Source of the DNA: Burkholderiaceae bacterium
GTDB taxonomy: Bacteria > Pseudomonadota > Gammaproteobacteria > Burkholderiales > Burkholderiaceae_B
DNA: 64,000 bases
Assembly: GCA_965656505.1 (NCBI GenBank)
Contig: CBFHKV010000002.1
Location: 21,989 to 85,988 of the forward strand
Reading direction: 5' to 3'
The notes below the pieces were generated by a model. That model searched no databases. It saw only the letters and a list, made by a program, of their open reading frames with translations, and was not told the DNA's origin. The position numbers and the translations under genes are program-made. Below, piece by piece: positions 1 to 64,000 of the stretch (positions are counted from its first letter, which is position 1; each line of letters starts with the position of its first letter).

Positions 1-84
1 CGTTTGTCGTGGTGACTTGGCGTCAGCGCAATGGGAACCGCGATCACCGCGGAGAACGCTAACGCAAAGGCAGACAACGCTCTA

Positions 85-684
85 TCAAACCGGTTCGAAA
101 CCAAGTGCGGCACGGAAGCGGTTTTTGACAAAAACGCCATCGCGTGGGGGCAGCGCTCTGGGTACTTCATCGGCTTTGACCTTCACTTGAAAAAAAGCGG
201 TGCCTTTCATTGCGCTCACGGCCTGGGCCACGTCGTTAACGTCTTCGGGCTTGCTCAGATGCGCGGCATGCGCGATATTGCATCCTTTGGCGACACTGAT
301 CAAGTCTGTGCCTAAGCTGGTGTGGCTGCGTTGCATGCCGGTTTCGCCAAAGTGACCGTTATCGAGAATTACAATGGTCAAGTTTTTGGGTTGAGCGGCA
401 CCAATCGTGGCCAATGAGCCCATGCCCATTAGCATTTCACCATCACCGGTGAGGACAATAACCTCGCGGGAGGGTTGGGCAAGAGCCAAGCCCAGGCCGA
501 TGCTAGCGGCACCACCCATGGCGCCCCACATGTAGAAGTTTTCAGGGCGATCGCCCGCGGCAAAGAGATCGTAGTTCGACGAGCCAAGACCTGGGACGAC
601 CAACGCATTGGGGCAGTGTGCCATGAGTTGGGCGACAAAGTCACGCCGGTCAATCGTGGCCATCGATTCAGTGGTTTGATTCAT
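85..684 (-). CDS. TPP-dependent decarboxylase, beta (TPP-binding) subunit; sulfopyruvate/phosphonopyruvate decarboxylase-like
   Basis: 199-aa ORF with a TPP-binding motif (LTGDGEMLMGMGSLATIG...VILDNGHFGETG). It is half the size of a full TPP enzyme and is paired with 748-1284, as in ComD/ComE-type split decarboxylases. The substrate is not determinable from sequence. Confidence 0.7.
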   Translation of the reverse strand: MNQTTESMATIDRRDFVAQLMAHCPNALVVPGLGSSNYDLFAAGDRPENFYMWGAMGGAASIGLGLALAQPSREVIVLTGDGEMLMGMGSLATIGAAQPKNLTIVILDNGHFGETGMQRSHTSLGTDLISVAKGCNIAHAAHLSKPEDVNDVAQAVSAMKGTAFFQVKVKADEVPRALPPRDGVFVKNRFRAALGFEPV

Positions 685-747
685 TGGTATTCCTTTTGCA
701 TATCCATTTGATAGGTGAATTCGCTCACTTAAAGTGAGTCGTCACCC

Positions 748-1284
748 TCAATCTTTGATCCATTTTTTACGACCGATCAGGCGTTGGGAAATGAGCACAG
801 CGATTTGTTCGCCGGCAACAAATGCCGAATCCAAGGCGGCGTCGACGACTTCTTCAACCTCATTGGGGTCCGTGACACGCACAACCCGAAAGCCCATGGC
901 TTTGAGCACGCCTTCTGTCGCTTGGCTCATTGGCGTTTGCCAGCCGTTGAATTCAGCAAATTCACCACGCATCGTGATCAAGGTCAGAAATGGAATGCGG
1001 CAGCTGTGCAACAAAGAAAACATGTTGACACAGTTACCCACGCCACTGCTTTGCATCAGCAGCACACTGCGTTGACCCCCGATCCACGCGCCACAACCAA
1101 GCGCAACCCCTTCCTCTTCGGTCGTGAGCACCACGGTTTTCATATCCGGGTCCTCATGACAACGGTTGATCACATGGGCGTGTCCAGCGTCGGGCACGTA
1201 GGCCACTTGTTGGATCTTTCCGCGCTTGAGCACTTGATAGATCGATTCTTTCCAACCAGCGACAGCGGTATCGTTATCGGACAT
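748..1284 (-). CDS. TPP-dependent decarboxylase, alpha (pyrimidine-binding) subunit; ComD-like
   Basis: 178-aa ORF resembling the N-terminal TPP-enzyme domain (TTEEEGVALGCGAWIGGQRSVLLMQSSGVGN). It lies immediately upstream of the beta subunit on the same strand. Confidence 0.7.
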   Translation of the reverse strand: MSDNDTAVAGWKESIYQVLKRGKIQQVAYVPDAGHAHVINRCHEDPDMKTVVLTTEEEGVALGCGAWIGGQRSVLLMQSSGVGNCVNMFSLLHSCRIPFLTLITMRGEFAEFNGWQTPMSQATEGVLKAMGFRVVRVTDPNEVEEVVDAALDSAFVAGEQIAVLISQRLIGRKKWIKD

Positions 1285-1396
1285 AAAAGCATATTCCAGA
1301 AAAAGTTAGAGGTCAGGCAACAATGATTAGTCCATGTTGTAACGCACAGTGGCAATCGCCGCCAGTGGTCTATAGGCCAGTCGATGCGCCTGAGGA

Positions 1397-2671
1397 CTAT
1401 GACGGTTCAGGGTTAATATTTTTTGGGGTTGCTGAATGCTGTCCCGGCGGTTGAGGGCGTTTGGCTAACCAGAAGGCTACGGCCCCCACGATGGCCAAGC
1501 CCGACAACACATTAAAGCCAAGAATATAATTGCCCGTGACATCCCCCAGAAAACCCGCGAGTAGGGGGCCAATGCCTTGACCCATGGCAGTGATCATGGC
1601 CGATAGCCCCAGAATCATACCGATGGCTTTGCGCCCAAAGTAGTCGGCTCGAATGGCTTGCATAAATGGTCCGCGCAAGCCCCATGCCAAGCCATGAGCC
1701 ACCGCGAATAGCACCAACTCGAATGGGCCCTGGGCATAAGTGAGCGCGAGCAAACCGGTGGCGTGCAGCAGCATGCAAGCCGTTGCCACCATTCGTTTAT
1801 CAAATTTATCGCCCAAGTAACCGCCAAGTAACACGCCGGCGACTTGGCACATGGTCATGAGCATAATGTAGACAGAGCCTTCGGCGATGCTGTAGCCCAA
1901 CGAAATCCGCATGTGATTGATTGCATGGGTATTGACAGCCATCACAACCACCAACGCCAGGCCGTGTCCAGCGGCAAGTAACCAGAAGGCGCGTGTTCGA
2001 AGCGCTTGTGCAGCAGTGAATTCCGGTTCTGGCTTGGACGGTTTGTCGCCCTCATTTTCTGTCAGCTTGGCTTGAGCGGCATGACCGTCAACCACCTCTC
2101 CGATATCCTCAGGCCGCCGCTTGAACAGACTGGCTAAGGGGTAGCCGATGACGATGGCTGCAATGCCGCTGCCCATGGCTGCGGCCCGCCAGCCAAACAA
2201 CTCAATGGAACCGGCGATGATGGGTACAAACACCCCACCGAGCGCGAACCCCAAACCAACAAACGATAACGCCCGAGCCCTTTTTTTCTCAAACCACTGA
2301 ATCACGGCGACGTTTAAAGGGAAGTAGCCTGCCATGGAGGCGCCGACGGCGATGACGGCAACGGCCAGATAAAAGCCCAGTAATGAGTCAATTTGACTCA
2401 TAAAAATAAAACCGATGCCGAACATCATGACGCCGATTTTGATGACGCCTTTGGCGCCAAAGCGATCCAGAAACCAGCCAATGAGCGGACCAAGCAAGGC
2501 GGCTTCAACCGATAGCATGGCCGATGCGGCTGATAACGAGGTTTTACTCCAACCCTGCTCGACGGTTAGAACAGCGACGTAAGCACCAAATGCCTGATGC
2601 AGCAACATGGCTTGCAGGATTTGAAGCCCAGCAGAGGCCATGACTATTTTCCAACCGTAGAAAATTTTCAT
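1397..2671 (-). CDS. MFS transporter
   Basis: Polytopic hydrophobic ORF of about 12 TM segments. I moved the start to the internal ATG (MKIFYGWKIV...), which is a typical MFS N-terminus. The upstream 38 codons of the track ORF are Cys/Arg-rich and look non-coding. Confidence 0.8.
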   Translation of the reverse strand: MKIFYGWKIVMASAGLQILQAMLLHQAFGAYVAVLTVEQGWSKTSLSAASAMLSVEAALLGPLIGWFLDRFGAKGVIKIGVMMFGIGFIFMSQIDSLLGFYLAVAVIAVGASMAGYFPLNVAVIQWFEKKRARALSFVGLGFALGGVFVPIIAGSIELFGWRAAAMGSGIAAIVIGYPLASLFKRRPEDIGEVVDGHAAQAKLTENEGDKPSKPEPEFTAAQALRTRAFWLLAAGHGLALVVVMAVNTHAINHMRISLGYSIAEGSVYIMLMTMCQVAGVLLGGYLGDKFDKRMVATACMLLHATGLLALTYAQGPFELVLFAVAHGLAWGLRGPFMQAIRADYFGRKAIGMILGLSAMITAMGQGIGPLLAGFLGDVTGNYILGFNVLSGLAIVGAVAFWLAKRPQPPGQHSATPKNINPEPS

Positions 2672-2982
2672 GTCCGTTCGTATCCTGCGGCACCAGGCGC
2701 AACGGGTGTGTCGACAGTAGAGCCCGTTAGGTTGTCGGGTAGGGAAGTCAGAGGGGCAGCTTTGCACCGACTCGAAGGATCGCACTGACGTTGATCGAAC
2801 ACTGGGTTGTGTTCAAGCCGAGTACGGTCTGAGAGTCGTAAGTCATGACGAAGCTGCATTGCAAGTGGTGAGCCGACAAATGAAAACAGAAGGGCATCTT
2901 AATACACGGCGCCCCTTGGCAACACCTCGGTGCGGACTGTAAGACTCAGACGATCACCAATCATGGCGATAGCGTTAAAAAT

Positions 2983-3016
2983 GAGAGGGCTAAATCCGCA
3001 TTGATTTAGCCCTCTC
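2983..3016 (-). terminator. Rho-independent terminator downstream of metY
   Basis: 14-bp stem GAGAGGGCTAAATC / GATTTAGCCCTCTC with a 6-nt loop, followed by a U-run (ATTTTTAAC) on the minus strand. Confidence 0.8.
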
Positions 3017-3069
3017 TGTCATTTGAAAATGCACTTTTGCACATTCACCCTACTGTTAGGGTTTGCTGC

Positions 3070-4353
3070 TTAAACGGCGTCTAGGGCCTGTGCCAAGTCG
3101 GCTTTAAGGTCACTGATGTGCTCAATGCCGAGTGATAAGCGGACCATGCCTTGTGTCACCCCGGCTTTCTCTAGCTCGGCTTCGTTGAGTTGGCGGTGGG
3201 TGGTTGAGGCGGGGTGGGTTGCCAAGGACTTGGCGTCGCCGATGTTAACCAAACGCAAAAAGAGTTGGAGCGCATCGAGGAAGCGAGCGCCTGCCTCGAT
3301 GGCTTTGCCCTCGGGTGCCTTCAGACCAAATGACAGGATGCCCGAGGCACGACCGCCCATCTGTTTTTGGACAATGGCATGGTCTGGGTGGTCGGGTAGG
3401 CCGGCGTAATTGACCCAGTCCACTTTGGGGTGTTCTTTCAGGTATTGCGCGACGGCCATGGCGTTTTCGCAGGTCCGGTCCATACGCAACGCCAAGGTTT
3501 CGATCCCTTGCAGGATCAAGAAGGCATTGAAAGGTGACAGCGCGGATCCCGTGCTACGCAGGGGCACCACACGGGCACGGCCAATAAACGCCGCGGGACC
3601 CAGTGCCTCTGTGTAAACCACACCGTGATAACTGACATCGGGCTCATTGAGCCGCTTAAAGCGCTCTTTGTGCTCGGCCCATGGGAATTTGCCGCTATCG
3701 ATGATGGCACCTGCCACGGTGGTGCCGTGTCCACCCATGTACTTGGTGAGGGACTGGACCACGATATCGGCACCGTGCTCGATCGGGCGCAGTAGATAGG
3801 GGCTAGGTACTGTGTTATCGACGATCAGCGGAATGCCATGGTCGTGGGCGACTTTTGCCAAAGCGGCGATGTCCGTGACGTTGCCAAGCGGGTTGCCAAT
3901 CGATTCGCAGAAGATCGCCTTGGTTTTTTCATCGATGTGAGGGATGAAACTATCGGGGTCACGGGCGTTCGCGAAGCGCACGTTGATGCCTTGCTGTGGC
4001 AAGGTATGTGCAAACAAATTGTAGGTGCCACCGTATAAGGTGCTTGCCGACACGATGTTGTCGCCTGCTTCGGCAATGGTTTGAATGGCGTAGGTGATGG
4101 CCGACATGCCGGAAGAGACGGCTAGGGCGGCGATGCCCCCTTCAAGGGCAGCCACACGTTTTTCGAGCACATCATTGGTGGGGTTCATGATGCGGCTGTA
4201 AATATTGCCTTCGACCTTTAGATCAAATAGATCGGCACCATGTTGTGCATTGTCGAAAGCATAGGCAACCGTTTGATAAATGGGGACGGCGACCGATTTG
4301 GTCGTGGGATCGGCTTTAAAGCCGCCGTGTAGGGCGATGGTTTCAAGCTTCAT
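3070..4353 (-). CDS. metY: O-acetylhomoserine sulfhydrylase (aminocarboxypropyltransferase), PLP-dependent
   Basis: 427 aa. MKLETIALHGG...PIYQTVAYAFD...NIYSRIMNPT and the SLTKYMGGHG lysine motif are characteristic of MetY/Cys-Met metabolism PLP enzymes. Confidence 0.9.
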   Translation of the reverse strand: MKLETIALHGGFKADPTTKSVAVPIYQTVAYAFDNAQHGADLFDLKVEGNIYSRIMNPTNDVLEKRVAALEGGIAALAVSSGMSAITYAIQTIAEAGDNIVSASTLYGGTYNLFAHTLPQQGINVRFANARDPDSFIPHIDEKTKAIFCESIGNPLGNVTDIAALAKVAHDHGIPLIVDNTVPSPYLLRPIEHGADIVVQSLTKYMGGHGTTVAGAIIDSGKFPWAEHKERFKRLNEPDVSYHGVVYTEALGPAAFIGRARVVPLRSTGSALSPFNAFLILQGIETLALRMDRTCENAMAVAQYLKEHPKVDWVNYAGLPDHPDHAIVQKQMGGRASGILSFGLKAPEGKAIEAGARFLDALQLFLRLVNIGDAKSLATHPASTTHRQLNEAELEKAGVTQGMVRLSLGIEHISDLKADLAQALDAV

Positions 4354-4511
4354 GTCAGGCCTTTAAATTGTCGAATATGTCTAATGGGATCTATTTGCGA
4401 CTCTTCTCATAACTTTAACGAATTTGAAAAGCCATTCAAAATAGAATTTGGTAATTAATTAATAAAAGGGTGCGTCAGTCATTCAATGAGTGACCGGCGA
4501 TGGTAGGTGAC

Positions 4512-5309
4512 TCACCGAGTTGCCGAAATAATCCCGCCGTCCACCACAATGGTTTGGGCGGTGATGTAGCGACTTTCGTCGGCGGCTAGAAATAAAACGG
4601 TATTGGCCACATCCCAGGCGTCACCCATGTGGCCCATGGGCACTTGTTGGTGCCGGTGAGCAACAAAACCCTCGTAGTCACCCTTTGCGTATTTGTTAGC
4701 CAGTCGTTCAACCAAGGGGGTAAACATCAAACCGGGCGCCACACAATTCAAGCGAATCCCTCGTTCGGCATAGATCACAGCAGTGGTTTTGGTGAATTGC
4801 ATGAGCGCGGCTTTGCCTGCGGCGTAGCCAACCTGCGGCTTACCAATATAGCGATAGCCCGCTACCGAAGAGATATTGACGACTGAGCCAGCGCCTTGGT
4901 TTTCCATCTGAGGGAGAACGTATTTGCAGGTTAAAAAAGCCGACGTGACGTTGACGTCTAATTGATCGCCCCAGGTTTGTTCGCTCATTTCGACCGGACC
5001 GCCTGGCTCAGAACGACCGACATTATTGACCAAAATATCAATACGACCGTATTTCTCAAGGCAGGCGTCAACCATTTGTTTGACTGCTTCAGGGTCGGTG
5101 ACGTTGGTTTGCATCACATGCGCTTGACCACCCTCGGCCTCAATCAGCGATTGAGTCGCTTGGGCCGCTTCAAGGCTCAAGTCAACGCCAAATACTTTGG
5201 CGCCTTGTCGGGCTAACAGCACGGCAATGGCTTTGCCATTACCCCAACCCTCTTCTAATGTGCCACAGCCGGTGACCAAGGCAACCTTGCCATCGAGTCT
5301 CAACATCAC
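4512..5309 (-). CDS. SDR-family oxidoreductase
   Basis: 265 aa with a Rossmann motif (ALVTGCG..G.G) and a YxxxK catalytic motif (YAAGKAAL). Confidence 0.85.
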   Translation of the reverse strand: MMLRLDGKVALVTGCGTLEEGWGNGKAIAVLLARQGAKVFGVDLSLEAAQATQSLIEAEGGQAHVMQTNVTDPEAVKQMVDACLEKYGRIDILVNNVGRSEPGGPVEMSEQTWGDQLDVNVTSAFLTCKYVLPQMENQGAGSVVNISSVAGYRYIGKPQVGYAAGKAALMQFTKTTAVIYAERGIRLNCVAPGLMFTPLVERLANKYAKGDYEGFVAHRHQQVPMGHMGDAWDVANTVLFLAADESRYITAQTIVVDGGIISATR

Positions 5310-5657
5310 TTGCTCCTAAAAGTTTTTTTTCGCCACGGATCGTCAAACGCCAAGTCCAGACTGTAAACCAGTGACGTGCCTCACGCGAGAGGGCAACGGC
5401 CTGGGCTCGCGCGCACAGCCGGCGCACTAAGGTGTCGATGGCCCACTCGCTGTCGTCCTTAGCCAACGTTCTGGCCGATTGACATCACGCCGATAGCAAC
5501 AACACCCGTGTAGTAGAGCATTAGCCAAATAAGACGTATACGGTTCATGGGCAAACAAACGGCTACCAGCATGGGTGGCTGATAGCCGTTTTCTTCTAAA
5601 GTCGGGTTTTGATTTGGTTACCCAAACCCATCAGCAGGGGTTTAACCGTTGATGGGT

Positions 5658-6722
5658 TCAGTTCGCTTGCTCTAGGGCATCGGCTTGAATCTCTGCTGTC
5701 GTTGGCCGACGGATGCCGCGGATCAAATCTTCAACCGTCAGTCGCCCAACCCTATCACCCTTTTTGTTGGTGATGACCAGTTTGTCGCCGGCTGTTTCAG
5801 CAAAAACCTGTAGGGCTTCCTCAATGGTGGTGTTTTCTTTGATGACTGGGCCTTCGTCTCCTTCTTGAAAGGGGTTCATGATCGCTCGCACGCGTAAGAC
5901 GCGGGCACGGTTGATGTCTTTCATGAAGTCAGCGACATAGGCGTCTGCGGGTTTCATCAAGATATTTTGTGGGTCATCGGTTTGGATGATGGCACCGTCG
6001 CGCAGGATGGCAATGCTATCGCCGATACGCAAAGCTTCATCCAAGTCGTGGGTGATGAACACAATGGTCTTTTGCAGTTCGTTTTGCAGGTCAAGCAAGA
6101 TGTCTTGCATCTCTGCCCGGATCAAGGGGTCCAAGGCAGAAAACGCCTCATCCATTAACAAAATTTCCGCATCCGTGGCCAAGGCCCTTGCCAACCCGAC
6201 GCGTTGTTGCATACCGCCCGACAGCTGCCCGGGGTAGTGGTTTTCGAAACCAGACAGGCCAACGCGTCCAATCCACCGTGCGGAAACTTCTTGGATGGTT
6301 TTTTTGTCTTTGCCCTGGTTCTCTAGACCATAGCCAACGTTGTCCATGATGGTGCGATGGGGAAACAGCGCAAAGCGCTGAAACACCATGGACACTTTAA
6401 AGCGTCGCAAGTCACGCAACTTTTCAGCGTCAAGCTGCAAAACGTCTTGCCCGTCGAGCAAAATCTCGCCCTCGGTGGGTGCAATCAAACGGTTGATGTG
6501 CCGAATCAGGGTTGATTTACCCGAGCCCGACAACCCCATCACCACTTGGATGCGGTGACGCTCCATGTCAAGGTTGACATTGCTCAAGCCAATCACATGA
6601 CCGGTGCGATCAAGCAGTTCGTCTTTCCCCATCCCCTCGTGCACAAGTTGCATGGCTTTTTTGGGGTTTTTACCGAAAACCTTGTACAGATTTCGAATCG
6701 AAATAATCGTATCAGTGCTCAT
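5658..6722 (-). CDS. proV: Glycine betaine/proline-type ABC transporter, ATP-binding subunit with C-terminal CBS region
   Basis: 354 aa with Walker A GLSGSGKST, signature LSGGMQQRVGLARAL and Walker B LLMDEAFSALD. It is collinear with E. coli ProV by eye. Confidence 0.85.
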   Translation of the reverse strand: MSTDTIISIRNLYKVFGKNPKKAMQLVHEGMGKDELLDRTGHVIGLSNVNLDMERHRIQVVMGLSGSGKSTLIRHINRLIAPTEGEILLDGQDVLQLDAEKLRDLRRFKVSMVFQRFALFPHRTIMDNVGYGLENQGKDKKTIQEVSARWIGRVGLSGFENHYPGQLSGGMQQRVGLARALATDAEILLMDEAFSALDPLIRAEMQDILLDLQNELQKTIVFITHDLDEALRIGDSIAILRDGAIIQTDDPQNILMKPADAYVADFMKDINRARVLRVRAIMNPFQEGDEGPVIKENTTIEEALQVFAETAGDKLVITNKKGDRVGRLTVEDLIRGIRRPTTAEIQADALEQAN

Positions 6723-7609
6723 CAGCGGTGGCCCTCTTGGTGTTTTTGCAACCTCAGGCCAAAGCCTTGGGTGATCCGGTCAAAAATGATCGCCAAGACC
6801 ACCACAGCGGTGCCGTTGAATAGGCCCAAGGCAAAATACTGATTGGTCACTGCCTGTAATACCGGTTGACCCAAGCCGCGAACGCCAATCATGGAAGCAA
6901 TCACGACCATGGCTAAAGCCATCATGATGGTCTGATTAATGCCAGCCATGATGTTTGGTAGCGCAAGTGGTAACTGAACCTTAAGGAGTTTTTGTAGACG
7001 ACTCGCGCCAAAAGCATCTGCCGCTTCTAGCGCTTCTTTTTCAACCAAGCGTATCCCCAAATTGGTCAAACGAATCACAGGCGCAATGCAGTAAATCACC
7101 ACGGCAATCAAACCTGGCACACGCCCGATCCCCAAAAGCATCACGACCGGGATCAGGTAGACAAAACTCGGCATGGTCTGCATCACATCGAGAACCGGCA
7201 GAATCGCCCTTTGTCCACGGTTAGAGCGCGCCATGAAGATACCGATTGGTATCCCAATCACGATCGACAATAAGGTGCAGACTAGGATCATGGCCATGGT
7301 TCGCATGGTGTTTTCCCACATGCCAAACACGCCGATCAGGCAAAGTGCAATGACGATGCCTGCAAATAGCTTCCAATTGCGCGACGCCAAATAACCGACG
7401 CCCGCTGTCCCAATGACCACAAGCCACCAAGGGGCGCTCAAGAGCATGCTTTCGAACCAGATCAAGAAATAGAGGAGAGGTTCAAAGAACGCTTCGATTG
7501 CAGCGCCATACTCGCGGGAGAACGTTAGGTAGGCTCGATCGATCCCTTTGGAGATTTCACGAAGCGTTCGATCGGCAAGCTGAGGAAATTCGTTGGACCA
7601 AAACATCAT
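6722..7609 (-). CDS. proW: Glycine betaine/proline-type ABC transporter permease
   Basis: 295-aa polytopic membrane ORF. Its stop overlaps the proV start, and its middle position in the binding-protein/permease/ATPase operon fits a permease. Confidence 0.8.
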   Translation of the reverse strand: MMFWSNEFPQLADRTLREISKGIDRAYLTFSREYGAAIEAFFEPLLYFLIWFESMLLSAPWWLVVIGTAGVGYLASRNWKLFAGIVIALCLIGVFGMWENTMRTMAMILVCTLLSIVIGIPIGIFMARSNRGQRAILPVLDVMQTMPSFVYLIPVVMLLGIGRVPGLIAVVIYCIAPVIRLTNLGIRLVEKEALEAADAFGASRLQKLLKVQLPLALPNIMAGINQTIMMALAMVVIASMIGVRGLGQPVLQAVTNQYFALGLFNGTAVVVLAIIFDRITQGFGLRLQKHQEGHR

Positions 7610-7728
7610 GTCCGCCTTTTGTTATTAATCGAATGGCTGGGCGCCAGACCGAACACCCTGATAGGTGTTCGGTCTGTGATGACGCTTTTAATTAATTGTC
7701 GCGAGAGTAGCGCGACGGTACACAAGGT

Positions 7729-8739
7729 TTAAAGGGCTGCGTTAACCTTGGCTGCCACATCGGCAGGAACCCACTGTGTCCAGACTTCTGGGTTGTTTTT
7801 CAAGAACCACTCAGCTGCGGCTTGACCGTCAGCTTGCTCTGCTTCCATGTACTCCAGCACGGCACCAAAGGCTTCTGGTGTCCAGAGACGGGATTTCAGG
7901 TAAGCCATTGGCGCTTCATTGTTATTGGCGAACTCGGTGGACACAACGGTCTTGATCTCAGACACCGGAAAAGAGTTAGGCTTGGGATCAACGCAGTCTA
8001 CCGAACCCGTGCAATTCTCAAACTCTTGAGCGTCGTGAGGACCCATGTCAACACGCACCATATCTAGCTTTGACAGCAGGGACGTGGGTGACCAGTAGTA
8101 GCTCAAAATACCTTCGCCTCGGTTGTAAGCCTTGGTGATCGCACCTGACAAGGCAGCGCCTGATCCGGGGTCAACCAGGTTGAAACCGGCCTCTTCCATC
8201 TCAAAGCCCTTGAACAGGTTGTTGTTGATGATCTGGCAAGCCCAGCCCGATGGGCAACCGACCACACGGCCTTTGCTTGGGTCTTCAGGATCCTTAAAGA
8301 GATCAGGGTTCTTTTTCACGCCTTCAATCGTGGCTAACTCGGGGTTTTTATCGACCATGTATTGAGGAATCCACCAACCCTCACCGGCATTTTTCGCTGG
8401 GTCTTCCAGAACATCGCCAGCAATGACCAAACGATCCGCAGCAACGGCGGCGTCGATTTGCTCTTTAACGGTGTTCATCCACATTTCTGGCGCAATGTCG
8501 GGGCTGCCTTTCTCGCTCATGGACGTGGCCGTTGGCACGGTATCTCCAGGTAAGACCTCGGCGTTGCAACCGTAGCCATTGGCAAGGATGAATTGATCGA
8601 CACGGGCGGCTGCTTGGGCGCTTGCCCAGTTCATTTCAGAAACAGTGACATTGCCACATTCGGCTTGGGCTACGCCCGTGCCGAGGGCGCTCAATGCAAC
8701 GGTCATGGCTGCTAAATAGGATTTTTTTACAAATTTCAT
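7729..8739 (-). CDS. proX: Quaternary-amine (glycine betaine-type) ABC substrate-binding protein
   Basis: 336 aa with a signal peptide (...GTGVAQA). The GCPSGWACQ segment resembles ProX-type binding proteins. It is the first gene of the operon, with a GGAGAA RBS. Confidence 0.7.
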   Translation of the reverse strand: MKFVKKSYLAAMTVALSALGTGVAQAECGNVTVSEMNWASAQAAARVDQFILANGYGCNAEVLPGDTVPTATSMSEKGSPDIAPEMWMNTVKEQIDAAVAADRLVIAGDVLEDPAKNAGEGWWIPQYMVDKNPELATIEGVKKNPDLFKDPEDPSKGRVVGCPSGWACQIINNNLFKGFEMEEAGFNLVDPGSGAALSGAITKAYNRGEGILSYYWSPTSLLSKLDMVRVDMGPHDAQEFENCTGSVDCVDPKPNSFPVSEIKTVVSTEFANNNEAPMAYLKSRLWTPEAFGAVLEYMEAEQADGQAAAEWFLKNNPEVWTQWVPADVAAKVNAAL

Positions 8740-9221
8740 GCGTGTTTTCTCCGCTAGGTTTCAAACCAAATGGTTTGCTTGCTCGGACAGATCAGGTGAT
8801 CTGACAGGTTTAGTGAGTCACAAAAACATCGAGACATCACTGTTCCGGTGATGTGCTACTCGAGGTAGCACTGGCATGGCCCCAGAAATGCCGGGACAAT
8901 GGTTGCTCGGAGAGCAATTGACGATTCGTCCGTCGTAGGACAAAACTATTCGAGACTTTCCTACAAGAGGAAAAGTTTGATGAAGAGATGTATCTTCGTG
9001 AGGATACCAATATTTGTTAATGACTTTTTTAGTCTAACCAACTTCGTCGAATCTGCCAACTTCCACCTATTTCTCCTAGTGGTATACCCGTGATTTAAGG
9101 TGTTTGAGTCGATTGAAACGGTCATATTGCGCCAAATCATTCGTTTCATGACTCAAAAGTCCGTGATTGCTTGTGATGGGTGGTGATTGGTTTGTTGGCT
9201 CAACCGATTTAGACTCACACC

Positions 9222-9863
9222 ATGCTTGATCAAGTGCCTTCGGCCTCTAACACTTCGAAACGTCCCGTCTTGTACTCGTATCGACGCTGTCCGTACGCGA
9301 TGCGAGCACGCATGGCTTTGCGTTTGGCGGAGATACCGGTTTGTACGATTGATATCGACTTGCGCAATAAGCCGGCTGCCATGCTGCAGGCCTCACCCAA
9401 AGGCACGGTGCCTGTGCTGTGCTTGACCGATGGCCGAGTTTTGGATGAAAGCTTGGATATTGTATGTTGGGCGCTGAGCAGGCACGATCCGGCAAATTGG
9501 CTGCGTGCATGGGGTGAGCCGCATGAGACTGCCTTGCTTAAACAAACCGAGGGTGCGTTCAAACGGCATTTGGACCGTTACAAATACGCTTCACGATTTC
9601 CGGACCATGACCCGATCGAAGCCCGCAGTGCGGCGATGATAGCTTTGATCGACCCTTTATCTTTGCGTTTACAAAACTTGGCCTTTGTCGATGGTGATGT
9701 GCCGGGTGTGCACGATCTACTGATTTTTCCTTTTGTCCGGCAGTTTGCAGGCGTTGAGCCGCAATGGTTTGAGGCAACGGTTAGTGAGGTTGTGCGTCGT
9801 TGGTTGGGTTACTGGGTCGAAAGCCCCCTTTTTGTTAGTGTTATGAAAAAAGACCCAAAGTAA
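9222..9863 (+). CDS. Glutathione S-transferase-family protein
   Basis: 213 aa with a thioredoxin-like N-domain (LYSYRRCPYAMRARMAL...KGTVPVL). Confidence 0.7.
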   Translation: MLDQVPSASNTSKRPVLYSYRRCPYAMRARMALRLAEIPVCTIDIDLRNKPAAMLQASPKGTVPVLCLTDGRVLDESLDIVCWALSRHDPANWLRAWGEPHETALLKQTEGAFKRHLDRYKYASRFPDHDPIEARSAAMIALIDPLSLRLQNLAFVDGDVPGVHDLLIFPFVRQFAGVEPQWFEATVSEVVRRWLGYWVESPLFVSVMKKDPK

Positions 9864-10159
9864 TCACAGGTCAGTCGTGTAAGGTCAGTTAAGCCAGATC
9901 AGCATTGGGTTGTGTTGTGGGCCGTGTTTTACGGGTCTCGGGTGGCGATTGGGCAGCTAAAGCTTGCCTTGCCACGGGAATACCCCAGTAAAATCTGACG
10001 TCCGGTGGTGCTAGCATTCGTTGTCCTTGATTGATCGCTTAGTTACAGCTTGTGCTGTCGCTTAGGGATCTGAAAGTTTGATTATTTGACAGTGGTTGGT
10101 GGCGTTGGCGGTCAGTCTTTATGCGTCAACGCTTTTAAACACATAGCCGGAGACAACCT

Positions 10160-11203
10160 ATGAAAATGACTAAGAAACTTCTCGCATCAGCACTGGCGCT
10201 GAGCTTTACTGCCGTGGGCACCGCCGCACAGGCAGCCGAAGTCGAAGGCCCCAAAGTGGAATGGCGCTACTCCATGTGGGGTAATCCACGTGCCTTTACC
10301 GCCGGTTTGGAATATTTGGCTGAGCAAGTCAAAGAAAAGACAGGCGGTAACTTCACGATCAACATCGGCTACGGCGAGCAATATTCAAAAGCCCGTGAAA
10401 ACCTCGATAGCATCAAGCTCGGTGCGGTTGATGGCGCCTCATTTTGCAATTTCTATCACCCAGGCAAGAATCCCTCATTCATGGTTTTCTCATTGCCGTT
10501 CTTGCCTCTTGGTGACTGGAATGTGAACCTAGCCGTGCGTCAAAAAATGTTTGAGCACCCCGCGTTTGTGGCGGATATGGATCAGTGGAACGCCATGGTC
10601 TACGCTGGCGCCTTGATGCCTCAGTACGAATTCTTGGGCAATGGCCCACCACCACGCAAGCTCGAGGATTGGAAAGGCATGCGTGTGCGTGCCGGCGGCG
10701 GTATTGGTGATGCGATGGTCAAACTCGGTGCAGTCAAGCAAACCACCACAGCAACTGAGGTATATACCGCCATGCAGCGTGGCGCCATGGATGCGGCTTC
10801 TTTCCCGTATACCTACGCGCAAGCAGCCTACAAAATACCGGAAGTGTCAGAATGGTTTACCGCAAATATGTCTCCCGGTACGTCAGCTTGCCCGACTACG
10901 TTTAACAAGACCTCTTACGAGAAGTTGCCACCCCAGTACAAGCAGTTGCTGGAAGACCTGAAGCCTGAGGTCTATCGTGTGCAAGCCCAAGCTTATCAAG
11001 ACATTGATAAGATCAACTTGCCTAAGTTCAAAGCGCAACTTGAGGAAATTGTTTACACGCCTGATCAGTTGGCTGAGTTCAAGGAAGTAGCCGCTGAGCC
11101 GGTATGGGCCGAGTGGGTTGAAGCCAACAAAGACAAGTTCGATGGTCAACAAATTATTGACCAGATCCTGCAAATTGCAGCTGAAACACCAAAGCAAAAA
11201 TAA
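10160..11203 (+). CDS. TRAP transporter substrate-binding protein (DctP family)
   Basis: 347 aa with a signal peptide ending AAQA. It is followed by the small and large TRAP permease genes. Confidence 0.8.
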   Translation: MKMTKKLLASALALSFTAVGTAAQAAEVEGPKVEWRYSMWGNPRAFTAGLEYLAEQVKEKTGGNFTINIGYGEQYSKARENLDSIKLGAVDGASFCNFYHPGKNPSFMVFSLPFLPLGDWNVNLAVRQKMFEHPAFVADMDQWNAMVYAGALMPQYEFLGNGPPPRKLEDWKGMRVRAGGGIGDAMVKLGAVKQTTTATEVYTAMQRGAMDAASFPYTYAQAAYKIPEVSEWFTANMSPGTSACPTTFNKTSYEKLPPQYKQLLEDLKPEVYRVQAQAYQDIDKINLPKFKAQLEEIVYTPDQLAEFKEVAAEPVWAEWVEANKDKFDGQQIIDQILQIAAETPKQK

Positions 11204-11305
11204 AAAAAATATAGTAGCACCCAATCAACTCGCGTGACCCCGTAACCCCGTGGCACGCGAGTTGATTGATTTGATGACTATTCACAAATCATTAGCAGCG
11301 ATTGT

Positions 11306-11932
11306 ATGCAAACTCAAACGACAACCACACCCGCTAATGGGCCTGCAGGCTTGATCTGGGCTGATAAGTGGCTGACAAAAGTGGAAGATTTCTTCGCTTT
11401 GTTGGCAGCCATCACGATCTTTTTCTTGATGGTATTGGGCATCTGGCAGGTGCTTGGCCGCCACCTTGTCAATAGACCGTTTACGGGCTACATCGACGTG
11501 GTCGAGTTGTCGATGGCTGCTTTCGCCTTTTTGGCGGTGGCCTACTGTCAGCGCGTCGGTGGGCATGTTCGAATGGATTTGTTTGTGCGTTTGGTCCATG
11601 GGCGAGTGCGCTGGTTTTTAGAATTCCTGACCACCATGGTGCCGATGATTTTGGTGGCGGCACTGATTTACTACGGTTGGGAACATTTTGTCCGAGCCTA
11701 CGATAGCGGTGACAGCACCATTGATATGGAATATAAGGTTTGGCCCTCTAAGCTCTTGGTGCCCATTTCTTTCGTTGTGCTCTTTCTGAGGATGGCGATT
11801 CAAACCATCGGTTACGGTCGTTTGTTAGTGAATCCAGACAGTGAACCCTTTGCGGTGCCTTTGATTCTCACAGAAGAAGATTTGGCTAAAAAAGAAATTG
11901 AGGATTCTAAAGGGGGCAACGATCGTGGATAG
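11306..11932 (+). CDS. TRAP transporter small permease (DctQ family)
   Basis: 208 aa with four hydrophobic segments. It sits between the binding-protein gene and the large permease gene. Confidence 0.75.
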   Translation: MQTQTTTTPANGPAGLIWADKWLTKVEDFFALLAAITIFFLMVLGIWQVLGRHLVNRPFTGYIDVVELSMAAFAFLAVAYCQRVGGHVRMDLFVRLVHGRVRWFLEFLTTMVPMILVAALIYYGWEHFVRAYDSGDSTIDMEYKVWPSKLLVPISFVVLFLRMAIQTIGYGRLLVNPDSEPFAVPLILTEEDLAKKEIEDSKGGNDRG

Positions 11933-13229
11933 TTTTAGCATTGGTATTGTCGGCGTTATCGCCCTAGTCCTCATGGTCTTCATGGGCATGCGTGTCTATT
12001 TGGCCGCCGCATTGGTCGGTACGTTGGGGCTGGTTGCCATCATCGGTTGGGAATCAGGCTTGGGTTTGGCCGGTACCATCCCACACTCCAAAGCGGTGAC
12101 TTATTCGCTGAGTGTTTTGCCGATGTTTATTTTGATCGGTTTCTTGGCGTTTCACGCCGGCATCACGGAGTCTTTATTTGATGCCGGGCGCAAGTGGTTG
12201 GGCTGGTTGCCTGGCGGTCTTGCCGTTGCCACAGTGATGGCTGCGACCGGTTTTGCGGCTGTGTCTGGGGCCAGTACGGCAACCGCTGCGGTCTTTGCGA
12301 GGGTCGCTGTACCGGATATGTTGAAGTTCGGTTATGACCGGACCTTGGCCGCGGGTGTAGTCGCTGCCGGGGGCACTTTGGCCACGCTCATTCCGCCGAG
12401 CGCCATTCTGGTGATCTACGCCATTATCGTGGAAGAGTCAGTTGGTGCGTTGCTTGTGGCGGGTTTCCTGCCTGGAATCACCTCGGCATTGATTTACGTG
12501 GCGCTGATTATTGGTATGGCGAAGTTTAAGCCCAGCTTGGGTCGCCCGATCACCGGCTTTTCTTGGGGCGACCGAATGAAGTCGTTGCCAGGGACATTCC
12601 CCATCTTTCTGGTTGTCATCATTATCTTCACCGCGATGTACGAAGGCTGGGCGACACCGACTGAGGCTGGTGCACTAGGCGCGGCCGTCGTTTTTGTGAT
12701 GGCAATGATCAAGGGTATGAAAGTCGCGACGTTGCGCGACGCACTTTTGGAAACAGCCAAGCTAACTGTGATGATTTTCTCAATCATTTGGGGAGTGTTG
12801 GTTTTTGTGCGATTCCTCGGTTTCGCTGGGTTGCCGGACGCTTTCGCAAAGTGGATTGTGTCTTTGCCGTTTGAGCCGATCTATATCTTGATCGGTATCC
12901 TCTTGTTCTATGCGCTCTTGGGCATGTTCATGGACGCTATCGGCATGCTGTTGCTGACCTTACCTGTGGTTTACCCAGCGGTGATTGCGTTAGGCTACGA
13001 TCCGATTTGGTTCGGCATCATCGTTGTCAAGATGGCTGAAATCTGCTTGATCACACCGCCCATTGGCTTGAACTGCTTTGTGGTCAATGGCGTAAGACCA
13101 GATATCCCACTGAATCAGGTTTTCAAAGGCGTTGGACCATTCTTCCTCGCTGATGTGGCAACTATTGCGGTGTTGATTGCATTCCCGCAAATCGTTACTT
13201 GGTTGCCTCAGATGATGAATATGGGTTAA
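11925..13229 (+). CDS. TRAP transporter large permease (DctM family)
   Basis: Polytopic ORF. I chose the GTG at 11925 because it is preceded by an AAGGGGG RBS and overlaps the dctQ stop. The track ORF begins at a TTG at 11898. Confidence 0.85.
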   Translation: MDSFSIGIVGVIALVLMVFMGMRVYLAAALVGTLGLVAIIGWESGLGLAGTIPHSKAVTYSLSVLPMFILIGFLAFHAGITESLFDAGRKWLGWLPGGLAVATVMAATGFAAVSGASTATAAVFARVAVPDMLKFGYDRTLAAGVVAAGGTLATLIPPSAILVIYAIIVEESVGALLVAGFLPGITSALIYVALIIGMAKFKPSLGRPITGFSWGDRMKSLPGTFPIFLVVIIIFTAMYEGWATPTEAGALGAAVVFVMAMIKGMKVATLRDALLETAKLTVMIFSIIWGVLVFVRFLGFAGLPDAFAKWIVSLPFEPIYILIGILLFYALLGMFMDAIGMLLLTLPVVYPAVIALGYDPIWFGIIVVKMAEICLITPPIGLNCFVVNGVRPDIPLNQVFKGVGPFFLADVATIAVLIAFPQIVTWLPQMMNMG

Positions 13230-13294
13230 GGCCAGACGGACTCGATGTCTTGCGGTGAAAGGGTTCGTGCTTTCACCGCAAAAAAGCAAAATAT

Positions 13295-13328
13295 CAAAAA
13301 AGCCAGCAAGAAAATTGCTGGCTTTTTT
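13295..13328. terminator. Bidirectional Rho-independent terminator between the TRAP operon and xdhC
   Basis: AAAAAA-GCCAGCAA-gaaaa-TTGCTGGC-TTTTTT, a perfect stem flanked by an A-run and a T-run. Confidence 0.85.
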
Positions 13329-13384
13329 ATTATTTGACAGGTTTTCTGTCGCTAAATCAGTCGCCAAATGAATAGTCAGTCCGT

Positions 13385-14428
13385 CTAAGGCAGAGCCTCC
13401 TGACTTGACTTGGCGTGGCCAACCGCCATTTCCTGGGGCAAGTCAATGCCGTTTTTGACAGCAAGTACTTCAGCCATGACACTGACAGCAATCTCGGCAG
13501 GGGTTTTACTGCCGATATAGACCCCGATGGGGCCGCGCAAACGAGCGAGCGATTGTTCGGTTTGTTCAAAATGCGTGATCATTCGTTCTCGCCTGGCCGC
13601 GTTGTTGGCTCTGGAGCCAATGGCTCCAATATAAAAGGCGTCCGTCTCAAGGGCTTCTAAGAGCGCCAGATCGTCTAGTTTCGGGTCGTGTGTGAGTGCC
13701 AACACGCAGGTGCGTTGATCCGGTTTGAATTTTTTGACCGCGTCATCAGGCCAGTCGTCCATTTTCGCGATGCCGGTCGTGGTCCAGCTGCTGGCGTATT
13801 CTTGGCGGGGATCGCATACGGTGACAGAAAAGCCGTTAAAGACGGCCATGGTGGCGATATACTCACCGAGTTGACCCGCACCAATCAATAACATCCGGTA
13901 AGACGGCCCAAAGGTGTTGATCATGCGCTCATCATTGATCTTTAAGCTCGTTGGCTTGTCACTTGGGGTCAAAGACACGGCCCCATCCGCTAAGCGTGTT
14001 TGTCTTTGCATCAACTGCCCAGCGTCTAGGGCGGTGATCAGTTGCTGCAGAGCGTCAACGTCCGGGTTGAACTCCAAAATCAGCTCAAGTGTGCCGCCGC
14101 AGGGCAGTCCAAATCGGTGGGCCTCATCGGCTGTGATGCCATACTTCATGCGCTTGGGCGGCCCGTCAATGGCTGATACGGCGGCATCACCTGAATCTGC
14201 TGGTTGGGTGAACTCACGGATCAAGTCGTCTTCAATGCAACCGCCTGATACCGAACCCACCACAGCGCCGCTCTGTGCCATGGCCATAATGGAACCCACC
14301 GGCCTTGGTGACGAGCCCCACGTACGGGTCACGGTCACTAGAACAGCGCGCAAACCTTGCATGCGCCATTCTAGTAGACGCTTAAGGACGATATGATCTT
14401 GATTCTGCATGGCGCGACTCCTAGTCAC
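13385..14428 (-). CDS. XdhC/CoxI-family molybdoenzyme maturation factor
   Basis: 347 aa with an XdhC_CoxI-like N-domain (RAVLVTVTRTWGSSPRPVGS) and a Rossmann-like C-domain (MLLIGAGQLGEYIA). Confidence 0.8.
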   Translation of the reverse strand: MTRSRAMQNQDHIVLKRLLEWRMQGLRAVLVTVTRTWGSSPRPVGSIMAMAQSGAVVGSVSGGCIEDDLIREFTQPADSGDAAVSAIDGPPKRMKYGITADEAHRFGLPCGGTLELILEFNPDVDALQQLITALDAGQLMQRQTRLADGAVSLTPSDKPTSLKINDERMINTFGPSYRMLLIGAGQLGEYIATMAVFNGFSVTVCDPRQEYASSWTTTGIAKMDDWPDDAVKKFKPDQRTCVLALTHDPKLDDLALLEALETDAFYIGAIGSRANNAARRERMITHFEQTEQSLARLRGPIGVYIGSKTPAEIAVSVMAEVLAVKNGIDLPQEMAVGHAKSSQEALP

Positions 14429-14469
14429 AATAACGGGACACGGCGGGTGCAGGAATTAGGACGTAGACG

Positions 14470-14898
14470 CTAAGTACCCGTGCCGTTGGCGTAAACCGCA
14501 ATAGCAACGGCGGCGGCGATCGCGATCCATAGCCAGCGTGCAATACCACCTTTAGCAGCGGGCTGTTCGGCGTGAGTGTTGGTCTCAGCGGTCTCATTAG
14601 CTGCAGACCCTGATTCTACCGCGCTCGATTCAGCATTGTTCCTGTCGGCAAGTACTTTTTCAAATCGTTTAAAAAAATCATCTGCCATTGATCTCGCGGC
14701 ACCGTCAATCAAACGCTGTCCCAGTTGAGCGAGTTTGCCACCGATTTGAGACGCAACGGTGTAGTTCAATACCACCCCTTGCTCATTTTCTGTCAAGGAA
14801 ACATGTGACACGTCCTTGCCGTGCCCGGCAACACCGCCTTGTGCTTCAAAGTTCAAGTTGTATCGGTGTGGCGGCTCGGCATAAGCACCGACGAGCGA
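14470..14898 (-). pseudogene. N-terminally truncated coxG (SRPBCC carbon-monoxide-dehydrogenase subunit G family) remnant with a C-terminal TM tail
   Basis: It matches only the C-terminal half of CoxG proteins (AEPPHRYNLNFEAQGG...GGKLAQLGQRLIDGAARSMADDFFKRF). The homology continues upstream of the TTG at 14856, up to the TGA of floA-2 at 14899-14901. Confidence 0.6.
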
Positions 14899-15804
14899 TC
14901 AGGTTGGCAGCTGCTCTGCACTTAGAATCCGGCCTGCACGGAATGCCTCAGACATGGCACGTGGCACTTCGGCTTCGGCTTCAACGACACGTGCGCGCAT
15001 TTCTTGCTCTAGCGCGACGGCCATGGCCCTTCTTTCCTCGGCCTTGGCTTGTGCGATTTGCTTATCAGCGTTGGCTTGTTCGATTTGCAGGGCAGCGCCA
15101 ATATTTTTACCCACATCAATATCGGCGATGTCGATAGAAAGAATTTCGTAGGCCGTACCGGCGTCCAAGCCATTGGACAGGATGCGCTTGGAAATGCTGT
15201 CGGGTTTCTCGAGCACGTCTTTGTGATTACTTGCGGAGCCAATGGCGCTCACCATGCCTTCGCCAACACGTGCAATCACGGTTTCCTCACCGGCACCACC
15301 GACAAGCCGATCGAGGTTGGTGCGAACGGTCACTCGAGCGACCCCGATGAGCTGAATACCATCTTGGGCAACCGCGGCGTTTCGTGGTGTCTGTATGACT
15401 TTGGGTAAGACTGACATTTGCACCGCATCCAAGACGTTGCGGCCAGCCAAGTCAATGGCGGCTGCTTTATTGAATGTCAATTCGATGTTGGCCTTGTCCG
15501 CAGAGATAATGGCGTTGACCACGTCCACGACGTTACCGCCGGCTAAGAAGTGACTTTCAAGCTCATCTAGCGGGATATTTAAGCCTGCTTTTACTGAACT
15601 GATTCTGGCTTTGACAATGCTGTGCGGCGGCACACGGCGCAGGCGCATGGCCACCAGTGTTAAGAGACCAACATAAGCGCCTGAGGCCCAAGCGGTGATC
15701 CAGAGCCGGAAGGGGACAAAATACCCAATCAAGGCGATCAGTACCACCAGAACAATGAGCAGCCCGAGGAAGCTGGTACCCGCAAGCATGTCTAAGATTT
15801 CCAT
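14899..15804 (-). CDS. floA: Flotillin-like protein FloA paralog (floA-2), C-terminally truncated, without an NfeD partner
   Basis: 301 aa, collinear with B. subtilis YqfA/FloA and with floA-1. By hand alignment it is roughly 80% identical to floA-1 over the shared core. Homology stops after ...SEAFRAGR, so the conserved last 35 or so residues are absent. Confidence 0.8.
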
Positions 15805-16171
15805 AAGTACTCCGATAACGTCGTCATCTGTCTTGCTAGACGAAGGGGTGGGTGCAATCGCGGCACGGTTTGACAGATTGTCAGCTGATGCAGCCTTTGC
15901 TCTGGTTATAGGGGAAACAGCCCCTCATATCGTCTCTAATCACATCGTACCCGACAATGCGTCTTTCAGGGCTTTTTTGAGTGCTTTTGTGGGCCTATTG
16001 CGTGGGTCTATTGCGTGGTTTTCAAAGCACCTGCGTAAAGCTATTTAGCCCACCCATTTATAAACAAGTGCAGCTTAGCCTTCATGAAAGCGGTGACCAT
16101 CGGCCTGACTTGTGTTTCAGTTGTTTAAATGGCGACAATAAGGTTTTATCTAACCCCATCAGGAGAGGATC

Positions 16172-17005
16172 ATGACAAATTCGATCGAGCCGCTTGCGCA
16201 GCTTGAGGTTGGCAACGGCACGGTACTGTGTGAGATGAATGCCCGGGGTGTGGGTATCGTGACGCTGAACCGACCAAAAGTGAATAACGCCTACAACGGC
16301 GATATGATCGCGGGCCTTCATGAAGCCATGGACTTGCTATCTAAACAGTCAGGGCTGCGGGTGGTTTTGCTTAAAGGCAATGGCAAGCACTTTCAGGCGG
16401 GGGCCGATCTGGCTTGGATCAACGAGCAAGGCAAACTGGGTCCTGATGCCAACGTGGCGGCTTCGCGTGCCACTGCCGAAGTGGTCCGTCGTTTAAACGA
16501 ATTGCCCCTCCCTACGGTGGCGATGATTCAGGGCGGCTGCTTTGGTGGCGGTACCGGTGTGGCGGCGTCTTGCGACGTGGTCGTGGCGGCTGACAATGCG
16601 ATGTTTGCCATCACTGAAGCGCGTTGGGGTCTGGTCGCTGGCATTATCTTTCCGCAGTTGGTTCAAGCCATTGGCGTGCGTAACTTGCGTCGTTACGCTT
16701 TGACGTGTGAGCGTATCAACGTTGATCAGGCCTTAAATATGGGTTTCGTGCATGAAGTGTGTCCACTTGACCAGCTGGAAGAAACGGCCATGAAAGTGGT
16801 TGATGCTTTGTTGATGAGTGGACCGCAAGCCGTAGCCGACAGCAAGCGCTTGGCGCTTGAAGTGGCAAAGGCTTATTTTCCTGATGAATTGTTTGAGTCG
16901 TTGGTGGGGCAACATGCCGCGACTAGGCGGTCGAGCGAAGCCGCTGAAGGAACCCAATCTTTCTTGGAGAAACGATTGCCAAGTTGGTACCCTCAGCCGT
17001 CCTAA
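16172..17005 (+). CDS. Enoyl-CoA hydratase/isomerase (crotonase) family protein, methylglutaconyl-CoA-hydratase-like
   Basis: 277 aa with crotonase motifs (LNRPKVNNAY, GNGKHFQAGADL, GGCFGGG) and an AGGAGAGG RBS. Confidence 0.8.
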   Translation: MTNSIEPLAQLEVGNGTVLCEMNARGVGIVTLNRPKVNNAYNGDMIAGLHEAMDLLSKQSGLRVVLLKGNGKHFQAGADLAWINEQGKLGPDANVAASRATAEVVRRLNELPLPTVAMIQGGCFGGGTGVAASCDVVVAADNAMFAITEARWGLVAGIIFPQLVQAIGVRNLRRYALTCERINVDQALNMGFVHEVCPLDQLEETAMKVVDALLMSGPQAVADSKRLALEVAKAYFPDELFESLVGQHAATRRSSEAAEGTQSFLEKRLPSWYPQPS

Positions 17006-17054
17006 TCAAGACGACCTTAAAGAGTCGAACAGGTCGGTTTAACCAACTCGTTTT

Positions 17055-17678
17055 TTAATCGACTCGTTTTGCAGCGCCCAGTGTGGTGCTTCGCATGGGA
17101 TCCGACACATAAGGATCCAATGCGCGAGGCGGACCTAAAACGGTCATCGCAGCCACGGCCTGGCGCAAACCCTGTTGCGAGCGAAATTGTTGGACCAAGG
17201 GCGACTGTTGACTGTCACCAAGCCGGTAAGCTGACTGGTGCTTTCTGGTTGTGGTGGTTCTGGTGACAACAGGCGCAGTCGTATTGTGAACCGGCGCTGG
17301 TTTGGGTTGCGGTGTCTGATATTGGTAATCAGGGAAAAGAGGCGCGGGCGTATCATCAGCCGAATCTCTTGGGTCTTGCTCGAAAATATCGGGCCTAGAG
17401 CGTTCGCGTTCGCGCTCTCGCTCTGCATCCCGCCCAAAATCCGTTGAAAGCGATTCTTGATCGCGAGCGTTGTTATGACTGTCTTCGGCAGGCGGTAAGG
17501 GTAGGTCTTTGAGTGTGCGGGCGTCTTTGTTCGCCTTAAAGAGGATATAAGCCAAGAACCCCAAAAAAGCGGTGACGGGGAGCGGAAACCCAAGCAAATA
17601 TGACACCACCGCCAACCCGGCGAAGATAATGCCGGGGTTGGACTTCTTGCCCTTTTTAGATTGCGCTTTAGAGGCCAT
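17055..17678 (-). CDS. Hypothetical membrane-anchored, largely disordered protein
   Basis: 207 aa with a basic N-terminus, two hydrophobic segments and then low-complexity sequence (RERERERS, a P/Q/T-rich stretch). It starts 19 nt downstream of floA-1 on the same strand. Confidence 0.5.
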   Translation of the reverse strand: MASKAQSKKGKKSNPGIIFAGLAVVSYLLGFPLPVTAFLGFLAYILFKANKDARTLKDLPLPPAEDSHNNARDQESLSTDFGRDAERERERERSRPDIFEQDPRDSADDTPAPLFPDYQYQTPQPKPAPVHNTTAPVVTRTTTTRKHQSAYRLGDSQQSPLVQQFRSQQGLRQAVAAMTVLGPPRALDPYVSDPMRSTTLGAAKRVD

Positions 17679-17696
17679 GTCGGTGATGCCTACGGT

Positions 17697-18680
17697 TTAG
17701 AGTTTGGGCGTGCTTGGGGTGCTGTCTGAGGGTCCGCCCGCGATGTTTTCTCGCATGTCGGTATCGGCTTGCAAGTTTTGCATGCGGTAGTAGTCCATGA
17801 TGCCGAGCTTGCCGCTACGGAACGCTTCCGACATTGCCAGAGGGACTTCTGCTTCGGCTTCAACCACTTTGGCTCGCATTTCTTGCTCTTTGGCCACGGC
17901 CATCGCGCGTCGTTCTTCGGCTTTGGCTTGGGCAATTTGTTTGTCAGCGTTGGCTTGATCAATTTGAAGTTTGGCACCAATATTTTCACCCACATCGACA
18001 TCGGCGATATCGATCGAGAGGATTTCATAGGCCGTACCGGCATCAAGCCCTTTGCCCAGGATGTGCTTGGAAATATTGTCTGGGTTTTCCAAAACGGTCT
18101 TGTGATTGCCTGCTGAGCCGATGGTACTGACCATACCCTCACCAACGCGGGCAATGATGGTTTCTTCACCGGCGCCGCCAACCAGGCGGTCAATATTTGT
18201 TCTTACCGTGACTCGTGCCAAACAAACCAGTTGGATACCGTCTCGGGCGACGGCAATAATGCGAGGTGTTTCAATCACTTTGGGTAAGACGGACATCTGA
18301 ACCGCTTCGAGCACGTCTCGGCCAGCAAGATCAATGGCTGCCGCGCGTTTGAAGTTCAGCCCGATGTTGGCTTTGTCCGCTGAAATCATGGCGTTGACCA
18401 CGCGCATGACATCGCCACCCGCCAAAAAGTGAGCTTCTAAATCATTCACTGTCAGGTGAAGGCCTGCTTTCACGGAGCTGATACGCGCGGTCACAATCGT
18501 GTGGGGAGGTACGCGTCGCAACCGCATCGCCACAAGCGTGAATAAACCGACGTAAGCGCCTGATGCCCATGCGGCTATCCAGAGCGGGATCGGGACGAGA
18601 TACAGGATAATGACGAAGGCTATAACAACCGGAATCAAAATCCCGAAAGCGCCAAAAATCCCTAGGATTTGCTCAATCAT
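17697..18680 (-). CDS. floA: Flotillin-like protein FloA (UPF0365/YqfA family), full length
   Basis: 327 aa, collinear with B. subtilis FloA through the C-terminal ...[18 protein letters not shown] segment. Its start overlaps the nfeD stop (ATGA). Confidence 0.9.
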
Positions 18681-20062
18681 TGCTTCTCTCCTGCACGTGC
18701 TTCCCCTTCGATAACTTCAATAACCACGATGCGATTGCCATCAACGTGATCAACTTGGATCTGTTGTCCTGCGTCAATGTAACCACCATTTGAAACGACG
18801 TCTACTCGTTTGCCCCCAATCACTGCAATGCCAGAAGGCCGCAAATCAGAAGCAGCCGTGCCGAGCTTGCCTTCGTAAGCGTGGTCGGACAGCGGCTCTG
18901 AAGTGAACCCTTGATCGGCATTTAAGCCCGTCTCCAGAATCAACTGACTGCCTATCTTGGTTTTGGGGAGGTATCGCAATATCAACAGGCTTAACACGAG
19001 CGCGAGTGCCAAGGAGCCGCCCAAGCGTGCAGCGGCGTTGATCAGTGCATCAACAGTAAAGCCATCGCCGACAGTGCTCAGCATCAGACCGGCGATCAAG
19101 GCCGCTAAGCCCAAAATGCCGGCAATACCGAAACCGGGGAGCACGAACGCTTCGACAAGTAAAAGGATGACCCCGAGGCCTGCTAGCAGCAGTTCCTCCA
19201 TCCCAGCGAGGTTGACCAACCAATGTCCCCAGATAAACAGCCCCAAACTGGTGATACCCAAGGCGCCGGGAATACCAAAGCCTGGTGTCCGTATCTCGAC
19301 CACGATGCCCAGCATGGCGACAGTCACCAGTAACGAACTCACGATCGGGTTGGTCAAGAACCGGACGACTTCTTCGGCCCAATTCACCGATGTTTCGACC
19401 ACTGTCGCGTCTCTAAGCCCCAACTGTTCGAGGGCAAGCGCCAACGTGGCGGCTTCATAATCGGCAATACCAACCTCAAGTGCCTCATCTGTGGTTAATG
19501 TCAACAGCTTGCCTCGGTCGGTCACCCCCGGAATCACAACATCTGAATCAACCATGGCTTCGGCGATCAGGGTGTCGCGGCCACGGCTCTCGGCCGTTGC
19601 ACTAAATTCTTTGCGAACGTAGGAGACGGTTTTTTCAGAAACGGGGCTCGTTTCGGTCCCCGAACTCTGCACCGGCGTGGCTGCGCCAATGGTGCCACCA
19701 GGTGCCATGACGATTGCGTTTGATGCCAAGCTGATGAGTGCACCAGCCGAGATGGCACGGGTGTCTATGTAGGCAATCGATTGGATGGGGCTCTTCAATA
19801 ACGCATCGCGTATCTGCACCGCTGCATCAACCCGGCCGCCAAAGGTATTGATTCTTAGGACAACCGCCGCAGCCCCATCTTGTTCGGCCTGTTTCAGGAT
19901 TCTTTCGATATACGGGGCAAGCCCCAAATCAATTGTTCCGCTCACGTCGGCCACATAAACCAATGGCCCATCTTTATTAGACTGGGACAAAGACAAGCTT
20001 GAAAGCCCCAAGGAAAAAATCAGGGCAATCAACGCCAACAATCGGAAAGACAATTTAGCCAT
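18677..20062 (-). CDS. nfeD: NfeD-family membrane-bound ClpP-class serine protease (long form, YqeZ-like)
   Basis: It has a signal/TM segment, a ClpP-like domain (TFGGRVDAA...[11 protein letters not shown]), several TM helices and a C-terminal OB/NfeD domain. I moved the start to the ATG at 20062 (MAKLSFRL). Confidence 0.85.
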
Positions 20063-20264
20063 GCTTTGGAGTGTACATTGGTCACCCAAGCTTGTGGCTT
20101 TTAGTCTTTGTTCACAAGGGCTTTTGCATGATGAGTGTGCTCAGCTTCGCGAAAGTGGGCTAGGGAGCAGGGATTAACGAGTGGCACCGTCGTGCAAGCC
20201 AAAATACCCACGCCCTCACGTATTATGTTTGATGGCATCGATTAACCCATAGACAGGATGGATC

Positions 20265-21113
20265 ATGAACGAGACCAAAGTCAGCGCCTCAGAGGCGAGA
20301 AACGTCAAAGACACACGGGTAGCGATCGCTGGGCTTGGCGCTATCGGCCGATCGCTGGCGACGTCCCTGGCTGCTGGAGATGTTCCCGGCATGCGTTTGG
20401 TTGCCGTATCGGCTAAGGATCACGACAAGGCCAGCGGGTTTGTCGCCACACTGGATCACCCTGTGCCGGTGCTCACCATCGAGGCGCTAGAGCCGGTGGC
20501 TGACATCGTCGTGGAGTGTGCCCCCGCAGCTGTGTTGTCCGATATCGTGACGCCGTTCCTGAAGGCGGGCAAGCGCGCGGTAATTTTATCAGTGGGTGCT
20601 CTGCTGGCCAATGAGCACTTGAAGACGGTCGCAGCTGACCATGGCGGCACCATCATTGTGCCAACCGGCGCTTTGCTTGGGTTGGATGCCGTGATTGCGG
20701 CGGCCGAGGGCACGATACATCAGGCCAAGATGGTGACACGCAAGCCACCTGAAGGCCTGAAGGGCGCTCCCTACTTAGTGGAGAACAACATTGTCGTTGA
20801 GGGTCTAACAGCACCGCTGAAAGTCTTTGAGGGCAACGCCCGTGACGCTGCCAAGGGTTTTCCGGCTAATTTGAATGTGGTGGTCGCGCTGGCGCTAGCG
20901 GGTGTCGGGCCAGAGAAAACATGCTTGGAAATCTGGGCGGATCCGTCGGTAACGCGCAATACTCATAGCATCGAGCTCGATTCCGACGCCGCTCGAATGA
21001 CGATGACCATTGAGAACATCCCCTCGGACAACCCAAAAACCGGCCGTATCGTGGCCCAAAGTGTGGTGGCCTTACTGCGTAAGATGGGGGCAAGCTTGCG
21101 GGTAGGGACCTAA
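20265..21113 (+). CDS. Aspartate dehydrogenase-family protein (NadX-like)
   Basis: 282 aa with an N-terminal Rossmann motif (VAIAGLGAIGRS) and a C-terminal ENIPSDNPKTG segment typical of L-aspartate dehydrogenases. Confidence 0.7.
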   Translation: MNETKVSASEARNVKDTRVAIAGLGAIGRSLATSLAAGDVPGMRLVAVSAKDHDKASGFVATLDHPVPVLTIEALEPVADIVVECAPAAVLSDIVTPFLKAGKRAVILSVGALLANEHLKTVAADHGGTIIVPTGALLGLDAVIAAAEGTIHQAKMVTRKPPEGLKGAPYLVENNIVVEGLTAPLKVFEGNARDAAKGFPANLNVVVALALAGVGPEKTCLEIWADPSVTRNTHSIELDSDAARMTMTIENIPSDNPKTGRIVAQSVVALLRKMGASLRVGT

Positions 21114-21329
21114 GGTAGGAACTTGAGGACAGCAACCTAAGCGTTTGGGCTCGGTGGTCATCGCGACAGAGACGCGTTGTGGTTCTCGTTTGTAGTTCTC
21201 TTAAACGATAGAATAAACGCAAGTCATGTCACGGTATACGCACTGTGACGGCGTGATAAAGGCGTTCAACAAACGCGCGTAAGCCCATCAGGCACCAAAC
21301 TGTAAATACATTTGACAGACAGAGGCGAC

Positions 21330-22502
21330 ATGGTATTTCAACTGACAGAAGCCCAGCTAGATCTTCAGCAACGAACACGCGAGTTCATTGCGCAAAAAAT
21401 CATTCCACTCGAGTCCGATCCACGACATGGCGCGCACGGCCCTGATGAGTCTTTACGTGAAGAGTTGGTTGCGCTCGCCAAAGAGGCGGGCCTTCTGACG
21501 CCACACGCTTCCAAAGAAATGGGTGGGTTAGGGCTGAGTCACGTTGACAAAGCCATCGTTTTTGAAGAGGCGGGCTATTCGCGTTTGGGGCCAACCGCGT
21601 TGAATATTCACGCACCTGACGAGGGCAACATCCACTTGATGGAAATGGTTGCCAATGAGGAACACAAGGCGCGGTGGTTACGTCCTCAGGTAGAAGGCAA
21701 GATTCGGTCGTGTTTTGCGATGACAGAACCTGCGCCCGGTGCTGGCGCGGATCCTTCAATGCTGCAAACCACTGCGGTGCGTGATGGGGACGACTTCATT
21801 ATCAATGGCCGCAAGTGGTACACCACCGGTGCCTACGGTGCCACTTACGTCATCATCATGGCCAAACTGGAGGACGGTTCAGCCACCATGTTTTTGTCGG
21901 ATATGGACCAACCCGGTATTGAACTGGTTCGTCAGATGGATGCCATGGACAACTGTTTTACCGGCGGTCATGCCGTGATTGATTTCAAAGATTTACGCGT
22001 GCCGGCCTCGCAAGTGCTTGGTGAATTGGGCAAGGGTTTCCGATATGCGCAAGTTCGTTTGGCCCCTGCTCGATTGACGCACTGCATGCGCTGGTTGGGC
22101 CAAGCCCGTCGCGCGCATGACGTGGCTACTGAATATGCGCGCACTCGCGAAGCCTTCGGTCGCGTTTTGGGTAAGCATGAGGGCGTGGGCTTTATGTTGG
22201 CGGACAACGACATGGATCTGCAAACGTCACGGCTACACATACTGCATACGGCTTGGGTGTTGGACCAAGGTCAAACGGGTAATTTTGAATCCAGTCGGGC
22301 CAAGGTGGTTTGTTCTGAAGCCCAATGGCGCGTGGTCGACCGTTGCGTACAAATCCTTGGCGGGCAGGGTGTGACTGCCGATACCCCGGTCATGCGTATC
22401 TTCATGGATATGCGCTCGTTTCGGATTTATGACGGTCCCAGTGAGGTGCACCGTTGGAGCATGGCCAGAAAAATTCTGAATGGCGTAGGAGCTCAGCAAT
22501 GA
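21330..22502 (+). CDS. Acyl-CoA dehydrogenase-family protein (ACAD10/ACAD11-like branch)
   Basis: 390 aa from the ATG at 21330, with an AGAGG RBS. Motifs are SCFAMTEP, INGRKWYTTG, RLAPARLTHCMRWLG and RIYDGPSEVH. Confidence 0.85.
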   Translation: MVFQLTEAQLDLQQRTREFIAQKIIPLESDPRHGAHGPDESLREELVALAKEAGLLTPHASKEMGGLGLSHVDKAIVFEEAGYSRLGPTALNIHAPDEGNIHLMEMVANEEHKARWLRPQVEGKIRSCFAMTEPAPGAGADPSMLQTTAVRDGDDFIINGRKWYTTGAYGATYVIIMAKLEDGSATMFLSDMDQPGIELVRQMDAMDNCFTGGHAVIDFKDLRVPASQVLGELGKGFRYAQVRLAPARLTHCMRWLGQARRAHDVATEYARTREAFGRVLGKHEGVGFMLADNDMDLQTSRLHILHTAWVLDQGQTGNFESSRAKVVCSEAQWRVVDRCVQILGGQGVTADTPVMRIFMDMRSFRIYDGPSEVHRWSMARKILNGVGAQQ

Positions 22503-23278
22503 AGGCATCTATTTTTGACGCATTCCGTTTAGACGGTAAGGTGGCGCTTGTAACAGGTGCGTCTAGTGGTCTTGGCTTGCACTTTGCGACCGTCTTGGCG
22601 GCAGCGGGTGCGCATGTGGTTGTTGCCGCCCGACGCCAACAGGCCTTGGAGACGGTTTGTCACGACATCAGTGAGCAAGGTGGTAAGGCCAGTCCCGTGC
22701 TCTTGGATGTCACGGACCCCAAAAGTGTCCAGGCTTGTTTTGAGAATTGCGAGCGTTTGGCGGGTGTGCCTGATGTGATCGTGAACAATGCAGGAACGAC
22801 GGTCAGCAAACCCGCCATAGAGCAAACAGAGCAAGACTGGGATCAGGTGATAGACGCAAACTTGAAAGGTTGCTGGCAAGTCGGTTCACAAGCCGCGCGT
22901 GCACTGATTGCGGCACAAAAGCCAGGTAGCGTGATTAACATCGCATCGATTTTGGGTGAACGCGTGGCCGCAAGTGTTGGACCCTATGCGATTTCCAAAG
23001 CCGGCGTGATTCAAGCCACCAAAGTGATGGCGCTCGAGTGGGCTCGATACCAGATCCGCGCCAACGCTTTATTGCCGGGGTATGTTCGCACGCCTATTAA
23101 TGCGGATTTTCTAGACAGTCCGGCGGGCGAGAAACTGCGTTTGCGGATTCCTTCGCGGCGCTTCAATACGTTGTCTGATTTGACGGGACCCTTATTGCTT
23201 CTGGCGTCTGACGCTGGTAGTGCTATGTCTGGCGCCAGTTTGGCGGTCGATGGCGCCCATTTAGTGAGTGGACTATGA
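22499..23278 (+). CDS. SDR-family oxidoreductase
   Basis: Its start overlaps the ACAD stop (ATGA). Motifs are VALVTGASSGLG and YAISKAG. Confidence 0.85.
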   Translation: MKASIFDAFRLDGKVALVTGASSGLGLHFATVLAAAGAHVVVAARRQQALETVCHDISEQGGKASPVLLDVTDPKSVQACFENCERLAGVPDVIVNNAGTTVSKPAIEQTEQDWDQVIDANLKGCWQVGSQAARALIAAQKPGSVINIASILGERVAASVGPYAISKAGVIQATKVMALEWARYQIRANALLPGYVRTPINADFLDSPAGEKLRLRIPSRRFNTLSDLTGPLLLLASDAGSAMSGASLAVDGAHLVSGL

Positions 23279-24327
23279 GTTCGTCGCAGGCGGCTGCAGG
23301 CGGATTGGACGCGCAAGCGTGGCATCGGCTTGGCCAGTATTTGTGTGACGCAGGGGTGACGGACCAAATCGCGATCACGCCAACTTTGTTGACAGGTGGG
23401 CAATCGAATCCGACCTATCGTCTCAGTGTTGGTCAGGACGAGTTGGTTTTGAGGAAGAAGCCAGGGGGCGATCTTTTGCCCTCAGCCCACGCTGTTGACC
23501 GAGAATATCGCGTCATGAAAGCGTTGGCCGCTAGCGAGGTGCCAGTACCTGAGATGTTGCTTTACTGCGATGATGCCAGCGTGATTGGCACCCCCTTTTA
23601 TGTGATGCGTTTTCTTGAGGGTAGGGTTTTATTTGACCAAACCATTCCCGAATCAAGTGTTGCCGATCGCCGGGCGATTTATCGTGATATGAATCGCGTG
23701 ATTGCCGCGTTGCATCAGATCGACCCGGCCGCCGTGGGCCTGTCTGATTATGGTCGTGCGGGGAATTATTTTGGACGGCAAATCAACCGCTGGAGTCGCC
23801 AATACCAAGAAAACCATACCGAGCGTTTGGATGCCCTGGAAAAGCTGATCGAGTGGTTGCCCGGTCGCATCCCAGCCGGTGACGAGGTGTCTATCGTTCA
23901 CGGCGATTTTAGGTTGGACAACGTGATGTTGCACCCAACTGAGCCACGCGCCATCGCGGTGCTTGATTGGGAGTTGTCGACTTTGGGCCATCCTTTGGCA
24001 GATTTTTCTTATCACTGCATGAGCTGGCACATTCCGCCGAGCTTGTGGCGCGGTATTGGTGGCTTGGACTTGGCAGCGCTAGGTATCCCCAGTGAGGCTG
24101 AACATCTCGATCAATATGTCCAAGCCACGGGGTTGACCCAAGCACAAGAGCATTGGGATTTTTATTTGGCCTACAACTTTTTTAGAATGTCCTCCATCCT
24201 ATATGGCATCGGTCAACGGGCGCGGCAAGGCACAGCCGCGGCGGCCGATGCTTTAGAAACCGCAGCCAAAGCGGGACCATTGGCTGAGCTGGGTTGGCAT
24301 TATGCCCAAAGGTACGAGCAGCGTTGA
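23275..24327 (+). CDS. APH/choline-kinase-fold phosphotransferase
   Basis: 350 aa. Its start overlaps the SDR stop (ATGA). It carries the catalytic loop HGDFRLDNVM and DWELSTLGHP. Confidence 0.8.
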   Translation: MSSSQAAAGGLDAQAWHRLGQYLCDAGVTDQIAITPTLLTGGQSNPTYRLSVGQDELVLRKKPGGDLLPSAHAVDREYRVMKALAASEVPVPEMLLYCDDASVIGTPFYVMRFLEGRVLFDQTIPESSVADRRAIYRDMNRVIAALHQIDPAAVGLSDYGRAGNYFGRQINRWSRQYQENHTERLDALEKLIEWLPGRIPAGDEVSIVHGDFRLDNVMLHPTEPRAIAVLDWELSTLGHPLADFSYHCMSWHIPPSLWRGIGGLDLAALGIPSEAEHLDQYVQATGLTQAQEHWDFYLAYNFFRMSSILYGIGQRARQGTAAAADALETAAKAGPLAELGWHYAQRYEQR

Positions 24328-24349
24328 TCACTCGATAAGGAGGACCGAT

Positions 24350-25978
24350 ATGCAAGATCTAGCCCCGTGTGCGGCCAATTTTGCGCCTTTGTCACCCATC
24401 GGTTTTTTAGAGCGAGCCGCCTTGGTTTACCCAAATCGGGCGTCAGTCATCCATGGTGAGCGCCGGTTTACATGGCGTGAAACGGCCCAGCGCTGCAGAC
24501 AATTAGCGAGTGCCATCAAAAACAAAGGGTTGGGCCAAGGCGATGTCGTGGCGATCATAGCGCCCAACGTGCCAGCACTCTACGAGTGTCATTTTGGTGT
24601 GCCCATGTCGGGGGCGACGTTGTTGACTTTGAATACGCGCTTGGATGTCGACACCACCGCTTACATTTTGGTGCACGCCAACGTCAAACTATTGTTCTGT
24701 GACCCGGAGTTTTCGTCGTTAATTACAGCGGTTCAAGCCCAGTTGTCAGAACCGGTCATGGTGGTGGATGTGGCGGACCCGCTTTTTAAAGGCGACGCGA
24801 GTCCCATAGGGGTGTGTGACTACGAGGCCTTTTTGGGGTTGTCTGATCCTTATTTTGAGCCTACTTGGCCTTCGGATGAGTGGGACACCATTAGCTTGAA
24901 CTACACCTCGGGGACGACCGGTCGTCCCAAAGGCGCGTTGTACTCTCATCGGGCCACTTATCTGAATGCCATGAGCAATATGACTTCCACGGGGTGGCGT
25001 CAGCTGACAACCTACCTTTGGACATTGCCGATGTTTCATTGCAACGGCTGGTGTTTTCCGTGGACCACGGCGATGATGGCCAGCACCAATGTCTGCCTGC
25101 GTCGCGTGGAGCCCAAGGCCGTTTTTGAAGCCATCAAAACCTACCGTGTCGATTACTTTTGTGCCGCACCCGTGGTTCTGACGATGCTTGCCAATGCACC
25201 CGCTCAGGATCGCTTCAAACCGGACTGGAAAGTGGAAGTCGTGACTGGCGGTTCGGCACCACCGGCAGCTTTGCTCTCGGCTATGGCCGAGTTGGGTATT
25301 GAAGTTAGCCACCAATATGGCTTGACAGAAACGTTAGGTCCTTCGGTCATTTGTGCTTGGGATCCAGAATGGAGCGAAGAGCCTGCGCAAAGACAAGCAG
25401 ACCTAAAAAGTCGGATCGGTGTGCGTCGTGATGGCGTCGAAGCGGCGATGGTGATTGATACGCAAACCGGGGCACCCGTTCCCTGGGATGGTCAAACCAT
25501 TGGTGAATTGTTGTTACGGGGCAATACCTTGATGAAAGGCTACCTGAATAATCCACAGGCAACGGCCAAAGCGTTTGAGTCGGGTTGGTTTCATACCGGT
25601 GACTTGGTGGTGATTCACCCCGATGGTTATTGCCAAGTGAAAGATCGTTTGAAGGATATCGTGATCTCTGGCGGTGAAAACGTCTCCACGGTCGAGGTTG
25701 AGGGGATCCTATACCGACATCCCGCCGTGCTTGAAGCCGCTGTCGTGGCGATGCCACATGCAAAATGGGGAGAGACCCCATGCGCTTTTGTCACTCTAAA
25801 GGGGCAAACGCAAGCGACGCCAGATGAAATCATGGCATTTTGCAGGGAACACCTTGCAGGGTTTAAGGTGCCCACACGTATCGTGTTTTGTGATCTACCG
25901 AAAACCTCGACCGGTAAAATACAAAAGCACGTGTTGCGCGTCCAAGCTCAGGAGCTCGCCGGACAGGGGACGGATTAA
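24350..25978 (+). CDS. AMP-forming acyl-CoA synthetase (ANL superfamily)
   Basis: The ATG at 24350 follows an AAGGAGG RBS. It carries the AMP-binding motif LNYTSGTTGRPKG and later TGD...GGENVS...GKIQK. Confidence 0.85.
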   Translation: MQDLAPCAANFAPLSPIGFLERAALVYPNRASVIHGERRFTWRETAQRCRQLASAIKNKGLGQGDVVAIIAPNVPALYECHFGVPMSGATLLTLNTRLDVDTTAYILVHANVKLLFCDPEFSSLITAVQAQLSEPVMVVDVADPLFKGDASPIGVCDYEAFLGLSDPYFEPTWPSDEWDTISLNYTSGTTGRPKGALYSHRATYLNAMSNMTSTGWRQLTTYLWTLPMFHCNGWCFPWTTAMMASTNVCLRRVEPKAVFEAIKTYRVDYFCAAPVVLTMLANAPAQDRFKPDWKVEVVTGGSAPPAALLSAMAELGIEVSHQYGLTETLGPSVICAWDPEWSEEPAQRQADLKSRIGVRRDGVEAAMVIDTQTGAPVPWDGQTIGELLLRGNTLMKGYLNNPQATAKAFESGWFHTGDLVVIHPDGYCQVKDRLKDIVISGGENVSTVEVEGILYRHPAVLEAAVVAMPHAKWGETPCAFVTLKGQTQATPDEIMAFCREHLAGFKVPTRIVFCDLPKTSTGKIQKHVLRVQAQELAGQGTD

Positions 25979-26059
25979 AGAATGCAATGCGCTAGTAACA
26001 ACAGTAAAGTAATCGTATTGGCTTGTTTTTTGGTTGACTATCAATGAAAGGTTGGAAAT

Positions 26060-26914
26060 ATGGCGAAGCAATTTAGTCAGTGGGTGGTTGGTGCAGCCAC
26101 GGCCGCAAGTTTGACAGTAATGGGTTTGGGTTTGTCTGGCCTCTCTTTAGACGCCCGCGCTGCCGATAGCGCACCCATGTGGATGATGGGTGAAGTGCAC
26201 GACAACTCACAAGCGCACTTCTATCGACTCAAAGACCTAGAGGAAAAGCTTGGCGGGCAGTGGCGACCTGCGATCTTGATGGAGCAATTCAATGTCAATC
26301 AACAAGAGGCTTTAACCGCAGCTTGGCAGCGTTGCCAGACGCCGCAATGCGTCATTGATAGCGTGGGTGGTGTGTCAGGTTGGGATTGGGAGATGTATAA
26401 ACCTTTGATCGGGCTCGCGCTCAAGTATGAGTTACCGCTGGTTGCTGCCAACTTGTCCAAACAACAGGTTAACGCTGTGATGAAGTCGGGTTTTTCGGCG
26501 GTATTTGATGAGAAAACGATCAAGGCGTATCGATTGGATCAACCGCTGCCTCAGCCTTGGCTAGACAAGCAAAGAAAGCTCATCGCTGAAAGTCATTGCA
26601 ACGCATTACCAGAAAAATCCATTGATCCAATGGTCAAGGCACAGGCAGCACGTGATGTCATGTTTGCGCAACTGATGAAGCAATACGCCTCTCAAGGTTC
26701 GGTGCTGATTGCGGGTAACGGCCACGTGCGCCGCGATCTCGGTGTTTTACAGTGGTTGCCAGCCGATATGGCAAAGCGTGTCAAAGTGGCGGGTTATGTC
26801 GAGCCCAGTGGTGCCGATGCTTTTTTATATGACGTCATGAGGGTTGTTGAGCCACACAAGCGAGCCGATCCTTGTGAGACGTTTAAAAAGGACCAGAACG
26901 CCTCTTCGTCATAG
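26060..26914 (+). CDS. ChaN-family (DUF399, Tiki-like) periplasmic protein
   Basis: 284 aa with a signal peptide. MGEVHDN...H and GNGHVRRDLG motifs are as in ChaN/haem-binding uptake family proteins. Confidence 0.6.
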   Translation: MAKQFSQWVVGAATAASLTVMGLGLSGLSLDARAADSAPMWMMGEVHDNSQAHFYRLKDLEEKLGGQWRPAILMEQFNVNQQEALTAAWQRCQTPQCVIDSVGGVSGWDWEMYKPLIGLALKYELPLVAANLSKQQVNAVMKSGFSAVFDEKTIKAYRLDQPLPQPWLDKQRKLIAESHCNALPEKSIDPMVKAQAARDVMFAQLMKQYASQGSVLIAGNGHVRRDLGVLQWLPADMAKRVKVAGYVEPSGADAFLYDVMRVVEPHKRADPCETFKKDQNASSS

Positions 26915-26919
26915 GCAGT

Positions 26920-26949
26920 GACTGGCCGGCCTCGCGAGGTCGACCAGTC
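26920..26949. terminator. Hairpin between convergent genes (possible bidirectional terminator)
   Basis: Near-palindrome GACTGGCCGGCCTCG/CGAGGTCGACCAGTC with two mismatches. There is no clear U-tract. Confidence 0.4.
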
Positions 26950-26955
26950 AATCGT

Positions 26956-28620
26956 TCAGTAGCCGTTATGAATAACCACTTCGACCAAGTTGGGCTTGCC
27001 GGTGGCAATGGCGTACTCAACACATCGACGGATATCGCCAGGTTGTTCAACCCGAGTGGCGGTTAGACCAAAGCCCTGCGCCACCGAAACAAAATCAACC
27101 GCCGGATCTGTCATGTCCATGGCGACAAATTGGTCGGTGCCGCGCATGGCCTGCAAACGATTTTTGATGATGCGGTAACTACGGTTGTTGACGATCACGT
27201 AGGTGATTGGCAAACGCAGGTGAGCCGCTGTCCATAAGCTTTGAATGCTGTAGAGCGAGCTACCATCTCCAACCATGGCCACAACGGGACGATCGGGTTG
27301 AGCCAGGGACACACCTATGGCACCCGCCATGCCAAAGCCCAAACCACCACTTGTCAGGCCCAGATAGGCGATCGGATCGTCAGCGGGATAGAGCTTATTG
27401 AGAGCAGCGGCCGTGGTTAGCGTTTCGTCCACCACGATCACGTTCTCAGGCAGTGCCTCGACGATTTGCAAGATGGCATAGTCGGGATGAGTCGGCACAG
27501 CTGTGGCGTGCTGCTGGGTTGATTCGACAAATTTTGCCCGCGTACGCTGCCAATTATGGTCTTTGGCTTGGGCTAAGCGCTGTGCGGCTTGTGCGTGATC
27601 CGTGTCTGTGAGCTTGGCGCTCAGTATCGGCAATAAGGCGCGTAAGGTGTCGGCCACGTTGGCTCTGATGGCTGTTTCCGTGACAAAGTTCTTGCCAAGC
27701 TCCCAATCCCGTTCGCTGATGTGAACCACAGGCATGCCCTCAGGCAATGGTTCTACCGGTGCCATGGGTGACATACGGAGTAAGTCGCCTCCGAGACAAA
27801 TCAACAAGTCGTAGGCGCTTAGCGTCTCACGGACCTTGTATTGGTTGCGCGTGATTTCGCCCATGTTGGCAGGGTGTGATGTGGGAAATCGCGTGTTGTA
27901 GGGAACGGACTCAAGGTAGACGGGCGCACCAAGTTGCTCAGCGAGCGCGGCGGCTTCAGCAAAACAGTCGTGTCGACCCAGTTCTTGGCCGGCCAAGATG
28001 ACGGGACGTTCCGCTTGCCGCAAGCGATCGGCCAAGTCATGCAAGGCCCGGTCGGTGGGCTGTACGCTCGACTGCACCCGAGTGGGCTGGCCCAAATCCA
28101 TGGGCACGGTTTCATCCAAAATGCTGCCGGGCAGGCTGATGAAGACAGGTCCTGTGGGTGGCGTCATGGCGATTTTGGCGGCGCGATGCACGATACGCGG
28201 CAGGTCCTGTGCCCGCTCGACCTCGATGGCCCATTTAACGAGAGGCTGTGCGATACGAACCAAGGGTTCGTAGAGGAGCGGTTCTGTCAAACCATAACCG
28301 AGCTCGTATTGACCGGCAGTGACGATGAGTGGCGAACCATTGAACTTAGCGGTGTAAAGCGCACCCATGGCGTGACCGAGACCGGGCGTGCAATGCAGGT
28401 TTACAGCCGCTAGTTTGCCGCTGGCACGCGCATACCCGTCGGCCATGCCCAATACGACGCTTTCTTGAAGGCCGAGGACGTACTTGATCTGTGGGTATTG
28501 CGGCACGACTTCCATGAGGGGCAACTCAGTGGTGCCAGGATTGCCAAACAGGTGTGTGATGCCTTCTTGTATGAGCAGCTCTAAAAAGGCAGCTCGGCCG
28601 GTATAAGTGGGTTCATTCAT
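26956..28620 (-). CDS. TPP-dependent enzyme, benzoylformate decarboxylase/acetolactate synthase-like
   Basis: 554 aa with an N-terminal PYR domain (GITHLFGNPGTTELP...GYARASGK) and a C-terminal TPP motif (GDGSSLYSIQSLWTAA...VIVNN). Confidence 0.8.
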   Translation of the reverse strand: MNEPTYTGRAAFLELLIQEGITHLFGNPGTTELPLMEVVPQYPQIKYVLGLQESVVLGMADGYARASGKLAAVNLHCTPGLGHAMGALYTAKFNGSPLIVTAGQYELGYGLTEPLLYEPLVRIAQPLVKWAIEVERAQDLPRIVHRAAKIAMTPPTGPVFISLPGSILDETVPMDLGQPTRVQSSVQPTDRALHDLADRLRQAERPVILAGQELGRHDCFAEAAALAEQLGAPVYLESVPYNTRFPTSHPANMGEITRNQYKVRETLSAYDLLICLGGDLLRMSPMAPVEPLPEGMPVVHISERDWELGKNFVTETAIRANVADTLRALLPILSAKLTDTDHAQAAQRLAQAKDHNWQRTRAKFVESTQQHATAVPTHPDYAILQIVEALPENVIVVDETLTTAAALNKLYPADDPIAYLGLTSGGLGFGMAGAIGVSLAQPDRPVVAMVGDGSSLYSIQSLWTAAHLRLPITYVIVNNRSYRIIKNRLQAMRGTDQFVAMDMTDPAVDFVSVAQGFGLTATRVEQPGDIRRCVEYAIATGKPNLVEVVIHNGY

Positions 28621-28785
28621 ACGTATTCTCGATGTGTTTTTAGGGCTAGCTTACCTTGCTGACTTGCTCACAACCCTGCGTCGCGATATGGTTCGGGCTA
28701 TTGATGTAGGGTATACCGTGGCGTAGCCGTTGAAAAGTTACCTGCGACCCTTGTTGGCTTTTAAACCATAAGATAGGTGAAATAA

Positions 28786-29568
28786 ATGTTGATATCACTG
28801 AAAGGCCGAGTGACGTTGATCACGGGTGGTAGCCAAGGATTAGGCAAAGCCATGGCGTTGCGATTTGCCGAGTCGGGTGCCGATGTGGTGCTTTTGGCGC
28901 GGCGCCAAGCCCTGCTCGATGAAACGGCACAAGAAGTAGCCGCCATGAGTGGGCAGCGTGTCAAAGGTTACGCCTGCGACGTCAGCGACCCTGCACAGGT
29001 CGAGTCCGTTTGGGGTGAAATTGAAAAGGATTTTGGGAAGATCGACATTCTGATCAATAACGCCGGTTCCTCGGCGCGCCATCCCATCGAATCCTTGTCA
29101 ATGGAAAAGTTACAAGATGACATTGACCTGAAATTGAAGCCGGCGTTACGGTTAGCTCAACTGGCAATGCCCGCGATGAAGCAGCAGCAATGGGGACGCA
29201 TTATCAATGTGGTTAACATCGGTGCCAAAGCGCCGCCTGCGGGTACGGCACCGACGTGTATGACACGGGCTGCGGGTATCACCATGACCAAGGTCATGTC
29301 CAAAGAGCTGGCACCTGACAATATCCTTGTCAATGCGCTCTGCGTTGGGCAGATCATGTCCGAGCAGTGGGTTGGTTATTACAACAATGACAAGCCAGAC
29401 ATGACCTTCGACGAATATGTGGCGATGCGTGGAAAAGTGATTCCGATGCAACGCATTGGGCAGGCAGAAGAGTTCGCCAATGTGGCGTGTTTCTTGTCTT
29501 CTGACGCGGCTTCTTACGTGACGGGTGTGGCGATCAATGTCGATGGTGGCATGAGCCCTGTGACTTAA
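28786..29568 (+). CDS. SDR-family oxidoreductase
   Basis: 260 aa with TLITGGSQGLG and NNAG motifs. Confidence 0.85.
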   Translation: MLISLKGRVTLITGGSQGLGKAMALRFAESGADVVLLARRQALLDETAQEVAAMSGQRVKGYACDVSDPAQVESVWGEIEKDFGKIDILINNAGSSARHPIESLSMEKLQDDIDLKLKPALRLAQLAMPAMKQQQWGRIINVVNIGAKAPPAGTAPTCMTRAAGITMTKVMSKELAPDNILVNALCVGQIMSEQWVGYYNNDKPDMTFDEYVAMRGKVIPMQRIGQAEEFANVACFLSSDAASYVTGVAINVDGGMSPVT

Positions 29569-29592
29569 CGCTAATCGAATGAGAGGTGTACG

Positions 29593-29724
29593 GTGAAACG
29601 ATATCTCAGAGGATTGACCGTGGTCTTTTTGATGATTGGGGTGCTTGGGGTGGCAGGTTGTGGTTTAAACCCAAAAGCCGAGCGCACCCCGGATGGTTTC
29701 AATCCACCCTATAACCGCTATTAA
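29593..29724 (+). CDS. Small putative lipoprotein (43 aa), absent from the ORF track
   Basis: GTG start 6 nt after a GAGAGG RBS. The product VKRYLRGLTVVFLMIGVLGVAGCGLNPKAERTPDGFNPPYNRY has a basic n-region, a hydrophobic core and a lipobox (VAGC). Confidence 0.5.
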   Translation: MKRYLRGLTVVFLMIGVLGVAGCGLNPKAERTPDGFNPPYNRY

Positions 29725-29731
29725 AAGTTGT

Positions 29732-30553
29732 TTAGAACTGATAAGTGATGCCTGTGGTAACGCCATACGTGTAGGCTTTGTCGCTGGCATTGATATCGGG
29801 TGCATAGACCACACCCAAGCCGAGTTGTAGGTTCTCGATGGGGGCGTAGATCAATGCGACTTCACCGAAAGCACTGTATGGGCTGTTATAGGCTGGGTTG
29901 GTCTGTACGCCCATGTCAAAAGCCAGTTTCCATTGCGGATTTAATACAAGAACGGGAGCGAGCGATGCTGACCATAGGTCAGGTCGCTCAGGTTCGACGT
30001 TTGGTGTGTTGGCTTGTTGGTTGCTCGCGTAACCAACATTGAAGTGCCACTCGTGGGTGTCGGCGAGGTACGAGCCAATCAAGGTGAGGCCGAGATTGGT
30101 TTTAGCGGCGCCCAAGCCGTTGTCTTGCATGGTTTCAGCAACCGGCAACGTCACAACGGGCTTGACGGCGGCGCTCCAGCCCTTGGTTTGATCCCCTGCA
30201 AACACCCACTTCAACCCAATTTCGGAACTTTGCCAGCCATTGATGGGGCTTGTTTGTCGTGACATCCCTAAAAAAACATCGATATTGTCACTGACACCGT
30301 AGGTGTAGGTCATAGGAAAAGCGTTCGATACGCTTTGAGTGCTATCTGAGAAATGGCCTGTGTCGTCTTCAATGCGACTGCGGTTTTTTTCAAAGGCGTA
30401 GTCGAGTTCGACTTGGTGTCCGCCTGCGCCTTGTGTCCCGGTGTCATCGGTGACCAGTGGGAAATAGGCCCACGTCGGTGTGGATGCGAGTGACAGGAGA
30501 GTAGCGACCGTTGTGAGACGGCAGTGTCGTTTACTTTTTGCTGGTGATGCCAT
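29732..30553 (-). CDS. Outer-membrane beta-barrel protein (possibly the MetA-pathway/transporter OMP family)
   Basis: 273 aa with a signal peptide (...STPTWA), an alternating amphipathic pattern and a C-terminal ...GITYQF. Confidence 0.55.
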   Translation of the reverse strand: MASPAKSKRHCRLTTVATLLSLASTPTWAYFPLVTDDTGTQGAGGHQVELDYAFEKNRSRIEDDTGHFSDSTQSVSNAFPMTYTYGVSDNIDVFLGMSRQTSPINGWQSSEIGLKWVFAGDQTKGWSAAVKPVVTLPVAETMQDNGLGAAKTNLGLTLIGSYLADTHEWHFNVGYASNQQANTPNVEPERPDLWSASLAPVLVLNPQWKLAFDMGVQTNPAYNSPYSAFGEVALIYAPIENLQLGLGVVYAPDINASDKAYTYGVTTGITYQF

Positions 30554-30871
30554 GATATTTACCTGTTAGGTGGTTACAAATTCCGTGTAGGGGTCGGCTA
30601 AATGGCACAACCCGCAACGGTTAACAGGACAAGTCGAAAGTATACGTGGGGTTAAACATGGCGAATGCGGTTGGGATAAGAGGTGAGTGGCAACGATTGA
30701 CCACATGTTGTCCTCAGGGGCGGGTGGTCGCACGTATAGGCGGAGAGGAGTGGATAAAAAACGAAAACAGAAAGGACAAGGTTAGAGGGCAAACATTAAA
30801 CTAATTTTAAATGACTCAACTAAGTATTACTTTTGTAAGTGTACCTTGTTTTCAGCGGCGGGGCTCTCTGG

Positions 30872-32155
30872 TCAAGGTTGGCGCCAGTCGACACGGTGCT
30901 GGTCAGTACCCAAGGTCAGTTCGGCAATCCGAGGCGAGGTCTTCGCGATGCATTGGCCTTGTCGGAAGACCGCCAAGCGCGGTGATCGCAGTCGCAAGGC
31001 TTGCCCTGGATCGGAGGCTTGAAGCAGCACCAAGTCCGCAGGGGCACCTGGGATGAGGCCTTGGGCGGGCAGACCCAGAATGGCAGCGGGGTTGGTGGTA
31101 ATCGCAGCAAAGCATTGCTGCACCTGACTTTGCGCGGTCATTTGTCCAACATGAAGACCCATGTGAGCGACTTCAAGCATGTCGGCAGACCCCATGCTGT
31201 ACCAAGGGTCCATGACACAGTCTTGCCCAAAGGCGACTGTCAAACCTGCGGCCACGAGTTCCGGTACCCGCGTCATGCCACGTCGTTTGGGATAAGTGTC
31301 GTGCCGACCTTGTAGGGTGATGTTGACCAAGGGATTGGCAATGACGTGGATATTGGCTTGAACCATCAAATCCATTAATTTGGCTGCATAGTCATTGTCC
31401 ATGCTGTGCATGGATGTCAGGTGCGATCCGGTGACCTGACCTTGGAGCCCAAATCGGATGGTGTTGGCAGCCAGTGTCTCGATGTGCCGCGAATTCGGAT
31501 CATCGCTTTCATCACAATGCATGTCGACCATGAGACCGCGTTCGGCGGCGAGTCGACAAAGCCACTCAATGCTTTCAGTCCCTTCGTTTGTGGTGCGCTC
31601 GAAGTGTGGGATGCCGCCGACGACCTCTACGCCCATATCAAGGGCGCGAATGAGATTCGCTTGTGCGCCGGGGTGTCTAAGTAAACCATCTTGCGGAAAA
31701 GCGACCAGTTGGAGGGTTAGCCACGGCTTGAATTGTTCGCGAACGGTCATCAAGGCCTGCACGGCCAGCAACCCAGGGTCACTAATGTCAACGTGTGTGC
31801 GTATGGCCAGAATACCGTTGGCAATCGCCCAATGGCAGTAATGGGTGGCGCTTTCTTCGATGCTCTCACGCGTTAAGCTGGGTTTGAGTTCGGCCCACAA
31901 AGCGATGCCTTCTCGCAATGTGCCGCTTCGATTTGGTCGCGGTTGACCGAAGCGCAGGGTTGAATCAAGATGGAAATGCGCGTCCACAAAAGCCGAACTA
32001 AGCAAGTGGTGTCCTGCATCGAAGGTCTGCGCGGTTTCGCATCCGGATAGCTCGTGATCACAACCCACTTGGGCGATCAGGCCATCTTTGATGCCCAACG
32101 CCATGTCACGTTGGCCGTCGGGGAAATTCGCGTGTCGAATCACAAGATCAAGCAT
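30872..32155 (-). CDS. codA: Cytosine deaminase (amidohydrolase superfamily)
   Basis: Collinear with E. coli CodA: FVDAHFHLD, SGTLREGIALWAE, QLVAFPQDG, VDMHCDESDD, NPLVNITLQGRHDTYPKRRGMTRV. I moved the start to the ATG at 32155. Confidence 0.85.
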   Translation of the reverse strand: MLDLVIRHANFPDGQRDMALGIKDGLIAQVGCDHELSGCETAQTFDAGHHLLSSAFVDAHFHLDSTLRFGQPRPNRSGTLREGIALWAELKPSLTRESIEESATHYCHWAIANGILAIRTHVDISDPGLLAVQALMTVREQFKPWLTLQLVAFPQDGLLRHPGAQANLIRALDMGVEVVGGIPHFERTTNEGTESIEWLCRLAAERGLMVDMHCDESDDPNSRHIETLAANTIRFGLQGQVTGSHLTSMHSMDNDYAAKLMDLMVQANIHVIANPLVNITLQGRHDTYPKRRGMTRVPELVAAGLTVAFGQDCVMDPWYSMGSADMLEVAHMGLHVGQMTAQSQVQQCFAAITTNPAAILGLPAQGLIPGAPADLVLLQASDPGQALRLRSPRLAVFRQGQCIAKTSPRIAELTLGTDQHRVDWRQP

Positions 32156-32279
32156 GGTTTGGCGTCCTTTGTGTGAGTGGAACCGCAGTGCCCGGTGCGC
32201 TAGCTCGCACGCTCGTTCGGCTGTTATGCTTAGCCACAAATTTAATTTAATAACGGCGAGATGCCGTGGTGTTTGAAAA

Positions 32280-33446
32280 ATGAAAATTGCGATTGCAGGT
32301 TTGGGCTATGTCGGACTGTCTAACGGTATTCTATTGTCCCAACACAATGAAGTGGTCGCGCTTGATGTGCTCCCTGAAAAGGTTGCCATGCTCAACCGAA
32401 AAGAGTCACCGATTGTCGATGAAGAACTAGAGTTGTTTTTGAAATCAAAAACACTGAACTTCCGAGCCACACTCGATGCGCAGGAGGCTTACCAAGGGGC
32501 GGACTTTGTCATCATTGCCACGCCCACGAACTACGACCCCGAGACCAATTATTTCAACACCGAGTCGATCGAATCCGTGATCCGAGCGGTGACAGCGATC
32601 AATCCGCAAGCGGTTCTCGTGATCAAGTCAACGGTACCTGTGGGCTATACCACTCGAACCCGCGAAGCACTCGGTTGCGATCAGTTGATCTTTTCCCCAG
32701 AGTTTTTACGCGAAGGCCGAGCCTTGTACGACAACTTGCATCCATCGCGTATCGTGGTGGGGGAGCAATCAGCGCGGGCACGAACATTTGCCGATTTATT
32801 GCAACAGGCGGCCATCAAGCCGGATGTGCCTGTCCTTCTCACGAATTCTACCGAAGCTGAGGCGATCAAGCTGTTTGCCAATACGTATTTGGCGCTCCGG
32901 GTATCGTATTTCAATGAACTTGACTCTTATGCGGCAAGCCTGGGGCTCGACACCCGTCAGATCATTGACGGCGTGGGGCTGGATCCGAGAATTGGCACCC
33001 ATTACAACAACCCATCGTTTGGTTACGGTGGCTACTGTTTACCCAAAGACACACGTCAATTATTGGCCAATTATCGCGATGTGCCACAAAACCTCATCCA
33101 GGCCATCGTCGATTCGAACACCACTCGCAAAGACTTTGTGGCCTTCGATATCATCAATCGAAACCCCTCGGTCGTGGGTGTTTACCGTTTGATCATGAAA
33201 AGTGGTTCGGACAATTTTCGATCCTCGAGCATCCAAGGCATCATGAAACGCATCAAAGCGCGTGGTATCAAAATGATCATTTTTGAGCCAACGTTCAAGG
33301 AGCCTGATTTTTTTGGTTCGCCGGTTTACACCGATTTTGAGGCCTTCAAGCGCGATGCTGATTTAATTATCAGCAACAGAATGGCTGATGCCTTGTCTGA
33401 CGTGGCGCAAAAGGTCTACACAAGGGATCTGTTCGGTCAGGATTAG
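32280..33446 (+). CDS. ugd: UDP-glucose 6-dehydrogenase
   Basis: 388 aa with [25 protein letters not shown] and [10 protein letters not shown] (catalytic Cys), collinear with E. coli Ugd. Confidence 0.9.
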
Positions 33447-33590
33447 CGTTGTCATTCGGGGCATGGTGGTTTCTAAGACCAACGGCTGCCGATTGGGTGG
33501 GGATGAGGATCAGCGAAGCTTTCATTGCGGTCTTGTCTCGTGCTACTTTGAAATCTCCCTGTGCAACGATGCGATGTAAAGGAGAAGATC

Positions 33591-34355
33591 ATGGCGACCG
33601 TAAACACGACCACAGCACTTGCAATCTCTGAGCTGACGATCTTAATCACGGGAGGTGCCCGCGGAATTGGCGCCGCCACTGCTTCTCGGTTAGCGCTTGG
33701 TGGCGCCAAGGTCATGATCACGGATGTGCTAGACGAAGAGGGCCAGGCCTTGGCTGAGCGCCTGGGTCCAAATGTGCGGTATCAGCATCTAGACGTCACA
33801 GATGTTTCGCATTGGGAGAAGGCCGTGACGAGCACTGAGAAACACTTCGGTTCTCTCAATGCCTTATTCAATAATGCGGGGATCGTGGCCTTTGAGGCGG
33901 TTGACCACACCACACCCGAGTCGTTCAAACGGATTTTGGATATCAATCTGTTTGGTGTTTTTTTGGGTATCCAGGCGGTGACGCCGGCGATGCGACGAAG
34001 CGGACACGGCGTCATTGTGAACATGTCTTCTACCGCGGGTCTACAGGGCTACGCTGGACTTGCCGGTTATGTGGCGAGCAAGTGGGGCGTCAGGGGACTG
34101 ACCAAAGCCTGCGCACTCGATCTGGCGCCCGATCACATTCGTGTTTTGTCGATACACCCCGGCCCAGTTCGCACACCGATGACGGCAGAAATGCCAGACG
34201 AGGTGGTTCAGTCTCAACCGATTGCTCGGTTTGGCGAACCCGAAGAGGTGGCCCGAATGGTGCGGTTTCTATTGACTGAGGCGACATTTAGCACGGGCAG
34301 TGAATTCGTCGTCGACGGCGGTGCGGTGACCGGTCAAGTATTGGCGTTGAAGTAG
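33591..34355 (+). CDS. SDR-family oxidoreductase (hydroxysteroid-dehydrogenase-like)
   Basis: The ATG at 33591 follows an AAAGGAGAAG RBS. Motifs are ITGGARGIG, NNAG and YVASKWG. Confidence 0.85.
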   Translation: MATVNTTTALAISELTILITGGARGIGAATASRLALGGAKVMITDVLDEEGQALAERLGPNVRYQHLDVTDVSHWEKAVTSTEKHFGSLNALFNNAGIVAFEAVDHTTPESFKRILDINLFGVFLGIQAVTPAMRRSGHGVIVNMSSTAGLQGYAGLAGYVASKWGVRGLTKACALDLAPDHIRVLSIHPGPVRTPMTAEMPDEVVQSQPIARFGEPEEVARMVRFLLTEATFSTGSEFVVDGGAVTGQVLALK

Positions 34356-34478
34356 CGGCTCAAAGCATGAGGCGTGCGGTGGTTGAACAGTGACCGCGCA
34401 CGCTCTGATCGGCGCGCGCTGGTAACCTATGGCAGGCTGAGAACAGTTGAGCTGCCAAACGGTTTCAGAGGTGAATTC

Positions 34479-34949
34479 ATGAGCAAAACATCACACGCGC
34501 TGTGTGCACAACGTTATTTTGAAGACTTTTCGATAGGCGAACGGTTCAATATTCCATCGCGCACCATGACCGACGCCTTGTTTGCTGCGTTTCAAATGGC
34601 TAGCGGTGATAACCATCCCGTGCATTACGACATTGAGTATTGTCGTGCGCACGGGATGCCGCAGATGTTGGCCCACGGGTTTCAAGTATTGATCCAAAGT
34701 GCGGCGGGGGCAGGGTTGTTCCCTCATATGGTCGAAGAATCGCTCAAAGCTTTCATTGAACAACGCTCACGATTCGTGAATCCCGTGTTTGTGGGAGATA
34801 CCTTGTATCCGAGCTTGACCGTAAGTGAATTGATACCAGGCAACACCACCGGTGTGTTGGTGATGGCCTCTCTGATTACCAATCAACGCGAAGTGGTCGT
34901 GCTCGAAGGCGAGCAACGTTATCTTTTACGTAAAAAAACACAAGGCTAA
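34479..34949 (+). CDS. MaoC-like (hot-dog fold) dehydratase
   Basis: 156 aa from MSKTSH.... It contains the MASGDNHPVHYD motif. Confidence 0.75.
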   Translation: MSKTSHALCAQRYFEDFSIGERFNIPSRTMTDALFAAFQMASGDNHPVHYDIEYCRAHGMPQMLAHGFQVLIQSAAGAGLFPHMVEESLKAFIEQRSRFVNPVFVGDTLYPSLTVSELIPGNTTGVLVMASLITNQREVVVLEGEQRYLLRKKTQG

Positions 34950-34960
34950 GCGAGGCGCAC

Positions 34961-36145
34961 ATGCAACCATTAAAAGGTATTCGTGTATTGGATTTGAGCA
35001 AGGTGTTGGCAGGCCCGCTTTGTGCGCAGTATCTTGGAGATATGGGCGCCGATGTCATCAAAATAGAACCGCCGGCCACGGGCGACGATACGCGTGCTTG
35101 GTTGCCGCAAAAGGGCGGTGAGTCGGCGACTTTTATGTCCGTCAATCACAATAAACGCAGCTTGGCCTTGGATCTTAAAACCGCAGCGGGCCAGGCGGTT
35201 TTACACCGATTGGTCAAGCAAGCCGATGTGGTCATCCAGGGTTATGGGGCGGGCACGGCACAAAAACTCAAGGTTGATGATGAAACCCTTCGTGCGATCA
35301 ATCCACAACTTGTTTATTGCGAAATTTCAGGTTATGGGCGGGACGGTCCCTTGGGCAAAGAGCCGGGTTATGACGTGATGTTGCAGGCCTTTAGTGCCAT
35401 GATCAGTACCATGGGGGATCCGCAAGGTGAGTTGGCACGTGTCAGTTTTTCGCCAGTGGATTTGGGCACAGGTATTCACGCCTCGACCGGTATTTTGGGT
35501 GCCTTGTTGCATCAACAACGCACCGGCGAAGGTGTTTACGTCGAAGTCTCATTGCTAGACACGGCCATGGGGTTCATGGTGTACCTTGCGCATAACTACT
35601 GGGCCAGTGGCAAAGTGCCTGGACCCATGGGTTCGGCGCATCCATCCCTGTGTCCTTATCAACTCTTTAAGACGTTGGATGGACAGGTGATGCTCGGTGT
35701 TGCCAACGATCGTGCTTGGCAGCGGTTCTGTGAGGTCGCTGGGATGCAGGCCTTCGTCGACGAGCCAAAGTTTGTTACCAATGCCGATCGGGTAAGACAT
35801 TTCGATGAGACCAACACCCTCGTGCAGCAGTTCATGCGCTTGAAGACAACCGAGGACTGGATCGTTCGTTTGCGAGAGGCGGGGGTGCCTGTGGCACCTA
35901 TCCACACACTCGATCAAGCCCTCGAAGATGAACACGTGTTGGCCAGAGGTATTGTTTCAAGTACCGTGCATCCGACGGTGGGTGAAGTCAAGCACATCAA
36001 TCAGCCAGTGACTTTTAATCGTCAGGTCCGACAATCGCAGCGACCAGCACCCACGCTGGGGCAGCACACAAAAGAGGTGCTGCTTGAGTCGGGGTTTTCC
36101 GAGGCGGAAATATCCCGTCTTGAGAATGAAAAAATAATCGGATAA
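34961..36145 (+). CDS. Family III CoA-transferase (CaiB/BaiF)
   Basis: 394 aa with LKGIRVLDLSKVLAGPLCAQYLGDMGADVIKIE and ...GYD... motifs. Confidence 0.85.
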   Translation: MQPLKGIRVLDLSKVLAGPLCAQYLGDMGADVIKIEPPATGDDTRAWLPQKGGESATFMSVNHNKRSLALDLKTAAGQAVLHRLVKQADVVIQGYGAGTAQKLKVDDETLRAINPQLVYCEISGYGRDGPLGKEPGYDVMLQAFSAMISTMGDPQGELARVSFSPVDLGTGIHASTGILGALLHQQRTGEGVYVEVSLLDTAMGFMVYLAHNYWASGKVPGPMGSAHPSLCPYQLFKTLDGQVMLGVANDRAWQRFCEVAGMQAFVDEPKFVTNADRVRHFDETNTLVQQFMRLKTTEDWIVRLREAGVPVAPIHTLDQALEDEHVLARGIVSSTVHPTVGEVKHINQPVTFNRQVRQSQRPAPTLGQHTKEVLLESGFSEAEISRLENEKIIG

Positions 36146-36175
36146 TCTTTCAACACGATTTAAGTGGGAGTGTTT

Positions 36176-36547
36176 ATGTCTTTTTTTGAAGCGGTTGCGT
36201 CTTGTTTTTCTAAATATGCCCAGTTCTCGGGACGCGCATCGCGCGCTGAGTACTGGTGGTTCATGTTGTTTTTGCTGCTGGCATCGGTTTTACTCAACCA
36301 GCTGGTGATGTCGTTTTTTGGTGCGGGTGCAGCCGGTGTGGTTAGTTTTTTGTTCACATTGGCGATGCTGTTACCAACGATTGCTGTAACAGCGAGACGA
36401 TTGCATGACATGAATCACAGCGGTTGGTGGCAGTTACTGGCGCTGACCGGCATCGGTGGCTTGGTACTGGCTATTTGGTATATGTTTGCCGGCACGCCGG
36501 ACGCCAATCGTTTTGGGGAACCCGTTGTGGCACTGGAAGAGGGTTGA
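36176..36547 (+). CDS. DUF805-family inner-membrane protein
   Basis: YAQFSGRASRAEYWWF...TARRLHDMNHSGWW is the DUF805 signature. The start is the ATG at 36176, after a GGGAG RBS. Confidence 0.75.
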   Translation: MSFFEAVASCFSKYAQFSGRASRAEYWWFMLFLLLASVLLNQLVMSFFGAGAAGVVSFLFTLAMLLPTIAVTARRLHDMNHSGWWQLLALTGIGGLVLAIWYMFAGTPDANRFGEPVVALEEG

Positions 36548-36763
36548 TAGCCAAGCCCTGATTGAAGGCGGGCTAGGTCTGAACTGGGTGATGAGTTGAC
36601 CCTTAACCAACCGCGTCTCCCGCTTTGACGGACACATCGGGTGTCTACATGCCCTTTTGATTTGCCGCAGACATGCTGCGTTTTTCGTTTCTATTTGTCA
36701 CGAATTTGCCTTGTAAACACGTTACGATCAGTCTTTAAAAAGTAATCATAAATACGAGATTTC

Positions 36764-37237
36764 ATGAAAACGTTGTTACTGGTCAGGCATGCCAAAACAG
36801 CGCCGGCGGGCGAACACCAATCTGACCATCAAAGGGCCTTAGAGGATGTGGGCGTGACAGCGGCGGGAAAGCTAGCCCATTACCTAAAAAAGAAGAGTTA
36901 TGACGTTGATGTCATGTTGGTCAGCTCGGCGAATCGCACGCAAACCACGGCACAAATTCTCTTGACCGCCATGGTCGAACACCCCCCACAGGTGGTTGTG
37001 TCAGATGAGCTTTATTTGGCAAGTGCTGATACGCTTTGGCAGGCGATTACGGGTGCTGACGCCAGCATTCAGGACTTGATGGTGGTGGCGCACAACCCTG
37101 GGCTCGAGGAATTGGCTCAGCGGTTCTTGCCTTCCTTGGATAGGCTCCATACGGGCGAAATGGTTCGTATACGGTTTGATATCAGTGAATGGCATGATGC
37201 TTCACCTGCCGTGGCTCAGGATGTCAAAAGGGTATGA
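36764..37237 (+). CDS. Histidine-phosphatase-family protein (SixA-like)
   Basis: 157 aa with LLLVRHAK..., ...RTQTTA and VVAHNPG motifs. Confidence 0.7.
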   Translation: MKTLLLVRHAKTAPAGEHQSDHQRALEDVGVTAAGKLAHYLKKKSYDVDVMLVSSANRTQTTAQILLTAMVEHPPQVVVSDELYLASADTLWQAITGADASIQDLMVVAHNPGLEELAQRFLPSLDRLHTGEMVRIRFDISEWHDASPAVAQDVKRV

Positions 37238-38316
37238 AGGGGTGGCAGTGGCCGCTGGTATTTTCTCTTTGTGCTGTCGTTGGTGAATCGGTGGCCGCAA
37301 ACAGCGATTCAGGCAAGGTGGTGATTGCGCATCGTGGTGCAAGTGGTTATTTGCCGGAGCACACTCTAGCAGCCAAAGCGATGGCGCATGCCCAAGGGGC
37401 AGACTTCCTTGAGCAAGACCTTGTTATGACGCGTGATGGCGAAGTGGTGGTGCTGCATGACATAACTTTAGATGCGACCACTGATGTCGCGACACGCTTT
37501 ACCGATCGGGCACGTGTCGATGGCAAGCATTATGTGATCGACTTCACCTTAGATGAGTTGCGAACGTTGCGAGTTTTTGAGCGGCGAAATCAAAGTGCAA
37601 CAGCGACCTACCCCAAGCGTATGCGTGTCAAACAAGCCCGGTTTGGCGTTCACACGTTGGCTGAAGAGCTCGAAATGATACAGGCGTTAAATAGAGTCAC
37701 GGGTCATGATGCTGCTATTTATCCCGAGATAAAGGCGCCCGGATTTCATCAAGAAAACGGTCACGATTTGTCTGAAGCCACACTGAACATTCTTAAGTCC
37801 TATGGTTACGTCAAACGTGATGATGGCGTGGTGATTCAATCATTTGATGCTGGTGAATTGCAGCGTATCAAAGGTGAGTTGATGCCTGGTTTGGGCCTAG
37901 ATCTGCCCCTAACTCAATTGTTAGCGGATCCACGTTGGGGGGCGTCTATCGGTTCGCCTTCGGACAATGAGTGGCAGCCAGAGATGCTGAGCACCATAGC
38001 AACCTATGCTGACGCGGTGGGAGTGCCTGTATCAATGCTGATTGAGCGCGGTTCAGATCGGAAAGCCGGTGGACAAACATCGTCAGCCCTATCGACAGTG
38101 ATATCACCATCCACGCTGGTGCCTGCTGCCCATCGCCAAGGCTTGTCAGTGCATGCCTATACCTTACGGGCAGATCGTTTGCCGTTGTCACAGGGCACAC
38201 TGGAAGATTGGCACCAGTGGTTATTTGAAACGGCGCAAATTGATGGCGTGTTTACAGACTTTCCTGATCTCACGGTGCAATATCTGAATCGCACAGGGAA
38301 CACGGTCAAAGAATAA
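37234..38316 (+). CDS. glpQ: Periplasmic glycerophosphodiester phosphodiesterase
   Basis: 360 aa with a signal peptide. VIAHRGASGYLPEHT and FLEQDLVMTRDGEVVVLHD are GlpQ motifs. Its start overlaps the upstream stop (ATGA). Confidence 0.85.
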   Translation: MKGWQWPLVFSLCAVVGESVAANSDSGKVVIAHRGASGYLPEHTLAAKAMAHAQGADFLEQDLVMTRDGEVVVLHDITLDATTDVATRFTDRARVDGKHYVIDFTLDELRTLRVFERRNQSATATYPKRMRVKQARFGVHTLAEELEMIQALNRVTGHDAAIYPEIKAPGFHQENGHDLSEATLNILKSYGYVKRDDGVVIQSFDAGELQRIKGELMPGLGLDLPLTQLLADPRWGASIGSPSDNEWQPEMLSTIATYADAVGVPVSMLIERGSDRKAGGQTSSALSTVISPSTLVPAAHRQGLSVHAYTLRADRLPLSQGTLEDWHQWLFETAQIDGVFTDFPDLTVQYLNRTGNTVKE

Positions 38317-38343
38317 CGGTCTTTAAGACACCACTCAATAAAC

Positions 38344-38371
38344 AAGGGGACCGATCTTGATCGGTCCCCTT
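38344..38371 (+). terminator. Hairpin downstream of glpQ
   Basis: AAGGGGACCGATC/GATCGGTCCCCTT palindrome. The U-tract is weak. Confidence 0.5.
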
Positions 38372-38571
38372 GAGACTTACATCATGGCTTAGCGTCTATC
38401 TTTAGCCACCTCGCCAAGCTTAACGTGTTGTGGATCTTCCAAAATAGCAGGCTGCAAGGGTTGGATGGGCTCACTGCGTACCGATTAAATTTGATCAGCG
38501 AACGCGCCAGCTGAAAGTGACACCGCTAAAGTAGCAACAACCATTGTTTCAAGAGCAACTAAAGATCTGTT

Positions 38572-39069
38572 TCAGTGACCTTTCATCATTTTGTGACCAG
38601 TGCCCATGAAGGTCGGTGGCATCACTTTAAAAGTGACCGTGTCTTGATGATTGCCCTCAAAATTTAACGTGAGTGCAACGTCCTGACCGGGTTCAAATGG
38701 TGCACGAAGACCGATGAACATGATGTGATAGCCACCAGGCTCGAGCTTGACTAAACTGGCTGCAGGAATGTTGATCTTTTCTACTTCACGCATTTTGGCG
38801 ACGCCGTCAGTACGTGTCACTGTATGCAATTCAATACGGTCTGCCCGGTCGCTATCGACTGAAAGAAGCGCCAGTGGTTTGGCGCCCGTGTTGTGTATGG
38901 TCACGTAACCGGCGCCGTTCTTTTGTCCTGGCGCGGAGCCGCGAAGCCAAGGGTCTTTGAAGTTCAATGGATTAGGGCCGCTTTGGGCCATAGCTATGCC
39001 ACTTAAAACCAACAAAGTTGAGATGGTCAGCGATTTAAAAAACGTGGTGAGGTTCTTCATATTAGTCAT
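38572..39069 (-). CDS. Periplasmic copper chaperone PCu(A)C (DUF461)
   Basis: 165 aa with a signal peptide. GAGYVTIHNTG...ELH...MREV...GGYHIMFIGL matches the H/M copper-binding pattern of PCuAC, and the tail is Met/His-rich. Confidence 0.8.
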   Translation of the reverse strand: MTNMKNLTTFFKSLTISTLLVLSGIAMAQSGPNPLNFKDPWLRGSAPGQKNGAGYVTIHNTGAKPLALLSVDSDRADRIELHTVTRTDGVAKMREVEKINIPAASLVKLEPGGYHIMFIGLRAPFEPGQDVALTLNFEGNHQDTVTFKVMPPTFMGTGHKMMKGH

Positions 39070-39160
39070 CCAGAGTGTTGATGGTGTGCGTTTGGTCTTT
39101 GTTGTGTATCTAGCATGTAGCGAATGTATGTCGTTTCATGAGCAAACACTCGTTAGTGGT

Positions 39161-39628
39161 CTACACAAAAGCAACAAAAGCCGCTGGCGGTGCACGACTG
39201 TCTGGAGTGATACAGCGGTTAGACACAAATAGAACGTTATCTGAAGCGCTGGACGTTGGCGATGCCTTAAAGTTAATCTCGACAGCTGGGGTTGTATGTG
39301 TGGGTGTTGTGGTATCTACCCCTTGGCAGCATAGTAAACACTCGTGCGATGCATGGTTTGCGGATCTCGAATCTTGATCATAACCAATGACGTAACGCAA
39401 GCCACTGGAGGTGCAAATGGCCACGATTTGAGGATTGAGGGTGTGACCCACAGTGGCAATTGATGCGGCATGACTCAGGCTCGGACCCAAAATAGACAAA
39501 ATCATGGACCACAAGAGCCAGTGGCGCCGCCAAGACCGACCCACTGACAACGAAAACACTCGACGCGTTCGGGGTTGCGTCGATACTGGCGACTGAAATG
39601 GCTGCAACCATGCAAATAGCTGTTTCAT
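39161..39628 (-). CDS. DUF2946-like Cys/His protein
   Basis: It shows an N-terminal signal-like LSILGPSLSHA, then ICTSSGLRY and HASHECLLCC, the pattern I associate with DUF2946 proteins that accompany copper-uptake genes. The exact C-terminus is uncertain. Confidence 0.55.
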   Translation of the reverse strand: MKQLFAWLQPFQSPVSTQPRTRRVFSLSVGRSWRRHWLLWSMILSILGPSLSHAASIATVGHTLNPQIVAICTSSGLRYVIGYDQDSRSANHASHECLLCCQGVDTTTPTHTTPAVEINFKASPTSSASDNVLFVSNRCITPDSRAPPAAFVAFV

Positions 39629-39753
39629 GATTTCAGTTTAACGCCACGAGTTCAAATAGTGCATGACCTGGTTTACAGGGTGTTCCATACAAATTTCACA
39701 GGGGCTGTGGTTTACTGTTCCGACACAACAGTGGTTCATCAGGAGGGACAGCC

Positions 39754-41160
39754 ATGGCGTTTATGAAGCAAACTAGACTCGACGACCGACTGTACGACTC
39801 GGTCTTTGCCGGCAGAAAAGCAGAAAAGCCGTTGCCTAAATTTCATTTTCCTAAGCAAGAAAGCCAGGCCGATGACGTTCGGCAGTTGGTGGAAGATGAG
39901 TTGTTTCTAGACGGCAACCCCCGCCAGAATTTGGCGACCTTTTGCCAAACCTACGAGGAAGAAGAGGTACGCCACATCATGAACCTGGCAATCGATCGAA
40001 ACATGATCGATAAAACCGAATACCCACAGACTGCTGAGCTGGAAATTCGTTGTGCACACATGCTTGCTGACTTATGGAATGCGCCATCTGTGGGTAAAAG
40101 CATCGGCACATCGACCGTTGGGTCATCTGAAGCCTGCATGCTCGGTGGCATGGCAGCCAAGTGGCGTTGGCGTGCCCGCCAACAAGCCAAAGGCAAACCC
40201 ACGGATAAGCCCAATTTGGTGTGTGGACCAGTGCAAGTGTGTTGGGAGAAGTTTTGTCGCTACTGGGACATTGAGATGCGCCAAGTGCCCATGACGCCGG
40301 ATCGCTTTTTGATGGATGCCGAGAGCATGCTTGAGCTAGTCGATGAGAACACCATTTGCGTGGTACCGACCTTTGGCGTGACTTTCACCGGTCATTACGA
40401 AGAAATCAAACCCATTGCAGAGGCTTTGGATCGGTTGGCGCAAGAAAAAGACATTGATGTCGACATTCATGTGGATGCCGCCTCGGGCGGATTTTTAGGC
40501 CCGTTTTGTGTGCCAGATATCGAATGGGACTTTCGTCTATCACGGGTCAAATCTATCAGCACGTCTGGACATAAATATGGTTTGGCACCTTTGGGTGTGG
40601 GTTGGATCGTGTGGCGTGACCGAAGTGATTTGCCCGAGGATCTGGTCTTTTCTGTGCCTTATCTTGGCGGTAGTGTCGGCACCTTTGCGATTAATTTTTC
40701 GCGCCCAGCCGGGCAGGTTGCAGCCCAGTACTACTTATTCAACCGCCTCGGATTCGAAGGGTACAAGCGGATTCAATCCGCTTGCTATGACACCGCTTTG
40801 TGGATTAGCGACCAGATAGAGAAGTTAGGACCATTCACCTTCATCAACCGTGGTGATCCACGCGACGGTATTCCGGCGGTGTGTTTCCGGATCACGCCAG
40901 GCCACGAAGACAACTTGGGCTTTAACCTATATGACTTGTCGGATCGTTTGAGTACTCGCGGTTGGCAAGTGCCAGCCTTTCAGCTCATTGATGGGGCCAA
41001 AGACATCGCCATCATGCGATTGATGGTCAGACAGGGGGTGAGTCGCGATATGGCCTCATTGTTGATTGATGACATGAAACGTGCCATTGAAGGCTTTGAA
41101 AAACGTCCGGTGGCTGTCGGTCTCACTGAGAAAGAGCGGGGTGCTTACACCCACAATTAA
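39754..41160 (+). CDS. Glutamate decarboxylase (PLP-dependent, group II)
   Basis: 468 aa with GSSEACMLGG and the PLP-lysine motif SISTSGHKYGLAPLGVGW. Its length and N-terminus are typical of bacterial/plant GAD. Confidence 0.85.
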   Translation: MAFMKQTRLDDRLYDSVFAGRKAEKPLPKFHFPKQESQADDVRQLVEDELFLDGNPRQNLATFCQTYEEEEVRHIMNLAIDRNMIDKTEYPQTAELEIRCAHMLADLWNAPSVGKSIGTSTVGSSEACMLGGMAAKWRWRARQQAKGKPTDKPNLVCGPVQVCWEKFCRYWDIEMRQVPMTPDRFLMDAESMLELVDENTICVVPTFGVTFTGHYEEIKPIAEALDRLAQEKDIDVDIHVDAASGGFLGPFCVPDIEWDFRLSRVKSISTSGHKYGLAPLGVGWIVWRDRSDLPEDLVFSVPYLGGSVGTFAINFSRPAGQVAAQYYLFNRLGFEGYKRIQSACYDTALWISDQIEKLGPFTFINRGDPRDGIPAVCFRITPGHEDNLGFNLYDLSDRLSTRGWQVPAFQLIDGAKDIAIMRLMVRQGVSRDMASLLIDDMKRAIEGFEKRPVAVGLTEKERGAYTHN

Positions 41161-41195
41161 TGTAAATCCAGCGCTTTTGGTTTTAAGTCGATTCA

Positions 41196-41228
41196 CGGAG
41201 GTGCTTAGAATTTGTTTAAGCACCTCCG
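41196..41228. terminator. Bidirectional hairpin between convergent gad and pirin genes
   Basis: Perfect 12-bp stem CGGAGGTGCTTA / TAAGCACCTCCG with a 9-nt loop. Confidence 0.6.
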
Positions 41229-41240
41229 CCTGCCGTTGGT

Positions 41241-42116
41241 TTACAGCGATTGCACCACGGCGGCTTCGAACTGACCCGCACGATAGTCGCGCAGAGTCTG
41301 TTGGATCTGCTCCTCCGTGTTCATCACAAATGGCCCGTACTGTGCGATTGGTTCGCCTAATGGCTTGCCGGCCACAACCAAGCACTTGGATGCCACGGTG
41401 GTTTCAATCCGCACGAGATCGGCGCCATTATCAGTCAGAATGGCCATATGGCGATCTGGAACAACTTGTCCTTCAATTATCGTTTCACCGCGATAGGTGT
41501 AGGTGAATGCATGATGACCCGCGGGGATGGTCACATCGATTTGGCTATTGGCTGGCAAGTGCACATCAAGCACCAAAGGTTCCGTGTCAGGCCGTTCTAC
41601 AGCGCCTGTGGTTTGCTCGCTTTGCCCAGCAATTACCCGAACCGTGACGCCCTCTGACGTGGTGTATTGGGGGATGGTGTCAGGGGTGATGTCGCGATAA
41701 CTGGGTTTGATCATCTTGTTCTTTGCGGGCAAGTTCAACCACAACTGAAATCCCTCCATCAAACCATCTTCTTGTTCTGGCAACTCAGAATGGATTAAAC
41801 CGCTACCGGCCGTCATCCACTGCACGCCACCGGGACCTAGCAAGCCTTCATTGCCTGCACTATCACGGTGGCGCATGCGCCCAGCTATCATGTAAGTGAC
41901 TGTTTCAAAGCCGCGGTGAGGGTGATTGGGAAAGCCGCCGATGTAATCCTCGGGGTTGTCGTTGCGGAAAGCATCCAACATCAAAAATGGGTCGAGTCGC
42001 TGCTGTAGCGATTGGGTCAAGACCCGTGTTAGTTTGACGCCAGCACCATCTGAAGTTTGAACGCCCTGAACCAAGTTTTCTACAGAGCGCGAGCGTTGTG
42101 TTGAAGGGGTGTCCAT
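41241..42116 (-). CDS. Pirin-family protein
   Basis: HPHRGFETVTYM...G...QWMTAGSGLIHSE is the pirin cupin motif. The ATG at 42116 follows an AGGAG RBS. Confidence 0.85.
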   Translation of the reverse strand: MDTPSTQRSRSVENLVQGVQTSDGAGVKLTRVLTQSLQQRLDPFLMLDAFRNDNPEDYIGGFPNHPHRGFETVTYMIAGRMRHRDSAGNEGLLGPGGVQWMTAGSGLIHSELPEQEDGLMEGFQLWLNLPAKNKMIKPSYRDITPDTIPQYTTSEGVTVRVIAGQSEQTTGAVERPDTEPLVLDVHLPANSQIDVTIPAGHHAFTYTYRGETIIEGQVVPDRHMAILTDNGADLVRIETTVASKCLVVAGKPLGEPIAQYGPFVMNTEEQIQQTLRDYRAGQFEAAVVQSL

Positions 42117-42247
42117 GGTGGTCTCCTGTGTCGATCTGATCGACAGCATCCTGATTGTTTAAATTTTGAAGCCTAAAAGACTTAAAGCTTAAGACTTAAG
42201 GCTCGCAGTCGTCACACTTAGATATCAAGCATAGTCTTCAAGCCCAA

Positions 42248-42850
42248 TTACTGACCGAACAAGCTATCGATTTGTTCATGCGCTTCTTGCATCGCTTTAT
42301 CTGCGGCTTCAGGACCCATGGCAAAGCCCTCTGCGTAGATGAATTCGACATCGGTCATGCCCATGAAACCGAGAATTAATTTCAAGTAAGGCACCTGTGT
42401 GTCATTGGGTGTATCGCGATAAATACCGCCACGAGCCAAAGCCACATAGACCTTCTTGCCAGTTAATAGCCCAACAGGTCCTAGATCGGTGTAACGGAAT
42501 GTCACGCCAGCTTTTGCAATAGCGTCAAACCAAGATTTCAGTTGCACTGGAATACCAAAGTTATACATCGGCACGCCCAGCACAATAATATCGCTAGCTT
42601 GTACTTCGGCAATTAGAGCATCGTCATGCGACATGCGCTCTTTCTGTTCAGGCGTGCGCTCTTCGGATGGAGTAAATAGGGCATTTAATGCTGGTTCATC
42701 CAAAATGGGGTGTGGATCGATGGCCATGTCGCGCAGTTTAAAAACTGCGTCTGGGTGTTGGCTTTTGAGGCGTTCAGTCACCAAATTAGCCACAGTGGTG
42801 GAGTTCGCGCCTATTGAGCGAGCGCTGGTATTTAGTTGAAGAATTTGCAT
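42248..42850 (-). CDS. azoR: FMN-dependent NADH-azoreductase
   Basis: 200 aa with [11 protein letters not shown]..., ...[12 protein letters not shown]... and an AzoR-like length. Confidence 0.8.
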
Positions 42851-42912
42851 GATTTGGTCCGTTGTTAAATGAACGACTGAATGAATGAATTAGTGATAGT
42901 TTATTAGACCAA

Positions 42913-42947
42913 ATTAATCCGATAAACCCACTAAAATGGGTATTAAT
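42913..42947. promoter_or_regulatory. Candidate LysR operator in the azoR/lysR divergent region
   Basis: Dyad ATTAAT-N7-ACCCA-ctaaaa-TGGGT-ATTAAT sits between divergent genes and is compatible with a T-N11-A type site. This is untested. Confidence 0.35.
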
Positions 42948-42974
42948 GTTCCATAATTGAAACAATAAGGAAGC

Positions 42975-43928
42975 TTGGCTTTGTCCAAAAAACCAACTCA
43001 AACCCCTAAGGCCTCGCATTGGGTGAGCGGGCAGGCCGACGACTTGGCCCTATTTGCCCATTTGATTGACGCAGGAAGTTTCTCCTTGGCAGCTGAGCGG
43101 GTCGGCATACCCAAGTCAACCTTGTCGCGTCGCTTGTCCGCCCTAGAAAACCGTCTGGGTCAGCGCTTGGTTACTCGTAGCACGCGACGTCTGCAGATCA
43201 CTGACTTCGGCGAGCGAATGCTAGAGCATGCACGCCGGCTAGTCGACGAAGTATCGGCGGCCGCGGCACTCGCGCAGCATGAACAGGTGCAACCTCAAGG
43301 GTTATTAAAGGTTTCTATCCCGCCCGATTTAACCCAAGTGGACTTATCCACCCTGTTGATTCAGTATGCGACACGCTATCCGCTTGTTAGAGTCGAGCTC
43401 GATTTGTCGCCACGGCGAGTCGACTTATTGGCAGAAAGGTATGACTTGGTGGTGAGAATTGCCGACCACCTGCCTGACGACACGACCTTAGTGGCGACAA
43501 AGCTGTGTGACATGGGTATTCACTTGTATGCCAGCCCAGCCTATTTGCGCCGTTTTGGCGCGCCTGAAGAACCAAATGATTTGACGATCCATAGTTGTCT
43601 GCCATTGATCAGTAGTCGAGGTGAGGCGGTGCCATGGCAGCTGCACGGTCCAGGTGGCAGTTGGGAAGCGCTGCTACCCGGGCGGTTATCTTCGAATTCG
43701 CCCGCCACTCAGCGCGCACTGGCCGCCAGCGGCATGGGGGTTGTGGCCCTACCAGATGTCTTGGCCAGAGACTACATGGCGCAAGGTCAGTTGTCCCGCG
43801 TATTGCCGCAGTGGTCACTGCCATCTATGACTGTTTGGTGCGTGACGCCAGGGCGGCGTCTATTACCGTTACGTACGCGCGCTTTTATGGATCTTTTGCG
43901 TCAGAGCATGGATCAGCAAAAGCCTTGA
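42975..43928 (+). CDS. LysR-family transcriptional regulator
   Basis: 317 aa with an N-terminal HTH (FAHLIDAGSFSLAAERVGIPKSTLSRRLSALE) and a LysR substrate-binding domain. The start is a TTG. Confidence 0.85.
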   Translation: MALSKKPTQTPKASHWVSGQADDLALFAHLIDAGSFSLAAERVGIPKSTLSRRLSALENRLGQRLVTRSTRRLQITDFGERMLEHARRLVDEVSAAAALAQHEQVQPQGLLKVSIPPDLTQVDLSTLLIQYATRYPLVRVELDLSPRRVDLLAERYDLVVRIADHLPDDTTLVATKLCDMGIHLYASPAYLRRFGAPEEPNDLTIHSCLPLISSRGEAVPWQLHGPGGSWEALLPGRLSSNSPATQRALAASGMGVVALPDVLARDYMAQGQLSRVLPQWSLPSMTVWCVTPGRRLLPLRTRAFMDLLRQSMDQQKP

Positions 43929-43941
43929 AGCGAACCATGAC

Positions 43942-46296
43942 TCACGGCTTGGATGGTTTTGCTGGCTTGGGTGATCGATTGTTTAACGGTCCGAGTACCT
44001 CTTGAACGGTTTGTCGGCCATCCTCAATCAGTTGCAGTAGTGTTCCGCGTGAGAAATCATAGGCCTTAGGGGCTGGCGTATTTGGGCTGGTTTGTCGCGT
44101 AATACGGAAATTTACATTGGGATTCGCCTCACCCATCAACTGCATGTAAAGCGGTTCACGCGACAAACGACGGGCGTTTTCTTCGGGTAACTGAGCCATC
44201 AAATCAGTCACTAACTGGTGGTAGTTGGCCAGAAGATCTTGCTGTGTATCATCGTGCTTCATTCGGTCTGAAAAGATGATTTCTTCGCGTCTGGCGCTGA
44301 CTTCCATCAAAGACTCCGGCAAGTTGTCGCGCTGACCAGGAAATAAGTCGATTAGATAAACGTGTTTGCCGGTTGCTCCAACGCGGTTAAGAGCGGGTTG
44401 CAGAGGTGAGTTACTGACAATGCCGGCGTCCCAGTAGTGACGTCCATCGATCGACACCCACTCAAACGCGGGTGGCAGGCTACCGCTGGCCATAATGTGA
44501 TCAACCGTCAAGTCGTCTAAGTAGCTGTCGAATAAAACCACCTCACTGCTCTGTACATCCACTGCGGTAACCATCAGCCGAATAGGGCTGGTTCTGAGGG
44601 ACGAAAAGTCAACATATTTGGACAGTGTGGCGCGTGCCTCTGAAAAGTCATACAAACTAGGCCACTCGGATGGCGATTGACTGAAATGTTGCCAAGGATT
44701 TAACCAGCGTGGTTTGAAAAAACCGGGCACACCAAACATAGCGGCCTGTTGGCTAGCCCATAAACGTCTTGACGATTCATTCCCCGTGAACGGTGAGTTG
44801 GTGGCGAGTTCCTGCCAGAAAGCGGTGAGTGCCTGCGCTGGATTGTCAGGGTTGCCGGCCACGATGGCACCGTTAAATGCACCTATGGAGACCCCTGCAA
44901 TCACGTCTGGGATGATTTCGCGATCTTGCAATGCTTCAATGGCACCGCACTCAAAAGCGCCAAAAGCACCGCCGCCCTGAAGCACGTACAACACTTGTGC
45001 AGGCATGTCCGACAGCGCAAAACTTGGGTCGCTCAATTTGGACTTTACCCGGGCAACACTGACGTGATTTCGAATGAGATCTTCGGCAGCTCTGGCGTTA
45101 CCTGACTTATCTCCCATCGAGAAAAAAGCACAGGGCACCTGACCATCGAGGTAAATCGTTTCAAACTCACCACTTTTTAAGGAACCACGGTCTATGCGTT
45201 CGCAGTTTTCTGCGGGAAAGCCGACTAAATTAAAACTCTGATTAAAAATGTGGCTGTAAAAATAACTCACGGCCGTAAAGGGCTCGTGTCTGCCGAGCAT
45301 ATTGCGGGCTGCTAAGCGACCTTGCTTGATCGCGTTATCCCAATGTTCGACCCTGAAATAGGTCTTAAATAATGGATGATAGACATTGGCCACATCGCCG
45401 GCCGCATAGACAGACGGGTCACTGGTTTGTAAATACTCATCAACCAATAGACCGTCGCGACAATCGATATCTGACGATCGTAAAAATTCAGTACGTGGCG
45501 TCACGCCGGCACCAATCACCACCATATCGCACTCGAGCACCTCGCCATTGGCCGTTCGGACAGTGTTTGCCCGATTTGTGCCTTCGATCGCTTGGGGTGT
45601 GTCGCCAACTAGGGTTCGCACCGAATGCTGATTTAAGACTTCCTCGACATGACGAGAAATATTGTCGGCATAGAGTTTGTAGAGCAACTCGCGCGTTTCG
45701 ATGAGGGTGACTGCCACGCCTTGTTGCGCCAAAAGGCTCACCACCTCCACGCCGATGAAGCCGCCGCCAATGACAACCGCAGTTTTGGCGTGCTTAGCCT
45801 CATTGCGGATGGCCAGAGCGTCGTCGAACGTACGCAAATAATGCACGCCCGGCAAATCGGTGCCCGGTATGCTCAAAGGTGTTGGGGATGCGCCAGTGGC
45901 GATGAGGGCTTTGTCGTATCTGATACGTTCACCTGAGCTTAGCTCAGCGAACTTGTGTTTGATGTCTAAAGTCGTCACTTGCGCTGAGCGTCGAGTCTCG
46001 ATATCGAGTTCTTTATACGTTGCGGGATTTAAAACCAAATGCGGTGAGTTCCGCTGTTTGATGCGCATCGTTGATTTTGAAAGTGGTGGGCGGTGATACG
46101 GCAGATAAGACTCTTCGCCGATGATTAAAATTCGTCCTTGTGCGCCTTCTTGTCTTAGGGTTTGGGCCGCATTGGCCGAGGCCAGGCCGCTACCTATCAA
46201 TAAAAACGCCACTTCAGTCACTTTGTTCGATCGAGAAGACGCAGCCCGCTTTTTTGAGGTGCTAGATGATTGGCGTGTAGGGTTATGACTTGCCAT
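43942..46296 (-). CDS. Fusion protein: ferredoxin/flavodoxin-reductase-type FAD/NAD(P)H oxidoreductase (N-terminal) plus patatin-like phospholipase with a DUF3734-type tail (C-terminal)
   Basis: One uninterrupted ORF of 784 aa from the ATG at 46296. N-terminal half: LLIGSGLASANAA, VVIGGGFIGVEVV, YAAGDVA, EHWDNAIKQG. C-terminal half: GGGAFGAFECG (oxyanion), GVSIG (nucleophile), WDAGIVSNSP (Asp), AYDFSRGTLLQLIEDG. Confidence 0.8.
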   Translation of the reverse strand: MASHNPTRQSSSTSKKRAASSRSNKVTEVAFLLIGSGLASANAAQTLRQEGAQGRILIIGEESYLPYHRPPLSKSTMRIKQRNSPHLVLNPATYKELDIETRRSAQVTTLDIKHKFAELSSGERIRYDKALIATGASPTPLSIPGTDLPGVHYLRTFDDALAIRNEAKHAKTAVVIGGGFIGVEVVSLLAQQGVAVTLIETRELLYKLYADNISRHVEEVLNQHSVRTLVGDTPQAIEGTNRANTVRTANGEVLECDMVVIGAGVTPRTEFLRSSDIDCRDGLLVDEYLQTSDPSVYAAGDVANVYHPLFKTYFRVEHWDNAIKQGRLAARNMLGRHEPFTAVSYFYSHIFNQSFNLVGFPAENCERIDRGSLKSGEFETIYLDGQVPCAFFSMGDKSGNARAAEDLIRNHVSVARVKSKLSDPSFALSDMPAQVLYVLQGGGAFGAFECGAIEALQDREIIPDVIAGVSIGAFNGAIVAGNPDNPAQALTAFWQELATNSPFTGNESSRRLWASQQAAMFGVPGFFKPRWLNPWQHFSQSPSEWPSLYDFSEARATLSKYVDFSSLRTSPIRLMVTAVDVQSSEVVLFDSYLDDLTVDHIMASGSLPPAFEWVSIDGRHYWDAGIVSNSPLQPALNRVGATGKHVYLIDLFPGQRDNLPESLMEVSARREEIIFSDRMKHDDTQQDLLANYHQLVTDLMAQLPEENARRLSREPLYMQLMGEANPNVNFRITRQTSPNTPAPKAYDFSRGTLLQLIEDGRQTVQEVLGPLNNRSPKPAKPSKP

Positions 46297-46802
46297 CAAA
46301 ACACCGACATCGAAAGGCCATTGGCAAAAAGCTCACCGAGCTTGCGGCATGATTCGCGTTGTGCCTCTGACAGTTGTTTGGGGGCCAAGATGGCCTCTGG
46401 TGTTTGTGCTTGGACGTTGATGATGAGTGCCTCTTGAATCGGTTTGAGTCGCCACCCTGTGACGATACGGTCAATTTGTCGTGCCGCGCTATGACCATCA
46501 CTGCCAGCGCAAATCATTTGGACATAAGGTCGTCCTTCGATCTGACCTAGAACCGGGTAATACGTGCGATCAAAAAAATCCTTCATCAGTCCGCCCATGC
46601 TACCGAGGTTCTCTGGCGTGGCAAACACGTAGCCGTCTGATTGCAGCACATCATTGGCGTTCGCATTGGGTGCCCCTTTTAAAACCACCTCGATGCCATC
46701 AACTGATTGACAGGCCTGCACCAATGCCTGCGCCATCTGTGCCGTACCCCCCGTCACTGAGTGGTAAACCACGAGCAATTGTTTGGGGGGCAGGGATTGC
46801 AT
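46296..46802 (-). CDS. Flavodoxin-fold protein
   Basis: 168 aa with LLVVYHSVTGGTAQMA and ...YVFATPENLGSMGGLMKDFFDR. Its stop overlaps the start of the fusion gene (TGATG), and it has a GGAG RBS. Confidence 0.7.
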   Translation of the reverse strand: MQSLPPKQLLVVYHSVTGGTAQMAQALVQACQSVDGIEVVLKGAPNANANDVLQSDGYVFATPENLGSMGGLMKDFFDRTYYPVLGQIEGRPYVQMICAGSDGHSAARQIDRIVTGWRLKPIQEALIINVQAQTPEAILAPKQLSEAQRESCRKLGELFANGLSMSVF

Positions 46803-46869
46803 GAGGCTCCGGAGCTAGTATTTGAAGCAGGTGGGGTTTTAAAGACAAGCCCCACCTTAAGCTGACCAT

Positions 46870-48756
46870 TCAGAGTACCAAAGGGGTGACGCGATAAGCA
46901 ATCCAAGCGGCCAAGTAAGCCATCGCAAACAGATATCCTGCCGCGATCAAAGGTATTTGCCAGCCGCCAGTCTCCCGTTTGATAGTGGCGAGCGTGGCAA
47001 AACACTGGGGTGCAAATACGTACCAAGCCAACATCGCCATGCCGGTCGCCAAACTCCACTGCTGAGCCAAGATTGGAATCAATGAGGTTTCGGTGATTTC
47101 CCCGACCGCGGACAAAGCGTAGACAGTGCCGAGTGCGCTCACAGCCACTTCTCGTGCAGCCATGCCTGGAATCAAGGCAATGGCGATTTGCCAATTGAAA
47201 CCAATAGGTTCTAACACCACGGCCAACCATCGTCCCACGGTACCAGCAAAACTGTATTCAATAGGCGCACCGATGGCGTCAATCGGTGGCGCAGGAAAAC
47301 TCGCTAAAAACCAAAGCGCGACAGTCATGGTCAAAATCACCCCGCCCACGCGATGAATAAAGATGGCGGCTCGCTGCCACAAACCAATGGCGATATTACG
47401 TGGATTGGGTATTCGATAGGTGGGCAACTCCATCATCAGAGGTCTGGCAAGGCGCCCAGACTTGGTCAAAGTTTTAAGTGCCCACGCCACAGCCAGCGCA
47501 CCAGCGATGCCCGCCAAATAGAGGCCAAACATAACCAGACCTTGCAGTTGCCACCCGCCTGCTACGGTTTGTCGTGGGATAAATGCGCTAATTAACAAGG
47601 TGTAGACGGGCAAACGGGCCGAGCATGTCATGAGCGGCGCGATCATGATGGTGACCAAGCGGTCGCGGGTGTTAGAGATGGTGCGAGCTGCAATGATGCC
47701 TGGAATGGCGCAGGCAAAGCTAGACAGTAAGGGAATGAAAGAGCGTCCGGATAATCCGACGCTGCCCATAAGTCGATCGAGCAGGTAAGCCGCACGTGGC
47801 AGGTAGCCCGACTGTTCTAGCATCAAGATAAAGAAAAAGAGAATCAAGATTTGCGGCAGAAACACCACCACGCCGCCAACACCAGCGATAAGACCGTCAA
47901 TCAAAAGACTGCTAAACCAACTATTGGGTAAAAAGTCACCGACCGCTTCGCCAATGAATTCAAACCCCATTTCGATCCAATCCATTGGCGCTTCCGCCCA
48001 ACTGAACATCACTTGAAAGATGAGAAATAAAACCGCCAAAAGAATGACGGGTCCGGCTAAAGGATTGAGCAACACGCGGTCAATCTGTTCGCTTTTAAGA
48101 TCTGGCACGATTTGATCTAAGCCGAGTGCCACCAAAATCTCTCGTACGCGCTCGTGATCTTGGAGGGCATCGGCGGGCTCTTGTGGAGCGGGTGTCTGAG
48201 GCATAGCCCTCGAGCGGTCTTCTACGATTGACTCAATGAGCGCGCGCAATGGTGCGTCGCCTGCCGCTTTGACGGCAACAGTTGCAACCACTGGTACACC
48301 TAGGGCAAGCGCGAGGGCATTTGTGTCAACGTTGATTCCTCTTGATTTCGCTTCATCAGACATATTTAAGGCCACAACGCATGGCAGCCCGAGTCGTTGA
48401 ACCCCTAGGACTAATCGCAAGCTACGCCGCAAATTGGTCGCGTCAACCACGCAAACCACCACATCAGGTTTTTTTTCACCGGTTGCCTGTCCATTCAAGA
48501 CTTTGCAAGTGACGCGCTCATCTAGCGATCTCGGATAAAGACTATAGGTGCCCGGTAAATCTAAGACGCGGACAGCTTTACCGTTCGAGGTTTCGAGTCT
48601 GCCTTCTTTGCGTTCGACGGTAACCCCGGCGTAATTGGCAACCTTTTGCCGGCTACCGGTTAAGCGATTAAAAAGAGCGGTCTTGCCGCAGTTGGGATTG
48701 CCAACCAGCGCAAACAGCAGGCCGGTAGCGTGTAGGTGGATGATGTTTTGTTTCAC
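46870..48756 (-). CDS. feoB: Ferrous iron transporter FeoB
   Basis: It has an N-terminal G-domain (LVGNPNCGKTALFN, DLPGTYSL) and a polytopic membrane domain. I chose the GTG at 48756 because it has a GAGGA RBS at 7 nt. An alternative ATG lies at 48777. Confidence 0.9.
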   Translation of the reverse strand: MKQNIIHLHATGLLFALVGNPNCGKTALFNRLTGSRQKVANYAGVTVERKEGRLETSNGKAVRVLDLPGTYSLYPRSLDERVTCKVLNGQATGEKKPDVVVCVVDATNLRRSLRLVLGVQRLGLPCVVALNMSDEAKSRGINVDTNALALALGVPVVATVAVKAAGDAPLRALIESIVEDRSRAMPQTPAPQEPADALQDHERVREILVALGLDQIVPDLKSEQIDRVLLNPLAGPVILLAVLFLIFQVMFSWAEAPMDWIEMGFEFIGEAVGDFLPNSWFSSLLIDGLIAGVGGVVVFLPQILILFFFILMLEQSGYLPRAAYLLDRLMGSVGLSGRSFIPLLSSFACAIPGIIAARTISNTRDRLVTIMIAPLMTCSARLPVYTLLISAFIPRQTVAGGWQLQGLVMFGLYLAGIAGALAVAWALKTLTKSGRLARPLMMELPTYRIPNPRNIAIGLWQRAAIFIHRVGGVILTMTVALWFLASFPAPPIDAIGAPIEYSFAGTVGRWLAVVLEPIGFNWQIAIALIPGMAAREVAVSALGTVYALSAVGEITETSLIPILAQQWSLATGMAMLAWYVFAPQCFATLATIKRETGGWQIPLIAAGYLFAMAYLAAWIAYRVTPLVL

Positions 48757-48766
48757 GATCTCATCC

Positions 48767-49048
48767 TCAAACCACATGCACGAGTTCGGCTTCACCACGC
48801 CGAAGGGCGTAAGTGCTCGAACCAACTCGCACAACGATTGGGTCTTGCCCCAGGGGTGCTTTGCGTTGCACGATCACGGCTTCACCTGGTAAAAATCCCA
48901 GGTCTTGGAGTTGCTGAGAGCATTCCGTTAAAGAGTGTTGTTCGCTTGGGGATTTTCTGTGGCGGTCATTTGGGTGATCGCTCGAGTGCTCACTTAGGTG
49001 GTGAATCCGCAATAGCGTATTGAGCGGGGCGGCGGTAAGAGAAAGCAT
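48767..49048 (-). CDS. feoA: FeoA-family protein with a His-rich insertion
   Basis: 93 aa with the LGFLPGEAVIVQRKAPLGQDPIVVRVGSSTYALRRGEAELV SH3-like FeoA core. It lies immediately upstream of feoB. Confidence 0.8.
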   Translation of the reverse strand: MLSLTAAPLNTLLRIHHLSEHSSDHPNDRHRKSPSEQHSLTECSQQLQDLGFLPGEAVIVQRKAPLGQDPIVVRVGSSTYALRRGEAELVHVV

Positions 49049-49057
49049 GATTTCCTT

Positions 49058-49084
49058 AAATAGTAATAATTCTCATTACTATTT
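49058..49084 (-). promoter_or_regulatory. Fur-box-like dyad upstream of feoA
   Basis: AAATAGTAATAATTCTCATTACTATTT reads on the feo strand as TAATGAGAATTATTAC, against the consensus GATAATGATAATCATTATC. It sits 10-36 nt upstream of the feoA start. Confidence 0.6.
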
Positions 49085-49256
49085 TATACTAAGTCAAACA
49101 TTGTTTTTGGGGAGTTTTCTATTTTGGGTCTCAAGCCGGTGCATGCCAAAGCTGAGAAGGCAGCTCAGTTAGCTCAAAGTTAGGTCGTTGGCCTGAGCGA
49201 TACAATGTGTCAGCAAGTCACAGGCAAAAATTTTTTAATAGTGAAGAGAGGTAACG

Positions 49257-49742
49257 ATGGCACTGCAACTGGATCATGACGGTATCGAAGTGGTTGGTTT
49301 GGGGATGCATTTTGATGAGCTCCCAGTCGGTAGGAAATTCAAAACTGTTGGCCGTACGATTACCGAAGCGGATCTGGTGGCCTTCGTGAATGCCACGGGT
49401 TTTACCGAAGTGCTTTTTACCGATACCGAGTTTTTGCGTGAAACGTCAGACATCAAAGGGCGGTTGGTGCCGGGTGCCCTGGTGTATTCCATGGCCGAAG
49501 GGCTATTGATGCAAGCCACCATGCAGCACACTGGTTTTGCTTTTCTTGAAATGACTCTTAAGGTTCATGCGCCGACGCTTGTGGGACAGACCATTCATGT
49601 GTTGTGTGAGGTCACCGAGGCGCGTCCAAGCGGCAGCCGGCCTGACCGTGGGCTTGTGCGCACCCACAACACGGTATTGAACGAAAAGGGCGAGGTTTTG
49701 TTGACCTACACACCCTTACGGTTTGTGAAAAAAGTGGTGTAA
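49257..49742 (+). CDS. MaoC-like (R-specific enoyl-CoA hydratase fold) dehydratase
   Basis: 161 aa with hot-dog fold features (ITEADLVAFVNATGF...). Confidence 0.7.
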   Translation: MALQLDHDGIEVVGLGMHFDELPVGRKFKTVGRTITEADLVAFVNATGFTEVLFTDTEFLRETSDIKGRLVPGALVYSMAEGLLMQATMQHTGFAFLEMTLKVHAPTLVGQTIHVLCEVTEARPSGSRPDRGLVRTHNTVLNEKGEVLLTYTPLRFVKKVV

Positions 49743-49962
49743 GTTGTCATTTGTAATTGATTGTCGGTAATGCGAGTTGCGGCTTCGCCATCTGGATCTG
49801 GTTACACAACATGAATACACAGACCATAAGGGAAAAAGTAACTTGCATTTGTAACTTACCCGCAATTCTCAGGTTTTGCCGCATTTTCCCTGTGTTTTCC
49901 CTTGTCTTATGCCCGCAGCCTATAGGAAAATGCATATTTTGGTGTGTATTTTTCTTAGGGGA

Positions 49963-51822
49963 ATGGTAGTGTCACGGAAAACCGTAGATCAAAAAAAGCG
50001 TCAATTCCTTGCAGGTTCGGCGAGTTTGACAGCCGCGTCTGTTGCCGGTTTGGTAGGATCTTCACGGCCAACACAAGCCGCGCAATCAGCATCTATGGCT
50101 GGTTATCATGCCGCCACGGTCCGCCGAGTCAGACCGGGTGAGCCAGGCTGGCCGTCAGCGAATGAATGGAAGGCATTGGCCGACTCATTGCAAGGCAAGC
50201 TTTTTGAAGTGCCGGATCCGTTTGCCAAATGCAGTGAGGGGCCTAGCGCCTGCGAACAAGTCCTGAAAGACTTTGAAAACCCTTATTTCATCCAAGACAC
50301 GCCGGGAGCGACACAAAGCAGCGGCTGGGTCGACGCGTGGACGAGTCGTGTTAGTCAATATGCGGCCGAGGTGGAAACCGCAGAAGATGTCTCCAAGGCG
50401 GTTCGTTTTGCGCGTCAGCACAATTTGCGGTTGGTGGTGAAGGGCGGTGCGCACAGCTACCTGGGCCAGTCAAATGCACCGGATTCGTTCCTGATATGGA
50501 CCAAGAAACTTAACGCCATCCAAATGCATGACAAGTTCCAACCCCAAGGCAGTGAAGGTGAGCCGTTTGAGGCCGTCTCAGTTCAGGGTGGTGCAATCTG
50601 GGTTGATGTTTACGACAAGGCGGTGGTGAAAGGCAAACGCTATGTCCAAGGTGGTGGTTGTACGACGGTGGGTGTCGGCGGCCATCTGCAAACCGGTGGT
50701 TTTGGTAGTTTTTCTAAGCGCTTTGGTATTGCGGCCAGTGGCATTGTTGAGATGGAAGTCGTGCTAGCTGACGGCAGCATCGTGGTGGCAAATGAAAACG
50801 TCCATTCGGATCTCTTTTGGGCCATGCGTGGCGCGGGCGCAGCGTTCGGCATCATCACGCGGGCCACGATGAAGCTACACCCTTTACCCAAGACGTTCGG
50901 TTTTACTGGTTTAAAAGTAAAGGCCAAAAACGATGCCGCTTACACGGCATTGGTTGAGCATTTCTTGCGGTTTTATCGTGACCAGTTGATGAATCCGCAT
51001 TGGGGTGAGCACGCTGGTTTCAATGGCGAGAACGAGTTAGAAATCGCGCTTGTCAGTCAGGATTTGACTGAGCAAGAAGTGGCCGATATTTGGCAACCCT
51101 TTGTTGATTGGGTCCAAGCGCGTGACGAGGACTTTAAACTCGTCTCGCCCTTGCGACTGGTGGTTATGCCTGCTGAGCATTGGTGGGACGTCGAGTACCG
51201 CAAAAAGAATCTTCCTAATTCAATTGTTGTCGACAATAGACCAAACGCAAAGCCTGGCGCTTACTGGTGGTCCGGCAGCACGCGGGAGGTCAGTATATAC
51301 ATCGCGGGCTATGAGTCTGGCTGGTTACATGAGCGTCTATTGCAAGATGACAACTTATCTACATTAGCCATGACCCTTGTGGCCGCATCAAGAGTCAGGG
51401 GTTTTGAAATCCACTTCAACAAAGGTTTGGCTGGGGCGCCACCTGAAGTTGCACGTCAAGGCAGCGAGATACCGATCAATCCAGTCGTACAACACGCGTT
51501 TGGTCTGATCATTATTGCCGGTGGTGAACTCAATGTGCACGAAGGTCTACGGGGTCATGAACCCAACAAGGCACAAGCTCGCGCTGAATCAGCAAAAATT
51601 ACTCAGGCCATGGATTTGATCCGGGCCATTGCCCCTGAGGCCGGAGCCTATTGCTCTGAAATGAGTTATTTCGCAAGCAATTGGCAAACAGATGCCTGGG
51701 GTAACAACTATCCGAGACTTTTGACGCTGAAACAAAAATATGACCCAACAGGTCTTTTTTTGGCGCATCATTACGTAGGAAGTGAGCAGTGGAGCCGCGA
51801 CGGCTTCGAAAAGCAGGGCTAG
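49963..51822 (+). CDS. Tat-exported FAD-linked oxidase (PCMH-type FAD domain plus BBE-like C-terminus)
   Basis: It has a twin-Arg-like signal (QKKRQFLAGSASLTAASVAG), an FAD-binding segment (RLVVKGGAHSY...GGGCTTVGVGGHLQTGGFG) and a C-terminal YDPTGLF BBE motif. The start could be the ATG at 49963 or the GTG at 49969. Confidence 0.75.
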   Translation: MVVSRKTVDQKKRQFLAGSASLTAASVAGLVGSSRPTQAAQSASMAGYHAATVRRVRPGEPGWPSANEWKALADSLQGKLFEVPDPFAKCSEGPSACEQVLKDFENPYFIQDTPGATQSSGWVDAWTSRVSQYAAEVETAEDVSKAVRFARQHNLRLVVKGGAHSYLGQSNAPDSFLIWTKKLNAIQMHDKFQPQGSEGEPFEAVSVQGGAIWVDVYDKAVVKGKRYVQGGGCTTVGVGGHLQTGGFGSFSKRFGIAASGIVEMEVVLADGSIVVANENVHSDLFWAMRGAGAAFGIITRATMKLHPLPKTFGFTGLKVKAKNDAAYTALVEHFLRFYRDQLMNPHWGEHAGFNGENELEIALVSQDLTEQEVADIWQPFVDWVQARDEDFKLVSPLRLVVMPAEHWWDVEYRKKNLPNSIVVDNRPNAKPGAYWWSGSTREVSIYIAGYESGWLHERLLQDDNLSTLAMTLVAASRVRGFEIHFNKGLAGAPPEVARQGSEIPINPVVQHAFGLIIIAGGELNVHEGLRGHEPNKAQARAESAKITQAMDLIRAIAPEAGAYCSEMSYFASNWQTDAWGNNYPRLLTLKQKYDPTGLFLAHHYVGSEQWSRDGFEKQG

Positions 51823-51869
51823 GAGCAGTATTGCCTCATCTTTCTTAACCTTTTTGTTTGGATAATCTC

Positions 51870-52631
51870 ATGTGCTTTATCTGTAATAAGCTATCCCTCG
51901 GCAGTGCTGAAGCCCAGCATGCGACCGGCACCAAGAGCCGTCGAGCCATGCTCGGCGCACTTGGCGCCATACCTTTAGCGGGCGCTTTTTCTCTTGGTCG
52001 ATCGGTTCATGCCGCCACGCCACCAAAACCGCAGAACGCCTTGTCACCTGATGAAGCTTTAGATCGTCTGATGGCAGGAAATGAGCGGTATGTTTCCGGC
52101 AGGTCTTCTAAGGTTGACTTTGCATCCACAAGAGCTGCCTTAACGGGTGGTCAGAATCCGTATGCCTGTTTGGTCAGTTGTGCCGATTCGCGCATCGGCC
52201 CAGAGTATTGTTTTGATGAAGGACGTGGTGACTTATTCGTCACGCGCGTCGCCGGTAATTTCGTCAATACCGATATTTTGGCTAGTTTGGAGTACGGTAC
52301 TGCCGTGCTTGGTTCGCCGCTCATCATGGTTTTAGGGCACACCAGTTGTGGTGCGATTGGCGCAGCTGTCAGTGCTTATGTCGACAATGCCAGCTTTCCG
52401 GGACATATCCAAAGCCTGACAACAGCCTTGGCGCCTTCGGTTCGACAAGCCTCAAAAACAGCCCAGGGTGAAGCCCTGATCGATGCGACTACCCGCGACA
52501 ACATTCGCTTGAATGTGCGTAAGCTGCAAGAGTCCAACCCCATCATCAGTGAAAGGGTCGCCAAAGGTGACTTAAAAATCGTTGGTGGTCTCTATCATTT
52601 AGACACAGGTCGGGTTGAGATAATTAGTTAA
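51870..52631 (+). CDS. Beta-class carbonic anhydrase with a Tat-type signal
   Basis: SRRAMLGALG signal, plus zinc-ligand motifs SCADSR and HTSCGA. Confidence 0.85.
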   Translation: MCFICNKLSLGSAEAQHATGTKSRRAMLGALGAIPLAGAFSLGRSVHAATPPKPQNALSPDEALDRLMAGNERYVSGRSSKVDFASTRAALTGGQNPYACLVSCADSRIGPEYCFDEGRGDLFVTRVAGNFVNTDILASLEYGTAVLGSPLIMVLGHTSCGAIGAAVSAYVDNASFPGHIQSLTTALAPSVRQASKTAQGEALIDATTRDNIRLNVRKLQESNPIISERVAKGDLKIVGGLYHLDTGRVEIIS

Positions 52632-52698
52632 AGCAGGTGTTGATCGGCTCGACTAGTCATCCCCAAACATTGCTGATCTCTGTTTGAACAGTCCAACG

Positions 52699-52735
52699 AA
52701 AAGCCCTCTGAGCCTGGTGGCTGCAGAGGGCTTTT
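52699..52735. terminator. Bidirectional Rho-independent terminator
   Basis: AAAA-GCCCTCTG-N13-CAGAGGGC-TTTT between convergent genes. Confidence 0.8.
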
Positions 52736-52754
52736 GCCGTAAAAGAAGTGGTGT

Positions 52755-53186
52755 TTATCCTGACATCTTAGGCGGGAACAACTGATACCAAAAGCCGTAG
52801 ACCCAGCATGCTGCGCAAAAGGAAAAGGCCCACTCTAACGTTGAAAAAATCACCAGTGCCACTGTAGGAACTACCCAAAAACTGTTGCCTGTAAAAAACA
52901 ACACACTAGCCACCGTTGCCGCAATAAATAAAAGTTTATTGGCAAACATTTTTGCCCCAGCGTTTTCTTTTTCTCCTGCGATACTGGCCTTGTTCATGAG
53001 TTGCGCAAACACAATATGTGATGGACATTTGCGATGGCCAAAGAAGCCGCGCACAAAGCCCATGATGGCTAGTAGAGGTAACAAGTATGGAAAGCCCAAT
53101 AAAGCGATGGCGCAGAAGGCAAACGTGATGAACGCTTCAAAACGCACAACGTTGGCGTTAACAGGGGGCACATCGAATCTCAACAT
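52755..53186 (-). CDS. DUF4395-like membrane protein
   Basis: 143 aa with four hydrophobic segments and a C-terminal LEWAFSFCAACWVY motif, which I associate with DUF4395. Confidence 0.55.
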   Translation of the reverse strand: MLRFDVPPVNANVVRFEAFITFAFCAIALLGFPYLLPLLAIMGFVRGFFGHRKCPSHIVFAQLMNKASIAGEKENAGAKMFANKLLFIAATVASVLFFTGNSFWVVPTVALVIFSTLEWAFSFCAACWVYGFWYQLFPPKMSG

Positions 53187-53353
53187 GTCATTTCATCCTT
53201 TGTGTTGGTGCTCTTGGTATCACAAATAATAATACATTAATAAATATATTATTATTCAATATAATTTTATATCAAAAGATTTAACCTCAACAGAGTGTGG
53301 TCGAGTTGGTCGCATACCAAGATATGAAAGGGCCTAAAGACAACGTTCTTTAG

Positions 53354-54103
53354 TCACCGTCCACCAGCCACATCGACGTAAGACCCGTGAATATAGGAGG
53401 CTGCGTCAGAAGCCAGCCACAACACAGTCTCGGCAACCTCCTCGGGCTGACCGATCCGTCCGAGGGTGGTTGCGACAGCCGCCATTTCAGCGGCTTTTTC
53501 AATGCCGCCGCGACTGTTTTGAATGTCTGTGGCGATAATGCCCGGGCGAACCCCGCAAACACGAATGCCTTGCGGACCCACCTCGTGAGCCAAGGCCAGA
53601 TTAAAGCCATCAAGTGCCGCTTTTGTGCTGGTGTAGGCATTGCCGCCGGTCATGCTACCCAAACGTGCCGCCACGGACGACATATTCACAATGACCCCAC
53701 CTTTGCCGCCGTGTTGGGTCGACATCCGTTTGACCGCTTCGCGACTGCAATAGTAGGCGCTAAATACATTGGCTTGAAAGCTGCGCATTACGTTATCCGG
53801 TATGGCGTCGACGATAGAAAAGGTGTCAACAATACCGGCGTTATTAACCAAAACGTCGATTGCTCCCCATGTTTGATCCACGGTTTGAAACAAGCGATCC
53901 ACCTCTTCAGAGTGTCCTACGTCAGCCTGAACCATTAGGGCTTGTCCGCCGACCGCCTCGATCTGGCTAACCACATCAGCCGCTGCCGTCTGGTTTTGCA
54001 AATAATTAACCACCACGCGATAACCTTGAGAGGCAGCTAATTTAGCGGTTTGGGCACCGATACCGCGACTGGCGCCAGTGATGAGCATAATTTGTGATGT
54101 CAT
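53354..54103 (-). CDS. SDR-family oxidoreductase
   Basis: From the ATG at 54103 (MTSQIMLITGASRGIG), with a YTSTKAA motif. It starts 5 nt after the HDAC-like gene stop. Confidence 0.85.
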   Translation of the reverse strand: MTSQIMLITGASRGIGAQTAKLAASQGYRVVVNYLQNQTAAADVVSQIEAVGGQALMVQADVGHSEEVDRLFQTVDQTWGAIDVLVNNAGIVDTFSIVDAIPDNVMRSFQANVFSAYYCSREAVKRMSTQHGGKGGVIVNMSSVAARLGSMTGGNAYTSTKAALDGFNLALAHEVGPQGIRVCGVRPGIIATDIQNSRGGIEKAAEMAAVATTLGRIGQPEEVAETVLWLASDAASYIHGSYVDVAGGR

Positions 54104-54108
54104 GAGCG

Positions 54109-55044
54109 TTAAGCCAAAGATGTGTAAGTGGAAGTGGTGTCCCGACACAGCCGGTCAAAGTGATTCAAGGCACTGGTAACCGTTTGGGCATGGACCCTGA
54201 CGGTATTTTTTATCACATTGCCGTAGCCGCCCGCCATGGTGACGGCGACTGGCAAGCGATGAGCGGCCGCAAAGTCAAAGACTCGCGTATCTCGTTTTTG
54301 TAAACCCTCATAACTGACGCTTAAACGACCCAGACGGTCATCTTCATGAGGGTCAGCACCCGCCAAATAAATCAAAAACTCGGGTTTGAATTGCTTCTCT
54401 ATGGTATCTAAGGCCTGCTCGAGTGCGTTCAGGTATTCGGTGTCCTGGCAGCCGTCAGGTAACGCGATGTCGAGATCGCCTGCTTCTTTGCGAAAGGGAA
54501 AGTTTTTTTCCCCATGTAAAGAGAGCGTAAAGATGGAAGCATCTTTTTGCAGTATGGCGGCAGTACCGTTGCCTTGATGAACATCCAGATCAATGATGGC
54601 AACCCTTAGGCGTCGATTGTGTTCTCTTTGAATCACGCGAGCAGCAACCGCAGCATCGTTAAAGACACAAAAACCGCTGCCTTTGCCACGATAAGCATGG
54701 TGGGTGCCACCAGCTAAATTAACGGCAATTCCGTCATGCAAGGCCGCCCGACTGGCCGCAATGGTTGCGCCCACAGAACGACGCGATCGTTCGACCATAG
54801 CTGGAGTCCAGGGGAAACCAATTTCCCGTTGTTCAGCCTTCTCGAGGGTGCCGTTGATCACCCGTTGTATGTAGGTGGGGTCATGGGCGAGCAATAGTTC
54901 CGTGTCAGAGGCGGCAGGGGCCTCGACCAATGAAATGCCGTCAAGACTTTCCACCTGTTCACGAAGCAACCGATACTTGGACATCGGGAATCGGTGGTCT
55001 TCGGGTAACGGCAAGACGAAATGGTCGGTATAGTAGATTTTCAC
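54109..55044 (-). CDS. Histone-deacetylase-family amidohydrolase (AcuC/acetylpolyamine amidohydrolase-like)
   Basis: 311 aa with AGGTHHA, FCVFND and DLDVHQGNGT zinc/catalytic motifs. Confidence 0.8.
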   Translation of the reverse strand: MKIYYTDHFVLPLPEDHRFPMSKYRLLREQVESLDGISLVEAPAASDTELLLAHDPTYIQRVINGTLEKAEQREIGFPWTPAMVERSRRSVGATIAASRAALHDGIAVNLAGGTHHAYRGKGSGFCVFNDAAVAARVIQREHNRRLRVAIIDLDVHQGNGTAAILQKDASIFTLSLHGEKNFPFRKEAGDLDIALPDGCQDTEYLNALEQALDTIEKQFKPEFLIYLAGADPHEDDRLGRLSVSYEGLQKRDTRVFDFAAAHRLPVAVTMAGGYGNVIKNTVRVHAQTVTSALNHFDRLCRDTTSTYTSLA

Positions 55045-55141
55045 GATGAGATTGATTTCGGTTGGTCTTTCTCTCTTGTGGCGAGCTTGATCAGGTATCC
55101 TAAATACTTAGCTTAGCGAAATATCTTTGGAGCACTGAATC

Positions 55142-56149
55142 ATGACCCATACTGCTCAGTCTTTCAAGCCCGGTCTTACCGGGACGCCTGTCGATAAGCG
55201 CTCAAAGGGGTTTTACCAGCGGGGGTTTTACCAGCAGGGCTTTTACCAGCGAGTCAGATCAATGCTCGTCTTGACAGGGTTGGTGCTGGTTTCTCTGAGT
55301 CTTCAAGCCCAACCCATGGCACCCGGTGCAACCCAAACCAGCTTTTCTGTGACCGGCTTAACGCAATTCAAGACCGATCTAAACGGCGGTGGTGACTTCA
55401 ATTGGTCCGGATTTAACGCCCGTTTGGGGGTGGGCCGACAATTCAGCCCTGCTTTGGCCTTAGGCGTTTATGTGAAATATGGCTATGAAGACTGGTCCTG
55501 GTCTGCCCCGGCTGCATTTGGTGCACAGGCGCCTTGGGGTTCCATTAGTACGCCTGGCCTGGGTCTAAGCGTGACCTACTCGCCGACGGCCACATTGCGT
55601 TTGGGTGTCAGACCCTCGATTGAATGGGCTGGCGAAGAGGGTGTGGGAACCGATTCATCAGCGCTTTATGGTGCGGTTTTTAGCGCGACCAATACGTTTT
55701 CGAATGATTTGACACTTGGTCTTGGCGCGGGTGTCTTTAGAGAGTTCGGAGAAAACAAGGTTTTTCCCTTTTTGGCTGTGAACTGGAAAATAAACGACAA
55801 CTGGACCTTGAAGAATCCGCTGCCGGCTGGTCCAGCAGGCGGCGCAGGGCTGGAGCTCGCCTATGAGATCAGCCCGCGTTGGACGTTGAGTGCCGGCGGT
55901 GCCTATCGCAGCTATCGTTTCCGATTAAATAATTCAGGGCCTTACGCCGGCGGTGTGGGCCAGCATCGGTTGATTCCGATTTTTGCGAGAGTGAACTATG
56001 CGTTCACACCTAAGACGTCACTTGATTTTTACGCCGTTGCATCTGCAGGCGGCAATGTTCAAGTGGAAAGTGCAGATGGATTACAAACCCTGAATTCAGG
56101 GTATGACACAGGCATTGGATTGGCCATCAACCTGTCGCACCGCTTCTGA
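55142..56149 (+). CDS. Outer-membrane beta-barrel protein of unknown family
   Basis: It has a hydrophobic signal-like segment (MLVLTGLVLVSLSLQAQP), alternating beta-strand patterning and a terminal ...NLSHRF. The true start may instead be the ATG at about 55261. Confidence 0.6.
   Translation: MTHTAQSFKPGLTGTPVDKRSKGFYQRGFYQQGFYQRVRSMLVLTGLVLVSLSLQAQPMAPGATQTSFSVTGLTQFKTDLNGGGDFNWSGFNARLGVGRQFSPALALGVYVKYGYEDWSWSAPAAFGAQAPWGSISTPGLGLSVTYSPTATLRLGVRPSIEWAGEEGVGTDSSALYGAVFSATNTFSNDLTLGLGAGVFREFGENKVFPFLAVNWKINDNWTLKNPLPAGPAGGAGLELAYEISPRWTLSAGGAYRSYRFRLNNSGPYAGGVGQHRLIPIFARVNYAFTPKTSLDFYAVASAGGNVQVESADGLQTLNSGYDTGIGLAINLSHRF
55207..55251 (+). repeat. Tandem 15-nt repeat x3 (GGGGTTTTACCAGCG-like)
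   Basis: The three units are GGGGTTTTACCAGCG, GGGGTTTTACCAGCA and GGGCTTTTACCAGCG. If translated they encode GFYQR-GFYQQ-GFYQR. Confidence 0.9.
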
Positions 56150-56159
56150 TGACCGCGTT

Positions 56160-56186
56160 GGGGGGCAGTGCTGTGGTTTGCCCCCC
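56160..56186 (+). terminator. Hairpin downstream of the OMP gene
   Basis: GGGGGGCA-N11-TGCCCCCC. The U-tract is weak. Confidence 0.5.
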
Positions 56187-56295
56187 TGAAATGGGGTCAG
56201 CATAGGATGGGCGAGCTTATAAGATCAGCACTCGTTGGCGACGATTCAGCAGGCTGATTAGATGGCAACGCTTGATTGATACGATAGGAGACCGT

Positions 56296-57231
56296 ATGAA
56301 AATCGCTGTGATCGGGGCAGGATTGATTGGACAAGCATGGGCGATTGTTTTTGCTCGAAGTGGTCACCAAGTGACCCTTTGGGATGGGCATGAGGAGGCT
56401 CTGAATCAAGCGCCGGTTGTGATTGCCAAATTAGTCGAGGACTTGCAAACTGCCGGTCTGGTCCAAGACAGTGCGGCTGTGATGTCAAACATCACGACCA
56501 ATATCACCTTGGCCGACGCATTGGAAGGGGCGGGTTACGTCCAAGAAAACTTGCCCGAGCGGGTGGAGATCAAACGAGAGATTTTTGCCCGGCTCGATGA
56601 GTTGGCCGATGAAAACATCGTCCTTGCAAGCTCGACCTCAAGTATTCCTGCCTCGACCTTCACCGAATCGCTCGCTGGTCGCGCGCGTTGCGTGATTGCG
56701 CACCCGGTAAATCCACCTTATCTTGTTCCTGTGGTTGAAATCTGTGGGGCACCCTGGACGCACAGCGATACCATCCAAAAAACGCAGAATTTGATGCAAC
56801 AAGTAGGCCAAGCGCCAGTCCACATCAAAAAAGAGTTGGAAGGTTTTGTCTTGAACCGCTTACAGGGGGCATTACTGCGAGAAGCGTTTAGACTGGTTGA
56901 GCAAGGTTACGTCGATGTGGACGATCTTGATGCCACGATCAGAGACGGTTTGGGCTTGCGTTGGGCTTTTATGGGGCCGTTTGAAACCATTGATCTTAAT
57001 GCGCCGGATGGTTTGGGTGACTATGCCCAACGATACGGTCCGCTTTATCAGTCAATAGCGACCGAACAAACCGATACCCGTCCTTGGTCTGACGCGCTCA
57101 TTGCGCAAGTCGATCAAGCACGCCGAGAAAAATTGCCAAAAACGCAATTGGCCGAGCGCCGTCTCTGGCGTGACCGTCGATTAATGGAACTGGCCGTTCA
57201 ACGCCTGCAGCAACAAGCCAAAGAAACATAG
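56296..57231 (+). CDS. NAD-dependent 3-hydroxyacyl(-CoA)-dehydrogenase-fold enzyme (lambda-crystallin/carnitine-dehydrogenase-like)
   Basis: MKIAVIGAGLIGQAWAIVFARSGHQVTLWD Rossmann motif, plus the HPVNPP motif and an AGGAG RBS. Confidence 0.75.
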   Translation: MKIAVIGAGLIGQAWAIVFARSGHQVTLWDGHEEALNQAPVVIAKLVEDLQTAGLVQDSAAVMSNITTNITLADALEGAGYVQENLPERVEIKREIFARLDELADENIVLASSTSSIPASTFTESLAGRARCVIAHPVNPPYLVPVVEICGAPWTHSDTIQKTQNLMQQVGQAPVHIKKELEGFVLNRLQGALLREAFRLVEQGYVDVDDLDATIRDGLGLRWAFMGPFETIDLNAPDGLGDYAQRYGPLYQSIATEQTDTRPWSDALIAQVDQARREKLPKTQLAERRLWRDRRLMELAVQRLQQQAKET

Positions 57232-57266
57232 ATGCCACTCTCTAGATTCAAACAAGGAGACAATCA

Positions 57267-58190
57267 GTGAGAAAAGTTATCATCACCTGTGCGCCAACAG
57301 GTGCGATCCATACCCCTAGCATGTCGCCAAACTTGCCGGTCACAGCAGAGGAAATTGCAACTGCCGCGATTGACGCGGCCAAGGCGGGGGCGGCCATTTT
57401 GCACTTGCATGCACGCGACCCAAAAGACGGGCGTCCTACACAAGACCCTGACTTTTTCCGGCCGTTTTTGGCGGACATCAAGGCCAACACCGACGCCGTG
57501 GTCAACATCACGACGGGTGGCAGTCCACACATGACGGTCGACGAGCGGATGCGCCCGGCCATGACTTTTAAGCCGGAGCTCGCTTCCCTGAATATGGGTT
57601 CCATGAATTTTGGGTTATTTCCCATGCTAGATCGTTTTAAAACGTTCGAGCATGAGTGGGAGCGACAACACCTAGAAAACAGTCGTGACCTGGTCTTTAA
57701 AAACACCTATCAAGACATTGAGGCCATTCTTCGCAAGGGCGCAGACAATGGCACGCGTTTCGAGTTCGAGTGCTATGACATCAGCCACCTGTACAGCCTG
57801 GCGCATTTTGTGGAGCGTGGTCTTGTCAAAGGCCCTATCTTTGTACAGTCGGTATTTGGTATTTTGGGGGGGATTGGTCCAGACCCTGAGGACTTGATGC
57901 ACATGCGACGCACGGCCGATCGCTTGTTTGGTGACCGCTATCAGTGGTCCATCTTAGGCGCCGGTCGCCATCAAATCCCATTGGCGACGATTGGTGCATC
58001 CATGGGGTCCCATGTGCGTGTCGGGTTGGAAGACTCCCTCTGGATCGCGCCAAAGCAACTTGCGGCGTCTAGCGCCGAACAGGTGACGCGCATTCGAACC
58101 ATCTTGGAGGCGCTGAACTTGCAAGTGGCCACGCCAGCTGAAGCACGCGCTATCTTGGGCTTGAAAGGCGGTGACCAAGTCGATTTTTAG
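57267..58190 (+). CDS. Beta-keto acid cleavage enzyme (BKACE/DUF849, 3-keto-5-aminohexanoate cleavage enzyme family)
   Basis: 307 aa with a GTG start after an AAGGAGA RBS. Motifs are IITCAPTGAIHTPSMSPNLPVT.EEIA, HLHARDP and ...GGH.RVGLED. Confidence 0.8.
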   Translation: MRKVIITCAPTGAIHTPSMSPNLPVTAEEIATAAIDAAKAGAAILHLHARDPKDGRPTQDPDFFRPFLADIKANTDAVVNITTGGSPHMTVDERMRPAMTFKPELASLNMGSMNFGLFPMLDRFKTFEHEWERQHLENSRDLVFKNTYQDIEAILRKGADNGTRFEFECYDISHLYSLAHFVERGLVKGPIFVQSVFGILGGIGPDPEDLMHMRRTADRLFGDRYQWSILGAGRHQIPLATIGASMGSHVRVGLEDSLWIAPKQLAASSAEQVTRIRTILEALNLQVATPAEARAILGLKGGDQVDF

Positions 58191-58225
58191 TGCGCCTTTG
58201 ACCTGCCTGTCGAGCAAGACCTATT

Positions 58226-58678
58226 TCACGGGTAATACACGGAAATGGTCTCAGCGATACAGGCGGGTTTTGTTGCCCCTTGTAACTCGACAGTGGCTTT
58301 GAACGTGCACTCGAACCCGCCATCGCCTCGTTCATTGATGGCGGCAAGTTCGTATTTGGCGCGGACCTGACTGCCGGCTGGTACGGGTGTTAAGAACCGA
58401 ACCTTATTCATGCCGTAATTGACAGCCATGCTGGTCTCGGTGACCTCAAAGGTTTTGAAGCGCATTCCCGCGAGTAATGAAAGCGTTAGATAACCGTGGG
58501 CAATGGTGGTCCCAAACTTTGAGGTCTTGGCTTTTATAGGGTCGACATGGATCCACTGGAAGTCACCGGTTGCTTCAGCAAATTTGTCGATTCGAGCCTG
58601 ATCAACCAACCACCACTCACTGGTACCGATCTCTGTCCCTACCAATGATTGTAATGCTGCGAATTTAACTTGCCGCAT
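58226..58678 (-). CDS. MaoC-like dehydratase
   Basis: From the ATG at 58678, after a GGGGAG RBS. It contains the GDFQWIHVD and TIAHGYLTLS motifs. Confidence 0.75.
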   Translation of the reverse strand: MRQVKFAALQSLVGTEIGTSEWWLVDQARIDKFAEATGDFQWIHVDPIKAKTSKFGTTIAHGYLTLSLLAGMRFKTFEVTETSMAVNYGMNKVRFLTPVPAGSQVRAKYELAAINERGDGGFECTFKATVELQGATKPACIAETISVYYP

Positions 58679-58765
58679 GAGAGGTACTCCCCTGTAAAGT
58701 TTGATTTGCGTTTCTTCTGTATTCAACACTTTAAGCATAGCTAAAAAATAACTGGGAGACAGTGC

Positions 58766-59386
58766 ATGATCACGATCTGGGGTAGAACCAATTCGCTTAA
58801 CGTACAGAAAGTCTTGTGGGTTTTGGAGGAGCTCTGTTTGTCCTATGAGCGTATCGACGCCGGATTGACCTATGGGGTGAATGACACGGCTGCTTTTAAA
58901 GCCATGAACCCCAACGGTTTGGTGCCGGTTTTAAAGGAAGGTGATTTCATTCTCTGGGAATCACACGCCATCCTGAGATACTTGGCCGGGCGCCATGGGT
59001 ACGGTACGTTGTGTCCTGAGGATGAGCGGGTCAGGGCGATTGGAGACCAATGGCTTGATTGGTGCAGTACCACTGTGTGGCCAAACATGCGACCCGTGTT
59101 TCAGAATTTGGTGCGTATCCCTGCAGACCAGCGAGATCACCAAGCGTTAGCTGTTGGCATAAAGCAAGTTGCAAAAAACTTTTTGATACTCAACAACGCA
59201 CTACAAAACCGTGACTACATTGCGGGTGAAGCCTTCACGATTGCTGATATTTCCCTGGCCTTGTTGGCCCACCGCTGGTACAGCCTGGTGAGTGATCGAC
59301 CGCAGACACCCGCGGTCGATGCTTGGTTTGAGCGTGTTTCTGTACGTGAGGGTTATCGCAAGCATGGGTCCGCACCACTGACGTAA
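58766..59386 (+). CDS. Glutathione S-transferase
   Basis: 206 aa with N-domain motifs NPNGLVPVL and ESHAILRYL. Confidence 0.8.
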   Translation: MITIWGRTNSLNVQKVLWVLEELCLSYERIDAGLTYGVNDTAAFKAMNPNGLVPVLKEGDFILWESHAILRYLAGRHGYGTLCPEDERVRAIGDQWLDWCSTTVWPNMRPVFQNLVRIPADQRDHQALAVGIKQVAKNFLILNNALQNRDYIAGEAFTIADISLALLAHRWYSLVSDRPQTPAVDAWFERVSVREGYRKHGSAPLT

Positions 59387-59432
59387 ATCCGTCAATGTCC
59401 CCGACTAGGTGAAGGGCCGTCAGTGGCTGGTT

Positions 59433-60044
59433 TTATACCTGGAACTGACACGCTTTAAAGGCTTCGGTCGCCTCGAAACTCGCGCACAGGTCAGCGAGCG
59501 CCGGGTGGCGCTGCGCCGAACTCACCTCGGGCAAGGTCGTGGTAATAAAGCGATAGCCAACGGCTGCCGTTAGGTCGGCTAGCGTCGCATGACTGGTATC
59601 GGAAAACCGGCCTGCCTTGATCAAGGATTCGATCTGATCCACGCCAGCGCTCGCTTGCTCAAGAAGGGTGTCAAGAAAGGGTTGGTGTATTTTTTCTTCA
59701 GGCCGTTTGGTCTTTTCATAGATGCTGGCCACCGATTTGTCTAGGGCGCTTGTCATGATGCCTGAGCGCTGCAGGATATCGCGCCGGCTCATTCCATTTG
59801 CTGGCAGTAGCGTTTGGTTCGATGTTACCTCAAGTAAGTGGTCAAGAATCAATGTGCTCTCGACCAAGATATCACCATCATCGAGCACCAATGCGGGTAC
59901 TTTATTCATGGAGTTAAAGGGTCGTATGTCGTCGGCATCCTTCGCGGGGGACAGTGAGCGATGCTCAAAGGGGATGTCTAACCAATTCAGCGTGACAGCG
60001 ACGCGGCGCACAAACGGCGAAAGATAGCGGCCAATCAAAATCAT
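59433..60044 (-). CDS. Glutathione S-transferase-family protein
   Basis: 203 aa with SPFVRRV...KVPALVLDDG..ESTLILDHL. Confidence 0.75.
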   Translation of the reverse strand: MILIGRYLSPFVRRVAVTLNWLDIPFEHRSLSPAKDADDIRPFNSMNKVPALVLDDGDILVESTLILDHLLEVTSNQTLLPANGMSRRDILQRSGIMTSALDKSVASIYEKTKRPEEKIHQPFLDTLLEQASAGVDQIESLIKAGRFSDTSHATLADLTAAVGYRFITTTLPEVSSAQRHPALADLCASFEATEAFKACQFQV

Positions 60045-60135
60045 GTTATCTCCGGATTAATCGTTATGATCCTGAAGTATCCCGTAAAGATGGGGTAACA
60101 GCAATCCGTTATTCGGTCTTGATTGAGAGGTCAGC

Positions 60136-60879
60136 ATGCAGCAGCGATTCTTTGATGACGCCGTGAGTAAGCGAGGACTGGTTTGGCTTGCTTTTATCTT
60201 CGGGGTGACTGGGCCATCTGTGGCTTCGACCATGCAGGAACCCGTCAGGATCGGTAACCCTCCTGAGGCGTTTTGGATTGATCGAACCGAGGTCACTGTG
60301 GCCCAATTCCTGAGATATGCCGAGGGTGAGGCACAGGTCACGGCGGCTGAGCGCGAGGGTGGTGGATATGAGTATCGCCTGGGGTGGCAACGAAGAGCCG
60401 GCTGGACGTACCGCACCCCGTACGGTAGCCCGGCAGCCGCTAATGAGCCGGCAGTGCACGTCAGTTGGCATGAGGCGCGGGCGTATTGTCGAGCCCAAGG
60501 TGGGGATTTGCCCAATCGGGCGCAATGGGAAAAGGCAGCCTATCAAGAAACACGGCGTCAACCGCCGCCGCCCTTTGAAACAGGCAAAGTCTACGATTAC
60601 CCCACGGGCACTGACCCCAATGACGCCAACACCGTGGGTGATGAGGATGGCTGGGGAAGACACGCGCCCGTTAGACAGTTCGCGCCTGGGGTCAACGGGC
60701 TTTTTGATATGGGGGCCAATGCCTGGGAGTGGTTGTTAGACGCAGACGCCGATAAACGCCTCACGGCCGGTGGCTCGTGGTGGTATGGCCCTAACAAGAT
60801 GAAGGCGAGCGGCATGCAATACAAAGCCGCTGACTTCTATGCGGTTTACGTCGGTTTTCGTTGTGTCTACCCTGATTGA
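60136..60879 (+). CDS. Formylglycine-generating-enzyme-fold protein (SUMF1/EgtB/PvdO family)
   Basis: 247 aa with a signal-like N-terminus. Motifs are TEVTVAQF, PAVHVSWHEARAYC, GNAWEW, GGSWW and GFRCV. Confidence 0.8.
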   Translation: MQQRFFDDAVSKRGLVWLAFIFGVTGPSVASTMQEPVRIGNPPEAFWIDRTEVTVAQFLRYAEGEAQVTAAEREGGGYEYRLGWQRRAGWTYRTPYGSPAAANEPAVHVSWHEARAYCRAQGGDLPNRAQWEKAAYQETRRQPPPPFETGKVYDYPTGTDPNDANTVGDEDGWGRHAPVRQFAPGVNGLFDMGANAWEWLLDADADKRLTAGGSWWYGPNKMKASGMQYKAADFYAVYVGFRCVYPD

Positions 60880-60925
60880 CTCGGTGCGCGAAAACCACGT
60901 GACAGTCAGAGTCGCTAGGGCCGCG

Positions 60926-61636
60926 TCAAAATGGCTGCCAGGGTTGACAATCAATCCAGGGGTCTGTGCATGGCTCTCGAGTTGAAAAGGCGAGACTCAA
61001 TAAAAACGTCGGGGCCAAGGTTGTTTGCCAGAATTGCCATGGTCGGCTCGGGGCCGCTGCTGGGTCAAGTACCGTGAGATTGATGGGGTCATTGAAATGG
61101 AAGGTAAAGGCATCCATGCGCGTGCTTAGCCCCCAGCCCTCTGCCTTGAGATAGGCCTCCTTTAACGTCCAGTACTTTAAAAAAAGCAGGCCGCGCTGTG
61201 AGGGCTCGCAGGCCACCAAGCGGTTGTATTCTTCACTGGAAAAGTAACGTTTGGCTAGTTCGAGATTGGGTAGACGTCGGCTTGTGTTTTCTACATCGAT
61301 ACCCACAGGTTGTTGGCTAAGGGCAATCGCCACTTGGTCTTCGGTATGGCTCAGGTTGAAATGCCAAACCCCTTCAGTCTCAACAGCCGGTGGATGCTGA
61401 ACGGAGGGCTTGCCTTTGTCGCAGACCTGAAACCTAAGTTCGCGGGGCTCACAGTCCAAGCGTTCGGCTAACAACAGTCGTTTTAAGGCGTGAATGACCA
61501 AATAAGCATGTCGCTGTTTGGGTTGAATAAAGCGGTTCATCAGCTGTCGTTCACTGTCCTCTAAGAGTGCTTCAAGCTTCGAAATAAGAGTCGATTGCTT
61601 GATCTGGTCCGGCATGATGTGCCGGACCAGAATCAT
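60926..61636 (-). CDS. 4'-phosphopantetheinyl transferase (Sfp/EntD type)
   Basis: FNLSHT, GIDVE and WTLKEAYLKAEG motifs. The start is uncertain, with candidates at 61696, 61636 and 61615. Confidence 0.8.
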   Translation of the reverse strand: MILVRHIMPDQIKQSTLISKLEALLEDSERQLMNRFIQPKQRHAYLVIHALKRLLLAERLDCEPRELRFQVCDKGKPSVQHPPAVETEGVWHFNLSHTEDQVAIALSQQPVGIDVENTSRRLPNLELAKRYFSSEEYNRLVACEPSQRGLLFLKYWTLKEAYLKAEGWGLSTRMDAFTFHFNDPINLTVLDPAAAPSRPWQFWQTTLAPTFLLSLAFSTREPCTDPWIDCQPWQPF

Positions 61637-61748
61637 GGACCTGTCGTTGGTCTTTGACTGGGCTTGCTGATTTGTGGAAAAACGTGACTTCGACATAAGG
61701 ATTCAGTACGCTTGGGGTATTGACTGCAATCATACGGAGTTTTTACGG

Positions 61749-62093
61749 ATGTCTACCCCGATCAACCAAATCACCCCGGATTTTTCTGTGGCGCCCCAAC
61801 TAAGCCCTTCAGACATGCCTGCTGTGGCTACCGCAGGGTTCAAAAGCGTCATTATCAACCGCCCTGATTATGAGGGTGGGCCTGATCAACCCACGGCTGA
61901 AGCGGTCTCTGAGGCGGCTCGTGAGTCCGGTCTGCGTGTGGCTTATCAGCCTGTGGTGAGCGGCGCCATGACGCCCGAGGATGTGGCGCAATTTGCTGAA
62001 TTGCTACAAACCTTGCCAGGGCCCATTTTGGCTTACTGCCGCACGGGCACCCGCTGTAGTGTCCTTTTTCAAGCGGCCACGGGTCAAAGTTGA
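61749..62093 (+). CDS. TIGR01244/DUF442-like phosphatase-fold (sulfur-transferase associated) protein
   Basis: 114 aa with ITPDFSVAPQLSP.D....AGFKSVIINRPD.E, ...AYCRTGTRC and a CX5R-like loop. Confidence 0.6.
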   Translation: MSTPINQITPDFSVAPQLSPSDMPAVATAGFKSVIINRPDYEGGPDQPTAEAVSEAARESGLRVAYQPVVSGAMTPEDVAQFAELLQTLPGPILAYCRTGTRCSVLFQAATGQS

Positions 62094-62259
62094 CCAAACG
62101 CGACAGGATGGAAAAGTTAACCAAAACGGCAACCAAAACGACAAACGAAAAGACGGCCAATCAAAAACCACTCCCCTAGTGGGGTGATATGAGCTAGCAT
62201 GGGTATGTGGTTTTTTGATTGAAAGTGCAGGTGTTGTTTAAATTGAGGGAGTGCTAACC

Positions 62260-62721
62260 ATGTTTAAAAAAATACTGATTCCCACCGACGGCTCAGCGCT
62301 GTCAGGACAGGCGGCTAACGCCGGTATCTCTTTTGCACGTTCAGTCGGTGCTGAAGTGGTTGCTCTGCATGTGGGTCAGCCCTTCGCAGCGACCATCGGA
62401 TTTGACGGCATGGCCGCTGCTTACGCCATCACTGACGAAGACTACGAAAAAGCATCTGCCGAGCAAGCCAAAAAGTATTTAAAAGCGATCACGGATCGGG
62501 CAGAAACCGCCGGTGTGAAGGTTAGCCAGGAGTCAGTGGTTAACTTTAATGTAGCGGATGGCATTGTGGACGCCGCCCAGACATACGCTTGTGACCTCAT
62601 TTTCATGGGCAGCCATGGTCGCAGCGGCTTATCGCGTCTACTCCTCGGAAGTGTGACCGCCAAAGTATTGTCATTGGCCCATGTTGCTGTGCTGGTGTAT
62701 CGCGTCAAGGAAGAAGAATAA
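62260..62721 (+). CDS. Universal stress protein (UspA family)
   Basis: MFKKILIPTDGS... and ...MGSHGRSGLSRLLLGSVT motifs. Confidence 0.85.
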   Translation: MFKKILIPTDGSALSGQAANAGISFARSVGAEVVALHVGQPFAATIGFDGMAAAYAITDEDYEKASAEQAKKYLKAITDRAETAGVKVSQESVVNFNVADGIVDAAQTYACDLIFMGSHGRSGLSRLLLGSVTAKVLSLAHVAVLVYRVKEEE

Positions 62722-62800
62722 CGCTCTGCAGTGAAGTGATCTGAAGAAGGTCTCTGTGACTCGTTTTGTTACGCATCTTAAAACGAGTAAAAAGCAAAAA

Positions 62801-62839
62801 CCGCAGTCAACCATCATGTAACGGTTGCTGCGGTTTTTT
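62801..62839. terminator. Bidirectional Rho-independent terminator
   Basis: AAAAA-CCGCAG(T)CAACC-N10-GGTTGCTGCGG-TTTTTT. Confidence 0.85.
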
Positions 62840-62894
62840 GTATCAAAGGCAACCTGCTAGCAAGGTCGAATTGACCGACCTGACGTACGTGAAC

Positions 62895-62972
62895 GAAGAG
62901 AACGACAGAAGAGAACGACTGAAGAGCATGACAGAAGATGATGACAGAACAGATGGCAAGCAGAGAATGGGG
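62895..62972. repeat. Degenerate 13-nt purine-rich tandem array, about 6 units
   Basis: The units are GAAGAGAACGACA, GAAGAGAACGACT, GAAGAGCATGACA, GAAGATGATGACA, GAACAGATGGCAA and GCAGAGAATGGGG. The period is 13, which is not a multiple of 3. Confidence 0.85.
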
Positions 62973-62987
62973 GGTTTTAGGTCAAGT

Positions 62988-63494
62988 TCATGAAACCACA
63001 ATGGCAATGAGTGCGATCAGGACAAGCAACACCAGAGCCGCTCCTAGTCGTCGTTTGCTCGAGATGCTACCACGGCTAAAAATCGGTTGATTTTGTTCTG
63101 ACGCCGACAATTCGGCTTTGTCAATGCGCTTGTTAATCGTTTGTTTTAAGCGTTGGATCTCTGAACCCCGCGAAGTTGAATGGTAGTGATGTTCCAAGCG
63201 CGCGAGTTGTTCTTGATGATCGGTATGGTTTGCTTTCAATGTATCGAGGGCTTTTTTTAAAGTGCGTAGATAAATGCCATAAGAGTGAAACCTTTGAGAG
63301 TCACCGCTAAAGAGATCGAACAATTGGACCCGTGATATCAATAATTGTTTGCAAAGTTTTTCGGGATCATGGGGTTGGCTAAGCTGTTCAAGGGTTTGCC
63401 CTAAGCTCATTTGCGTGTGCTGTAGATCAGAGCTCAGCGGCGCTGAATCATCGATACTGGTTGAGGGTTCAGCGGTCGATTGTGTATCGGTCAT
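62988..63494 (-). CDS. Hypothetical tail-anchored protein
   Basis: 168 aa with an acidic N-terminus, a helical middle and a single C-terminal TM segment (AALVLLVLIALIAIVV). I recognise no family. Confidence 0.5.
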   Translation of the reverse strand: MTDTQSTAEPSTSIDDSAPLSSDLQHTQMSLGQTLEQLSQPHDPEKLCKQLLISRVQLFDLFSGDSQRFHSYGIYLRTLKKALDTLKANHTDHQEQLARLEHHYHSTSRGSEIQRLKQTINKRIDKAELSASEQNQPIFSRGSISSKRRLGAALVLLVLIALIAIVVS

Positions 63495-63849
63495 TTAAAA
63501 AGCCAATGTCTTCGGATTATTGCGAACCATCATCCAAAAACCTCACGGTCTCGTCAAATGACTGATTCATAGGATTAATGATGGTGCCTTGGCCACCTGA
63601 CCTATAGACTATACCGAGGAGTATCTGGACCGCGTCTCTTCTTGTATTGTTTTGTAATATTCTGAATGGTAACCAGCCTTATTTAGGACGTCAAACCCGA
63701 GAGACGTCAATCCTAGGGTTGCTAAATATCAAGCCAGGCATGGTCTTGAGCACCGTGGAAAGTACCGAAAGGGATAGTCTTCGCAGCTCACGAACGGTTC
63801 CATTAAACTCATGGCGCGGTTCAAGTTAGTTGGATGCCATGAGCCCCCA

Positions 63850-64000
63850 TTGATTTTCCTAAGGTCAAACAAATTGCGACTGATTTATCTCGTATTTCTC
63901 GTGACCCTAATTTCGTTCCCCTGGCAACACGCTTACGGGTCCCAAGCACTTGACATATTTCACTTCGAAGATACGACCAACCAGATCGCAGCGAGCGAAA
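63850..64000 (+). CDS. 5' end of an ORF running off the window; signal-peptide-like N-terminus
   Basis: TTG starts at 63850 or 63874 open a frame reading ...RLIYLVFLVTLISFPWQHAYGSQALDIFHFEDTTNQIAASE with no stop before the window end. Confidence 0.35.
   Translation, partial: MIFLRSNKLRLIYLVFLVTLISFPWQHAYGSQALDIFHFEDTTNQIAASE

Follow-up and report, generated by a model that had tools for sequence, protein, structure and literature searches.

A widely conserved fusion of a ferredoxin reductase-type flavoenzyme with a patatin/DUF3734 hydrolase, and its possible link to 3-hydroxybutyrate metabolism

A gene encoding a ferredoxin reductase-type flavoenzyme fused to a patatin domain and a DUF3734 domain was identified in a 64,000-nucleotide stretch of DNA from a Burkholderiaceae bacterium (contig CBFHKV010000002.1; hereafter the window). 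The product is a real protein that is widely conserved and unstudied, and a search for a characterised protein or a paper with this architecture found none, as an earlier sequence-only reading of the window had supposed. It could be that the protein joins an NADH flavin reductase to a PatD-type esterase of 3-hydroxybutyrate/PHB mobilisation, with this activity coupled to the NADH pool, and this function is put forward here as a tentative proposal.

The fusion was borne out as one uninterrupted reading frame on the minus strand, running from the ATG at 46296 to the stop codon at 43942-43944, and its features are collected in Table 1 together with those of the neighbouring genes. An alternative TTG start, one codon 5' of this ATG, would give a product of 785 aa. 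The motifs that had been quoted for the reductase, patatin and DUF3734 parts were each located in the product. They comprise the FAD-fold motif LLIGSGLASANAA (residues 32-44), the NAD(P)H-fold motif VVIGGGFIGVEVV (residues 174-186), YAAGDVA (residues 297-303) and EHWDNAIKQG (residues 317-326), followed by the oxyanion loop GGGAFGAFECG (residues 441-451), GVSIG (residues 468-472), WDAGIVSNSP (residues 622-631) and the DUF3734-type tail motif AYDFSRGTLLQLIEDG (residues 745-760). The domain borders were set with Pfam profiles, as had been suggested, and Pyr_redox_2, Patatin (100.9 bits, cut-off 27.7) and DUF3734 (31.8 bits against a cut-off of 22) were all found; the match to Reductase_C fell under the Pfam cut-off, and this fold was backed by Foldseek. 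The patatin catalytic set consists of G441-G-G-x-x-G446 in the oxyanion loop, G468-V-S470-I-G472 in the nucleophile elbow and D623-A-G625 around the catalytic Asp. Judged by these motifs, both halves of the fusion look catalytically intact. An AF2 model of the 784-aa chain gave a pLDDT of 82 and a pTM of 0.79, the latter of which suggests a fixed domain arrangement, and the DUF3734 region was modelled as helical with lower confidence. Neither a membrane anchor nor a signal peptide was found in the fusion sequence.

Table 1. Coordinates of the fusion gene, its domains and the neighbouring genes in the window.
Feature	Position	Residues	Strand	Basis or remark
Fusion gene, FAD/NAD(H) reductase :: patatin :: DUF3734	43942..46296		minus	784 aa; ORF and Pfam domains
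Pyr_redox_2 (FAD and NAD(H) Rossmann folds)	45319..46200	33-326	minus	Pfam E 1.9e-63
Reductase C-terminal domain	45007..45264	345-430	minus	Pfam Reductase_C E 8e-4, under cut-off; Foldseek
Patatin domain	44389..44985	438-636	minus	Pfam E 1.4e-28
DUF3734 domain	43993..44280	673-768	minus	Pfam E 1.9e-7
168-aa flavodoxin-fold FMN protein (FMN_red/WrbA-like 'flavodoxin family protein')	46296..46802		minus	Pfam, PDB, AF2/Foldseek
TGATG stop/start overlap, flavoprotein gene/fusion gene	46294..46298		minus	TGA shares its A with the fusion ATG
LysR-type regulator	42975..43928		plus	Convergent with fusion, divergent from azoR-like and pirin genes; domain match
FMN-dependent NADH-azoreductase-like gene	42248-42850		minus	Context only
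Pirin gene	41241-42149		minus	Context only
feoA-feoB ferrous iron transporter	46870..49048		minus	67 nt upstream of flavoprotein gene; context only

The reductase::patatin::DUF3734 architecture was recovered in at least 120 protein clusters, at 45-97% identity, and at ~50 loci. It was found in Beta-, Alpha-, Gamma- and Deltaproteobacteria, Ignavibacteriales and Dadabacteria, in independent isolates as well as metagenomes, and the complete genomes that carry it include those of Orrella marina, Azoarcus sp. DN11 and Paludibacterium yongneupense. The oxyanion loop, GxSxG and DxG residues were present in 120 of 120 fusion sequences, and in the reductase half G35, G37 and A39, G177, G178 and E184, G300 and D301, and E317-H-W-D320 were invariant or nearly so. 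The linker between reductase and patatin was gap-free in the alignment, with L421, L428, P432 and Q434 nearly invariant, and D747, F748 and S749 of DUF3734 were invariant across the fusions. Since the catalytic residues are invariant and the linker is conserved and gap-free, both modules are under selection. The chance that a frameshift, misassembly or read-through merged two genes is negligible, because the identical architecture recurs across these clusters and loci, complete genomes among them, with a conserved junction region, and no point in favour of such an artefact was found. The spread of the architecture over several bacterial classes and the constancy of its catalytic residues thus uphold the earlier claim that the fusion is genuine, and put it well outside what chance would give. 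E200, at the end of the second NAD strand, was present in 90 of the 120 sequences and, by parallel with E175 of BphA4, suggests a preference for NADH. Two cysteines, C256 and C450, were enriched among the fusions.

In Foldseek searches the N-terminal half gave TM-scores (target) of 0.85-0.93 over 368-432 columns against ArR, PdR, TodA, BphA4 and MDHAR (368-416 columns for the first four), and the range was 0.78-0.93 with AIF included. The class I ferredoxin-NAD+ reductases (ArR 3lxd, putidaredoxin reductase 1q1r, TodA 3ef6, BphA4 2gqw) have a three-domain FAD/NAD/C-terminal fold and the RPPLSK, GxGxxG and EHWD motifs in common with the fusion, to which they are 27-31% identical. They are, however, stand-alone proteins of ~400 aa whose genes accompany those of a [2Fe-2S] ferredoxin and an oxygenase, whereas the fusion runs on into a hydrolase. 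No ferredoxin, rubredoxin or oxygenase gene was found in the window neighbourhood of the fusion or among the neighbour families seen most often at 35 loci, and scores for the NCBIfam reductase equivalogs (AndAa, HcaD and others) lay far below the cut-offs (best 242.6 against 650 bits and 230.1 against 450 bits). Reductases of the PdR, BphA4, TodA and ArR class, the top structural matches, normally reduce [2Fe-2S] ferredoxins or rubredoxin and not flavodoxin, so the earlier statement that they feed small carriers stands for ferredoxin and falls for flavodoxin. The same fold is seen in AIF and monodehydroascorbate reductase, at 23-26% identity, and AIF is a precedent for its use as an NADH-sensing switch and not as a classical reductase.

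The C-terminal half was 27-39% identical to stand-alone patatin/DUF3734 proteins. Fusions made up only ~10 of the best 150 representatives for this half, which agrees with the earlier view that proteins of this kind mostly stand alone. The sole solved relative of the patatin domain detected by sequence was PlpD (5fqu). The Ser-Asp dyad and glycine-rich oxyanion loop are common to the fusion and the patatin phospholipases PlpD, ExoU, VipD and those of CBASS, but the PlpD match is distant (E 1.6e-8), those to ExoU, VipD and the CBASS patatins are non-significant, and these proteins are secreted or effector phospholipases with other accessory domains.

Across the patatin/DUF3734 family, the partner conserved in the genomes was a gene for 3-hydroxybutyrate dehydrogenase (BdhA). 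A local BdhA HMM was used, with which true BdhA scored at least 220 bits and generic SDRs at most 176 bits. By this measure the 69 stand-alone patatin/DUF3734 loci included 27 with an adjoining BdhA (20 of the 35 that had enough flank), and the 44 reductase-only control loci included none. Five of the 35 fusion loci in clade B also had BdhA as a neighbour, and both gene orders occurred among them; these five are from Dadabacteria, Sideroxydans, Azoarcus and two Alphaproteobacteria. Seven of the BdhA neighbours were scanned with NCBIfam and all seven scored above the curated BdhA cut-offs. Acetoacetate-type CoA transferases were encoded near the fusion genes of L082 and L030 and near the stand-alone gene of L124, and a class III PHA synthase (PhaE/PhaC) was encoded 1.5 kb from the stand-alone member at L090. 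Close to the fusion, neither the window nor the rest of its own clade, clade A, yielded a gene for BdhA, PHA synthase or phasin (BdhA at 0 of 14 clade-A loci). The one BdhA-like match in the window, at 4512-5309, was rejected as a generic SDR.

Because BdhA and this family of esterases work together, the hydrolase half can be read as a 3-hydroxybutyrate esterase, and the linkage favours 3-hydroxybutyrate esters or PHB over membrane lipid. The term 'phospholipase' in the sequence-only reading therefore probably names the wrong substrate class. Note, however, that a BdhA neighbour was kept at ~10% of fusion loci against 57% of stand-alone loci. In view of this difference, and since genera such as Rhodoferax and Polaromonas also hold stand-alone members, the fusion may be a paralogue of the stand-alone proteins with a diverged role.

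By its gene pairing the family can be likened to Legionella pneumophila PatD, a patatin-like protein encoded beside bdhA in an operon needed for PHB breakdown; the account in PMC4549902 cites a bdhA-patD mutant in which PHB breakdown was lost (Aurass 2009). As described there PatD has no fused reductase, whereas the window fusion has no bdhA neighbour. A patatin-like PHA depolymerase, PhaZh1 of Haloferax mediterranei, is likewise described in PMC6520949 (citing Liu 2015), and by that description a patatin fold acts there on native polyhydroxyalkanoate and not on phospholipid. Unlike the fusion, PhaZh1 is archaeal, granule-associated and stand-alone.

The stop/start overlap between the fusion gene and the upstream 168-aa gene was seen as reported. 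The description of the latter's product as a flavodoxin holds for the fold, but the protein is not a canonical flavodoxin. It scored above the cut-off for Pfam FMN_red (31.1 against 24 bits) and was missed by Pfam Flavodoxin_1 (19 bits, cut-off 25), the NCBIfam flavodoxin model TIGR01753 (25.9 against 123) and the NCBIfam WrbA models (35.6 against 141 and 28.7 against 132.5). The best PDB match by sequence was Aquifex 2ARK (E 2.4e-15), and an AF2 model with a pLDDT of 93.7 returned 2ARK, WrbA, PnpB and true flavodoxins as top Foldseek matches. The TM-score was 0.79 to the Aquifex aeolicus 2ARK 'flavodoxin' and 0.75-0.79 to WrbA quinone oxidoreductases. All three have the flavodoxin fold and a T-G-x-T type loop in common, here within a phosphate-loop-like motif, S15-V-T-G-G-T20, in which T17 is invariant; the 168-aa protein is shorter than WrbA. 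The model places it structurally between 2ARK, WrbA and true flavodoxins. Its family is very large (~8000 matches) and is mostly found apart from the fusion.

The FMN-protein gene lay beside the fusion at 9 of 13 assessable clade-A loci, was missing at the other four, and was found at none of the 35 loci outside this clade. Clade A had a bootstrap of 100/100, and the pair was present in it up to the deepest branches. Flanking genes varied among the loci that kept the pair. A TGATG or TAATG overlap was present at six of the nine paired loci (the window, L001, L086, L004, L005 and L088), and a gap of 19-53 nt separated the two genes at L081, L082 and L092. Given this frequency, the differing flanks and the overlap, the pair acts as a unit within clade A, and a clade-specific reductase/FMN-protein operon has thus been identified. 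The two-gene module proposed from the window, and the conservation of its flavodoxin neighbour, hold for clade A and not for the family as a whole. Among the surrounding genes, the LysR gene occupied the same position at L001, L004, L005, L086, L082 and L092; the azoR-like and pirin genes were beside the pair at L001 and L003-L005, and pirin also at L092. The order with feoAB upstream of the pair was shared by L001, L004, L005 and L086 and was not found at L081, L082, L088 or L092. At L091 the fusion gene adjoins dnaA-dnaN-gyrB.

The interpretation tentatively preferred here is that the fusion is a cytoplasmic bifunctional flavoenzyme, in which the N-terminal module would be an FAD reductase that depends on NADH and has the ferredoxin-reductase/AIF fold, and the C-terminal module an esterase with a Ser-Asp dyad, from the patatin/DUF3734 ('PatD-like') family. 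The hydrolase half would most likely cut 3-hydroxybutyrate esters, either the PHB granule polymer or oligomers, and not bulk phospholipid. The reductase would tie hydrolysis to the NADH/NAD+ pool, either by sensing the redox state and gating the esterase, perhaps through allosteric coupling of the two halves, or by local re-oxidation of NADH. In clade A, electrons from NADH may pass to the co-translated FMN protein and on to a further acceptor. A breakdown of storage polyester linked to redox state is more likely than a generic phospholipase role.

The timing of PHB spending in bacteria is an old question, and the case for control by NADH/NAD+ has come mostly from data on the inhibition of enzymes. 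It is conceivable, if rather unlikely, that NADH occupancy or the redox state of the FAD in the AIF-like module toggles the esterase allosterically, such that PHB or 3-hydroxybutyrate esters are cut only at low NADH/NAD+; C256 and C450 might participate, and the FMN protein would reset the sensor as its electron outlet. Were this so, PHB spending and the NADH/NAD+ ratio would be directly linked within one polypeptide. The BdhA partner also offers a functional handle on DUF3734 and on thousands of proteins named only 'patatin-like phospholipase', and neither 'FAD-dependent oxidoreductase' nor 'phospholipase' should serve as the fusion's only annotation.

The genes that travel with the clade-A pair (LysR, the FMN-dependent NADH-azoreductase-like gene and pirin) form a typical quinone/electrophile-stress set, and this context suits a quinone/redox-stress role equally well. 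It could be that patatin is a phospholipase A that removes damaged (oxidised) acyl chains, with the AIF/FSP1-like reductase and the WrbA-like FMN protein as a reducing system for quinones or lipid radicals at the membrane; the fusion would then parallel, in bacteria, the pairing of an FSP1-type reductase and an iPLA2-type lipase. The quinone reductases WrbA and PnpB among the structural neighbours of the FMN protein, AIF and monodehydroascorbate reductase among those of the reductase, and the enriched cysteines are consistent with such a membrane-lipid enzyme. It is nevertheless thought unlikely: the orientation of LysR makes it more likely to regulate the azoR-like and pirin genes than the fusion, the LysR/azoR/pirin context is missing at L081, at L088 and throughout clade B, the fusion carries no anchor or signal peptide, and across its family it is BdhA, and no stress gene, that partners the esterase.

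Co-translation of the FMN protein with the reductase also brings to mind a split diflavin reductase like CysJ or P450 reductase, an electron-transfer pair serving a separate enzyme, with patatin/DUF3734 mainly docking or regulatory. Candidate acceptors would be a sulfite reductase haemoprotein, a desaturase or hydroxylase of the membrane, or ferric iron that is then taken up by Feo. At L082 and L092 a sulfite reductase operon of the CysI type lies divergently upstream, with no CysJ-like gene in the region shown, and feoAB lies directly upstream in the window and at L001, L004, L005 and L086. These candidates change between subclades and are missing elsewhere, however, so that each looks like local synteny; most members of the fusion family have no FMN partner, and the unbroken conservation of the oxyanion loop and the catalytic Ser and Asp makes it less likely that the patatin domain is there for structure alone. 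Such a pair is accordingly considered quite improbable. Finally, a patatin phospholipase set off by an NAD(H)-sensing domain would recall the CBASS patatins and could act in anti-phage defence or abortive infection, and PADLOC returned weak matches to phospholipase effector models (E 9e-6 and 9e-5). These matches reflect the patatin fold alone, and no cyclase, sensor or other defence gene was found in the neighbourhoods examined. A defence effector is disfavoured and judged very improbable, as the fusion is vertically inherited in housekeeping contexts such as that of L091 (dnaA-dnaN-gyrB) and the partner of its family is BdhA.

The sequence-only reading had described an uninterrupted reading frame for a 784-aa reductase-patatin-DUF3734 protein (the fusion), its start overlapping the stop of an upstream flavodoxin-fold gene, and both points were borne out, with every quoted motif found where it had been placed. 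Analysis of the domain borders with Pfam HMMs assigned four domains, and the reductase and the patatin were both detected. An AlphaFold model of the whole chain had a pLDDT of 82, and its pTM of 0.79 suggests that the modelled domains adopt a fixed arrangement. In Foldseek searches the N-terminal half superposed on ArR, putidaredoxin reductase, TodA, BphA4, MDHAR and AIF; the top 50 matches to the whole model were all reductases, none being informative on the patatin half. In fold and motifs the reductase half is a class I ferredoxin reductase; it scored below every equivalog cut-off and is encoded without a ferredoxin or oxygenase partner gene. The hydrolase half carries all the sequence features that define patatin hydrolases and the DUF3734 subfamily. 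Homologues are labelled in the databases as either 'FAD-dependent oxidoreductase' or 'NTE family protein'.

Features of the fusion, its partner gene and their surroundings. Positions are in the window unless residues or a relative locus (L-number) are named.
Feature	Position	Strand	Details
Fusion ORF, 784 aa	ATG 46296 to stop 43942-43944	minus	single unbroken frame
Pyr_redox_2	residues 33-326		Pfam E 1.9e-63
Reductase_C	residues 345-430		Pfam, weak
Patatin	residues 438-636		Pfam E 1.4e-28
DUF3734	residues 673-768		Pfam, over cut-off
168-aa gene	46296-46802	minus	upstream of fusion; TGA stop, final A is first base of fusion ATG
C256 codon	45529-45531		NAD domain
C450 codon	44947-44949		beside oxyanion loop (F-E-C-G)
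Hairpin GGTGGGG...CCCCACC	46830-46856	minus	7-bp stem, 13-nt loop, U-tract absent
Inverted repeat TAGTAAT-N7-ATTACTA	49061-49081	minus	AT-rich, 7-bp arms
LysR, azoreductase-like and pirin genes	41241-43928		LysR divergent from the other two
MaoC-like (R)-hydratase-fold gene	49257-49742		divergent from feoA
FAD_binding_4/BBE oxidase gene, 648 aa	49876-51822		adjoins MaoC-like gene
DUF2805/TIGR03643 gene	L087 3642-3929		also in L006 and L032
CysI-type operon	L082 1570-4954; L092 1-2849		divergently upstream of pair
RssA-like patatin gene, 296 aa	L014 5968-6858		immediately upstream of fusion, same strand
Stand-alone ferredoxin-reductase paralogue, ~410 aa	L023 9709-10938; L038 4816-6048		2.4 kb downstream of fusion
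Stand-alone patatin/DUF3734 with bdhA	L108 4001-5965; L106 4001-5926		examples

A homologue search over 5.8 billion proteins recovered at least 120 clusters that have this architecture and an identical Pfam set, with identities of 45-97%; Orrella marina, Azoarcus sp. DN11 and Paludibacterium yongneupense are represented among them by complete genomes. The homologues were 745-790 aa long, except for a few shorter, apparently truncated entries of 593-715 aa, and the architecture was conserved across about 50 loci. The best match, 96% identical and with unchanged gene order, came from an Orrella sp. MAG, which assigns the window to an Orrella-like betaproteobacterium. In 120 aligned sequences the FAD and NAD folds, E317-H-W-D320, the GGGxxG oxyanion loop, G-x-S470-x-G and D623-x-G were invariant or nearly so, and the segment linking reductase to patatin was gap-free and conserved. 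The possibility that the frame is a frameshift, a misassembly or an artificial join of two genes was looked for and is excluded by this breadth of clusters and loci, so that an artefact is a negligible explanation. The taxonomic spread proved wide: a GTDB scan found a full-length copy in 35 species, in genera of Alcaligenaceae, Burkholderiaceae and Comamonadaceae, in Propionivibrio and Sideroxydans, in Pseudolabrys, Sphingobium, Novosphingobium, Acidocella, Aliidongia and Ectopseudomonas oleovorans, and in Smithella, Ignavibacteriales and Dadabacteria. The literature that was searched held no mention of DUF3734 at all, or of a patatin fused to a reductase of this kind. The fusion is thus real and its architecture uncharacterised, as the proposal of a new system had held, but the family is not a rare one, nor are its sequences new.

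The most useful result concerned the 3-hydroxybutyrate dehydrogenase BdhA. In five distant loci, from Dadabacteria (L017), an alphaproteobacterium (L025), Sideroxydans (L026), Acidocella (L031) and Azoarcus sp. DN11 (L084), a gene scoring over the curated NCBIfam cut-offs for this enzyme directly adjoins the fusion gene and shares its strand. Residues 429-784 were searched exhaustively without a profile, which gave 282 representatives at E<=1e-30; among the best 150 of these, the top dozen or so were fusions or fragments of them and the remainder were stand-alone proteins of 330-430 aa. A profile of this stand-alone family was used to retrieve 80 metagenomic loci, and all their six-frame segments were scored with the BdhA HMM; the scores were bimodal, with BdhA at 220 bits or more and generic SDRs at 176 bits or less, and some bdhA genes were detected only by tblastn and the six-frame HMM search. 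BdhA adjoined 27 of 69 stand-alone patatin/DUF3734 genes (20/35 where enough flank was present), 5 of 35 fusions of clade B (those outside the partner-bearing clade A described below), none of 14 in clade A and none of 44 reductase-only controls. Where BdhA adjoins a stand-alone gene of L104-L172 it lies before or after it, usually 75-320 bp downstream and in the same orientation, in what looks like a widespread operon of the bdhA-patD type. Acetoacetate-type CoA transferases lie near the fusion genes of L030 and L082 and near the stand-alone gene of L124, and one stand-alone member has a class III PHA synthase at a distance of 1.5 kb.

This gene pairing repeats, over a wide range of loci, that of the Legionella bdhA-patD operon, the loss of which blocks breakdown of the storage polyester PHB (cited in PMC4549902). 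The family also recalls Haloferax PhaZh1, a patatin-like PHA depolymerase (cited in PMC6520949). Because of the BdhA linkage and these precedents, the patatin/DUF3734 proteins are best regarded as esterases that act in 3-hydroxybutyrate/PHB mobilisation rather than as generic phospholipases. For an otherwise unexplained fusion, the link yields a testable hypothesis of redox control of storage-polyester use.

The upstream 168-aa protein was modelled confidently as a flavodoxin fold (pLDDT 93.7). Its nearest structures were Aquifex 2ARK, then WrbA, PnpB and true flavodoxins, and it scored over the Pfam FMN_red cut-off but under those of Flavodoxin_1 and of the curated flavodoxin and WrbA models. 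'Flavodoxin-fold FMN protein' is an accurate label; 'flavodoxin' in the strict sense of a carrier is not established. The protein belongs to a very large family (about 8000 matches) whose members also occur in unrelated gene settings, Variovorax sp. HW608 being one example.

By tblastn and family HMM, the partner gene was present in only 3 of 35 species-representative loci, and targeted look-ups located it upstream of the fusions in L081, L082, L088, L092 and L086, whose identity to the query is no more than 49-59% and whose flanking genes differ widely. When 49 fusion proteins were arranged in a neighbour-joining tree, all partner-bearing loci fell within one clade (clade A; bootstrap 100/100), in which nine of 13 assessable loci, deepest branches included, have the partner; it is missing from, and was lost by, the L002, L006, L032 and L087 subgroup. 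No partner was found in any of 35 loci outside clade A, so the flavoprotein is ruled out as a universal partner, and, taken as a whole, the fusion family functions with no FMN-protein neighbour. A TGATG or TAATG stop/start overlap is retained in six of the nine partner loci, the other three having gaps of 19-53 nt. Because the pair has been retained within the clade amid differing flanks, with the overlap mostly kept, it is an inherited and probably translationally coupled unit. The two-gene module of the sequence-only reading, conserved beside homologues in this one clade and missing elsewhere, is thus specific to a lineage and not family-wide.

The C-terminal module of the fusion would hydrolyse 3-hydroxybutyrate esters, and the N-terminal module would bind NADH and reduce its own FAD. 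A glutamate at position 200 in 90 of 120 fusion sequences, by analogy with E175 of BphA4, suggests a preference for NADH. The esterase may in this way be tied to the NADH/NAD+ pool, the N-terminal module acting as a sensor, as AIF senses NADH with this fold, or oxidising NADH locally. In clade A, the co-translated FMN protein would carry the electrons onward to an acceptor. Such a PHB-linked, redox-coupled esterase is a tentative reading, plausible but somewhat short of probable: roughly a tenth of fusion loci, and no more, keep bdhA as a neighbour, which counts against it, and no bdhA or PHA gene lies nearby in the window or in any clade-A locus. A further weak point is that the clade-A context of a LysR regulator, an azoreductase-like gene and pirin would suit a quinone or redox-stress role. 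A redox-stress phospholipase is considered unlikely. It is quite improbable that the pair is a split diflavin reductase serving another enzyme. A role as a defence-system effector was rejected after a defence-model search and is negligible.

Around the pair, Pfam enrichment over two genes either side of the fusion in 35 loci revealed no family beyond local synteny, and scans for promoters and terminators around the operon yielded no more hits than shuffled sequence did. No Fur box matched the E. coli consensus within 3 mismatches 5' of feoA. An AT-rich inverted repeat upstream of feoA resembles a Fur box and overlaps the -10 hexamer of a promoter predicted shortly ahead of that gene (TTGACT-17-GAGAAT). 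Should feoAB and the two downstream genes be transcribed together, the pair would be iron-responsive. The 67-nt gap between feoB and the 168-aa gene contains a hairpin, which may be an attenuator, an RNA processing site or of no function.

The LysR gene is divergent from genes for an FMN-dependent NADH-azoreductase-like protein and a pirin; this set, typical of a quinone/electrophile-stress unit, has remained a neighbour of the pair in several loci of clade A (L001, L003-L005 and L092). L081 and L086 likewise have MaoC-like genes upstream of the pair, and in the window an oxidase gene lies next to the MaoC-like gene. In two clade-A loci the divergent upstream neighbour is an operon for a CysI-type sulfite reductase haemoprotein (NIR_SIR, DUF934 and a sirohaem-related methylase), and the region covered there has no CysJ-like flavoprotein gene; in principle, the pair could supply the reductase for it. 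In the partnerless subgroup, the place upstream of the fusion is taken by a small DUF2805/TIGR03643 gene, and in L087 a YciA-like acyl-CoA thioesterase gene follows the fusion gene. Elsewhere, a Pseudolabrys MAG (L014) has a separate patatin gene, and Ectopseudomonas oleovorans (L023) and Variovorax sp. WDL1 (L038) have a reductase paralogue. Finally, C256 was present in 120 of 120 fusions as against 6 of 43 stand-alone reductases, and C450 in 103 of 120 as against 7 of 45 stand-alone patatins; these cysteines mark the fusion family and could be a redox-sensitive pair.
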